In this document: positions 1-9,891 of the stretch, piece by piece
Layout: every line of letters begins with the position of its first letter
How positions within the stretch are numbered: the first letter of the stretch is position 1
Origin: a virus
Lineage: Duplodnaviria > Heunggongvirae > Uroviricota > Caudoviricetes
Length of the DNA stretch: 9,891 bases
Reading direction: 5' to 3' (one strand)
Virus record (IMG/VR): IMGVR_UViG_2681813320_000006
Coordinates: 1 to 9,891 of that record
Translations under genes and position numbers: made by a program
The notes under the pieces: generated by a model
The model's input: only the letters and a program-made list of their open reading frames with translations
The model's database searches: none
What the model was told of the DNA's origin: nothing

Positions 1-7
1 AAAAAAA

Positions 8-175
8 TCAAGCATTATGCAGGCTGTTTCTTTTTATCACCGGCCACAGCAATACCACAATGCCGCAGACCAGCACTCCATCCGCCAGCACCGACATGAT
101 CCTGCTGGTGAAATCCACCATCACCACCAGAAACAGCAGGAGTGCCACAGCGGCCAGACGCAGTTTTACCGTCAC
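8..175 (-). CDS. Possible small two-helix membrane protein (about 55 aa); could be holin-like, very uncertain
   Basis: Minus-strand ORF not in the supplied track. GTG at 175-173 overlaps the TerB-like stop (GTGA) with GGAG about 8 nt upstream; stop TGA at 10-8. Translation has two hydrophobic stretches (LRLAAVALLLFLVVMV, GVLVCGIVVLLWPVI). An internal ATG at 121 is an alternative start. The G/T-rich strand could produce hydrophobic codons by chance. Confidence 0.3.
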   Translation of the reverse strand: MTVKLRLAAVALLLFLVVMVDFTSRIMSVLADGVLVCGIVVLLWPVIKRNSLHNA

Positions 176-603
176 AGGTGGTTCTCCAGTCGCAGGCCAA
201 GAACACCAGCAATCTCTTCCAGAACCTTACGCTCTTCCGGCTCAATTTCACCATCTGCTTCAGCAATGGCCACCGCCACATCCAGCACATCTTCCGCTTC
301 ACGCGTATCGTGTTTCACATCTTCAATTTCACGCAACGCTGCACGACGACCAATTTTAAAATTGGTGTCAAGCTGACCTGTGATCGTGGCACTGATGGCA
401 TTAATTTCTGACGTAAATGCGGACAATGCTGGCTGGTTACGTAATACCTGTTCGATCTTCGCTTTCTCTGAAGTCTCACATTCACCATCTGCATAGGCCA
501 CCAGGTAGGCAGCATTAATAACCGCCTGTGCCAGATCGCGTTTCTCAAACTTTTTAATTTCAGTTGCTGCTCTGCGGGTTTTCTTTTTGAAGATTCCAAA
601 CAT
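172..603 (-). CDS. TerB-like (tellurite-resistance TerB family) domain protein, about 143 aa
   Basis: Track ORF 172..675 trimmed to the first ATG (603-601), which has AGGA 8 nt upstream; the track start at 675 is GTG. Acidic helical protein with AYLVAYADGE...AVAIAEADGEIEPEE pattern typical of TerB-like domains (recalled, not searched). Overlapping ORFs in other frames look non-coding. Confidence 0.65.
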   Translation of the reverse strand: MFGIFKKKTRRAATEIKKFEKRDLAQAVINAAYLVAYADGECETSEKAKIEQVLRNQPALSAFTSEINAISATITGQLDTNFKIGRRAALREIEDVKHDTREAEDVLDVAVAIAEADGEIEPEERKVLEEIAGVLGLRLENHL

Positions 604-734
604 CGTGACGTTCCTTTGGGTGGGTGAGCCAACGCCCGGGAGCGATCTGCCCACAGAGAAAGTCACACTGACCACTCCGTAAGCTCACCCCCGAAAGGCT
701 CTGTGGTTGATATGCGCCGGGCGTGGCGCAGATA

Positions 735-759
735 CAAAAAAGGCCCGCCGAAGCGAGCC
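735..759 (-). terminator. Rho-independent terminator downstream of the tRNA cluster
   Basis: On the minus strand: 7-bp stem GGCUCGC/GCGGGCC (one G-U pair) with UUCG tetraloop (759-742), followed by a 6-T run (741-736). The pairing is better on the minus-strand transcript than on the plus. Confidence 0.65.
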
Positions 760-772
760 TGGAAAATAAGTG

Positions 773-849
773 TGGCGCGTTGTAGTGGAGTCTAACCACT
801 GACCGATTGCTTAGAAGGCAATTGCTCTGTCCGACTGAGCTAACAACGC
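773..849 (-). tRNA. tRNA-Arg (anticodon UCU), phage-encoded, with an atypical T-loop
   Basis: Reverse complement folds as a 77-nt cloverleaf: acceptor GCGTTGT/ACAACGC, D-stem GCTC/GAGC, anticodon stem ATTGC/GCAAT with loop CTTCTAA, T-stem AGTGG/CCACT, discriminator G and CCA. The T-loop is TTAGACT instead of the usual TTCGAAT. Confidence 0.7.
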
Positions 850-929
850 ATGATGCTGATAATGGACCGCCACCGGGGACTCCGAATCTCGCACAGGGTG
901 ACGTTCTTTCCTGATGAGCTAGTGGCGGT

Positions 930-1005
930 TGGTGGCCCTTGCTGGATTTGAACCAGCGACCTGGCGATTATGAGTCACTCGCTCTCACCACTGAGCTAAA
1001 GGGCC
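930..1005 (-). tRNA. tRNA with CAU anticodon, most likely tRNA-Ile2 (lysidine type); tRNA-Met not excluded
   Basis: Reverse complement GGCCCTTTAGCTCAGTGGTGAGAGCGAGTGACTCATAATCGCCAGGTCGCTGGTTCAAATCCAGCAAGGGCCACCA folds as a 76-nt cloverleaf with 7-bp acceptor stem, T-loop TTCAAAT and anticodon loop CTCATAA. It closely resembles E. coli ileX/ileY as I recall them. Confidence 0.8.
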
Positions 1006-1045
1006 GATAACATAATGATAACGTTACAGAATAAATTCAGCAATA

Positions 1046-2104
1046 TCACTCTCTCTTTCTGATTAAATTCTGTACATCCCTTGCGGTCTGCTCAAAACGT
1101 CCGGTCTCCAGCTCAACGCCAATTGCACGACGCCCCAGTGCATTCGCTGCTTTGACTGTCGAACCGGACCCCATGAAGAAATCTGCAACCAGGTCTCCCG
1201 GACGACTGCTGGCGGTAATCATTTGCCGCAACATATCTGCCGGTTTTTCACAGGGATGTTTGCCCGGATAATACTGCACAGGCTTGTGCGTCCAGACATC
1301 CGTATAAGGAACGGCTGCCGATACGGAAAAATAACGCCGCAGTGATTTGTACTCTTCCAGCAGGCTGGCATACTGCCGGTTCAGCTCACTGTATGTGCTG
1401 ACCAGTTGGTGATGTGGCTTTTCCAGTTCACCCCGCTGATGTTTCTCTTCTGCCACCCGGGCAAACAGCACCTGAAGTTTTCTGTAATCATCCTCGTTCG
1501 GTAACTGCCACTGGCTGGCACTGAACCAGTGCGACACCATGTTTTTCTTTCCTGTGGCATCCACAATCTGTTTTGCCGTTATCCCCAGAGCAGCACGCGC
1601 ATCACGAAAGTAAGAAATCAGCGGGGCCATCACATGCTGTTTCAGTGCCCTGCCCTTCGCCTCATACCCGGCATCTTTCGGGCGATATGGCCCCTGGTAA
1701 TGTTCAGCAAACAGAACGCGCTCTGTGGCAGGAAAATATGCGCGCAGACGTTCTTTATTACACCCATTCCAACGTCCGGACGGCTTCGCCCAGATGATAT
1801 GGTTAAGCACGTTGAAACGTTCACGCATCATGATCTCAATATCAGATGCCAGGCGATGCCCACAGAACAGGTAAAGGCTTCCGGCAGGTTTTAACACCCG
1901 CCAGAACTGGGCCAGACAGTGGTCCAGCCACTTAAGGTAATCTTCGTCCCCTTTCCACTGATTGTCCCAACCGTTGGGTTTCACCTTGAAGTAAGGCGGA
2001 TCGGTAACAATCAGGTCAATGGAATCATCAGGCAGGGACTGAATAAAATGCAGGCAATCAGCGTTGATTAAATCAACACTGTTTATTTTTACAGTATTTT
2101 TCAT
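1046..2104 (-). CDS. DNA methyltransferase, beta class (N6-adenine or N4-cytosine), likely an orphan phage methylase
   Basis: 352-aa ORF with ATG start. N-terminal DPPY catalytic motif (LIVTDPPYF) precedes the C-terminal AdoMet-binding motif (FFMGSGST), the order diagnostic of beta-class amino-methyltransferases. No adjacent restriction endonuclease gene is visible. Confidence 0.9.
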   Translation of the reverse strand: MKNTVKINSVDLINADCLHFIQSLPDDSIDLIVTDPPYFKVKPNGWDNQWKGDEDYLKWLDHCLAQFWRVLKPAGSLYLFCGHRLASDIEIMMRERFNVLNHIIWAKPSGRWNGCNKERLRAYFPATERVLFAEHYQGPYRPKDAGYEAKGRALKQHVMAPLISYFRDARAALGITAKQIVDATGKKNMVSHWFSASQWQLPNEDDYRKLQVLFARVAEEKHQRGELEKPHHQLVSTYSELNRQYASLLEEYKSLRRYFSVSAAVPYTDVWTHKPVQYYPGKHPCEKPADMLRQMITASSRPGDLVADFFMGSGSTVKAANALGRRAIGVELETGRFEQTARDVQNLIRKRE

Positions 2105-2254
2105 GGATCAGTAAGCGTAACTCTGGTAGGCTCACTCTGCTTTTGCGCTAAAGCAGTGGGCCGTGGTTCGCTTGTGACCAGTAAGCATGAGCGAATGGCT
2201 GGCAGGTGCTACCAACACCCACCAGCCGCCCATTTTCACAGCAGGAAACCGCCA

Positions 2255-2458
2255 TTACTGGCAGCGTCTGAATTTATTCCCGTACCCGCCGTTATCCTTC
2301 GCCAGACCCGCCAGAACTAACTGAGTCAGTATTAACTGGCACTGGGCTTCGCTTACTCCGGTAGTTCTCGTCATCATGCGTGGCGTTACCCACTTGTCAG
2401 CAGGTAAGAAATGAAGGACTGCGGCGGCGGTTTCTGTCATATCTTGCTGTTTTATCAT
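2255..2458 (-). CDS. Hypothetical small protein (about 67 aa)
   Basis: Track ORF 2255..2482 trimmed to the second ATG (2458-2456), which has AGGGA about 8 nt upstream; the first ATG at 2482 has no Shine-Dalgarno. No recognisable motif. Confidence 0.45.
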   Translation of the reverse strand: MIKQQDMTETAAAVLHFLPADKWVTPRMMTRTTGVSEAQCQLILTQLVLAGLAKDNGGYGNKFRRCQ

Positions 2459-2580
2459 GTCTTTTTCCCTTCTGGTTAACATGACATACCAATAACTCTT
2501 GTCTAAAAAGCCAGCAAGATAAAAAGTCAGTATTCACGACCACCAGCGTGTTTACTGTACTGCACCAAGTTTACAGGTAC

Positions 2581-2606
2581 AAAAAACCGCTCGACGGCGG
2601 GTTTAA
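2581..2606 (-). terminator. Possible weak rho-independent terminator (candidate tR'-like late-region terminator)
   Basis: Minus strand: 4-bp all-GC stem CCGC/GCGG (2600-2597 with 2590-2587), 6-nt loop, then a 6-T run (2586-2581). The stem is short, so the call is marginal. Confidence 0.3.
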
Positions 2607-2736
2607 GCTGTGTGGCGAAGTAACCACTCTTAACAGATTAAGATAAAATTTGCGGACCGCGGTAATTTTTTTTGCTAAATTAAAGCCATATAAAAAATAA
2701 GCCCCATAAGAAATTATTAGCATACTAAGGTTTAGC

Positions 2737-3678
2737 ATGGCTACTATTGCGCAATCAAAGAAACAAAAAAAACTTAAAATTGGTTTTTACACCAGCAGTT
2801 CTGGGACTATCCGCAGCCATTCAGTTGCTAAGCAAGCAATTGAAAATCTGTATAATACTTGCGTAACCGTTACGAATAATCATTTTGATACCATCTATAG
2901 AAATAAAAAGTTAAAAATAGCTTTTATAAATAAAGATACAAAAGCTAAATATTTCTTCGGCTACATGTCATGCTCACGAGAAGAGTATCTCCTTCCTTAT
3001 ATTGGTGATGAACACTGGAATGAGCACAACATACCACTAGATGATAAAAAATACATAGTCGAAAGAACCTATTTTTTATATTATTACGATAGTGATATTT
3101 TAATATTAACTCAAAATCATCTTGGGCCGAAAGAATCGGATTTAGCTTATCTGCTTTACAGCCAGAGTGGTAATCCTGGAAATAACTTTGCATTCCAAGC
3201 CATCTGGAAAAAAGAGAGCGTCAAAGAGCTACTTGAAACAGGAAGTACTTTGAGAAGTTGTGATATTGTCCTGGCTGCTCCCAGGAACTTTGATGCAACA
3301 AATTACCAGCTAAATAGTTCATTTTCTAAGGAACTGGTAAATATGATGGTAGGGCTGGGTGGAACACGTCTCAAGTTAAATCTAAGGGGACGTGCATCAG
3401 GGAGAGTAAAAGTCAAAGGTTATTTATCAGATCTCGTTAAGGATGGTATTAAAGAACTCCTTGAAAAAATGCCGGGAATTGTAAAAAAAGCGGCAGTAAC
3501 ACAGCCCAAAAATACCGTTGAACAAAGTCTTCTTGATCAGGTACTCATTTCAGAAAAAAACATATATACCGTTAATGGTTATGGCACTGATAGTGATGTT
3601 CTGCAAGCCATGATTTCTGCTAAAATTGATAACAATGAATACCTTAAGCAATACGATATCAGCAAAAAGAAGGTATAG
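2737..3678 (+). CDS. Soluble 313-aa protein of unknown function; candidate sensor/activator of a two-gene phage-exclusion module (RexA-like by architecture)
   Basis: ATG at 2737 with TAAGG 6 nt upstream; stop TAG at 3676-3678. Strongly AT-rich (roughly one-third G+C by eye) with AAA/AAT/ATA-rich codon use, unlike the flanks. No Walker A, HNH or DPPY-type motifs seen. Same size class, gene order and N-terminal GFY motif as lambda RexA as I recall it. Confidence 0.8.
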   Translation: MATIAQSKKQKKLKIGFYTSSSGTIRSHSVAKQAIENLYNTCVTVTNNHFDTIYRNKKLKIAFINKDTKAKYFFGYMSCSREEYLLPYIGDEHWNEHNIPLDDKKYIVERTYFLYYYDSDILILTQNHLGPKESDLAYLLYSQSGNPGNNFAFQAIWKKESVKELLETGSTLRSCDIVLAAPRNFDATNYQLNSSFSKELVNMMVGLGGTRLKLNLRGRASGRVKVKGYLSDLVKDGIKELLEKMPGIVKKAAVTQPKNTVEQSLLDQVLISEKNIYTVNGYGTDSDVLQAMISAKIDNNEYLKQYDISKKKV

Positions 3679-3681
3679 GAT

Positions 3682-4125
3682 ATGTTATTGAAATACTTAA
3701 GAAACCTGATTGTAAGTGTTTTTTGCACCTTGTTCCTACTGAGGTATATCCCTCAGATGGGGCATGCTGACATACTTACAGCCTCCGGGGTTATTTCAAC
3801 TGTATCCGGTATTTTATTTGGTTTTATTTTAGCCACAATATCAATTTTTAGTGCTGCTAGCGAAAACTCAAATGGAATAATAAAAGCATTAAAAAACAAC
3901 AACATACTTCAAGTTATTATTGTAAATCTATTAACCGCAGGTGCATCTTTAATTACGGCATGCGTTATTGCTTTGATAGCAATGTTTGCCAATGAAAAGA
4001 CATTGTTACATGGAGAAAAAATAGAATTTATTTTAATTATCGAATCGTTATCTCTTCTTATCATTTCAGTAATAACTTTTGCCTTTACATGGAGAAAAGT
4101 AAACTGGATACTCCCCCACATTTAA
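3682..4125 (+). CDS. 147-aa integral membrane protein with four predicted transmembrane helices; candidate effector (RexB-like)
   Basis: ATG at 3682 with AAGAAGG 8 nt upstream, starting 4 bp after the upstream stop. Four hydrophobic segments (about residues 8-25, 30-58, 75-103, 114-138). The LFLLRYIP motif after helix 1 resembles lambda RexB LLFRHYIP as I recall it. Stop TAA at 4123-4125. Confidence 0.85.
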   Translation: MLLKYLRNLIVSVFCTLFLLRYIPQMGHADILTASGVISTVSGILFGFILATISIFSAASENSNGIIKALKNNNILQVIIVNLLTAGASLITACVIALIAMFANEKTLLHGEKIEFILIIESLSLLIISVITFAFTWRKVNWILPHI

Positions 4126-4148
4126 AAAGGGCAGAAATGCCCTTTTTT
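4124..4148. terminator. Bidirectional rho-independent terminator shared by the convergent cassette and the Q gene
   Basis: AAAAA-GGGCA-GAAA-TGCCC-TTTTTT: 5-bp stem (4129-4133 with 4138-4142), GAAA tetraloop, A-run on one side and T-run on the other, so it reads as hairpin plus U-tract on either strand. It sits between the cassette stop (4125) and the Q stop (4149). Confidence 0.6.
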
Positions 4149-4511
4149 CTACTCCATTTCAAGTTTAACATCCAGCATTGAAAGGCATCCATCAATAAAC
4201 CCTTCAGCCATCTGTATCTCTATACGTATCAATTTCTCATCTTTTTTGCGAGCTCTTGCAAGCTTTCTTTTCGAGATGCCATACAGGTAATGGGCCACAA
4301 TCAAAGAATGCTCGTACGGTTTTCGCTTTTTAAGAAGAGCAAGACAACCTTCAATAATTAATGCATCACTATCTGAACAAGCCTGACGTGTTTTGCTTGT
4401 ATAGGGAAGAAGCCCTTTAAACCCAGCAGCTATAGGAGAATAGTCTACTCCTGAACTATCACTCGCCGCCCATGCTCCCCAACGATCCAGAACCATTTGA
4501 ATATCACGCAT
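4149..4511 (-). CDS. Late-gene antitermination protein Q (short Q family, QuuD-like), about 120 aa
   Basis: Track ORF 4149..4526 trimmed to ATG at 4511-4509 (the track start is TTG), with GGAG about 8 nt upstream. N-terminus MRDIQMVLDRWGAWAA matches the E. coli DLP12 QuuD N-terminus as I recall it. Position after the replication module fits a Q gene. Confidence 0.75.
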   Translation of the reverse strand: MRDIQMVLDRWGAWAASDSSGVDYSPIAAGFKGLLPYTSKTRQACSDSDALIIEGCLALLKKRKPYEHSLIVAHYLYGISKRKLARARKKDEKLIRIEIQMAEGFIDGCLSMLDVKLEME

Positions 4512-4528
4512 CAACTTTCTCCACAAAA

Positions 4529-5524
4529 TCAGGCCAGCACGCCAATTGCCAGCGCGCGATCGATAAAACGAAATATCAGCTCCAGCTGGGAACCATACTT
4601 CTCTTCAAATGCCACGGTATCCGCATGCAGTTCGTCATGGTGTTTTCTGCACAAAGGCAACACAAAAAGGTCATGCGCTTTTGTACCCATACCACCCTGA
4701 CCATGACCAATCAGGTGATGAGGATCGTCGGCTGGCTTACCACAACATGCACACGGCTGCGTCTTAACCCAGCGCGTGTACTTTTCATTAACCCAGCGAC
4801 GACGTTTTGGGCGTAACATAAAAGACTCCGGCGACTCCGGATCCACTTTCAGCGCCAGCACCTTTTTCGCTTTATCCTGGATGATGCTGGTGGCAGGAAC
4901 CGAAGGCACAAGGTCACTTTCCCGGGTGACAGACGGCACAACAGGTTTCGGTAATCTCAGCGCCTTACGGGCTGCGCTTTCAGGTAAGGCATCCGCCAGG
5001 TCATTACGAATCAGCCACCAGCACAGTTCCGGCATTGTCACGGCATGGTTATCATCAAAACCGAGATCCCGACGGACTACAGACAACACCCAGCGGGCAC
5101 AGTTATCCGTTGCCATTGATTCCAGCCGTTCCGTGAACTGATCGCGCAGCTGGTTATCGCAGTGCCAGCACAGACGGATTGCGCCCGGAGCGTGTCGCAT
5201 TGTGGTCATGTTCTCGCTGTGCCAGTCGGAATGAGGCCACTGGCAGCCTTTTTCACGAAGTAACCAGCTTTCAAGACATTCCACTCCACCAGCACGACGA
5301 ATAACTGCCTCATTGCGGAACACGGCCCGAACGGCAGGATCATCCGCCAGCGGTTGTGATGCTGCCGGAACGGCACCGCTGGCGAAAGATGAATAACGTT
5401 CCGGCTCAGGCTCCAGCAGGACACGCCCCTGCATAAACAGGGGCATCAGCTCTGAACCGGGCCTGAACAATACAATCCCCATTCGCGGGGCAATTTCAGG
5501 AGTCAACAATGCTCTCACGGTCAC
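4529..5524 (-). CDS. DUF968-like prophage protein (YdfU-like) with a C-terminal Cys/His zinc-binding, HNH-like motif
   Basis: 331-aa ORF. C-terminus has CACCGKP...HHLIGHGQGGMGTKAHD...PLCRKHHDELH, a Cys/His cluster of the kind seen in DUF968/YdfU-type proteins. The track start at 5524 is GTG; a GTG at 5518 with GAGG upstream or an ATG at 5485 are alternatives, so the start is uncertain. Confidence 0.7.
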   Translation of the reverse strand: MTVRALLTPEIAPRMGIVLFRPGSELMPLFMQGRVLLEPEPERYSSFASGAVPAASQPLADDPAVRAVFRNEAVIRRAGGVECLESWLLREKGCQWPHSDWHSENMTTMRHAPGAIRLCWHCDNQLRDQFTERLESMATDNCARWVLSVVRRDLGFDDNHAVTMPELCWWLIRNDLADALPESAARKALRLPKPVVPSVTRESDLVPSVPATSIIQDKAKKVLALKVDPESPESFMLRPKRRRWVNEKYTRWVKTQPCACCGKPADDPHHLIGHGQGGMGTKAHDLFVLPLCRKHHDELHADTVAFEEKYGSQLELIFRFIDRALAIGVLA

Positions 5525-5569
5525 CTCAGCGAACGATATTGCATGAACACAGGAGAAAAAATTCAGCCA

Positions 5570-5827
5570 TCACGCAGTAAACTCCTTCACCAGAGTTTCA
5601 AACTGGCTTACCTTGCCTTCCAGTTCCGCCACGCAATCCACCAGCTCATCCACCGCCTTTTGTGTGCGGTGTTTTGCCTGCAGCAGATCACGAAGCGCCG
5701 GAGTAAGCTGCTTGCGGAGCGTATCCTTTGCCACGCTCATTTTTTCCATCTGTTCAGCACAACGAAGCATCTCCTGCGCCTGGCGACGAAGTTGTTCCGG
5801 TGAAACAGTGGCTGTTCTGTTATTCAA
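5570..5827 (-). CDS. Hypothetical small coiled-coil protein (85 aa)
   Basis: TTG start at 5827 overlaps the helicase stop (TTGA) with GGAG about 8 nt upstream, suggesting translational coupling. Charged helical sequence (EQLRRQAQEMLRCAEQMEKM...), no identifiable domain. Internal ATGs are alternative starts. Confidence 0.45.
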   Translation of the reverse strand: MNNRTATVSPEQLRRQAQEMLRCAEQMEKMSVAKDTLRKQLTPALRDLLQAKHRTQKAVDELVDCVAELEGKVSQFETLVKEFTA

Positions 5828-7224
5828 AATAAACGCTCCGCTTTACTGCCCGACATGCGGTTATTGCTGTATCTGCGCGGATTGCCCGGCGTCATGGGTG
5901 TGGAAAGCCCCCGGGCACTTTCCTGGTCCACAGGCAGAAAATGCCCGTTATGAAAACGTCGGTAAATGGTCCCGAGTGTGCCATTACGCTGTTTCGTGAT
6001 GTTGATTTCTGCTATGCCTCTCGCCTGTGTATCCGGGTTATACACCTCATCCCTGTAAAGCATCAGAATGATGTCGGCATCAGCCTCTATTTCCCCGGAG
6101 TTTTTCAGGTCTGAGTTCATGGGACGTTTATTGGGTCTGGATTCCACGCCGCGGGAGAGCTGGCTCAGAGCAATCAGCGGGAAACCGCCGGATTTTGCCA
6201 GGCTTTTAAGTCCCTTTGAGATTTCCCCCACCGCAAGGTCGTGACGCCCCGTGCTGCGGGTTTTAATCAGACCGAGGTAATCGACCACCACCAGCGCCGT
6301 TTCCGGATGCTTCATCCGGTGGTACCTCGTGGTTGCACATATCTCATCAATGGTCAGATTTGCCTGGTCCACCATCCAGATATTACGCCCCGTCATTCGT
6401 CCCACACCCTGTGAGAAACGTGCCCAGTCTTCGTCTTCAAAACGGGCAACAGACTTAAGACGGGATACCGGCATTCCCCCTGCTGCAGACACCATACGTT
6501 CACCAATCTGGATGTTCGCCATCTCCATGGTGAACAGAAGCACGCCATGCCCCTGCTCAGTCACCTTGTCGATGATGTCCAGCGCCAGTTCGGTTTTCCC
6601 CATCGAAGGACGAGCCGCAATGAATACCAGGTCGCCTGGCTCCATCCCCCCTGTTTTTGCGTCCAGTTCATCAATACCGGTCATCAGCGCCCTGGATTTC
6701 TCCAGTCCCTGATTCCGGCATTCAACACGGCCCACCACTTCCGGAAGGACATCATCAATGTGAACCGGCTGAATGACGCCCTTTCCGGTCGACAGTGAGG
6801 CCATCATGTTCTGCGCATCCTTCAGGGCATCTTCTGCCGCTTCGCAGGTATGTGCATCACGTAAATTCTGTAATGCTTCGGTCAGTGTTTTTTCTGCATC
6901 GCGCAGTACGGCATTTCGCCGCAGCGCTGCAACATAGTGCTCCAGTGAAGACTTCACCCAGGTTTTGCGCCCGGTGTCAGTAATCACCGGGGCAAGTTCC
7001 GGCATCTCATTGCACAGCAGCACGGGGTCAATGACGCCGGATACGCGGGCCTGTCTGCAAATCCCCGCGTAAATATCCCGGTACTGACGCACGAAAAATA
7101 CATCCGCCGGAAGCGTGGCCAGAATATCCATCACTTCCGGATCAGCCCCACGCAGAAAAAACGCGCCAATCACCGCACCTTCCAGGTCATCGTTACGCCA
7201 TGCCGGGTTGTTCTGGCTGGTCAT
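5824..7224 (-). CDS. Replicative DNA helicase, DnaB family (phage-encoded)
   Basis: 466-aa ORF with ATG at 7224 overlapping the upstream stop (ATGA). Walker A (ARPSMGKT), Walker B-like VVVDYLGL and DnaB-like downstream motifs (SGGFPLIALSQLSR). Size and N-terminal domain fit DnaB-type helicases such as P22 gp12. Confidence 0.92.
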   Translation of the reverse strand: MTSQNNPAWRNDDLEGAVIGAFFLRGADPEVMDILATLPADVFFVRQYRDIYAGICRQARVSGVIDPVLLCNEMPELAPVITDTGRKTWVKSSLEHYVAALRRNAVLRDAEKTLTEALQNLRDAHTCEAAEDALKDAQNMMASLSTGKGVIQPVHIDDVLPEVVGRVECRNQGLEKSRALMTGIDELDAKTGGMEPGDLVFIAARPSMGKTELALDIIDKVTEQGHGVLLFTMEMANIQIGERMVSAAGGMPVSRLKSVARFEDEDWARFSQGVGRMTGRNIWMVDQANLTIDEICATTRYHRMKHPETALVVVDYLGLIKTRSTGRHDLAVGEISKGLKSLAKSGGFPLIALSQLSRGVESRPNKRPMNSDLKNSGEIEADADIILMLYRDEVYNPDTQARGIAEINITKQRNGTLGTIYRRFHNGHFLPVDQESARGLSTPMTPGNPRRYSNNRMSGSKAERLF

Positions 7225-8099
7225 GCGGCAACACCTCCGATACGAGAACGGTAGCTGGGCCAGTTAAACGACAACCAGTTGCGCCCGCCATCGGTGATCC
7301 TGTCGGCAATCCGGGGACTGATGAACGCCCACAATTCTTCCGGTGAAAGGTTGCTGATCAAGATAGTTGGCAAAATACCCTCATACCGGGCATTGATAAT
7401 TTCCTGCAAAATGGCCATTTCAGCCGCACTGCCAAACTGAACGCCGACTTCGTCGATGATCAGCAAATCCAGTGACGCATAATGCTCAATGACGTCATCC
7501 GCTGTTTTTTCACTGTCATTCCGCCAGCAGTTTTTCACAGCACGGGTAAGGCGCATCACGTCGGTGATCTCCACACTGGCCAGATAGTTACGGATGATGT
7601 GTTTTGCCATTGATACCGCCAGATGATTTTTCCCGGTACCGCAACTGCCGGTCATAACAAGACTGGTACCGTTCTCCAGCATATCTGGCCAGTTCTCCAC
7701 ATAGCGGCGACAGGCCGCAAGATTTCTGGCTGCGTCAGGATTAACCTCCAGATAATTATCAAACTCGCAGTCCCGAAAACGCAGAGCAATTCCGGCGTTA
7801 TCAGTCAGTTCTTCCGCCTTGAGGGACGACAGCTCCATGGTCAAATCGTTGGCCTCAGCTATCAAGCAGTCAGGGCAGCATGAAATTTTTTCTCTGTCCT
7901 CGCCATTACGATCGCTCCACACCAGAATATGTGTGTGGTATTCGCCATGTTTTTCGCAACACCCGCGCCCTTCACGCATCCAGCAGGAACGATAAGGCCA
8001 TGGCTTTTCGCCCTTCTGAGCAAATGCAATCTCTGCCCGTAACTCATCCATCCGCGCCTGTAGTCTTGTTTGTTGTTCACGCAGGTTAAACGTCATCAT
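7221..8099 (-). CDS. DnaC/IstB-like AAA+ helicase loader with an N-terminal Cys-rich, probably zinc-binding, extension
   Basis: Walker A MTGSCGTGKNHLA and Walker B LLIIDEVG. Track start 8108 is GTG; the ATG at 8099 has GAGGTGA 5 nt upstream and is preferred. N-terminal region has CC...H.H...CCPDC cysteine/histidine clusters. Confidence 0.88.
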   Translation of the reverse strand: MMTFNLREQQTRLQARMDELRAEIAFAQKGEKPWPYRSCWMREGRGCCEKHGEYHTHILVWSDRNGEDREKISCCPDCLIAEANDLTMELSSLKAEELTDNAGIALRFRDCEFDNYLEVNPDAARNLAACRRYVENWPDMLENGTSLVMTGSCGTGKNHLAVSMAKHIIRNYLASVEITDVMRLTRAVKNCWRNDSEKTADDVIEHYASLDLLIIDEVGVQFGSAAEMAILQEIINARYEGILPTILISNLSPEELWAFISPRIADRITDGGRNWLSFNWPSYRSRIGGVAA

Positions 8100-8109
8100 C
8101 TCTGTCACC

Positions 8110-9018
8110 TCAGAATGTCAATTTGTCACTGGATTTACCGAATTTGTCAGACATGGCTCCCAGGCCAGCCAGGACATCGACCTGTCGCTGTCGCCCACCT
8201 CCGGGAGCAGATGGCTGTTGCCATGATTCGTCAAAGTGTCGATCGGGGCCAAAGAACGTCGACGCCTGCTTCACGAACTGAGTGCCGGTATTTCCTGAGA
8301 CACGCACCCAGGCGGCATAGCGTTTCACACCGTTGAGCATGGTTTCGGGTGTCACACCTTCCCTGATTCGGGCTTTCCAGGCTTTGAAGGCTGCTGACTT
8401 GGAATTACCACCAGCACGTTTGGGATATTCCTGCCAGGCCTGTTCAAATTCCGGTGAATATTCCTGTCGGGCAGAACGTGCTGGTGCAGACGCGTCAGCG
8501 GATGCGCCAATAGTGTTTTTACTCTCTGTAGTATTCTCTGAAGTAATCTCTGTTGTATTCTCTGTAAGATCGAAATTGGTTTTCCCTTCTCCGCGGCGAG
8601 GGGTTTCCCGTGTCCGCGGTGAAGGCTTTCCCTCCTCCGCGAAATTGGGTTTTACAGTTTCCCGAAAACGGGTTTCCCCATTTCGGGAAAACTGATTGTT
8701 TTCATTGATAATTTCATTAAGGCGCTCACAATCTATACGGTAGAACATTTTGTGCTCAAGACGCTTGTTGGTTTCAACCAAAATGCCTCTGGACACAAGA
8801 TGCTTACGCGCTACAGCCTGTTGTTCAAATGTAAGTCCTGTTTCGTGTTGTATCTCTTCACGCGTTTTATGTACGCCTTCCGCTGCATGTGCTTTATCCT
8901 GCCAGTAAAAAATCTGACCAAAGAAAATAACAGCGTGCGGACTTCCCATGTATTTAACGAGCCCAGGGTAATAAGCAACCGGATGTCCAAAATCGAGCAG
9001 AAGATCAGACGGACGCAT
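8110..9018 (-). CDS. Replication initiator (lambda O-like, origin-binding) with a repeat-encoded linker
   Basis: Track ORF 8110..9024 trimmed to ATG 9018 (GGAGGTG 5 nt upstream; the track start is GTG). The central protein region (TENTTEITSENTTESKNT, PRTRETPRRGEGKT) is encoded by DNA direct repeats, as in lambda O where the ori iterons lie inside the gene. It sits immediately upstream of the helicase-loader and helicase genes. Confidence 0.75.
   Translation of the reverse strand: MRPSDLLLDFGHPVAYYPGLVKYMGSPHAVIFFGQIFYWQDKAHAAEGVHKTREEIQHETGLTFEQQAVARKHLVSRGILVETNKRLEHKMFYRIDCERLNEIINENNQFSRNGETRFRETVKPNFAEEGKPSPRTRETPRRGEGKTNFDLTENTTEITSENTTESKNTIGASADASAPARSARQEYSPEFEQAWQEYPKRAGGNSKSAAFKAWKARIREGVTPETMLNGVKRYAAWVRVSGNTGTQFVKQASTFFGPDRHFDESWQQPSAPGGGRQRQVDVLAGLGAMSDKFGKSSDKLTF
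8523..8695. repeat. Iteron-like direct repeats inside the O-like gene (candidate replication origin) followed by an AT-rich stretch
   Basis: Four 12-bp tandem units containing TCTCTG (8523-8570). Five TTTCCC-containing units at 8581, 8603, 8627, 8658, 8673 (about 22-24 bp apart) with internal dyads such as CCCGAAAACGGG and TTTCGGGAAA. AT-rich segment at about 8690-8725. Confidence 0.6.
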
Positions 9019-9238
9019 AGCCACCTCCCAGGCGTTTAAACATTTTTCCGGACTGAAACGCCACCAGCGGATAACTCAGGGTATGAGTACGCCCCTGCAC
9101 CTGGCAGACAACCTTCTGACTTTCTGCATTGACCAGGCAAACCCGCAGAACGTGGCCGTTGCTGGTGGTGAACCACTGCCCCACACGGGGGCAACGGTTG
9201 TATCGGTGATACAGGGAATTAACGATGTAGCGGATCAT
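9005..9238 (-). CDS. Hypothetical small protein (77 aa)
   Basis: ATG at 9238 with GGAGGTG 5 nt upstream, overlapping the upstream stop (ATGA). Its 3' end overlaps the O-like start by 14 nt. No recognisable domain. Confidence 0.55.
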   Translation of the reverse strand: MIRYIVNSLYHRYNRCPRVGQWFTTSNGHVLRVCLVNAESQKVVCQVQGRTHTLSYPLVAFQSGKMFKRLGGGYASV

Positions 9239-9429
9239 GGACGCACCTCCGCCGTAGTTACGTATTTAACTGGGCTACCTTTCATTGAGATGGTTTCACA
9301 CATCCCTGCCGCTTTCAGTTCCGCCGTTTTTCTGGATTTATAGCGACGATGCCAGACAGATACATCCGTGCGAACTGATACATCGTTTCTGTATTCCGTA
9401 GTGGAGATGATGATTTCGTAACTAATCAT
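9235..9429 (-). CDS. Hypothetical small protein (64 aa)
   Basis: ATG at 9429 with AAGGAGGTG 5 nt upstream, overlapping the upstream stop (ATGA). Part of a translationally coupled chain of minus-strand genes. Confidence 0.5.
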   Translation of the reverse strand: MISYEIIISTTEYRNDVSVRTDVSVWHRRYKSRKTAELKAAGMCETISMKGSPVKYVTTAEVRP

Positions 9430-9731
9430 GGGTGCACCTCCTTGTCAGAACCATTCAGCCTGTAATCAACAAGTGCAGCACCAAAAACTGCATCACCTAC
9501 ACGGTCGTACAGTTTGCCAGCCAGCGGAGATTCAACGGCCTTAAGCATTGGATAAAGCTGGCTTGTCCAGATTTGGTGGATTTCTCGCAAATGCAGGTAT
9601 ACGCCTCTGGCGTTTTGTGCGACAGATGGCATATCAGCCGCACCAACTCCTGATAAGCACCTCTCCATCTGGTTAAAGGCATTGATGTATGCTTCTTTGA
9701 ACCGGGCAGCACGTTTACCCGTGAAACCCAT
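9426..9731 (-). CDS. C-terminal portion of a Rha-like (Phage_pRha-type) regulatory protein; N-terminal part appears interrupted or truncated
   Basis: The reading frame stays open upstream of ATG 9731 to a TAA at 9851-9849 and encodes ...SEYTDASGRKLPCYQITRDGFAFLAMGFTGKRAARFKEAYINAFNQME, which resembles the conserved core of Rha-family proteins as I recall it. No ATG/GTG/TTG start lies between that stop and 9731, and 9731 has no Shine-Dalgarno. Confidence 0.45.
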   Translation of the reverse strand: MGFTGKRAARFKEAYINAFNQMERCLSGVGAADMPSVAQNARGVYLHLREIHQIWTSQLYPMLKAVESPLAGKLYDRVGDAVFGAALVDYRLNGSDKEVHP

Positions 9732-9891
9732 AGCAAGAAACGCAAAACCGTCGCGGGTGATTTGGTAACAAGGGAGTTTGCGGCCTGATGCGTCGGTGTA
9801 TTCACTTAACAGTAAGCGTGCAGCAAGAACCGTATTGACGGGGATGTGTTATTCAGTCGGCAGTGCTACGCGCCAGGGGAGCAGTTCGCCG

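Follow-up and report, generated by a model that had tools for sequence, protein, structure and literature searches.

The stretch analysed here (the window) comprises 9,891 nucleotides of the IMG/VR virus record IMGVR_UViG_2681813320_000006, and its minus strand carries, between positions 773 and 1005, what is very probably (a probability of about 0.8) the rare-codon tRNA island ileZ-argN-argO of a lambdoid prophage of the Stx-phage type, in which argN is dead and argO is weakened. The ileZ-argN-argO island is already well known as an accessory of Shiga-toxin-type lambdoid prophages, as judged from GenBank annotations, while full-text literature searches for ileZ, argN and argO returned nothing relevant. 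As an intact argN is missing from the middle slot, the island of the window is a two-tRNA derivative, like those of phiP27 and the Stx2c phages. It is an ordinary one, occurring unchanged in many sequenced E. coli genomes, and in a scan of species-representative genomes the island was found only in Escherichia (E. coli, E. albertii and Escherichia sp.) and in two metagenome-assembled genomes of doubtful binning. The following features make up the island:

773 to 849, minus strand: argO, a tRNA-Arg with the anticodon UCU at 813-815, A20 and an encoded CCA (ARAGORN tRNA-Arg(tct); Rfam 66.7 bits).
793, minus strand: C56A in argO, seen as T on the plus strand, which removes the Watson-Crick partner of G19.
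850 to 929, minus strand: the spacer of exactly 80 nt, consisting of the argN pseudogene and its flanks, with a tRNA-like core at 863-928.
930 to 1005, minus strand: ileZ, a tRNA-Ile2 with the anticodon CAU at 970-972 and an encoded CCA (ARAGORN tRNA-Met/Ile2(cat); Rfam 68.3 bits).

A first-pass annotation, which was silent on the strand, had proposed a tRNA-Ile(CAU) at 930-1005 and a tRNA-Arg(UCU) at 773-849. Both genes, which lie on the minus strand, were recovered at these positions by ARAGORN and by the Rfam covariance model RF00005, the latter with E values of about 1e-13 and against a gathering score of 29, and neither program called a third tRNA in the spacer. PGAP, which uses tRNAscan-SE, annotates a tRNA-Ile and a tRNA-Arg and leaves the spacer blank in a stretch of E. 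coli UTME-9 that differs from the window at one of 412 bases, the differing base being located 3' of argO. The further proposal that the region corresponds to ileZ-argN-argO with a decayed middle tRNA was upheld by alignment to Stx2a_1447 (AP012536), a 933W-like Stx2a-converting phage whose annotated ileZ, argN and argO genes are homologous to this region, and to phiP27 (NC_003356, Stx2e); the gene context agrees. The island lies in the late region of the prophage. Read in the direction of transcription, its context consists of a Q-like antiterminator, a methylase, the tRNAs and then the moron (accessory-gene) slot, which holds TerB and DUF3927 and not stxAB:

4149 to 4526, minus strand: Q-like late antiterminator (PHROG phrog_79, E = 4e-45), about 3.1 kb upstream of the tRNAs.
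1046 to 2104, minus strand: DNA methylase (Pfam N6_N4_Mtase), directly upstream of the tRNAs, as in the 933W-like, phiP27 and Stx2c phages.
741 to 760, minus strand: terminator-like GC-rich hairpin with a T run, 12 nt downstream of argO; the related Stx phages have a similar hairpin at the corresponding position.
8 to 675, minus strand: cargo in the stxAB slot, comprising a TerB-family gene (172-675, longest ORF) and DUF3927 (8-175), both identified by Pfam.

The same layout is found in E. coli UTME-9, NE 1092-2 and Xuzhou21, and the PGAP homologue of the TerB-family ORF is 143 aa in length. Homology to the Stx phages ends at about position 725 of the window. A prophage without Q was considered and rejected, as the ORF at 4149-4526 on the minus strand matches phrog_79; the suspicion had arisen from UTME-9, in which the place of the window's plus-strand two-gene module is taken by a DUF1133 gene. 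No significant PADLOC match pointing to a defence function was obtained for this module or for the TerB/DUF3927 cargo, and no convincing sigma-70 promoter was found adjoining the tRNAs. The best fetched matches to the window share 98.4% identity over 4.9 kb and 95.3% over 7.8 kb, and none of the fetched loci is identical throughout; the window is thus another mosaic of known modules.

Stx2a_1447 is alike in gene order, in strand and in the position of the island between the methylase and the moron slot, but it carries stxAB after the island, where the window has TerB and DUF3927, and its argN (tRNA-Arg UCG, 55.9 bits) is intact, whereas that of the window is deleted. Its argO shares 72 of 77 positions with the argO of the window, the acceptor, D and anticodon arms being identical except for position 16, while its T arm is canonical (C50:G64, C56 and A59) and that of the window contains G50:C64, A56 and C59. 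The Stx2c phages (e.g. Stx2c_PV98-693, LC727876) are 96.9% identical over window positions 725-1200 and possess an argN remnant identical to that of the window, together with a likewise shortened ileZ-argN stretch; they differ in ileZ (C29), in the argO T arm (canonical), in the argN-argO intergenic stretch, which is unlike that of the window, and in the stx2c module downstream of argO. In phiP27, which has the methylase upstream, only ileZ and argO are annotated and a tRNA-sized segment derived from argN is left uncalled. Its decay is independent, however, as the middle segment is 101 nt long, retains the acceptor, D and T arms and contains a different anticodon arm with an 11-nt loop; the T arm of phiP27 argO is canonical.

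On the minus strand the spacer reads A-CCGCCAC-TAGCTCA...GTGGCGG-T-CCA, in which the acceptor-like pairing is perfect over 7 bp, or 8 bp with the flanking A:T. The first-pass annotation had noticed this pairing, the TAGCTCA motif and the 80-bp length, and had considered the spacer too short for a cloverleaf, all of which holds, the core measuring 66 nt including CCA and an intact argN 77 nt. The spacer is homologous to argN, the tRNA-Arg(UCG) gene of 933W-like Stx2a phages; in a pairwise alignment with the closest intact argN allele, 28 of the first 32 nt and 16 of the last 18 nt are identical, while 12 nt, comprising the anticodon loop and the 3' strand of the anticodon stem, are missing. In addition, the D stem has changed from GAGC to GAAC, the 5' strand of the anticodon stem contains two changes, the T arm has two stem mismatches and a 1-nt insertion in its loop, and the intergenic stretch between ileZ and argN is reduced from 7-9 nt to 1 nt. 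Judged by its sequence, the middle argN is a dead pseudogene that was formerly a tRNA-Arg(UCG). A weak tRNA signal in the spacer was considered and rejected, as Rfam remained blank even with permissive filters at E<=10 and the predicted fold of the spacer is not superior to those of shuffled sequences (z = -0.89).

Of 5,426 complete E. coli genomes, 392 contain the junction 42-mer of the window-type remnant, at 411 places in total and never annotated, which means that about 7% of these genomes carry the unannotated remnant. Across 111 IMG/VR loci, nucleotide diversity amounts to 0.124 in argN, 0.185 in the argN-argO intergenic spacer, 0.012 in the 5' part of argO and 0.003 in ileZ, the most conserved element of the island. 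Twelve of 53 distinct middle segments are uncalled as tRNA, and at least three independent decay types were identified. By these measures argN is the expendable member of the island, its diversity approaching that of intergenic DNA and its decay having taken place independently at least that many times.

It is extremely unlikely that the argN remnant is kept as an RNA-processing element, namely an acceptor minihelix whose cleavage by RNase P would free the 3' end of ileZ 1 nt upstream and separate ileZ from argO. Such a role would fit the retention of a perfect 7-8-bp acceptor helix and CCA, but the T arm, which RNase P needs alongside the acceptor stem, is broken by the two stem mismatches and the enlarged loop, and the fold of the remnant is no better than that of shuffles. 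At 7:66 the remnant has C:G instead of the U:A of intact alleles, a two-sided change that keeps the pairing, yet this double change may predate the deletion. Similarly, the junction 42-mer shows at least 99% identity at the best place in each of the 392 genomes, and this low variation fits a recent spread equally well as constraint, while other decayed argN types have lost the acceptor helix (e.g. ...GGCAAUCCA).

The ileZ gene is identical at 75 of 76 positions to the annotated ileZ of Stx2a_1447 and at 67 of 76 to ileX (tRNA-Ile2 CAU) of E. coli K-12, which together with K-12 argU (tRNA-Arg UCU) has the same anticodons and decoding roles as ileZ and argO. A gene identical to that of the window is labelled tRNA-Ile by PGAP in E. 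coli UTME-9. As read from the sequence, ileZ contains C4:G69 and C5:G68 alongside its CAU anticodon, two pairs which are shared with ileX and which serve E. coli TilS as its major identity pairs (PMC11947777), and its T loop is canonical (UUCAAAU). The mismatch in the anticodon stem that had led the first-pass annotation to doubt the function of this tRNA is present, as pair 27:43 is A27·C43 (G27·U43 in ileX) and is flagged as non-standard by Rfam. However, it is a trait of the ileZ family and not evidence of decay, because it is common to nearly all ileZ copies surveyed. The haplotype of the window further contains C29U (position 977), which results in a U29·G41 wobble. Most likely, ileZ encodes a fully functional tRNA.

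The argO gene of the window shares 72-73 of 77 nt with annotated argO genes, all of the differences being confined to position 16 and the T arm. Its D loop (AGUCGGACA) contains A20 and its anticodon UCU provides C35, these two nucleotides being identity elements of E. coli ArgRS. K-12 argU agrees with argO in the D stem, A20 and the anticodon loop, but its acceptor, anticodon and T stems are unlike those of argO and its T loop is the canonical UUCGAAU. The T arm of the window's argO is AGUGG-UUAGACU-CCACU, with a compensatory G50:C64 pair (positions 799 and 785) and C59 (position 790), and C56A is the sole difference from the common intermediate T arm AGUGG-UUCGACU-CCACU. The T loop thus runs U54, U55, A56, G57 and A58 and does not conform to the conserved U54-U55-C56-R57-A58; with G18 and G19 unchanged, argO is unable to form the G19-C56 pair. 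The A56 in the T loop (TTAGACT) had been pointed out before, with the remark that functionality was not assured; the base is real (position 793) and the remark is fair, but the change is not a private lesion, as seen from the distribution of T-arm alleles in complete E. coli genomes:

Canonical argO T-arm allele: 4,098 places in 2,145 genomes.
Intermediate argO T-arm allele (G50:C64, C59 and C56): 778 places in 531 genomes.
argO T-arm allele of the window (intermediate plus C56A): 77 places in 77 genomes.

The A56 allele is also present in 16 IMG/VR contigs and is distributed over unrelated serotypes and several prophage backbones; the sequence downstream of it is always the same, and the upstream modules vary, with argN being either intact or deleted. 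It is annotated as tRNA-Arg by PGAP, and the 17 sampled copies of A56 argO are free of further lesions. Its acceptance by every gene finder, its only slightly lower Rfam score, the absence of extra lesions in the sampled copies and its wide spread are compatible with a fully functional tRNA too. In Rfam the A56 allele scores 66.7 bits and its C56 counterparts 67.3-71.7 bits; the covariance-model score was rejected as a measure of damage to argO, as a loss of only about 2 bits is non-discriminating.

The G19-C56 pair is important for the tRNA elbow (PMC7912444; PMC3602588), and C56A cuts the cleavage of plant organellar pre-tRNA by protein-only RNase P to 0-30% (PMC5039416), the evidence from C56 mutants concerning the RNase P of plant organelles and synthetases that do not include E. 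coli ArgRS. We judge argO-A56 to be a weakened tRNA drifting under redundancy, which would be neither a new functional design nor completely dead. It is probably still made, with poorer folding, processing and ribosome transit, and C56A would be tolerated owing to redundancy with host argU and with the canonical argO copies of other prophages.

It is unlikely that argO-A56 is a fully functional variant under positive selection. In one form of this explanation, the U16/C59 background allows the D loop (AGUCGGAC) and the T loop (GUUCGACU) to form an 8-bp helix that competes with the cloverleaf and is broken by C56A. The energies calculated by ViennaRNA agree with this, as the minimum-energy fold of the U16+C59+C56 allele is at -27.2 kcal/mol versus -22.0 kcal/mol for the cloverleaf (cloverleaf probability 5e-5), while the allele of the window is at -22.3 versus -22.0 kcal/mol (cloverleaf probability 0.046, similar to canonical alleles). 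Under this nearest-neighbour model, however, the cloverleaf is not the minimum-energy fold even in canonical alleles, and folding energies are therefore weak evidence. A56 goes together with U16, the exact 57-nt U16+A56 haplotype being present in 76 of the 77 A56 genomes and in 17 of 17 sampled copies, but a single mutational origin would be expected to produce such linkage. The A56 allele does persist in 77 genomes and on several backbones without further lesions, although tRNAs generally suffer from the loss of G19-C56. With 137 complete genomes, the U16+C59+C56 allele that is supposed to misfold is commoner than A56 (76-77 genomes), so that there is no sign of selection against it. In the alternative form, the altered elbow would escape an elbow-recognising nuclease, but no data implicate such a nuclease.

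Taken to its full extent, the suppressor explanation would make argO-A56 a naturally circulating elongator tRNA that is functional despite lacking the near-universal G19-C56 pair, with C56A selected as an intragenic suppressor of the 8-bp misfold after U16 and C59 had been united by recombination between prophage alleles, a tertiary pair thus being traded for correct secondary structure. This is quite unlikely and was retained only as a low-probability rival, as the genome counts (137 versus 76-77) give it no population support.

A weakened argO beside a functional ileZ is also preferred to the very unlikely case in which ileZ, argN and argO are all dead or unexpressed and the island is a non-functional relic of a defective prophage. 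Each of the three genes does contain a derived change (C29U in ileZ, the deletion in argN and C56A in argO), but C29U retains a G·U pair and ileZ still scores 68.3 bits, the gene is strongly constrained across its family (diversity 0.003), and every checkable identity element is retained in both tRNAs. As to the prophage itself, in the closest complete genome an IS3 element splits the adjacent methylase, in an O111:H8 genome the island is followed by an IS66 element, and in the window an opposite-strand two-gene module separates Q from the late genes; however, the Q, methylase, replication, TerB and DUF3927 genes of the window are without exception open reading frames that match their families strongly.

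Gene order suggests that transcription of the island accompanies, or forms part of, late transcription, and the terminator-like hairpin at 741-760 comes after the island. RNase P, RNase E and 3' exonucleases would process the island transcript, CCA being encoded by both live genes. The product of ileZ would be tRNA-Ile2, in which C34 must be converted to lysidine by the host TilS for the reading of AUA, and that of argO would be tRNA-Arg(UCU), the reader of AGA and AGG. These two products may supplement the scarce host ileX/Y and argU tRNAs for prophage genes in which these codons abound. The island is thought to aid the expression of AUA-, AGA- and AGG-rich genes in Stx-type prophages; the ORFs of the window use ATA, AGA and AGG at 10.8, 11.1 and 5.6 per 1000 codons, respectively.

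The T-arm allele of argO travels with the downstream cargo, and ileZ and argN travel with the upstream genes. As read from this distribution of alleles, recombination breakpoints fall at the tRNA genes, and the conserved tRNA genes bound the exchanged prophage modules. Beyond annotation, the significance of the window's island is slight. Nevertheless, the natural C56A allele, carried by 77 complete genomes, offers a ready-made test of the need of an E. coli tRNA for the G19-C56 elbow pair.

The tRNA island comprises two called genes, both on the minus strand and both encoding their CCA ends in the window sequence:

773-849, minus strand, tRNA-Arg(tct), argO (ARAGORN; Rfam tRNA model, 66.7 bits against a gathering score of 29)
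930-1005, minus strand, tRNA-Met/Ile2(cat), ileZ (ARAGORN; Rfam tRNA model, 68.3 bits against a gathering score of 29)

These are the two flanking tRNAs proposed in the first-pass annotation, which also described the spacer between them as tRNA-sized, with acceptor-like pairing and a D-arm-like motif, but not folding. The spacer (850-929, 80 nt) reads A-CCGCCAC-UAGCUCA...GUGGCGG-U-CCA on the minus strand and contains a perfect 7-bp acceptor-like helix (8 bp counting the flanking A:U), the D-arm-like motif and a CCA, while the stretch that begins with the first acceptor base and ends with the CCA is 66 nt long, compared with 77 nt in an intact relative. ARAGORN calls no tRNA in this spacer, Rfam gives no match there even with permissive filters (E<=10), and the predicted fold is no more stable than those of shuffled sequences (z = -0.89), so that the description is borne out.

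Alignment to annotated Stx-phage relatives supports the proposed ileZ-argN-argO arrangement with a decayed middle tRNA. Megablast matched 290 phage records, almost all of them Stx-converting phages. In the 933W-like phage Stx2a_1447, the homologous stretch is annotated as ileZ, argN and argO and lies between a DNA methylase and stx2AB, and its argN is called by ARAGORN as tRNA-Arg(tcg), whereas that of the window is uncalled. In the Stx2e phage phiP27 ileZ and argO alone are annotated, 101 nt apart, while Stx2c phages share 96.9% identity with window 725-1200, the same 80-nt spacing and, as aligned, an identical middle remnant. The 412 nt that cover the island with its flanks differ between the window and E. 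coli UTME-9 at a single position, a base 3' of argO. Among species-representative genomes the island occurs only in Escherichia and in two contigs (L139 and L143) binned into the metagenome-assembled genomes 'uncultured Collinsella sp.' and 'Proteobacteria bacterium', which are most likely mis-binned Escherichia prophage contigs. The island, its position and its two putatively live genes agree with the ileZ-argN-argO family as annotated. Of the family's defining features it lacks one, an intact argN, and the window copy is therefore grouped with the deposited two-tRNA derivatives (phiP27 and the Stx2c phages).

The alignment identifies the spacer as argN; it shares 28 of the first 32 nt and 16 of the last 18 nt with the closest intact argN alleles. 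Compared with intact argN, a 12-nt deletion takes out the anticodon loop together with the 3' anticodon-stem strand, and the stem strand that survives carries two changes; the D stem is altered from GAGC to GAAC, and the T arm has two stem mismatches and one extra loop base. The ileZ-argN intergenic stretch has also lost 6-8 nt. The 42-mer spanning the deletion junction is found in 392 of 5,426 complete E. coli genomes, at 411 places in all, none of which is annotated.

The island stands in the following gene order, given in the direction of reading:

8110-9024, minus strand, O-like replication gene
7221-8108, minus strand, DnaC-like replication gene
5824-7224, minus strand, DnaB replication gene
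4529-5524, minus strand, DUF968 gene
4149-4526, minus strand, Q-like antiterminator
between the Q-like antiterminator and the methylase, minus strand, small phrog_331 gene
1046-2104, minus strand, DNA methylase, followed by the tRNAs
741-760, minus strand, terminator-like hairpin, after the tRNAs
8-675, minus strand, TerB-family and DUF3927 genes, in the stxAB slot of Stx phages

This order is the late-region layout of Stx phages, with other cargo in the stx slot. The window ORFs use ATA, AGA and AGG at 10.8, 11.1 and 5.6 per 1000 codons, two- to fourfold the E. coli average, in keeping with the reason usually given for the presence of ileZ and argO. As gene order and general knowledge suggest, the island would be transcribed from the Q-dependent late promoter and its tRNAs processed by RNase P and RNase E. 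Between the Q-like antiterminator and the late genes, a module of two genes runs on the opposite strand (2737-4125, plus); they encode a DUF6731 protein (313 aa, phrog_7651) and a phrog_8552 protein of 147 aa. A late transcript from after Q would cross the module antisense, and PADLOC gives no match in it. E. coli NE 1092-2 has a lone opposite-strand hypothetical gene just after Q, close in size to the 147-aa gene. Related prophages contain the Rfam sRNAs STnc100 and AgvB (anti-GcvB; loci L050 966-1222 and L001 3354-3496), neither of which is matched in the window at gathering level; a sub-threshold STnc100-like match at 730-834 extends into the 3' part of argO, its alignment resting chiefly on the terminator hairpin. 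In UTME-9 an IS3-family element splits the methylase beside the island (L004 6784-9155), and in an O111:H8 genome an IS66-family element lies directly 3' of argO (L145 2744-5041). Such insertions in close relatives point to ongoing erosion of these prophages.

A further 120 island copies were collected from IMG/VR by a pattern whose anchor lies in the 3' half of argO; diversity was computed on the 111 loci with a recognisable ileZ, a filter that drops five loci without ileZ. Nucleotide diversity is 0.003 in ileZ and 0.012 in the first 27 nt of argO, values somewhat favoured because the copies were selected by the 3' half of argO and for the presence of ileZ, and reaches 0.124 in argN and 0.185 in the argN-argO intergenic spacer. 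Twelve of 53 distinct middle segments receive no ARAGORN call, and these represent at least three unrelated types of decay: the deletion type of the window, the type found in phiP27, in which the anticodon arm has been replaced, and a third in which the T loop and the acceptor end are mutated. Even some 'intact' argN alleles have stem mismatches, and intact argN scores just 56-58 bits in Rfam, compared with about 70 for the neighbouring tRNAs. argN is the weak member of the island everywhere. The phiP27-type element, present in phiP27 (L002 1772-1872) and about 13 IMG/VR loci (middle segments sp6, sp9, sp15, sp32, sp42 and sp50), keeps the acceptor, D and T arms of argN, has a different anticodon arm (ACGAC/GUUGU stem, 11-nt loop) and is called by neither ARAGORN nor Rfam; it represents a separate path of decay or else an unusual tRNA-like element. 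One IMG/VR locus (sp27) has an otherwise intact argN with the anticodon UCG changed to UCU by a single G36U, which would be an anticodon switch duplicating the specificity of argO.

No element of the island is more conserved than ileZ. The anticodon-stem mismatch raised earlier as a doubt on the function of ileZ is present, Rfam flagging 27:43 as a non-standard A·C, but the doubt itself weakens, as A27·C43 is common to nearly all ileZ alleles surveyed, the Stx2a phage copy included. Because it is near-universal in the island's most conserved element, it is a family trait; K-12 ileX, in contrast, has G27·U43 at this site. The window haplotype has one private change in ileZ, C29U (window 977); with it C29:G41 becomes U29·G41 and the Rfam score falls from 72.5 to 68.3 bits. 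ileZ retains the major TilS identity pairs of E. coli, C4:G69 and C5:G68 (PMC11947777), and the identical gene in UTME-9 is labelled tRNA-Ile by PGAP.

The A reported at position 56 of argO is likewise present (loop UUAGACU, window 793). The T arm of argO (positions 49-65) forms an allele series. Each allele was counted in complete E. coli genomes with a 41-mer in which a match can be seeded by that allele and no other:

Canonical, ACUGG-UUCGAAU-CCAGU, 4,098 places in 2,145 genomes
Intermediate, AGUGG-UUCGACU-CCACU (compensatory C50:G64 to G50:C64, plus A59C; C56 retained), 778 places in 531 genomes
A56 (window), AGUGG-UUAGACU-CCACU (intermediate plus the single change C56A), 77 places in 77 genomes

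Every listed A56 copy is labelled tRNA-Arg by PGAP. In IMG/VR the A56 allele occurs on 16 contigs, of which 11 have an intact argN and five carry the full window haplotype (ileZ U29, argN remnant, argO A56), identical to the window across the 412-nt island and flanks. All intermediate and A56 copies with flank sequence have a common downstream flank, barring occasional single-base differences (the same first 70-90 nt 3' of argO in IMG/VR copies), and this flank leads to TerB and DUF3927 in the window, as it does where an annotated genome has the flank intact (UTME-9 and NE 1092-2). The gene upstream of these islands codes for a methylase in some and for an HTH protein in others, and the antiterminator is of the Q or DUF1133 type. 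C56A therefore arose once, on the intermediate allele, and has since moved into several prophage backbones by recombination; the constant downstream flank and varied upstream modules suggest module-exchange breakpoints inside the tRNA island.

C56 is a conserved T-loop residue which pairs with G19, closing the tRNA elbow (PMC7912444). G18 and G19 are unchanged in the window argO, and the G19-C56 pair is therefore lost. Disruption of this pair abolishes aminoacylation in some systems, none of them E. coli ArgRS, and the swapped pair restores it (PMC3602588), while C56A reduces cleavage by plant protein-only RNase P, an enzyme other than bacterial RNase P, to 0-30% (PMC5039416). The A56 allele costs about 2 bits of Rfam score, which says nothing on function. 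C56A might alternatively remove a misfold, as with U16 and C59 the D loop AGUCGGAC has 8 bp of complementarity to the T loop GUUCGACU; in ViennaRNA the alternative fold of the U16/C59/C56 allele reaches -27.2 kcal/mol against -22.0 for the cloverleaf and is gone with C56A (-22.3 against -22.0 kcal/mol). However, the U16/C59/C56 allele is present in 137 complete genomes, more than A56, and the ViennaRNA minimum-energy fold is not the cloverleaf even for canonical argO alleles, so that this suppressor role is improbable. Redundancy for argO is provided by the host argU and further by other prophages within a genome that carry canonical argO; E2863, for example, has several canonical copies beside a single A56 copy. 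Because loss of the elbow pair harms tRNAs, and argU and the canonical argO copies are redundant, argO-A56 is probably a tolerated hypomorph.

Follow-up and report, generated by a model that had tools for sequence, protein, structure and literature searches.

What is the function of an AT-rich pair of plus-strand genes that lies between the antiterminator gene Q and the late region of a lambdoid prophage, convergent with its neighbours? The question is raised by a 9,891-nucleotide stretch of caudoviral DNA (positions 1 to 9,891 of IMG/VR record IMGVR_UViG_2681813320_000006), here called the window, in which an earlier reading of the sequence had singled out positions 2607-4148 as a candidate phage-exclusion module resembling lambda RexAB. 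We describe the locus and the limits of the insert, follow the gene pair across bacterial genomes, compare both proteins with the known Rex systems, and propose a model for the cassette that most reasonably fits these observations and those present in the literature.

Locus and composition

The window spans the junction of the early-right and late regions in a lambdoid prophage and contains the following genes.

172-675, minus strand: TerB-domain protein (family match)
1046-2104, minus strand: N6/N4 DNA methylase (family match)
2255-2482, minus strand: small phrog_331 open reading frame (family match)
2737-3678, plus strand: gene 1, 313-residue soluble basic protein (open reading frame; Pfam DUF6731)
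3682-4125, plus strand: gene 2, 147-residue four-helix membrane protein (open reading frame, hydropathy, AF2; phrog_8552)
4149-4526, minus strand: antiterminator Q (PF06530, Pfam E 5e-52), convergent with the cassette
4529-5524, minus strand: DUF968/HNH protein (family match)
5824-7224, minus strand: DnaB-like open reading frame, 466 residues (named by reading the translation)
7221-8108 and 8110-9024, minus strand: two further open reading frames (open reading frame list, reading of the translations)

All other long open reading frames with a family match are on the minus strand, and the two genes of the cassette are separated by a gap of 3 nucleotides. The original prediction had described a soluble 313-residue protein and a membrane protein of 147 residues, encoded on the plus strand of an otherwise minus-strand prophage, and this is borne out by the open reading frames and by hydropathy, with no hydrophobic segment in protein 1 and four in protein 2. 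The drop in G+C that had been judged by eye is equally present on computation, positions 2607-4148 having a G+C of 0.346 (gene 1, 0.355; gene 2, 0.327) as compared to 0.510 in the left flank and 0.519 in the right. As an exhaustive profile search gave 230 cluster representatives of protein 1, and 184 homologs or cluster representatives were found for protein 2, both open reading frames are real genes rather than chance.

Boundaries of the insert and regulatory signals

The limits of the insert were set by blastn comparison with phage PPyecE_EH1910, which has a related Q and lacks the cassette. In this phage the segments equivalent to window positions 2426-2673 and 4153-4600 are joined within approximately 21 bp, which sets the insert at approximately 2674-4152, immediately flanked on one side by the Q stop codon and on the other by a conserved post-Q segment. 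The comparison agrees with the placement between Q and the late region that had been put forward, and moves the left edge, as the proposed start at 2607 takes in approximately 65 bp of the conserved segment. Other cargo occupies the same site in other phages, namely a different soluble and membrane protein pair in 569R4, IS1 and two genes in SfIV, and small open reading frames in Ayreon. Because neither the 569R4 pair nor the SfIV cargo is detectably Rex-like or has a match in PADLOC, we raise the description of the Q-adjacent site as a "defence hotspot" as a suggestion. The signals in and around the insert are as follows.

2581-2672, minus strand: conserved post-Q block (GCGGTCCGC...GTTAAGAGTGG; empty-site and five-phage comparison)
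2665-2660, minus strand: -35-like TTACCG (sequence)
2660-2652, minus strand: palindrome GCGGTCCGC (sequence)
2642-2637, minus strand: -10-like CTTAAT, A/T-rich (sequence)
within 2581-2672, minus strand: invariant stretch GTTAAGAGTGGTTACTTCGCCACACAGCTTAAACCCGCCG, approximately 40 nucleotides, putatively transcribed (conservation)
2599-2587, minus strand: hairpin, followed by a T-run at 2586-2581 (terminator-like site in scan)
2674-2736, plus strand: cassette-specific upstream region (left edge by blastn against PPyecE_EH1910; the rest read from sequence)
4124-4147, both strands: bidirectional intrinsic terminator with the 10-bp hairpin AAAAAGGGCA-GAAA-TGCCCTTTTT (U-runs on both strands; RNA folds)

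The post-Q block hardly varies among five phages whose cargo differs, and in PPyecE_EH1910 it directly abuts the Q stop codon. On the grounds of this position and conservation we assign to it the putative late promoter P_R', with a minus-strand start predicted near 2630, the Q-utilisation site (qut) and the first terminator (tR'); if the block is indeed P_R', the cassette separates Q from Q's own promoter. A plus-strand "terminator" returned by the scan at 2650-2662 was rejected, being the GCGGTCCGC palindrome, which folds poorly in this orientation (-4.5 kcal/mol, z 0.1), and an Rfam scan of 2100-4600 gave no match.

Within the insert, a Shine-Dalgarno-like TAAGG (2726-2730) can be read ahead of gene 1 and AAGG (3670-3673) ahead of gene 2. 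The terminator separates the stop codon of gene 2 (4125) from that of Q (4149) and, by comparison with the empty site, belongs to the insert; its hairpin folds at -13.4 kcal/mol on the plus strand (z -4.6) and -13.0 kcal/mol on the minus strand (z -2.9), in accordance with the ribosome-binding sites and terminator originally attributed to the cassette. The cassette's own promoter is presumed to lie in 2674-2736, where a -10-like TATAAA (2689-2694) is accompanied by a poor -35. A consensus promoter scan upstream of gene 1 found no site scoring at least 9/12, and comparison with the upstream regions of other alleles revealed no sequence conservation.

Linkage and distribution of the pair

In all the loci inspected, a member of the protein 2 family, 134-153 residues long, is encoded downstream of DUF6731 in the same orientation. 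The order is constant, RexA-like then RexB-like, with the two genes 0-21 nucleotides apart or overlapping, and among the sampled loci the linkage holds from 99% down to approximately 20% identity. The pair converges on a PF06530 Q in prophages of Escherichia, Citrobacter, Yersinia, Pectobacterium and Serratia, and is found away from Q in Vibrio, Pantoea and metagenomic contigs, three of the latter carrying it at approximately 20% identity. A scan of genome contigs returned only 3 loci.

The cassette is 99.5% identical to orf54/orf53 of the cytolethal-distending-toxin phage cdtI. Of 5426 complete E. coli genomes, 25 carry it and 73 carry a second allele, the two together accounting for approximately 1.8%. 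The proteins of the second allele are 47% and 44% identical to those of the cassette, with a flanking Q and DUF968 protein that are 87.5% and 98.5% identical. In every host the cassette has a G+C of 0.35-0.41, as compared to 0.49-0.56 for the neighbouring genes. Divergence faster than that of the flanks, combined with AT-richness, is a mode of evolution typical of defence cargo, and the cassette, which forms a discrete AT-rich insert and ends in a terminator of its own, is best read as a self-contained module that is exchanged horizontally.

Predicted structures of the two proteins

Protein 1 scores 41.3 bits (E 1.8e-10) with Pfam DUF6731 (PF20505), above the gathering threshold of 27, and 70 of 81 relatives match as well; RefSeq likewise assigns protein 1 to the DUF6731 family, and a literature search found no publication mentioning DUF6731 or PF20505. 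With 44 lysine and arginine residues to 33 aspartate and glutamate residues (net +11), its composition is compatible with DNA binding. The structural model consists of an N-terminal sheet, an inserted domain of four strands and helices at residues 150-260, and a C-terminal strand with helices, an order that matches the description of RexA as a split globular domain and a dimerisation domain. In structural comparison the model scored 12.2 against RexA and 6.9 against RdgC, and as modelled protein 1 has a RexA/RdgC-class two-domain fold that is closest to lambda RexA. In sequence it is only approximately 12-13% identical to lambda RexA (lambda RexA/RexB, PDB 8TWQ) and is 34 residues longer. Membership of the RdgC family (PDB 2OWL) was rejected, as Pfam gave no RdgC match and the structural score lies well below that for RexA; RdgC is in addition a housekeeping protein that has no membrane partner and is not mobile AT-rich cargo.

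The AF2 model of protein 2 (pLDDT 82) is a bundle of four long helices, and the positive-inside rule suggests that its N and C termini are both cytoplasmic. Strongly conserved positions lie within the helices (the LFGF motif in helix 2, G87, C94 and W137), and in the central loop a near-invariant Lys71 recalls the essential R70 and D73 of gp31 of phage Sbash. Lambda RexB resembles protein 2 in length (144 against 147 residues), in having four helices and in being encoded by the downstream gene, and no Pfam holin match was obtained that would place protein 2 among holins. Foldseek comparison with BFVD gave one uncultured phage as the source of the best viral fold matches of both proteins, and lambda RexA and RexB were absent from the matches listed. 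The second-best viral match of protein 2 was a 165-residue protein of Sbash (E 0.049, TM 0.54), whether or not this is gp31; Sbash carries the Rex-like pair gp30/gp31 (PMC6426596). A four-helix membrane bundle is a simple fold, which limits the weight of the likeness of protein 2.

Relationship to the Rex family

Neither protein matched the Pfam models PF15969/PF15968 at E <= 0.1 or the PADLOC models for RexA (PDLC02339) and RexB (PDLC02340) at E <= 1, and PF15969 matched 0 of 81 DUF6731 members; lambda RexA and RexB, run as positive controls, strongly matched the same Pfam and PADLOC models. An NCBIfam scan yielded nothing informative, and PHROGs placed both proteins in families of unknown function only. 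The guess made from the sequence that neither protein belongs to a recognisable characterised family was therefore sound, Pfam, the PADLOC Rex models and NCBIfam being silent beyond DUF6731. Kiwa is likewise a two-gene defence system, composed of the multi-helix membrane protein KwaA and a soluble KwaB of approximately 300 residues; it was discarded as an assignment because PADLOC v2, whose models include Kiwa and the PD-/PDC- candidates, gave no match.

Comparison of family with family gave a different picture. Profiles were compared by hhalign, run locally, against divergent RexA/RexB pairs from phages and plasmids that are 24-76% identical to lambda. The 81-sequence DUF6731 profile (A4) aligned to an eight-member RexA alignment with P 3.5e-4 over 146 co-linear columns, protein 1 residues 100-272 corresponding to RexA 81-234, and the score of 34.8 was reached by 0 of 200 column shuffles (13.9 +/- 2.3, maximum 22.2). 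The RexA hinge (140-142) falls on a loop of protein 1 (159-161) that in the model forms the boundary of the N-terminal sheet and the inserted domain. The HH-suite probability of the match between the protein 1 family and RexA is 37% only, and sequence support for RexA is accordingly modest. The signal between protein 2 and the RexB family is weak (P 0.014, 63 co-linear columns, 1 of 200 shuffles), with P 0.23 for the reversed template, and cross-pair controls gave P 0.5 and 0.8. The signal comes from family-against-family profiles only, as profiles compared to the single lambda RexA or RexB sequence were not significant (P 0.04-0.09), and searches of PDB sequences with profiles A1 and A4 did not return RexA, the matches being chance ones to IF3 and eIF2-alpha. 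The original prediction had proposed PADLOC as well as profile and structure searches as checks. The former found no PADLOC v2 family at E <= 1 for either protein; the latter are divided, with a RexA signal in both fold and profiles on the one hand, and silent standard HMMs and a weak RexB signal on the other. Taken with the linkage of the two genes, the fold and the profiles lend in silico support to the earlier reading of a divergent Rex-like sensor and membrane effector.

The Rex-like systems described so far number only five (PMC12894663). Each is located within the immunity region or beside it and close to a CI-like repressor, as in the cI-rexA-rexB operon of lambda, whereas the cassette lies between Q and the putative late promoter, has its own terminator, and is far from any repressor in the window. 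The pair RexABpp of Pseudomonas putida prophage P1 (PP_5643/PP_5644; PMC12894663), compared here by description, sits downstream of a CI-like repressor, unlike the cassette, which does not adjoin one, and RexApp reached a probability of 98% in HHpred as compared to our 37% in HH-suite. The pairs Sbash gp30/gp31, CarolAnn gp44/gp43 and Butters gp30/gp31 share with the cassette the combination of a soluble and a four-pass membrane protein. They belong to phages of Actinobacteria, are expressed from the prophage and provide heterotypic defence; their RexA-like proteins have 337-372 residues and a DUF4747 motif, which Pfam does not detect in protein 1. As the Pfam and PADLOC models for RexA and RexB gave no match, and the location is outside the immunity region, we take the cassette to be a separate lineage. 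The best reading is that DUF6731 and its partner form a sixth, sequence-divergent RexAB-type lineage, placed by Q and presumably regulated differently.

Alternative explanations

[quoted passage not shown] By this precedent the RexA-like protein might influence whether the prophage commits itself to late transcription or to induction, and the membrane protein would oppose or anchor it. Such a role would suit the finding that in five genera the pair has the same convergent placement, with Q on one side and the post-Q block on the other. We nevertheless regard it as unlikely, since the pair also occurs with no adjoining Q (Vibrio, Pantoea, metagenomic contigs), some phages lack the pair or have other cargo despite sharing the Q module, and fast allelic divergence beside conserved flanks fits conflict with outside phages better. 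The pair could instead be a defence system with its roles reversed, protein 1 being the toxic or antiviral effector and protein 2 sequestering it until infection, as in Butters gp30/gp31. The architecture of Butters, a cytosolic and a four-helix membrane protein, is the same as that of the cassette, and its defence needs only the RexA-like cytosolic protein (PMC7542560; PMC12894663). However, the membrane protein is the effector in four of the five described systems, and the strong helix conservation in protein 2 suggests more than an anchor; we consider this arrangement improbable.

A fold shared with RexA could also serve a non-Rex function, such as a membrane-tethered RdgC-like recombination regulator, superinfection exclusion by an injection block, or lysis control. 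We give this little credence, as protein 1 is far closer to RexA than to RdgC in structure, the Pfam scan held no RdgC, holin or Sie match, transcription of the cassette runs away from the late/lysis operon, against which the cassette is also insulated, and the pair also occurs outside prophage lysis contexts. Least probable is that the cassette is a functionless or decaying passenger, in the form of an AT-rich moron that its hosts keep silent. In favour of this explanation, enterobacteria commonly silence AT-rich DNA, the promoter scan gave no strong consensus site, in a Citrobacter braakii copy gene 1 is interrupted by a stop at its codon 8, and one Pectobacterium contig has no called protein 2 gene. 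Against it, both frames are intact and have been conserved together, with invariant residues, in many genera and from approximately 20% to 99% identity, and chance does not maintain long open reading frames in DNA of 35% G+C.

Model for the cassette

We favour the reading of the cassette as a RexAB-type two-gene phage-exclusion (abortive-infection) module, with a probability of roughly 0.65, and consider it a good candidate for anti-phage defence. Protein 1 is proposed as the sensor/activator and protein 2 as the RexB-like effector, and we take the mechanism from their presumed homologs, lambda RexAB, Sbash gp30/31, CarolAnn gp44/43 and P. putida RexABpp. A promoter of the cassette itself would drive expression of both genes in the lysogen. 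Protein 1, which is probably a dimer that binds DNA, would sense a product of the infecting phage, or a DNA-protein intermediate, and activate protein 2 through its cytoplasmic central loop, where the near-invariant Lys71 is found. Protein 2 may then oligomerise to form a channel or pore, and the resulting loss of membrane integrity or potential, with a fall in ATP, would lead to growth arrest and an aborted infection. Close linkage of the two genes would hold protein 1 and protein 2 at a fixed ratio, and in lambda Rex this ratio matters. On prophage induction, antiterminated early-rightward transcription through Q would cross the cassette in antisense, which could turn it off and so avoid self-exclusion. 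A doubtful extension of the model is that the convergent Q/P_R' placement is itself functional, either with antisense silencing replacing the P_LIT/RexB excess of lambda, or with the RexA-like DNA-binding protein acting on the Q/P_R' late switch in the way that lambda RexA acts on CI/Cro.

Implications

The model provides DUF6731, to which Pfam assigns no function, with a likely role, and it points to a Rex-type lineage that is overlooked by current defence finders, of which PADLOC v2 was the one tested. The junction of Q and P_R' is indicated as a place where phages with a PF06530-type Q exchange cargo. The Rex-type pair is native to lambdoid prophages of E. coli, phage cdtI included, which makes comparison with lambda Rex possible in the same host and with the same phage collections. 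As the trigger of lambda Rex is still sought after 70 years, the cassette would offer a tractable E. coli system.

Other copies of the cassette

The AT-rich plus-strand cassette also occurs elsewhere, with apparent differences from the copy in the window. In Citrobacter braakii ATCC 51113, gene 1 (locus L015, 5001-5945) is nearly identical to that of the window, and because its codon 8 is a stop this copy is probably inactivated. In E. coli O139:H1, as in many ETEC genomes of porcine origin, the cassette has a different left junction (locus L002, 5183-7594), such that from window position 2532 a gene for an AraC-family regulator, together with a tRNA-Gly, replaces the phrog_331 ORF and the methylase of the window, and the later RefSeq start of protein 2, the membrane protein, gives a product of 122 aa. 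A gene call is absent at the position expected for the protein 2 homolog in a Pectobacterium contig (L025, 4436-4906), unlike the neighbouring locus L024, which retains it; the gene may have been overlooked in annotation, or this copy may be disrupted.

Apparent RexAB-like pairs on small plasmids

On two ColE1-type plasmids of very small size, a RexA-like gene (24-27% identical to lambda RexA) precedes a gene of 145 aa, with both genes of each pair annotated as hypothetical:

L034 1102-2383, RexA-like gene and next gene, E. coli plasmid NZ_AP022250 (3.3 kb)
L036 458-1716, RexA-like gene and next gene, Yersinia ruckeri pYR5 (5.2 kb)

These look like RexAB-like pairs that are not within any prophage.

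Left end of the window

Three minus-strand features were placed here:

773-849 (-), tRNA-Arg, anticodon tct
930-1005 (-), tRNA of the Met or Ile2 type, anticodon cat
172-675 (-), ORF of 167 aa with a TerB (tellurite-resistance) domain match

Both tRNA genes sit 3' of the methylase gene, and tRNA genes at such positions are frequent in the late regions of lambdoid phages. The TerB-domain ORF lies at the left end of the window, 3' of the tRNAs, in the prophage late region.

The Q-proximal site and the post-Q block

Other phages carry different cargo beside the antiterminator gene Q:

L012 2808-4203, plus-strand pair, unlike the cassette, at the same Q-proximal site of phage vB_EcoS-569R4
L019 91-2010, cargo 3' of a related Q gene in Shigella phage SfIV

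One protein of the 569R4 pair is soluble and 286 aa long (phrog_2802); the other is a multi-helix membrane protein of 182 aa. Neither matched Pfam or PADLOC models or showed significant similarity to RexA/RexB or DUF6731. The pair may represent a further module of a sensor and a membrane effector. The SfIV cargo, an IS1 transposase gene with two plus-strand genes (356 aa and 108 aa) without assigned function, differs again, adding to the other evidence that this site is variable.

Among phages carrying such unlike cargo, the post-Q block (window 2581-2672, minus strand) is near-invariant in our alignment (A5), in which -35-like and -10-like hexamers flank the palindrome GCGGTCCGC, and an invariant GTTAAGAGTGGTTACTTCGCCACACAGCTTAAACCCGCCG is present with a hairpin and T-run after it. 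The block is probably the P_R'/qut/tR' unit serving PF06530-type Q proteins, a reading that predicts a short RNA of ~50 nt.

Follow-up and report, generated by a model that had tools for sequence, protein, structure and literature searches.

A putative RexAB-like exclusion cassette in a variable slot downstream of Q in cdtI-like lambdoid prophages

What is the function of a 313-residue protein that carries no recognizable enzymatic motif and is encoded, next to a small membrane protein, among the replication and late genes of a lambdoid prophage? The window analysed here is the whole 9,891-nucleotide stretch of IMG/VR record IMGVR_UViG_2681813320_000006 (positions 1–9,891), in which gene A runs from ATG to TAG at 2737–3678 on the plus strand and encodes a basic cytoplasmic protein (pI 9.2) of the Pfam family DUF6731. 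The ORF and the Lys/Asn-rich composition reported in an initial annotation, made from the sequence alone, were confirmed (10.9% Lys, 7.0% Asn), and the absence of catalytic signatures that it described also holds: a motif scan detected neither a Walker A motif nor a [DNS]PP[YFW] methyltransferase motif, and Pfam, NCBIfam and PADLOC returned no catalytic domain. A catalytic enzyme was therefore rejected as an identity for gene A. A Shine-Dalgarno-like TAAGG (2726–2730, plus strand) lies 6 nt 5' of the start codon, and ACTAAGG and GCTAAGG are kept ahead of the gene in relatives of 87% and 61% identity. Comparison with relatives of 87% and 82% identity gave a pN of 0.08–0.12 and a saturated pS of 0.79 (pN/pS ~0.10–0.15); the low pN alongside saturated pS indicates that gene A is a genuine, translated gene under strong purifying selection.

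Two database features of gene A homologues deserve mention. The longest ORF containing gene A in two viral contigs spans 415–423 aa, which may be an upstream in-frame extension or an artefact of first-start-codon choice. An 87%-identical homologue in Escherichia phages vB_EcoS-733R5 (ON470608.1, 30253–31191) and vB_EcoS-716R3 (ON470622.1, 15461–16399) is labelled 'portal (connector) protein', and this label is almost certainly a misannotation.

The match to DUF6731 (PF20505) covers residues 34–260 with 41.3 bits (E 1.8e-10), compared with a curated gathering threshold of 27 bits, and DUF6731 is the sole Pfam family above threshold. RefSeq names the identical gene A product 'DUF6731 family protein' and that of gene B, its downstream neighbour, 'hypothetical protein'; no paper in the searchable literature names DUF6731, and no direct test of the family was found in the literature searched. 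Close homologues of gene A form 45 clusters, and an exhaustive profile search retrieved 234 representatives at E≤1e-3; the family was encountered in Escherichia, Citrobacter, Klebsiella, Yersinia, Serratia, Pectobacterium, Xenorhabdus, Vibrio and others. At 50% identity the family comprises at least 234 clusters, which occur in prophages and in some cases adjoin a repressor gene. A scan of the genome collection with the close alignment found three loci only, and the cassette DNA is present in 25 of 5426 complete E. coli genomes. A 341-aa homologue (38% identity) with a 150-aa partner overlapping it by one base was also seen in Vibrio cholerae and V. fluvialis (5001–6478 in contigs L002 and L003), where the surroundings are chromosomal and non-prophage, near toxR/toxS and htpG; the gene pair thus also moves outside phages.

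The Pfam and PADLOC models of RexA, which recover the lambda protein at 1e-97 and 9e-110 respectively, gave no match to the gene A protein at E≤1, and PADLOC-DB v2 (including Kiwa KwaA/KwaB) held no family at E≤1 for protein A or protein B. No match for protein A was found in NCBIfam, and PHROGs returned only families of unknown function. Against PDB sequences, phmmer with the gene A protein yielded chance matches only, and hmmsearch with the deep gene A profile missed RexA, its best match being eIF2-alpha (E 0.04).

The initial annotation had noted that the N-terminal KIGFYTSSSG resembles the start of lambda RexA and had proposed either a phage-component sensor of a new fold or a very divergent RexA. 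In agreement with its remark that overall similarity is not evident by eye, BLASTP of the gene A protein against RexA gave an E of 0.25 and aligned only HLGPKESDL with FGPTTSDL. Remote homology was then sought with hhalign, using a DUF6731 profile built from 140 of the relatives of gene A, 124 of which match Pfam DUF6731 and none Pfam RexA. Comparison of this profile with a 23-sequence RexA profile gave a probability of 90.4% (E 1.4e-6, score 49.8) over nearly the full length of both (15–296 versus 2–272), while controls in which the RexA columns were reversed or locally shuffled reached a probability of at most 0.5% and a score of at most 17.6. The alignment pairs KIGFY (residues 14–18) of gene A with KNGFY (residues 2–6) of RexA, whose N-terminus reads MKNGFYATYRS, and the resemblance described in the initial annotation is thus real. 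A shallow close-family profile gave no significant match to RexA (probability 0.9%); for RexA, as for RexB below, the signal is seen only with deeper and more diverse alignments and not with close-family profiles.

Structure prediction followed by Foldseek comparison, which had also been suggested, led to the same protein. An AlphaFold2 model of gene A (30 homologues in the input; mean pLDDT 80, pTM 0.75) retrieved RexA (8TWQ) first from the PDB with an E of 1.8e-7 and a probability of 1.0, followed by RdgC (E 6.5e-5) and then by CENP-N and CENP-L; in a separate structure comparison CHL4 (7.5), CENP-N (7.0), RdgC (6.9) and IML3 (6.5) came next. The structural relatives that the crystallographers of RexA reported (PMC11077077) include RdgC, IML3 and CHL4. 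The model comprises an N-terminal β-rich globular part (residues ~1–150) of six to seven strands plus helices, an inserted domain (residues ~160–280) of four strands and three helices, and C-terminal helices (residues 285–306), and this order of elements is that of 8TWQ, where a split globular domain receives an inserted four-strand/helix dimerization domain. A different orientation of the two domains accounts for the low global TM-score against RexA (0.33), and RexA itself is thought to move between closed and open states (PMC11077077). As modelled, gene A has the RexA/RdgC-type two-domain fold, and the clear match to RexA led us to reject a new fold. Membership of the RdgC family was likewise rejected: RdgC (PDB 2OWL), a recombination-associated DNA-binding ring, is a much weaker match than RexA and acts alone, as a housekeeping protein that has no membrane partner.

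Such a partner is encoded immediately downstream of gene A. Gene B (3682–4125, plus strand) specifies a membrane protein of 147 aa for which four transmembrane helices are predicted; the gene starts 3 nt past the stop codon of gene A and has GAAGG 8 nt 5' of its ATG, a spacing from which we infer that the two genes are probably co-transcribed and translationally linked. Its hydrophobic segments (2–20, 37–55, 78–96 and 116–134) compare with those of RexB (8–26, 42–60, 84–102 and 116–134), and its pN/pS is 0.24–0.28. A partner ORF of 113–157 aa adjoins gene A in 90 of 91 related loci, and the sole locus without one has a truncated gene A. One truncated copy aside, the partners are 143–157 aa long, and their starts range from 38 nt ahead of the gene A stop codon to 28 nt past it; most have four predicted membrane helices, and the pairing extends to members at only ~20–35% identity. 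Distant partners and RexB share the TM2 motif S-x-x-A-G/A-T-L-L-G-F-x-I-A-A-L, followed by a basic loop that ends in G-H or G-Y.

The Pfam and PADLOC RexB models did not match the gene B protein, although they recovered lambda RexB. In hhalign comparisons with RexB the probability was 28.8% for the close partner set alone, 76.3% (E 2e-5) for close and distant partners together and 91.9% (E 7e-7) for distant partners alone, the last over 84 columns that span TM2, the loop and TM3. Reversed and shuffled controls scored at most 22 (probability at most 4.8%) compared with 37–45 for the real comparisons, so the signal exceeds mere membrane-protein composition. The AlphaFold2 model of gene B (pLDDT 83.7) has four long helices and a short helix (66–72) in the loop that joins helices two and three, and the second-best Foldseek match in the viral library was a 165-aa protein of mycobacteriophage Sbash (probability 0.99, TM-score ~0.5), which by length only corresponds to gp31, the RexB-like half of Sbash gp30/31. 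Gene B thus appears to encode a RexB-like four-helix inner-membrane protein.

The position of the gene pair marks it as an accessory element. The GC profile and alignments delimit an inserted cassette, or moron, of ~1.47 kb at 2677–4148 (plus strand), with a GC content of 0.33–0.37 compared with 0.50–0.56 in the flanks. It lies between the stop codon of the antiterminator gene Q and a conserved block downstream of Q, on the strand opposite to Q. In PPyecE_EH1910, which has no cassette (locus 2001–2177), Q abuts the conserved block that matches 2440–2676 of the window, from which it follows that the cassette is an insert separating the Q stop codon from this block. PhiR40_1 carries an unrelated 148-aa opposite-strand gene at the same place (locus 2730–3176), which was considered as a relative of the partner protein and rejected, and cassette variants of only 44% identity fill the slot in other E. 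coli prophages. Phages differ in what they carry in this slot between Q and the conserved block: nothing, an unrelated gene or a Rex-like cassette. This marks the slot as a site for opposite-strand morons in cdtI-like prophages and shows a RexAB-like module at a new genomic position in E. coli prophages.

The surrounding segment is the replication-to-late-gene part of a cdtI-like lambdoid prophage; positions 2500–4200 are 99.5% identical to phage cdtI, in which the counterparts of genes A and B are orf54 and orf53, both 'hypothetical protein'. The backbone genes are on the minus strand and encode an O-like replication protein (8110–9024), a DnaC-like protein (7221–8108), a DnaB-type helicase (5824–7224), a DUF968/HNH protein (4529–5524), Q (4149–4526), a 75-aa backbone protein of phrog_331 (2255–2482) and a DNA methyltransferase (1046–2104). 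The 75-aa ORF is weakly similar to the Ren-like exclusion family phrog_142 (E 0.018). Between the methyltransferase gene and an ORF with a TerB (tellurite-resistance) domain, ARAGORN identified tRNA-Arg(TCT) (773–849) and a CAT-anticodon tRNA (930–1005), also on the minus strand; the latter is Met according to ARAGORN and tRNA-Ile for the equivalent gene in RefSeq. tRNA clusters lie downstream of Q in Stx-type phages, and the tRNA pair of the window is similar. The TerB-domain ORF (172–675, minus strand; Pfam E 4.8e-16), which RefSeq annotates in a related prophage at a shorter length of 432 nt, may be another moron; cdtI has its lysis genes at the corresponding place.

Candidate transcription signals were found at both ends of the cassette. 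The convergent genes B (stop codon 4125) and Q (stop codon 4149) are separated by a hairpin, AAAAAGGGCA-GAAA-UGCCCUUUUU (4124–4147), that has an A-run at one flank and a U-run at the other and folds with -13.4 kcal/mol (z -4.2) on the plus strand and -13.0 kcal/mol (z -2.7) on the minus strand. It looks like a bidirectional intrinsic terminator; the consensus scan did not report it. The left junction (2650–2676) is phage backbone and consists of the palindrome TTGCGGACCGCGG followed by a T-run. Many cassette variants retain this palindrome ~70–90 nt ahead of gene A, it also adjoins Q in phages without a cassette, and it may be part of the late-promoter/Q-utilization region or a terminator. Within the conserved block, a terminator-like hairpin GCCGTCGAGCGGT followed by TTTTTT (2586–2598, minus strand) is a candidate terminator for the short late leader transcript where Q acts. 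A promoter for the cassette must lie between the left junction and 2736; a sigma-70 consensus scan of the plus strand upstream of gene A gave no promoter match, and inspection of several cassette variants by eye gave no convincing conserved -35/-10 pair.

Taken together, these data make it likely, in our judgement, that 2737–4125 is a two-gene RexAB-like exclusion moron of the abortive-infection type. We regard the gene A protein as a very distant relative of RexA and an addition to the RexAB-like exclusion systems. Of the two proposals in the initial annotation, the very divergent RexA is supported by the full-length profile homology, the RexB-like partner and the context, in which some distant members adjoin a repressor gene, and the new-fold sensor is not supported, the fold being a known one. 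In the Pseudomonas phage AUS531phi a DUF6731 gene (E 8.6e-13) comes directly after the gene of a Cro/CI-family repressor and ahead of a membrane-protein ORF, which is the cI-rexA-rexB order of lambda; in the P0150 locus a DUF6731 gene lies downstream of a Peptidase_S24 repressor gene with a 158-aa ORF between them. The pair in the window lies outside the immunity region and does not follow cI.

Genes A and B probably form a Rex-type module by which the prophage blocks other phages, and a mechanism can be proposed by analogy with lambda RexAB, Pseudomonas putida RexABpp, Sbash gp30/31 and Sucellos. The lysogen would make proteins A and B from the cassette's own promoter. Upon infection by another phage, protein A, acting as the phage-component sensor envisaged at the outset, would detect a phage product or a DNA–protein intermediate and then switch on protein B, which would permeabilize or depolarize the membrane so that growth stops and the infection is aborted. 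Like RexA and the tested homologues, protein A is most likely a dimer and a non-specific DNA clamp; its basic pI and its predicted fold are consistent with DNA binding. For lambda RexA itself, there is no simple correlation between DNA binding and exclusion.

The direction of signalling between the two proteins could be the opposite, with protein A as an antiviral or toxic effector, for instance a DNA clamp, that is held by protein B until infection. Butters gp30/gp31, whose two proteins have reversed roles according to PMC12894663, provide a precedent, so the signalling direction cannot be read from homology; the basic character of protein A and a DNA-clamp fold related to RdgC fit such an effector, and the strict co-occurrence of A and B fits either logic. 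Nevertheless, the membrane protein is the effector in lambda and in three of the four other Rex-like pairs described in the same source, and Sucellos is reported to need both genes, and we consider the reversed arrangement unlikely. It is equally improbable, in our view, that the likeness to RexA and RexB reflects a shared ancient fold only and that the pair serves membrane-associated DNA handling or host fitness, as might be argued from the ~13% identity with RexA and from the unrelated roles of CHL4, CENP-N and IML3, which share the fold.

A slightly poorer candidate still is a function of protein A in the prophage's own life cycle, in the lysogeny/lysis switch or, as for RdgC, in recombination or with RecA, with exclusion secondary or absent. 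[quoted passage not shown] Against this, the cassette lies at a long distance from the immunity region and is rare among complete E. coli genomes, the slot it fills can hold an unrelated gene (PhiR40_1) or nothing (PPyecE_EH1910) and the cassette is therefore dispensable for the phage, and the obligate membrane partner would be left unexplained.

The RexAB-like reading can be extended tentatively. DUF6731 proteins and their four-helix partners might constitute a large unnamed branch of RexAB systems apart from Sucellos and RexABpp, in which the E. coli cassette has its own trigger specificity and could be switched off in lytic growth by read-through from Q. The cassette is convergent with Q and divergent from the conserved block, and silencing by Q read-through is conceivable in this arrangement; we hold the extended proposal as a whole to be possible but doubtful.

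To our knowledge, no phage exclusion system has been known for longer than Rex, and both the signal that RexA senses and the mode of RexB opening are unsettled. The relationship described here ties an uncharacterized family, DUF6731, and its unannotated partner to RexA and RexB, which suggests a possible function for several hundred protein clusters and explains why PADLOC-DB v2 (2023) misses them. With it, a small second Rex-type pair that is native to E. coli becomes available for comparison with that of lambda in the same host and with the same phage collections.

Lambda RexA/RexB (8TWQ; PF15969/PF15968) is one of the closest points of comparison. Both modules are carried by temperate lambdoid phages of E. 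coli and have the same gene order, a cytoplasmic protein of ~280–310 aa followed by a four-helix protein of ~145 aa, with homology over the full-length profile for A and over TM2-loop-TM3 for B, and gene A shares the N-terminal K-x-G-F-Y and G-P-x-x-S/D-L motifs of RexA. The proteins differ in that protein A is 34 residues longer and only ~13% identical, and neither cassette protein is recognized by the Pfam or PADLOC HMMs for RexA and RexB. Whereas rexAB belongs to the cI immunity operon, the cassette lies between Q and the conserved block on the opposite strand, and is therefore not under PRM control; an immunity-region position is not universal among accepted Rex-like systems.

RexABpp of P. 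putida prophage P1 (PP_5643/PP_5644; PMC12894663) is also prophage-borne. It had the same computational signature and was then shown to provide phage defence, DNA binding and RexB-dependent membrane damage (PMC12894663), but it lies near a Cro/CI repressor gene and in another host. Its primer-derived terminal peptides had no match among the proteins compared, and exact DNA patterns of RexABpp were absent from the viral and metagenome collections. Sucellos (SclA/SclB; V. cholerae superintegron cassette 68; bioRxiv 10.1101/2024.07.02.601686) is described as RexAB-like in structure with no Pfam RexA match, and comprises two genes that are both needed for defence, SclB being a predicted membrane pore. 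Outside integrons it occurs mostly in enterobacterial prophages; it is reported mainly from Salmonella prophages and integrons, whereas the DUF6731 family extends from Escherichia to Vibrio. Either Sucellos or RexABpp could belong to the same family as the DUF6731 cassette.

The actinobacteriophage pairs (Sbash gp30/gp31, CarolAnn gp44/gp43 and Butters gp30/gp31) have larger RexA-like proteins (337–372 aa) and Gram-positive hosts. hhalign of the DUF6731 profile with Sbash gp30 gave no sequence-level link (probability 0.2%), and neither Sbash gp30 nor gp31 has a Pfam match. The organization is nonetheless the same, a RexA-like protein and a four-helix membrane protein expressed from a prophage; Sbash gp30 dimerizes and binds DNA, and the 165-aa Sbash protein that resembles the gene B model has the same length as gp31.

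Follow-up and report, generated by a model that had tools for sequence, protein, structure and literature searches.

A two-gene cassette of a lambdoid Escherichia coli prophage that probably encodes a very diverged Rex-type phage-exclusion system

Described Rex-like systems and the locus

In phage lambda, the repressor gene cI is followed by rexA and rexB, and the way in which RexA activates RexB is still debated 70 years after Benzer's rII experiments. The channel activity of lambda RexB is itself a model (PMC11077077, PMC12894663). The gp30/gp31 pair of mycobacteriophage Sbash is a tested Rex-like system, in which gp31 is a four-helix membrane effector whose central cytoplasmic loop is essential (PMC6426596); this pair and gp44/gp43 of Gordonia phage CarolAnn are each prophage-expressed, join a cytoplasmic with a four-helix membrane protein, and defend against phages. 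Sucellos (SclA/SclB), from the chromosomal integron of Vibrio cholerae, has a RexAB-like structure and does not match the Rex Pfam domains; both of its genes are needed, SclB is a predicted transmembrane pore, the outcome is abortive infection, and homologues occur mainly in Enterobacteria prophages, "often in Salmonella" (bioRxiv 10.1101/2024.07.02.601686). A 2026 report on RexABpp (PP_5643/PP_5644) of Pseudomonas putida prophage P1 counts five Rex-like systems in total (PMC12894663).

The locus considered here lies in a stretch of 9,891 nt (hereafter, the window; positions 1 to 9,891 of IMG/VR virus record IMGVR_UViG_2681813320_000006) that is a piece of a lambdoid E. coli prophage. Two plus-strand genes, A and B, sit between the gene for the Q antiterminator and that for a DNA methyltransferase, and they make up most of a discrete insertion (Table 1) that, in our judgement, probably specifies a very diverged Rex-type phage-exclusion (i.e., abortive-infection) system. 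Because RexAB-like systems that the Rex models do not recognise have already been published (Sbash and CarolAnn in 2019, Sucellos in 2024 and P. putida in 2026), the pair is a newly found, or newly recognised, case of a kind already known.

Table 1. Features of the cassette and its immediate surroundings, in window coordinates
Feature	Coordinates	Strand	Remarks
Conserved non-coding block	2586..2672	-	Outside the cassette; adjoins the start of gene A
Accessory cassette (moron)	2674..4152	.	Genes A and B, short upstream region and terminator; 1.48 kb
Gene A, presumed sensor/activator	2737..3678	+	313-aa cytoplasmic protein; Pfam DUF6731; RexA-like fold
Ribosome-binding site (RBS) of gene B (AAGAAGG)	3667..3673	+	Inside the 3' end of gene A; 8 nt upstream of the B start
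Gene B, putative RexB-like membrane effector	3682..4125	+	147 aa; ATG 3682, TAA 4123-4125
Bidirectional intrinsic terminator hairpin	4124..4147	.	AAAAAGGGCA-GAAA-TGCCCTTTTT; between convergent genes B and Q
Q antiterminator gene	4149..4526	-	Context; convergent with gene B

The resemblance to lambda RexA/RexB extends, beyond the profile match of B described below, to the arrangement of the genes and to their carrier. Both pairs consist of adjacent, co-oriented genes, the first for a cytoplasmic protein of about 300 amino acids and the second for a membrane protein of about 145 with four helices (313 and 147 here, 279 and 144 in lambda), both are borne by lambdoid E. coli prophages, and a distant relative of the A-B pair comes right after a CI-like repressor gene, as rexAB does. 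The two systems differ in sequence and in position: the structural alignment shows an identity (14%) no higher than noise, none of the Rex HMMs recognises the pair, A belongs to DUF6731, and the window pair stands outside the immunity region, between Q and a presumed late promoter, on the opposite strand and with a terminator of its own.

Similar comparisons can be drawn with the other systems. The described properties of Sucellos all fit the A-B pair, which also has Vibrio homologues, and going by that published description the pair may well be a Sucellos homologue; its matches fall mostly in Escherichia, Klebsiella, Citrobacter, Yersinia and Serratia, whereas those of Sucellos are "often in Salmonella". 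Locus L010, where the pair is accompanied by an IS and toxin-antitoxin genes, resembled a Vibrio integron but has no match to VCR repeats, and an integron location was therefore set aside; Vibrio protein P0067 is encoded near toxRS and not in the integron. The Sbash and CarolAnn pairs resemble the window pair in being displaced from the repressor and in being missed by the PADLOC and Pfam Rex models; the PADLOC models recognise lambda and miss both the window pair and Sbash gp30/gp31. They differ in the larger size of gp30 (372 aa) and in having actinobacteria as hosts, and the single gp30 and gp31 sequences of Sbash have no sequence-profile similarity to the A and B families by hhalign. The P. 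putida RexABpp genes lie downstream of the repressor, whereas the window pair is next to Q.

Proteins A and B compared with RexA and RexB

It is the partner gene that decides the case for a Rex-type reading, in that A has the RexA fold: the protein shows the two-domain architecture of the RexA/RdgC type, and its structural relatives are those reported for RexA itself (PMC11077077). In sequence, A is a member of Pfam DUF6731 (PF20505; E 1.8e-10, its 41.3 bits exceeding the gathering threshold of 27), a family also matched by 18 of 29 A homologues and after which PGAP names the product ("DUF6731 family protein"). In the literature collection consulted, no paper deals with this family, whether under DUF6731, PF20505 or its RefSeq accessions. 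Homologues 87% identical to A in phages vB_EcoS-733R5 (ON470608.1 30253-31191) and vB_EcoS-716R3 (ON470622.1 15461-16399) carry the label "portal (connector) protein", which is almost certainly a mis-annotation.

Profile comparison of the A family with RexA by hhalign gave a score of 29.9 over about 60 columns (E 0.0024, probability 12%), above all 120 column shuffles (maximum 22.1). For this comparison the A alignment had been extended beforehand and a small RexA alignment was built from RexB-encoding contigs; the RexA profile is thin because the contigs with RexB homologues yielded only RexA fragments or pseudogenes. The sequence tie to RexA is faint: BLASTP and hhalign repeatedly align one and the same stretch, FLYYYDSDILILTQNHLGPKESDLAYLL in A with FLFVEGDTIGFARTVFGPTTSDLTDFL in RexA, and the motif GPxxxDL is common to the A family and RexA. 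Neither window A nor any of the 29 family members matches Pfam RexA (PF15969), searches of PDB sequences with A as a single protein or as a profile did not find 8TWQ (RexA), and lambda RexA is not among the top 50 BFVD Foldseek matches of the A model. By analogy, A would be expected to be a dimeric, DNA-binding sensor.

Among the contigs that encode a true RexB, two have it intact beside a broken RexA, i.e., L018 (a Sodalis contig; 1253-2500, with an in-frame stop or pseudogene) and L019 (a metagenomic prophage; 1632-2476, in two fragments). In such loci, RexB may be kept without RexA.

A preliminary description of gene B, made from the letters of the sequence, had presented its product as a 147-aa protein with four hydrophobic helices, of the same size and topology as lambda RexB and with a short RexB-like motif. 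The open reading frame is as described, with a good RBS ahead of it, and it is a real gene, with 34 distinct intact homologues. From the sequence, the stop codon of A is read at 3676-3678, and since only 3 nt separate it from the start of B, the two genes are likely to be translationally coupled. Kyte-Doolittle hydropathy places hydrophobic segments at about residues 5-23, 31-57, 74-102 and 114-136, with the spacing found in lambda RexB (147 vs. 144 aa, four segments in each), and an AlphaFold2 model (pLDDT 87) has long helices at 2-22, 28-62, 75-102 and 114-146, together with a short extra helix (66-72) in the central loop. By both methods B is what RexB-family proteins are, an inner-membrane protein of about 145 amino acids with four helices. 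Positive charges are distributed as +2 at the N terminus, K68 and K71 in the central loop, and R138 and K139 at the C terminus, and from this K/R pattern both termini and the central loop are predicted to face the cytoplasm; the loop of Sbash gp31 that corresponds to this central loop is the essential one (PMC6426596).

The B family is itself well delimited. Viral contigs hold 34 distinct intact homologues, 145-157 aa in length and 34-100% identical to window B, and the family HMM is matched by all 34 distinct proteins encoded downstream of A (E <= 6e-39). A word-indexed search with B retrieved close homologues only, whereas about 20 more distant ones (20-50% identical) came from searching 1.8 billion representatives exhaustively with a profile. 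In PHROGs, B belongs to phrog_8552. Conservation is strong in helix 2 (G43, G47, A51) and in the central loop, which reads NGIIKALKNNNIL. There is no holin family match in Pfam, a profile search of PDB sequences returned nothing, and the PADLOC RTasSLATT model is reached only at E 2.3, which is no significant SLATT match.

The motif attributed to lambda RexB is indeed there: translated from NC_001416, the protein reads ...CYLLFRHYIPGVSF... with LLFRHYIP at residues 24-31, and B has LFLLRYIP at residues 17-24. A BLASTP alignment of B residues 9-54 with RexB 17-62 includes the motif (E = 0.012 as a single comparison). The motif alone is weak evidence, since it is not kept in distant members of the B family.

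The signal above chance comes from the profiles. Aligned by hhalign, 22 B sequences and 13 RexB sequences match over 63 columns with a score of 31.6 (E 1.2e-4, probability 55%); the aligned span runs from residue 13 to 80 of B (alignment columns 17-82) and from 19 to 85 of RexB, i.e., it takes in helices 1 and 2 with the loop between them and enters the central loop. Within this span, positions conserved in the two families coincide (B/RexB: H28/H38, D30/D40, G43/G51, A51/A59 and S54/T62). Because membrane proteins match one another easily, the comparison was repeated with alignments that had been shuffled by column, 300 times in all under three schemes, one of which keeps the hydrophobic segments in place, and with reversed alignments: the shuffles reached at most 23.7 and the reversed alignments 15-16, so the profile signal exceeds chance. 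With 56 sequences, the score is 28.6. The alignment to RexB leaves out the C-terminal half of B, a point against the relationship.

The outcome of searches against model libraries counts mostly against it. Lambda RexB strongly matches Pfam PF15968, the PADLOC RexB model and phrog_14878, whereas window B has no RexB match in Pfam (E <= 10), PADLOC or PHROGs (phrog_14878), and the Rex models of Pfam, PADLOC, PHROGs and NCBIfam recognise neither A nor B. One of the 22 B-family members reaches Pfam RexB (E 0.032), and the uncharacterised phrog_17119 is a weak match for lambda RexB (0.034) as well as for B-family members (1.1e-4, 7.5e-3). Foldseek comparison of the B model with BFVD ranks second a mycobacteriophage Sbash protein of 165 aa, exactly the length encoded by Sbash gene 31, at weak E-values (about 1e-2); lambda RexB is not among the top 50 matches. 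Four-helix bundles match easily in structure searches. The top BFVD matches of A and of B come from one uncultured phage, ctylc9.

Taken with size, gene order and kind of topology, the profile match, phrog_17119 and the Sbash match support the RexB-like identity first proposed, and B is best read as a RexB-like partner of the RexA-like A, the profile match being weak but above the null. Fewer than three helices, or no significant profile or structural similarity to RexB-like proteins, had been named beforehand as findings that would count against this identity; the comparisons gave four helices and similarity of both kinds to Rex proteins.

Pairing, insertion site and mobility

Scanning IMG/VR with the A alignment identified 80 loci in which A is 43-100% identical to window A, and a scan of genome contigs with the same alignment identified only three. 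Wherever A is intact in the viral loci, a B homologue follows it directly (76 of 76), as an open reading frame of 145-157 aa separated from A by -20 to +28 nt, with a gap of 88 nt in one locus whose A is truncated. Each of five distant metagenomic B homologues likewise comes directly after a gene for a DUF6731 or DUF6731-like protein of 289-321 aa, so that in all of these viral and metagenomic loci B has the position of rexB, directly downstream of a RexA-type gene. The two proteins also diverge together, their identities to the window (A/B, in percent) falling through 100/100, 87/70, 82/63, about 63/51 and about 46/44 to 44/35. Premature stops in A were seen in four of the 80 viral loci (L034, L035, L050 and L062), none of the 80 has a broken B, and every locus with an intact A has an intact B.

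A lambda-like arrangement is that of Pseudomonas phage AUS531phi (MN585195), in which a CI-like repressor and the A and B homologues follow one another on one strand, which is the cI-rexA-rexB layout of lambda; against the family HMMs, its A and B proteins have E-values of 8.8e-49 and 2e-19, respectively. A CI-like gene is also found near the pair in loci L005 and L006. The B homologue of AUS531phi (3880-4282) is annotated as a protein of 118 aa with a GTG start and without the first hydrophobic helix; since the frame is open upstream, overlapping the end of A, the true start probably precedes the annotated one.

In the window, the cassette is inserted between Q and a conserved non-coding block. 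The region of interest is 99.5% identical to Enterobacteria phage cdtI. On the minus strand of the window, replication genes, the gene for a DUF968 protein and Q lie on one side of the A-B region, and the methyltransferase gene, two tRNA genes and a TerB-family gene lie beyond it. The tRNA genes (773-849 and 930-1005, minus strand), which lie between the methyltransferase and TerB-family genes, are a tRNA-Arg (tct) and one with a cat anticodon that ARAGORN calls Met and whose homologue PGAP calls Ile; the TerB-family (tellurite-resistance-like) protein is encoded at 172-675 on the minus strand of the prophage late region (Pfam TerB, E 4.7e-16).

The limits of the cassette follow from an empty site: phage 1720a-02 (KF030445) aligns to window positions 725-2673 and 4153-5539, with 21 nt between the two segments. 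In that phage, the DUF968 gene that adjoins Q (2371-3360) is labelled "antitermination protein Q", as is the real Q, and the former label is probably an annotation carry-over; in E. coli fS25a, PGAP names the Q product "antiterminator Q family protein". The cassette has a GC content of about 34% against about 52% in its flanks, and its allele is present in only 25 of 5426 complete E. coli genomes, whereas the flanks were matched in 2978. Low GC, discrete insertion boundaries, an own terminator and an orientation opposite to the late genes are features of a moron. The terminator hairpin is stable (RNA fold -13.4 kcal/mol, z = -3.8; matched by none of 200 shuffles) and, as read from the sequence, bordered on each side by A/T runs, so this symmetric element can terminate gene B and the convergent Q alike. 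Upstream of A, a consensus scan found no sigma-70 promoter and by eye there are only poor candidates, and for this reason expression of the pair in lysogens is something that we infer.

The same site is used again and again. In 73 of the 80 IMG/VR loci (L022-L101), the pair fills the space between a Q homologue (47-100% identical), with which it is convergent, and the conserved non-coding block. This block, in which a terminator hairpin accompanies the palindrome CCGCGGTCCGCAA and the sequence TGTTAAGAGTGGTTAC, is near-invariant over 13 alleles, even though the identity of their A proteins goes down to 44% (range 44-100%). The stem letters of the hairpin vary while their pairing is kept; minus-strand positions 2598-2586 form a terminator-like site, and the homologous stretch in phage Ayreon is annotated "terminator". 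The block has no Rfam match. We presume that it comprises the late promoter, the Q-utilisation (qut) site and the terminator tR' of this family of Q proteins; A is transcribed divergently from the presumed promoter.

Between such flanks, the alleles themselves are strongly divergent: A drops to 45% identity while the flanks stay 88-98% identical and the neighbouring DUF968 gene 98% identical. Strong divergence between near-identical flanks is typical of a diversifying accessory locus, and the presence of divergent alleles at a fixed site suggests either allele exchange or diversifying selection. The pair has other surroundings as well, being found beside tail genes, beside cI in the Pseudomonas phage, and beside an integrase in a small Vibrio element. 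The last of these (PQ189356.1; 14.6 kb, Tectiliviricetes/Vinavirales) has the pair, of 351 and 150 aa, at 1389-2896, right after the integrase gene, so the pair also travels on non-tailed or satellite-like elements.

Possible mechanism, alternatives and implications

By analogy with the Rex-like systems, the pair probably acts against other phages through damage to the membrane. A lysogen would make both proteins, with B inactive, until infection by another phage activates A, the trigger being either a phage protein or an intermediate of replication or recombination. Activated A would then engage the cytoplasmic loop of B, which would oligomerise or open and leave the membrane depolarised or leaky; as a result, ATP would fall, growth would stop and the infecting phage would fail to replicate. 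The depolarisation, or ion-channel, step, which the preliminary description had likewise put forward, is borrowed from lambda, Sbash, P. putida and Sucellos.

A possible variant is that the roles are reversed, the RexA-like A being the anti-phage or toxic effector and B serving to tether or sequester it until infection. There is a precedent, in that gp30/gp31 of mycobacteriophage Butters works in this way despite the same architecture of a cytoplasmic and a four-helix membrane protein (PMC7542560; PMC12894663), and our computed results do not tell which partner is the effector; the loci with a broken A (four of 80, against none with a broken B) are too few to weigh. We nevertheless consider such a reversal unlikely: the effector is the membrane protein in four of the five Rex-like systems (lambda, Sbash, CarolAnn and P. 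putida) and also in Sucellos, all of which require both genes, and the strong conservation of helix 2 and of the central loop suggests that B is more than an anchor.

Alternatively, the pair might mainly regulate the development of its own prophage, with phage exclusion arising as a by-product, if at all. In lambda, the bias that RexA exerts on the CI-Cro switch does not depend on RexB (PMC11077077), and chance can hardly explain why, in 73 of the 80 loci, the pair sits exactly between Q and a block that resembles the target promoter of Q. The interval between Q and the late genes is, however, the classic position for morons (the Stx genes of related phages use it), and placement there may mean only that insertion is tolerated. 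Since the same pair also occurs beside tail genes, the Vibrio integrase and the Pseudomonas cI, and since phages with an empty site exist, we regard a mainly regulatory role as quite unlikely. Similarly doubtful, in our estimate, is a narrower proposal that this near-fixed placement, retained by alleles that are only about 45% identical, reflects a functional link whereby A senses or modulates Q-dependent late transcription; if it did, exclusion or the prophage's own commitment to lysis would be coupled to the late switch, in a manner comparable to the action of lambda RexA on CI-Cro.

That B is an unrelated small membrane protein (e.g., for superinfection exclusion, holin-like or for immunity), whose likeness to RexB is a coincidence of transmembrane composition, would agree with its want of a significant RexB model match, with the loss of LFLLRYIP in the wider family, with an alignment confined to the N-terminal half and with scattered weak matches of single family members to many membrane families (one holin family at E 0.006), but is very unlikely, in that shuffles preserving composition and position never approach the real hhalign score, the obligate partner A has the RexA fold, and gene B is oriented opposite to the lysis genes and never found without A.

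We therefore return to a Rex-type exclusion system as the preferred reading. On the evidence, the pair lies outside the curated RexA and RexB families yet appears to work like a Rex system, a finding that is useful rather than surprising. If the reading is correct, Pfam DUF6731 and a family of membrane proteins without annotation (phrog_7651 and phrog_8552) would acquire a function. Both now go as "hypothetical" or are mis-annotated as "portal protein" in prophages of E. coli, Klebsiella, Yersinia, Vibrio and Pseudomonas, and PADLOC v2.0.0 (2023) does not detect them. The reading would also provide a diverged Rex system from a lambdoid phage of E. coli, one that the sequenced phage cdtI carries, and because the host is genetically tractable, such an example could help to settle how RexA-type sensors activate RexB-type membrane proteins. 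The many diverged alleles at one fixed site would form a ready-made series for mapping the specificity of the trigger.

Follow-up and report, generated by a model that had tools for sequence, protein, structure and literature searches.

Cargo genes between the antiterminator gene Q and its probable late promoter in a lambdoid prophage

Q antiterminators are diffusible DNA-binding proteins which load at a binding element within the late promoter pR'. In phage 21, the -35, the Q-binding element (hereafter QBE), the -10, the start and the terminator of pR' lie within 85 bp, the unit beginning only 6 bp past the Q stop codon, and in the Q21 family the QBE is located between the -35 and the -10. 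The QBE of phage 21 consists of a direct repeat (ATTGAGCA, AATGAGCA); its promoter has a perfect -35, and TAAGCT at +2 to +7 forms a clear pause element. The start of the Sp5/933W pR', source of the StxS RNA, has been mapped by dRNA-seq in Sp5, and a published Term-seq 3' end lies 257 nt from it, where Sp5 carries an additional, second terminator; the Sp5 palindrome, TTTACGATCGTAAA, overlaps the Q stop codon, and hence Sp5 holds no cargo. The defective prophage DLP12 of E. coli K-12 is organized as quuD-nmpC-element-essD, its cargo being the convergent porin gene nmpC, which is interrupted by IS5. Variable cargo inside conserved flanks, part of which matches defence families, is also a property of the P2/P4 hotspots, and the phi80 tai gene (taiEcA) is oriented antisense to phage transcription within the late operon. 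In lambda, the rexAB pair adjoins the repressor gene.

The locus described here lies in a stretch of 9,891 nt (IMG/VR record IMGVR_UViG_2681813320_000006, Caudoviricetes), referred to as the window. Its Q belongs to the same family as that of phage 21 (PF06530), and its promoter-to-terminator unit is similar (about 85-95 bp), with the QBE candidate upstream of the -10 and a predicted terminated RNA of ∼50 nt as in phage 21. In contrast to phage 21, the unit is 1.48 kb away from Q, the QBE candidate is a 9-bp palindrome, and neither a perfect -35 nor a clear pause element is evident. From sequence comparison we consider it highly probable that the late regulatory cassette, though split, remains intact, and that positions 2674-4148 represent a self-contained cargo at a Q/pR' hotspot. 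The features of the locus are the following.

741-760: second terminator-like site, past the first genes of the late unit
1046-2104, minus strand: N6/N4 DNA methyltransferase gene of the late transcription unit
2255-2482, minus strand: 75-aa ORF, first of the late transcription unit
2581-2626, minus strand: initial transcribed region and tR', with a small hairpin (2612-2627), a stem (2587-2601) and a T-run (2581-2586)
2635-2640, minus strand: -10 hexamer TAATCT, followed by GT and TAAGAG (2627-2632), predicted start ∼2628
2647-2650, minus strand: A/T tract after the QBE candidate
2651-2661, minus strand: QBE candidate CGCGGTCCGCA, containing the palindrome GCGGTCCGC (2652-2660)
2651-2673, minus strand: upstream half of pR' (A-tract, TTACC and QBE candidate), near-invariant columns among 57 unique sequences
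2666-2673, minus strand: A-tract, UP-element-like
2674-2736, plus strand: region preceding the cargo genes, containing a -10-like TATAAA (2689-2694); the ATG at 2737 is preceded by an AAGG ribosome-binding site
2737-3678, plus strand: gene for a RexA-like protein (DUF6731) of 313 aa
3682-4125, plus strand: gene for a RexB-like membrane protein (147 aa, four hydrophobic segments), located immediately after the RexA-like gene
4124-4147, both strands: predicted bidirectional intrinsic terminator of both Q and the convergent cassette, its GGGCA/TGCCC stem lying between an A-run and a T-run
4149-4511, minus strand: Q antiterminator gene of the Q21/Q933W family (PF06530 match; annotated as Q in phage cdtI)

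The 3' end of Q and the late promoter element

The Q ORF (4149-4526, minus strand) has a conserved start, MRDIQ, at 4511 and is extendable to a TTG at 4526. Its product matches Pfam Phage_antitermQ over profile positions 1-118 of 118 (E 5.2e-52), and is distantly related to the solved Q21 (6JNX/6P18; phmmer E 0.0018) over residues 13-91, the DNA-binding helices being outside this match. The Q stop codon, TAG, occupies 4149-4151, and one base past it begins the hairpin AAAAAAGGGCA-UUUC-UGCCCUUUUU, which folds with −13.4 kcal/mol on the plus strand and −13.0 kcal/mol on the minus strand (z −3.8 and −3.0) and is followed by a U-run on both strands (T6 on plus, T5 on minus). By its GC-rich stem and two-sided U-run this structure is a predicted bidirectional intrinsic terminator. 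The terminator consensus scan overlooked it, probably due to pairing of the A/T flanks, which lengthens the stem. The proposal of an earlier note on this DNA, that Q ends directly in a bidirectional terminator which it has in common with the convergent cassette, was thus borne out.

No pR' lies immediately downstream of Q in the window. Both the recognition motif of this Q clade, CGCGGTCCGCA, and the conserved core TAAGAGTGGTTACTTCG (2616-2632, minus strand) occur only once in the window, near 2616-2661, in agreement with the earlier note, which had found no late promoter adjoining Q. The next minus-strand non-coding stretch (2483-2736), ∼1.5 kb off, does contain a real terminator-like hairpin, the stem at 2587-2601, as had been proposed. 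An element spanning 2581-2673 on the minus strand could be aligned without gaps to the Sp5/933W pR', comprising the palindrome, the A/T tract, TAnnnT, the TAAGAGTGGTTAC core and the first terminator, and also to the elements of DLP12 and of the cassette-free prophage L004. Where Sp5 has TACATT, the window has TACTTC. In phages SfV and Ayreon, which carry a different Q family, shared sequence begins only at tR'. SfV, Ayreon, cdtI and L004 share the late-unit gene order of the window and continue with lysis genes or with tRNAs and stx. A plus-strand ‘terminator’ indicated by the scan at 2650-2662 was rejected, as it is the QBE palindrome and the A-tract read backwards and amounts to only −3 kcal/mol.

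The T, the A and the last T of the hexamer are retained in 54-57 of the 57 sequences while its interior is variable, and PWM scoring placed the best -10 at TAnnnT in all sequences. The -35 region is poor (yTAnCG, 19-bp spacing). In the collinear Sp5 promoter, the 3' end of tR' follows the dRNA-seq start by 257 nt, so that transcription in the window would start at ∼2628, inside TAAGAG and 7 nt after the hexamer; the Sp5 start was positioned via its distance from the terminator, the source paper having used another genome version. A terminated RNA of ∼45-48 nt is predicted. The tR' stem and T-run are conserved across the loci, providing a promoter-proximal terminator, and base-pair covariation in the small hairpin is weak, with few register-shift compensations and mostly invariant pairs, and carries no weight in our argument.

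Rueggeberg reportedly described, in 2015, an RpoE-dependent start in DLP12. The reporter primers of PMC7918800 put the DLP12 ‘+1’ ∼310 nt upstream of the element; we take it to be the RpoE-dependent start, and DLP12, being uninformative for pR', was discarded as a start-site anchor.

Downstream of the predicted start, neither a TAnnnT nor a convincing sigma-dependent pause element was found, TACTTC (2617-2622) ending in C, which leaves the Q-loading step unaccounted for. TAAGAG itself resembles TAAGCT of phage 21 and aligns with the lambda transcribed region, and was for this reason considered as a pause element; it was rejected as the predicted start falls inside it. Alternatively, the hexamer at 2635-2640 may itself be the sigma-dependent pause element rather than the -10, with the promoter further upstream and a start near 2640, as in phage 21 and lambda. 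Such a promoter would have a weak -35 in the A-tract and a weak -10 at CAwwww; the stretch from the A-tract to the hexamer covers 35 nt, compared with 36 nt from the -35 to the pause element in phage 21, and the palindrome is placed relative to the hexamer as the downstream Q21 subsite is to the phage 21 pause element. The lack of any other good pause element also speaks for this arrangement, as does the alignment of TAAGAG with the lambda pause element AACGAT (13/19 identical positions in the initial transcribed regions). However, the mean PWM score of the upstream promoter is near zero, against a hexamer scoring best throughout, its putative -10 is devoid of a conserved final T, and the mapped start of the collinear Sp5 promoter falls 7 nt after the hexamer. 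We therefore regard the pause-element assignment as unlikely and retain the hexamer as the -10.

Junctions with cassette-free relatives and diversity of the cargo

In two cassette-free prophages, L004 and L010, the counterparts of window positions 2102-2673 and 4153-4700 are just 21 bp apart in the alignment, whereas in the window these flanks are separated by 1479 bp (2674-4152). Homology to the cassette-free relatives thus ends at 2673 on the pR' side and at 4153 on the Q side, and the distance from the Q stop to the conserved core is 1514 nt in the window versus 27-46 nt in cassette-free relatives. This comparison, which the earlier note had called for, supports its view that the cassette sits exactly between Q and its target promoter: the promoter with its candidate Q site (qut) is located inside 2483-2736 and not elsewhere, and L004 and L010 do not exhibit the same Q-terminator junction without the insertion. 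As homology to the cassette-free relatives resumes only at 4153 and each cargo type brings a different hairpin of its own at this place, the terminator at 4124-4147 is assigned, on sequence grounds, to the cargo and not to the conserved flank.

Of the 74 element-carrying relatives from IMG/VR, 72 hold cargo at this junction, their Q stop being separated from the core by 719-2249 nt. The cargo fell into 28 sequence clusters and about 15 types at the protein level, the longest ORF always being antisense to Q. A strong hairpin which begins no more than 9 nt from the Q stop was detected in 23 of the 25 representatives; in DLP12, the hairpin starts 33 nt past it. For several types, matches to known or candidate defence families were obtained: a KAP NTPase (PDC-S20), PDC-S42, TIR-TM, an HNH effector and NYN, as well as a RexA-like protein, while about half of the cargo types showed no match at all and some, such as the porin NmpC and a lipoprotein, are not defence genes in the narrow sense. 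A late promoter just downstream of Q, which the earlier note took to be normal, is consequently not the norm for this Q clade, DLP12 being arranged alike.

This prevalence of cargo, together with the mere handful of cassette-free loci, might suggest that the cargo-bearing state is ancestral, and that the cassette-free phages are deletion products of a locus into which nothing was inserted. Against this, Q adjoins pR' in phage 21, in Sp5/933W and in three minor Q clades, and in Sp5/933W the Q stop is even inside the palindrome. Furthermore, the cargo is of low GC content with a terminator and an upstream region of its own, and cargoes that have no relation to one another are bounded by the same two junctions, pointing to gain and exchange at a hotspot. 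An ancestral cargo is therefore quite improbable in our judgement. Judged by its conserved flanks and many unrelated cargoes, the Q/pR' junction is a recombination hotspot. Unlike those of P2/P4 and unlike phi80 tai, this slot lies upstream of pR' and outside the Q-controlled operon, extending from a regulator gene to that regulator's own DNA target. Our literature search for a described hotspot at Q/pR' found none, which, with its incomplete coverage, is weak evidence of novelty.

Pairing of Q with its palindrome and control of the late genes

Seven Q protein clades could be distinguished, each having its own palindrome at one and the same position, with the downstream core and terminator in common. 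Not a single mismatched pair of Q clade and palindrome was observed in 147 locus records, many of which are near-duplicates. At the sequence level the palindrome thus switches with the Q clade, as for an allele-specific Q-binding element. Besides GCGGTCCGC, the palindromes TTTACGTACGTAAA and GCGTACGC are found with their matching Q clades, the former in DLP12, whose Q belongs to another clade (∼50% identity) and which has the same core and terminator upstream of its lysis genes. We infer that the Q of the window binds GCGGTCCGC, although part of the covariation could reflect linkage instead of recognition.

The clade-specific palindromes are placed where a -35 would be, which raises the possibility of symmetric-dimer binding with loading at or near the -10. 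As a tentative proposal, more doubtful than not, the Q/pR' junction in the Q933W/QuuD branch of the Q21 family would be a dedicated hotspot for about 15 cargo families, all of them antisense and with a terminator of their own, the Qs of this branch possibly being symmetric dimers which load at or near the -10 and need no separate downstream pause element.

With regard to late control, we propose that the early rightward transcript would yield Q and, when not antiterminated, would end at the hairpin past the Q stop. Q would then diffuse to the palindrome in pR', 1.5 kb downstream, and modify RNA polymerase there, leading to read-through of tR' into the 75-aa ORF, the methyltransferase gene and the late genes. 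The 1.48-kb cargo in between, antisense to Q, would be self-contained, with its upstream region, RexA-like gene, RexB-like gene and terminator. The sequence comparisons show the anatomy of the locus, where its junctions lie, that the element is homologous to a late promoter which has been mapped, that Q clade and palindrome covary, how prevalent cargo is, and the RexA fold.

The earlier note had asked how late transcription can still be controlled by Q. In phage 1720a-02, deletion of Q abolished late (Stx2) expression and Q supplied on a plasmid restored it 286-fold (PMC6328086); this Q is of the same clade as that of the window (74% identity). As plasmid-borne Q complements a related phage, Q acts in trans, and with pR' intact the question poses no real puzzle. 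An insertion that uncoupled Q from the late genes, leaving the prophage cryptic or its late genes off Q control, would be in line with a Q ending in a terminator without an adjoining promoter, and with the defective state of DLP12, which shows the same layout. However, the cognate palindrome, the -10 hexamer, the core and tR' are all intact and strongly conserved, and phage cdtI, with flanks unlike those of the window prophage, carries a Q-cargo-pR' module of 99.2% identity and was described under the title ‘An inducible lambdoid prophage...’ (Asakura 2007). The same layout is found in PhiR40_1, deposited as a complete phage genome, and is the majority state among the relatives, which is hard to square with a loss of function. 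In view of this, and of the action of a Q of the same clade from a plasmid, uncoupling appears extremely improbable, and late gene control at this locus is best regarded as conventional, the odd junction being explained by the cargo.

The RexAB-like cargo

The two plus-strand cargo genes terminate at the 4124-4147 hairpin, convergent to Q, and lie in a region of reduced GC content (0.29-0.41 over ∼2550-4200, versus ∼0.5 or more in the flanks). The first gene encodes a RexA-fold protein, DUF6731, although at the sequence level an hhalign comparison of the DUF6731 alignment with lambda RexA gave no significant similarity (E 0.12). The second, by its sequence features, encodes an adjacent small multi-pass membrane partner which is RexB-like: its hydrophobic segments are at nearly the same positions as those of lambda RexB (144 aa), to which BLASTP aligns it weakly and in register at the N terminus (E 0.012). 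In contrast to lambda, the pair is located at the Q/pR' junction and in antisense orientation. No PADLOC v2 model matched either protein, and an Rfam scan of 2300-4300 revealed nothing relevant.

The region 2674-2736 has no homology to the cassette-free relatives and may carry a cargo promoter divergent from pR'; a weakly conserved TAnnnT on the opposite strand, at the same distance from the QBE, is present in most cargo-bearing loci. Presumably the cargo is active in lysogens and protects them against phage. In our literature search, of incomplete coverage, no description of DUF6731 was found, and a recent paper puts the number of RexAB-like systems described so far at only five.

DUF6731 and its membrane partner represent a widespread, predicted enterobacterial RexAB-type pair. 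The slot which holds them has precise borders, the Q stop codon and the A-tract of pR', throughout a large group of lambdoid prophages from enterobacteria. With about half of its cargo types unannotated, it is a place to look for new anti-phage or lysogenic-conversion genes. The pairs of Q clade and palindrome constitute a ready set of candidate orthogonal antiterminators and sites, and their one-to-one pairing allows a prediction of the Q by which a given Stx or other toxin prophage can be switched on. Loading at or near the -10, if true, would amount to a variation on the way in which Q is known to load in lambda, 21 and 82.

The end of Q and the inserted cassette

The genes of the window are as follows:
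172-675, minus strand, TerB-family gene
1046-2104, minus strand, N6/N4 DNA methyltransferase
2255-2482, minus strand, 75-aa ORF, separated from Q by a gap
2737-3678 and 3682-4125, plus strand, the two cassette genes, between Q and the 75-aa ORF
4149-4511, minus strand, Q (PF06530, E 5.2e-52)
4529-5524, minus strand, DUF968 gene
5824-7224, minus strand, DnaB replication gene
7221-8108, minus strand, DnaC-like replication gene
8110-9024, minus strand, O-like replication gene

The GC content of the cassette-gene stretch was 0.29-0.41, as against ~0.5 or more in the flanks. The 313-aa cargo protein belongs to DUF6731, a family found across Enterobacterales without a functional name, and the 147-aa protein downstream has four hydrophobic segments positioned almost as in the 144-aa RexB of lambda; a weak similarity between these two proteins (E 0.012) follows the same register.

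The Q stop codon occupies 4149-4151, and one base further downstream begins a hairpin (4124-4147) with a GGGCA/TGCCC stem between an A-run and a T-run, giving a U-run past the stem in both directions and folding on the plus (−13.4 kcal/mol, z −3.8) as well as the minus strand (−13.0 kcal/mol, z −3.0). As the second cassette gene ends at 4125, this hairpin serves both convergent units. The clade motif CGCGGTCCGCA and the conserved core of the late promoter element were each found exactly once in the window, on the minus strand at 2651-2661 and 2616-2632, respectively, so that no late promoter element of this Q clade adjoins Q. Both observations of the earlier note, a Q gene running directly into a bidirectional terminator common to the convergent cassette and the lack of an adjoining late promoter, were thus borne out. 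The hairpin would terminate the cargo transcript and would also keep non-antiterminated early rightward transcription from entering the cargo antisense; if an N-like antiterminator is used, lytic early transcripts would pass it and could reduce cargo expression, a comparable lowering having been proposed for the antisense tai gene of phi80.

The junctions were defined, as the earlier note had proposed, by alignment to cassette-free prophages with a Q of the same clade. In two of these, the Stx2a prophage L004 and L010, Q is followed by ~215 bp of non-coding DNA and then by the same small ORF and methyltransferase. Pairwise blastn matched window 2102-2673 to L004 3001-3568 and window 4153-4700 to L004 3590-4137; homology thus stops at 2673 and resumes at 4153, leaving 21 bp between the flanks in L004 and 1479 bp in the window. 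Besides the cargo upstream region, the two genes and the terminator, the additional stretch (2674-4152) includes the final codon of Q and its stop. The inference that the cassette was inserted exactly between Q and its target promoter is therefore supported by these alignments. In cassette-free phages (L004, L010, L091 and L216) the Q frame extends into the promoter element: the stop falls within the A-tract in L004, next to the palindrome in L091 and within the palindrome in Sp5 (L216). Cargo insertion hence alters the last Q residues, from 131 aa to 125 aa.

Over its full length, the central 2.6 kb (2100-4700) shared 99.2% identity with phage cdtI (AB285204/NC_009514); identity to an E. coli fS25a prophage was 99.6%, and at least 80% of it was present in 25 of 5426 complete E. 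coli genomes. Outside it, positions 1-1045 and 5525-9891 are not cdtI-like: a DnaB/DnaC-type replication module is present, and downstream of the methyltransferase the TerB-family gene takes the place of the lysis genes of cdtI. The Q-cargo-pR' module has thus moved between different lambdoid backbones.

Anatomy of the late promoter element

The conserved block runs on the Q strand from 2673 down to 2581. A column profile of 57 unique sequences of the window's Q clade, aligned without gaps, gave this order:
A-tract and yTAn
near-invariant CGCGGTCCGCA, four always-A/T positions and about six variable positions
hexamer at 2635-2640, minus strand (TAATCT in the window), with T, A and last T kept in 54-57 of the 57 and a varying interior
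GT and near-invariant TAAGAGTGGTTACTTCGCCAC
terminator CCCGCCGTCGAGCGG and T-run

Homology of SfV and Ayreon, which carry another Q family (250-aa Q), to the window began only at the tR' terminator, and the ~70 bp upstream therefore follow the type of Q, in keeping with a promoter/qut module.

Phage 21 has a Q of the same family; in its curated record, the 85-bp unit has its pR' −35 6 bp past the Q stop, with the Q-binding element (QBE) separating this −35 from the −10; the pause element spans +2 to +7, and the terminator ends ~50 nt past the start. The position of this QBE and its direct repeat TGAGCA have been described (PMC6606751). In Sp5, a Stx2 prophage with a 933W-type Q, the element lies right at the Q stop and aligns without gaps to that of the window, with palindrome TTTACGATCGTAAA, hexamer TATCAT, GA, TAAGAGTGGTTAC and a first terminator. 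In PMC7547250, the Sp5 pR' start (dRNA-seq) and tR' 3' end (Term-seq) were mapped 257 nt apart; as that study is based on an older genome version, the start was placed by its distance from the terminator. The sole terminator fitting this distance, a hairpin with a T-run at L216 1098-1103, puts the start at L216 841-846, within TAAGAG, with A846, 7 nt past the hexamer, as best fit. A strong terminator-like hairpin homologous to the window tR' was seen ~50 nt past this start (L216 866-896), upstream of the terminator defining the 258-nt StxS precursor; no mention of it was found in the accessible text of the StxS paper, and a fraction of Sp5 transcripts must pass it.

Promoter prediction on the minus strand of 2483-2736, also proposed earlier, placed the −10 at 2635-2640: in a PWM scan of all unique sequences the hexamer ranked first as a −10, averaging 2.9 bits and scoring above zero in each of them. 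Together with the mapped Sp5 start, TAATCT is read as the −10, with a predicted start at ~2628 and a predicted terminated RNA of ~45-48 nt. The −35 match is poor (yTAnCG, spaced 19 bp), and the A-tract occupies the position expected of a proximal UP element. No good sigma-dependent pause element was seen downstream of the predicted start, TACTTC standing at the position of the Sp5 TACATT, which would fit the hexamer itself being the pause element; given the Sp5 start and the scan we regard this as improbable and retain TAATCT as the putative −10.

The transcribed core TAAGAGTGGTTACTTCGC (window 2612-2632, minus strand) aligns gap-free with the initial transcribed region of lambda pR', AACGATGGGTTAATTCGC, with 13 of 19 positions identical (lambda 44587-44606; L094 188-207) across the TTCG where lambda RNA polymerase pauses, despite lambda Q belonging to an unrelated protein family. 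On the opposite strand, a weakly conserved TAnnnT ~26 nt from the palindrome (window 2689-2694, plus strand) recurs beside unrelated cargoes in most cargo-bearing loci and may represent a promoter common to these cargoes that points away from the adjoining pR'.

Q clades, their palindromes and late gene control

One search for loci started from the Q protein and gave 80 IMG/VR loci; a second, for the conserved core irrespective of Q, gave 80 more. The Q proteins were grouped at a threshold of 72% identity, and each group was set against the 21 nt preceding the A/T tract. The position of the site was constant, and its sequence was specific to the Q clade.

Q clades and their sites (locus-record counts are inflated by linkage and redundancy, some contigs having been retrieved by both scans)
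Qc0 (window's clade), 97 locus records: GCGGTCCGC
Qc1 (QuuD-like), 29 locus records: TTTACGTACGTAAA or TTTACAATCGTAAA
Qc2, 12 locus records: GCGTACGC
Qc3, 4 locus records: TGTTATAACA
Qc4 (single locus), 1 record: GCGGGCCGC
Qc5 (single locus), 1 record: TGGAATTCCA
Qc6 (single locus), 1 record: GCGCACGC
Sp5 (additional): TTTACGATCGTAAA

All these sites are palindromes or near-palindromes, and no clade was paired with the site of another despite highly variable cargo between Q and site. This is what a recognition pair predicts, making the palindrome a candidate QBE. The one-to-one pairing, at a fixed position upstream of the −10, can be followed in the window (2651-2661, minus strand) and in L011, L099, L102, L146, L163, L165 and L216. 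In contrast to the direct repeat in phage 21, the palindromic sites suggest that Q proteins of the window's branch bind as symmetric dimers.

The Q mechanism needs no adjacency of gene to site. For lambda Q, a preference for acting in cis was reported in the 1970s-80s; a 1.5-kb shift would be small on the scale of this preference. Direct evidence within the window's Q clade that Q acts without adjacency comes from the cassette-free phage 1720a-02, which has the same element as the window, included in the Q deletion primers of PMC6328086: Q deletion abolished Stx2 and phage production, and plasmid-borne Q raised Stx2 286-fold (PMC6328086). Phages with the split layout also appear viable; phage cdtI, with exactly the same module, is described in a paper titled 'An inducible lambdoid prophage...', and PhiR40_1, a deposited entry for a complete phage genome that names its host, has the order Q, convergent cargo gene, element, late genes. 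The regulatory question most probably has a conventional answer, an intact pR' 1.5 kb downstream of Q that is putatively cognate and recognised in trans.

The Q/pR' junction as a cargo hotspot

The core was found in 74 of the 80 Q-anchored IMG/VR loci, 27-46 nt past the Q stop in two (L023, L091) and with 719-2249 nt in between in the other 72. The inserts fell into 28 sequence clusters and ~15 protein-level types, the longest ORF being antisense to Q in all 28 (GC 0.32-0.46), and each cargo type had a distinct hairpin, starting at most 9 nt from the Q stop in 23 of 25 representatives. Cargo types with matches were:
KAP NTPase (PADLOC PDC-S20, E 4e-175)
PDC-S42-like protein (family match)
TIR-TM protein (E 1.9e-57)
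HNH nuclease domain (similar to CBASS-type effectors)
NYN nuclease (family match)
SDH-type protease (family match)

The other types gave no family match; several, without a Pfam or PADLOC match (a 339-aa protein, 379+142-aa, 358+170-aa and 98+93-aa pairs and a 267-aa protein; L025, L026, L061, L075, L084, L090), are candidates for unknown prophage-borne functions.

The E. coli K-12 prophage DLP12 (L011) likewise has the split layout, with quuD, the convergent porin gene nmpC as cargo, the element (L011 4688-4780) and essD, which together with the 72 of 74 loci points to a hotspot rather than a one-off accident. The '+1' of the DLP12 lysis-operon reporter (PMC7918800) maps ~310 nt upstream of the pR'-like element, beside the nmpC start (L011 ~4375), and transcripts from there would still need to pass the tR'-like terminator at L011 4760-4780. 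As Q and pR' are adjacent in phage 21, Sp5 and three minor clades, cargo insertion is taken as the derived state.

A description of this layout as a hotspot was not found within the searchable papers, and the split arrangement is common and already contained in well-known sequences (DLP12, phage cdtI). The locus combines a Q-dependent late switch with a prophage cargo hotspot, and its value lies mainly in this hotspot, in the pairing of Q proteins with palindromes and in the RexAB-like cargo.

Follow-up and report, generated by a model that had tools for sequence, protein, structure and literature searches.

A putative replication origin in the initiator gene of an Eru7-type Stx prophage joins lineage-specific 23-bp iterons to a 12-bp repeat found across phyla

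The stretch of viral DNA analyzed here (the window; 9,891 nucleotides of IMG/VR record IMGVR_UViG_2681813320_000006) carries three adjoining replication genes on its minus strand. The first is an O-like replication initiator gene (8110-9018; 302 aa), identified by its open reading frame, translation, and PHROG matches, which is followed by genes for a DnaC-like AAA+ helicase loader (7221-8108; Pfam IstB_IS21 at 2.5e-14 and Bac_DnaA at 6.7e-6, phrog_50 "DnaC-like helicase loader" at 1e-88) and a DnaB-like replicative helicase (5824-7224; Pfam DnaB_C at 8.7e-74 and the DnaB N-domain at 1e-5). The initiator starts with the ATG at 9018 (its homologues begin with MRPSD) and not with the GTG two codons upstream at 9024 that the ORF finder had chosen. 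Phages of the Eru7 type are defined by a replication region near-identical to that of type phage Stx2_14040 (LC567818.1) and a Rha-domain gene near cI (PMC8951638). The initiator gene of the window is 97.8% identical to LC567818.1 over 91% of its length, and a Rha C-terminal fragment is located at 9426-9731 with 29.0 bits, just under the Pfam cut-off of 29.9; as judged from these comparisons, the replication type of the window agrees with Eru7 of the Stx phages. This is apparently the most widespread replication type among Europe's Stx phages, and nothing is known about the replication of Eru phages (PMC8951638), a process that drives Shiga-toxin expression (PMC7466680). The two papers on Eru phages make no mention of an Eru7 origin and do not contain the word "iteron."

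The predicted initiator consists of two folded domains joined by a disordered linker. Its N-terminal part (aa 1-109; 8692-9018, minus strand) is modeled by AlphaFold2 as a helix-turn-helix domain of helices and a beta-hairpin wing (E80-87, E90-95) with pLDDT values of 77-90 over most of its length. Foldseek exclusively retrieved winged-helix proteins for this model, including the N-domains of plasmid RepA proteins (5kbj, 4pql, and 4pt7), with a best TM score of 0.67 and E values of 0.02 or higher, so that no specific winged-helix subfamily can be named; an HMM search of PDB sequences likewise gave only marginal winged-helix matches. The family of this predicted DNA-binding domain comprises 3640 clusters at E <= 1e-3. 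The C-terminal domain (8113-8466, minus strand) is composed of a helical core (aa 185-252) and a tail according to AlphaFold2 and is presumably the partner of the helicase loader: The same domain is found in phiP27, BcepIL02, and DC1, each time with a DnaC-like gene behind it. The preliminary description had called the gene "O-like," a label that agrees with its architecture and with PHROG (phrog_270 "replication initiation protein" at 1e-65 and, for the N-terminal part, phrog_9773 "replication initiation O-like" at 5e-32) but has no counterpart in Pfam. The protein does not match PF04492 (Phage_rep_O), scans of the initiator and its halves against Pfam and NCBIfam gave no match, and the N-domain was without a Pfam match even at E <= 10. 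Alignment of the N-domain family to the N-domain of lambda O with hhalign (probability 0.3%) was not significant, and neither was the comparison of the N-domain profile with the N-domain of mEp460. Single-linkage BLAST clustering does join the initiator types of the window, mEp460, and P0063, but we regard homology of these three types as tentative.

Between the two domains, gene nucleotides 334-501 (aa 112-167) code for part of the predicted linker (aa 110-184; pLDDT below 50) and are made up of two families of direct repeats. Both had been reported inside the O-like gene, and both are found there well above chance by TRF and by motif counts against shuffled sequence. The first family is an array of five abutting, dyad-symmetric 23-bp repeats at 8571-8685 that we delimited with TRF, motif counts, and dyad scores. 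Read on the coding (minus) strand, these are r1 (CGAAATGGGGAAACCCGTTTTCG, 8685-8663), r2 (GGAAACTGTAAAACCCAATTTCG, 8662-8640), r3 (CGGAGGAGGGAAAGCCTTCACCG, 8639-8617), r4 (CGGACACGGGAAACCCCTCGCCG, 8616-8594), and r5 (CGGAGAAGGGAAAACCAATTTCG, 8593-8571). The number of five copies in the preliminary description was correct, but their period, given as roughly 22-24 bp, is exactly 23 bp in register. TRF finds the array at 8581-8641 with period 23 and a score of 80, and the motif GGGAAANCC has 5 matches in place of 0.41 expected (0 of 200 shuffles), 4 of them inside the array in 23-bp register. The internal dyad symmetry noted before is real: Each copy is an imperfect 10+3+10 palindrome with 8, 6, 7, 7, and 5 of 10 matching arm positions, the mean dyad score across the initiator family is 5.0 compared to 2.45 +/- 0.21 for shuffled copies, and the array folds far better as single-stranded DNA than its shuffles (z ~ -3.6). 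With 23 not divisible by 3, the reading frame shifts from one copy to the next until all three are used, and the 23-mer can therefore not be a peptide repeat.

A comparison with the origin regions of relatives had been proposed as a check, and all sampled relatives of the N-domain (phages of Burkholderia, Klebsiella, Acinetobacter, Pasteurella, and Aggregatibacter as well as IMG/VR contigs) turned out to have 2-5 iterons each. These are in strict 23-bp phase, end near gene nucleotide 448, and are immediately followed by short repeats. The consensus logo of the whole family reads CGRA-N5-GAAA-N6-TYCG. Identity at the variable positions amounts to 0.56 inside an array compared to 0.33 between lineages, a difference matched by none of 5000 permutations, and the iterons thus evolve in concert. 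With copies that are alike within an array and diverged between lineages, the 23-mers show the behavior of lineage-specific iterons.

The second family begins 5 nt after the last iteron, beyond the spacer ATCTT (8566-8570, minus strand), and comprises four 12-mers of the motif ACAGAGAWTACW that encode TENTTEITSENTTESK (8518-8565, minus strand; TRF and phased motif matches). On the coding strand, the copies are ACAGAGAATACA (8565-8554), ACAGAGATTACT (8553-8542), TCAGAGAATACT (8541-8530), and ACAGAGAGTAAA (8529-8518), which matches the earlier count of four 12-bp repeats in register, and translation yields the repetitive peptide ENTTEITSENTTESKNT as previously noted. TRF places the tract at 8523-8566 (period 12, 3.7 copies, score 67), and CAGAGANTAC with at most one mismatch is found 7 times instead of 1.44 times as expected, a count reached by 0 of 200 shuffles; 4 of these matches are phased at 12 bp. 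Unlike the 23-mers, the 12-mers have no dyad symmetry. With a GC content of 0.30-0.35, the tract is unstructured as single-stranded DNA (-1.3 and -1.5 kcal/mol), yet no more so than its shuffles. Together with the last G of the iteron, the spacer forms the only GATC of the putative origin (8568-8571), and the junction TTCG-ATC(Y)T-ACAGAGA is also found in Klebsiella and IMG/VR relatives.

This arrangement has the anatomy of lambda ori, as the preliminary description had proposed, with near-coincident offsets in the gene: The iterons occupy gene nucleotides 334-448 here and 349-433 in lambda, and the element behind them spans nucleotides 454-501 here and 434-480 (the AT-rich tract) in lambda. 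The 12-mer array is thus found in the position of lambda's AT-rich unwinding region, with a comparable excess of purines on the coding strand (0.66 compared to 0.67 in lambda) and a GC content of 0.32 compared to 0.26. Both replicons have a two-domain initiator in which the part coding for the DNA-binding domain is followed by iterons and a second element, the inter-domain linker is encoded by these repeats, and a helicase-loading gene lies downstream. The lambdoid Stx phage 933W has a six-iteron version of lambda ori (PMC7466680), and all three share an origin in the middle of the initiator gene with 4-6 dyad iterons of approximately 18-23 bp followed by an A-rich, purine-skewed tract. There are also clear differences. 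The initiator studied here has neither a Pfam Phage_rep_O match nor detectable homology to lambda O, its iterons are abutting and strictly phased at 23 bp whereas the 18-bp sites of lambda start 20, 24, and 23 bp apart, and the iterons are followed by an array of specific 12-mers instead of a plain AT-rich run. Furthermore, helicase loading would involve a DnaC-like loader and a DnaB-like helicase of the phage itself, while lambda P acts on the DnaB of the host.

The AT-rich stretch that had been described as following the repeats does exist (8695-8725, minus strand; GC profile and AlphaFold2), but in the orientation of the gene it lies upstream of the iterons, opposite to the layout of lambda, and it is the 12-mers that follow them. 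It encodes RLNEIINENN at the end of the last helix of the N-domain (aa 97-113). We considered it rather unlikely that the origin is located here but unwound at 8695-8725, with some other function for the 12-mers. GC values at 8680-8740 are 0.25-0.35, the lower figure being the lowest of the gene and below the 12-mer tract, and the equivalent stretch is AT-rich in the Klebsiella relative as well. However, the stretch codes for a helix that is modeled as folded with good confidence, its position relative to the iterons is opposite to that of lambda's AT-rich tract, and it loses its AT-richness in GC-rich relatives: Its equivalent in Burkholderia relatives has a GC content of 0.60-0.68, and the GC minimum of the whole gene is found on the 12-mer tract instead. 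This stretch is thus unlikely to be the conserved unwinding element.

The 12-mers are under constraint as DNA. All Glu codons of the tract are GAG (40/40), while the rest of the genes uses 142 GAG and 165 GAA codons, and in Burkholderia phages GC3 drops to 0.25 in the tract compared to 0.85 in the remaining gene. A Bacillus-type set of 75 loci that were sampled by protein gave the same picture. The tract was present at 62 of them, with 145 GAG and 8 GAA codons inside it compared to 388 GAG and 978 GAA codons elsewhere, and at 24 of these 62 loci at least one copy of the 12-mer is read in another frame. Pasteurellaceae have a variant of the short repeats with a 13-bp period that is read in two frames. 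AT-richness was considered as the conserved property of the 12-mers and rejected: At 29 of 52 Bacillus-type loci from low-GC hosts, GC content is higher in the tract than in the gene that contains it, and easy melting alone can therefore not explain why the 12-mers are conserved.

These data bear directly on the view that the repeats have no role in cis and merely form a flexible linker rich in T, E, and N that was born by slippage, with the origin located elsewhere. Such a linker is indeed what the region is predicted to encode, most 12-mer copies are read as T-E-x-T, and their number is 4 or 5 among near-identical phages, which marks the tract as slippage-prone. Nevertheless, we regard this explanation as highly improbable. 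A peptide linker accounts neither for a 23-bp period read in three frames nor for synonymous sites of the 12-mers that are frozen against host codon bias, for the commonness of out-of-frame copies, or for the variant with a 13-bp period. It is also at odds with a 12-mer copy on the Bacillus plasmid pBSG3 that is accompanied by iterons of its own and lies outside any initiator ORF, and with a layout that is the one of a proven origin, lambda.

Beyond the relatives of this N-domain, the same 12-mer motif is common to initiators with unrelated iterons and C-domains in Escherichia, Staphylococcus, Bacillus, Clostridium, cyanobacteria, and Chloroflexi. In total, its occurrences span Proteobacteria, Bacillota, Chloroflexi, Cyanobacteria, Fibrobacteres, and CPR, including phages of Staphylococcus, Bacillus, Acinetobacter, and Klebsiella as well as many uncultured lineages. 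Staphylococcus phage 37 and Bacillus phages with initiators annotated as "DnaD-like" have exactly this tract. Among the 12-mer matches listed for IMG/VR, 91 of 97 distinct loci have their best period at 22-24 bp in the 120 nt upstream, while control regions gave a diffuse distribution of periods; of the 8 IMG/VR matches outside long ORFs, 4 are unrelated sequences and 4 fall into frameshifted or split initiator genes. The carriers are without exception members of one broad group of winged-helix initiators with a "..Q..YW" helix in common.

The tract is also the place at which C-domains have been swapped between phages. It is joined to at least 24 clusters of C-domains and at least 8 clusters of N-domains, and reciprocal hybrids meet exactly there: L053 and P0055 combine the N-domain of our initiator and its iterons with a C-domain of the mEp460 type, while P0068 combines an N-domain of the mEp460 type with the C-domain found here. 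Otherwise unrelated genes are 97.5% identical over 40 bp at this site. All of this would be expected if the tract owed its conservation chiefly to its use as a recombination joint, as a "linker sequence" in the modular evolution of phages, and had no direct role in initiation. We find this quite improbable as the main reason for its conservation because second-order selection for recombination would probably not keep a motif of 12 nt constant from phylum to phylum and in the face of codon bias, but serving as a recombination joint and acting in initiation are compatible roles.

The preliminary description had treated the 12-mers as a second family of iteron-like repeats, and this part of it did not hold up, since the same motif follows different iterons and is combined with other N- and C-domains in distant phyla. 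If the 12-mers were true iterons, the initiator would have in them a further class of double-stranded binding sites. The copies are tandem and phased next to the 23-mers, and the "..Q..YW" helix shared by the carriers means that a conserved part of the protein could recognize a conserved site. We nonetheless judge this to be quite unlikely: The motif stays constant across E. coli, Staphylococcus, Clostridium, and cyanobacteria while iterons and N-domain sequences diverge beyond recognition, the lineage-wise co-variation seen in the iterons is absent from the 12-mers, and the dyad symmetry of the 23-mers is missing.

The most far-reaching reading, to which we give about an even chance of being right, is that the ACAGAGAWTACW array is a previously undescribed, sequence-specific origin element. 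It would be conserved as DNA across phyla, always directly behind dyad iterons of 21-24 bp and within the part of winged-helix phage and prophage initiator genes that codes for the linker, with interchangeable iterons, N-domains, and C-domains. Its constancy would imply that something shared by all these replicons recognizes it, either a conserved initiator surface that acts on single-stranded DNA in the manner of TrfA on the 13-mers of RK2, or a universal component of the host replisome. Full-text searches outside of subscription journals found no description of the 12-mer strings, the peptide, or the ACAGAGAWTACW array; an earlier description may exist.

Other replicons share parts of this design. 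Replisome-organizer or DnaD-like initiators of Firmicute phages (for example, SPP1 G38P with oriL and the rep genes of lactococcal phages) have their origin inside or beside the gene and combine an N-terminal DNA-binding domain with a variable C-domain for contact with the loader or helicase. Our initiator is no member of the respective Pfam families, and for these systems the searched full texts held no published description of 23-bp phasing or a ACAGAGAWTACW array. Origins of SaPIs similarly use a winged-helix domain to recognize iterons adjoining the region to be melted (PMC9371898), but these iterons are 5-6 nt long and lie on both sides of an AT-rich region downstream of rep, and the SaPI initiator is itself the helicase. 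Sequence-specific 13-mers beside iterons have precedents in RK2 oriV and E. coli oriC, and at RK2 oriV TrfA binds one strand of the 13-mers sequence-specifically, all four copies are needed, and point mutations block melting (PMC4980987). Like the locus studied here, RK2 oriV has two adjacent repeat families, with the iterons of a winged-helix initiator beside a few tandem 12-13-mers. RK2 oriV with TrfA is the best working model for the 12-mers. However, the element described here lies within coding sequence and has no DnaA boxes, unlike RK2 oriV. Moreover, the 13-mers of plasmids and oriC are replicon-specific and unrelated in sequence, while the 12-mer is conserved across phyla and not always AT-rich relative to its surroundings.

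Taken together, we infer that 8518-8685 probably is the replication origin of a lambdoid Eru7-type Stx prophage, located in the linker-coding part of its initiator gene. Dimers of the winged-helix N-domain would bind the five 23-bp dyad iterons and thereby form an O-some-like complex. At the adjoining ACAGAGAWTACW 12-mers, for which strand opening and engagement of either protein are candidate roles, the duplex would open and the initiator or the helicase would engage single-stranded DNA, and the C-domain would recruit the DnaC-like loader and the DnaB-like helicase that are encoded immediately downstream. The 23-mers would serve as lineage-specific recognition sites, and the 12-mers as a sequence-specific DNA element that phage and prophage origins of a very large group spanning different phyla have in common and that doubles as the joint for exchange of N- and C-domains. 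We found no experiments that show the locus of this phage, or that of any relative, to act as an origin, to be bound, or to melt, and an additional origin of the phage may lie beyond the window.

Searches for known origin signals gave little around this locus. DnaA boxes (TTATNCACA with at most one mismatch) were absent from 7702-9891 and at chance level across the window, GATC clustering at the origin was at chance level with its single site at the junction of iterons and 12-mers, and neither promoters nor terminators exceeded chance level in a scan of the surroundings of the origin. Rfam found only two tRNAs in the window, both away from the origin, and comparing the 12-mer by eye with the DnaA box, DnaA-trios, IHF and Fis sites, the -10 element, and primase trinucleotides revealed nothing convincing.

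With a candidate origin and the genes for initiator, loader, and helicase at hand, the question of how Eru phages replicate becomes directly testable. If the 12-mer tract is a functional origin element, it would be a universal marker for the annotation of phage origins and a handle on DNA opening by winged-helix initiators, and it would explain why initiator domains recombine exactly at this site. As a true cross-phylum element, the array would further provide a one-line signature to locate the origins of thousands of prophages. Approximately 1500 of 5426 complete E. coli genomes carry the tract, among them BL21.

The window comes from a lambdoid Stx-type prophage and covers its early-right region, in which an initiator of 302 aa (8110-9018, minus strand) is followed by a DnaC-like AAA+ loader (7221-8108, minus) and a DnaB-like helicase (5824-7224, minus). 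About 20 Stx1a, Stx2a, and Stx2d phages have "replication protein O" genes that share 95-98% identity with the initiator gene; one of these phages (LC567818.1) serves as type phage for the "Eru7" replication unit. According to the Eru papers, nothing is known about the replication proteins of Eru phages, and these papers make no mention of iterons. AlphaFold2 modeling with 36 homologues divides the initiator into three parts: a confidently predicted N-domain of helices and a beta-hairpin wing (aa 1-109), an unstructured linker with pLDDT below 50 (aa 110-184), and a helical C-domain (aa 185-252). A structure search with this model returned only winged-helix DNA-binding proteins, including the N-domains of plasmid RepA proteins, with weak E-values.

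The two repeat families that the preliminary description had proposed within this gene are present. Tandem Repeats Finder reports a period-12 array at 8523-8566 (score 67) and a period-23 array at 8581-8641 (score 80). Read on the coding strand from 8685 down to 8571, five 23-mers abut exactly and in register (CGAAATGGGGAAACCCGTTTTCG, GGAAACTGTAAAACCCAATTTCG, CGGAGGAGGGAAAGCCTTCACCG, CGGACACGGGAAACCCCTCGCCG, and CGGAGAAGGGAAAACCAATTTCG), followed after a 5-nt spacer (ATCTT) by four 12-mers from 8565 down to 8518 (ACAGAGAATACA, ACAGAGATTACT, TCAGAGAATACT, and ACAGAGAGTAAA). Both motifs occur well above expectation: the 23-mer core GGGAAANCC is found 5 times versus 0.41 expected (4 of the 5 in the array and in 23-bp register), and CAGAGANTAC with at most one mismatch 7 times versus 1.44 expected (4 of the 7 in 12-bp phase). 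The dyad symmetry noted for the longer repeats is equally real, each 23-mer being an imperfect 10+3+10 palindrome with 8, 6, 7, 7, and 5 of 10 matching arm positions; the dyad score averages 5.0 across the initiator family versus 2.45 +/- 0.21 for shuffled copies, and as single-stranded DNA the array is strongly self-complementary (z about -3.6). The single GATC of the origin (8568-8571) sits exactly at the junction of the two arrays (TTCGATCTTACAGAG), and a junction of the form TTCGATC(C/T)TACAGAGA also occurs in Klebsiella and several IMG/VR lineages.

Iterons and a second element inside an initiator gene are a well-known kind of origin, and the resemblance to lambda ori holds up in order and position. 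In gene orientation, both have a DNA-binding domain, then iterons, then a second element; the annotated iterons of lambda span gene nt 349-433 and its AT-rich tract nt 434-480, compared to nt 334-448 and 454-501 for 23-mers and 12-mers here. The lambda tract has a GC content of 0.26 and 67% purines on the coding strand, and the 12-mer tract 0.32 and 66%. Given the AlphaFold2 domain layout, both arrays encode the disordered linker. The earlier interpretation thus stands in outline, but not in its choice of AT-rich stretch (8695-8725), which lies on the opposite side of the iterons and codes for the final helix of the N-domain fold, nor in family membership: the repeats would form a lambda-type origin in function, with an initiator that by sequence falls outside the lambda O Pfam family. 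Such an origin was to be expected; the conserved 12-mer element was not.

The 23-mers show the behavior of cognate iterons. The N-domain has relatives at 49-61% identity in Burkholderia, Klebsiella, Acinetobacter, Pasteurella, and Aggregatibacter phages and at 59-100% identity on 80 IMG/VR contigs, and all of them carry 2-5 repeats in strict 23-bp phase that begin just past the N-domain; the array extends to gene nt 448 in five of the compared lineages. CGRA-N5-GAAA-N6-TYCG is the logo of the family, and the variable positions evolve in concert within each lineage (56% identity within an array versus 33% between lineages, with no difference as large in 5000 label permutations), as would be expected of sites co-evolving with their own binding protein. 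A period of 23 bp is not divisible by three, so that translation passes through all three frames from copy to copy, and a peptide repeat is excluded.

The 12-mers, which had been described as a further iteron-like family, are of another nature, because the same tract stands behind quite different iterons. It is 97.5% identical over 40 bp in the initiators of mEp460, HannyBb, PhiR42_1, and Pantoea phage AH07, where it follows unrelated-looking iterons (e.g., TCCATCGGGTCAAAATG) and is flanked by other N- and C-domains. Scanning IMG/VR for ACAGAGANTACNACAGAGA gave at least 120 loci; among the matches listed, at least 106 lie in the T-E frame inside a long ORF and join the tract to at least 8 N-domain and at least 24 C-domain clusters. 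For the 97 distinct loci listed, the best period of the upstream 120 nt is 22-24 bp in 91 and 23 bp in 74, with a mean self-match of 0.545 versus 0.342 in control regions and values of at least 0.5 in 65 loci versus no control. Applied to one genome per species, the scan gave at least 120 matches, and those listed span Proteobacteria, Bacillus, Clostridium, Lachnospiraceae, Caldanaerobacter, Chloroflexi, cyanobacteria, Fibrobacteres, Desulfuromonas, and CPR Gracilibacteria; at least 79 of them lie in long ORFs (68 of 79 with a 21-24-bp upstream period), and examples inspected by eye have the same architecture. By blastn, the 48-nt tract matches 89 GenBank phage records, and all annotated matches shown are replication-initiator-type genes (O-like, DnaD-like, or primosomal) or bear only an unspecific annotation, e.g., "transcriptional regulator" or "hypothetical protein"; in Staphylococcus phage 37, the matching gene contains iterons of its own plus three 12-mers and lies beside a DnaC-like gene. 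About 1500 of 5426 complete E. coli genomes contain the tract, BL21 included, and only 101 contain the N-domain and iterons of the window. In E. coli BL21(RP), it lies in a HannyBb-type initiator of 321 aa annotated as "hypothetical protein" (chromosome 231321-232286), part of a cryptic Qin/Rac-like prophage next to hokD, rem, and a ydaT-like gene.

Codon usage, analyzed in gene sets picked by protein similarity and not by the DNA motif, reveals that the 12-mers are constrained at the nucleotide level. In 14 initiator genes (11 of them sampled via the N-domain), glutamate in the tract is encoded by GAG in 40 of 40 codons versus 142 GAG to 165 GAA elsewhere, and threonine by ACA or ACT with the exception of one lineage. 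GC-rich Burkholderia phages have a GC3 of 0.25 in the tract versus 0.85 in the rest of the gene, and the gene's lowest-GC window coincides with the tract. A second, independent sample of 75 distinct loci, obtained via a Bacillus-type N-domain, has two or more copies of CAGAGA at 11-14-nt spacing behind iterons of mostly 22-bp period in 62 loci and degenerate versions in the remaining 13; its GAG to GAA ratio is 145:8 in the tract versus 388:978 elsewhere. Of these 62 loci, 24 include one or more copies in another reading frame (e.g., PENTQRVTTE or TREYTENT), and a Pasteurellaceae variant (ACACTAGATTAC) with 13-bp period is read as TLDY and then NTRL. We consider it highly likely that the 12-mers are a functional element at the DNA level. 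AT-richness is ruled out as their conserved property, since the Bacillus-type tracts (mean GC 0.40) are more GC-rich than their own gene in 29 of 52 loci. On the 8.4-kb Bacillus amyloliquefaciens plasmid pBSG3 (NC_014104.1, 720-845), three to four 22-23-bp repeats (CCTACAGGGAAA core) precede three ACAGAGATTACT 12-mers upstream of an unrelated rep gene, with no start-codon ORF across them in the T-E frame and no initiator ORF; seven near-identical Bacillus plasmids have this arrangement, which may represent an origin captured from a phage, perhaps as a decoy titrating phage initiator, or a remnant.

The tract is also a point of domain exchange, with reciprocal hybrids joined exactly there: two of the relatives compared (L053 and P0055) combine the N-domain and iterons of the window with an mEp460-type, lambda-O-C-like C-domain, and another (P0068) combines an mEp460-type N-domain with the window's C-domain. 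Near-identical phages from IMG/VR (L017, L067, and L038) have five 12-mers instead of four and 306 instead of 302 aa, so that the tract changes length by whole units. C-domains vary among the phages with related N-domains; the one of the window recurs in phiP27, BcepIL02, and DC1, each time with a DnaC-like gene downstream, and the other types have a DnaB-like helicase gene directly downstream. This pairing agrees with the lambda model of an N-domain that recognizes the origin and a C-domain that brings in the loader. Gene L17 of phiP27 (AJ298298) shares the window's C-domain at 91% DNA identity and has a differing N-domain (Pfam HTH_36 in close homologues), other repeats (GACCCTTCAGAATCTG-like), and two to three AAAACATGATCCGCAAG copies in place of the ACAGAGA 12-mers; a published account of "P27" with a lambda-like O gene and six iterons (PMC7466680) does not obviously fit this record. 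In one IMG/VR locus (L172, 1-160), truncated 92 nt upstream, an in-frame TGA right before the first 12-mer follows a run of 23-bp repeats, which may reflect an initiator split at the tract into separate N- and C-domain genes or a sequencing error. Hundreds of database entries for the initiator (P0001-P0004 among the proteins compared) are "partial" proteins of 114-161 aa ending in the repeat region, which points to breaks of short-read assemblies at the origin; a possible cause is that co-resident prophages have tract and C-domain in common.

The repeats are thus very probably the phage's origin, and we regard the following overall model as probable. Dimers of the winged-helix domain would bind the 23-bp dyads and assemble an O-some-like complex, strand opening would occur at or beside the 12-mer array, and the C-domain would bring in the DnaC-like loader and DnaB-like helicase. 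These steps are inferred, and what the computation itself establishes is the layout with its statistical significance, the domain structure, the conserved architecture, the concerted iteron evolution within lineages, and the nucleotide-level constraint on the 12-mers. A specific role of the 12-mers in strand opening or single-strand engagement is a more tentative proposal, somewhat short of an even chance. As a precedent for the second repeat family, the 13-mers of RK2 oriV and oriC come closest: they adjoin the sites of the initiator, each of them is required, and TrfA or DnaA binds them sequence-specifically as single strands (PMC4980987). By analogy, the 12-mers could be recognized in single-stranded form, either by a conserved portion of the initiator or by a universal replisome component. 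In the literature searched, mainly non-subscription journals, we found no description of an Eru7-phage origin, of strictly 23-bp abutting dyad iterons, or, most notably, of the cross-phylum ACAGAGAWTACW array.

Elsewhere in the window, genes for a DUF6731 protein of 313 aa (2737-3678, plus) and a 147-aa protein without family match (3682-4125, plus) lie opposite in strand to all phage neighbors; the pair looks like an inserted "moron", possibly a defense or exclusion cassette, and neither protein has a PADLOC match. On the minus strand, the window encodes a DUF968/HNH-like protein (4529-5524) and an N6/N4 DNA methyltransferase (1046-2104; Type II MTase model match, 2e-154), with no restriction partner for the latter seen there. 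It also carries two tRNA genes, tRNA-Arg (anticodon tct; 773-849, minus) and tRNA-Met (930-1005, minus), and tRNA genes are often found immediately upstream of stx in Stx phages (PMC8951638).
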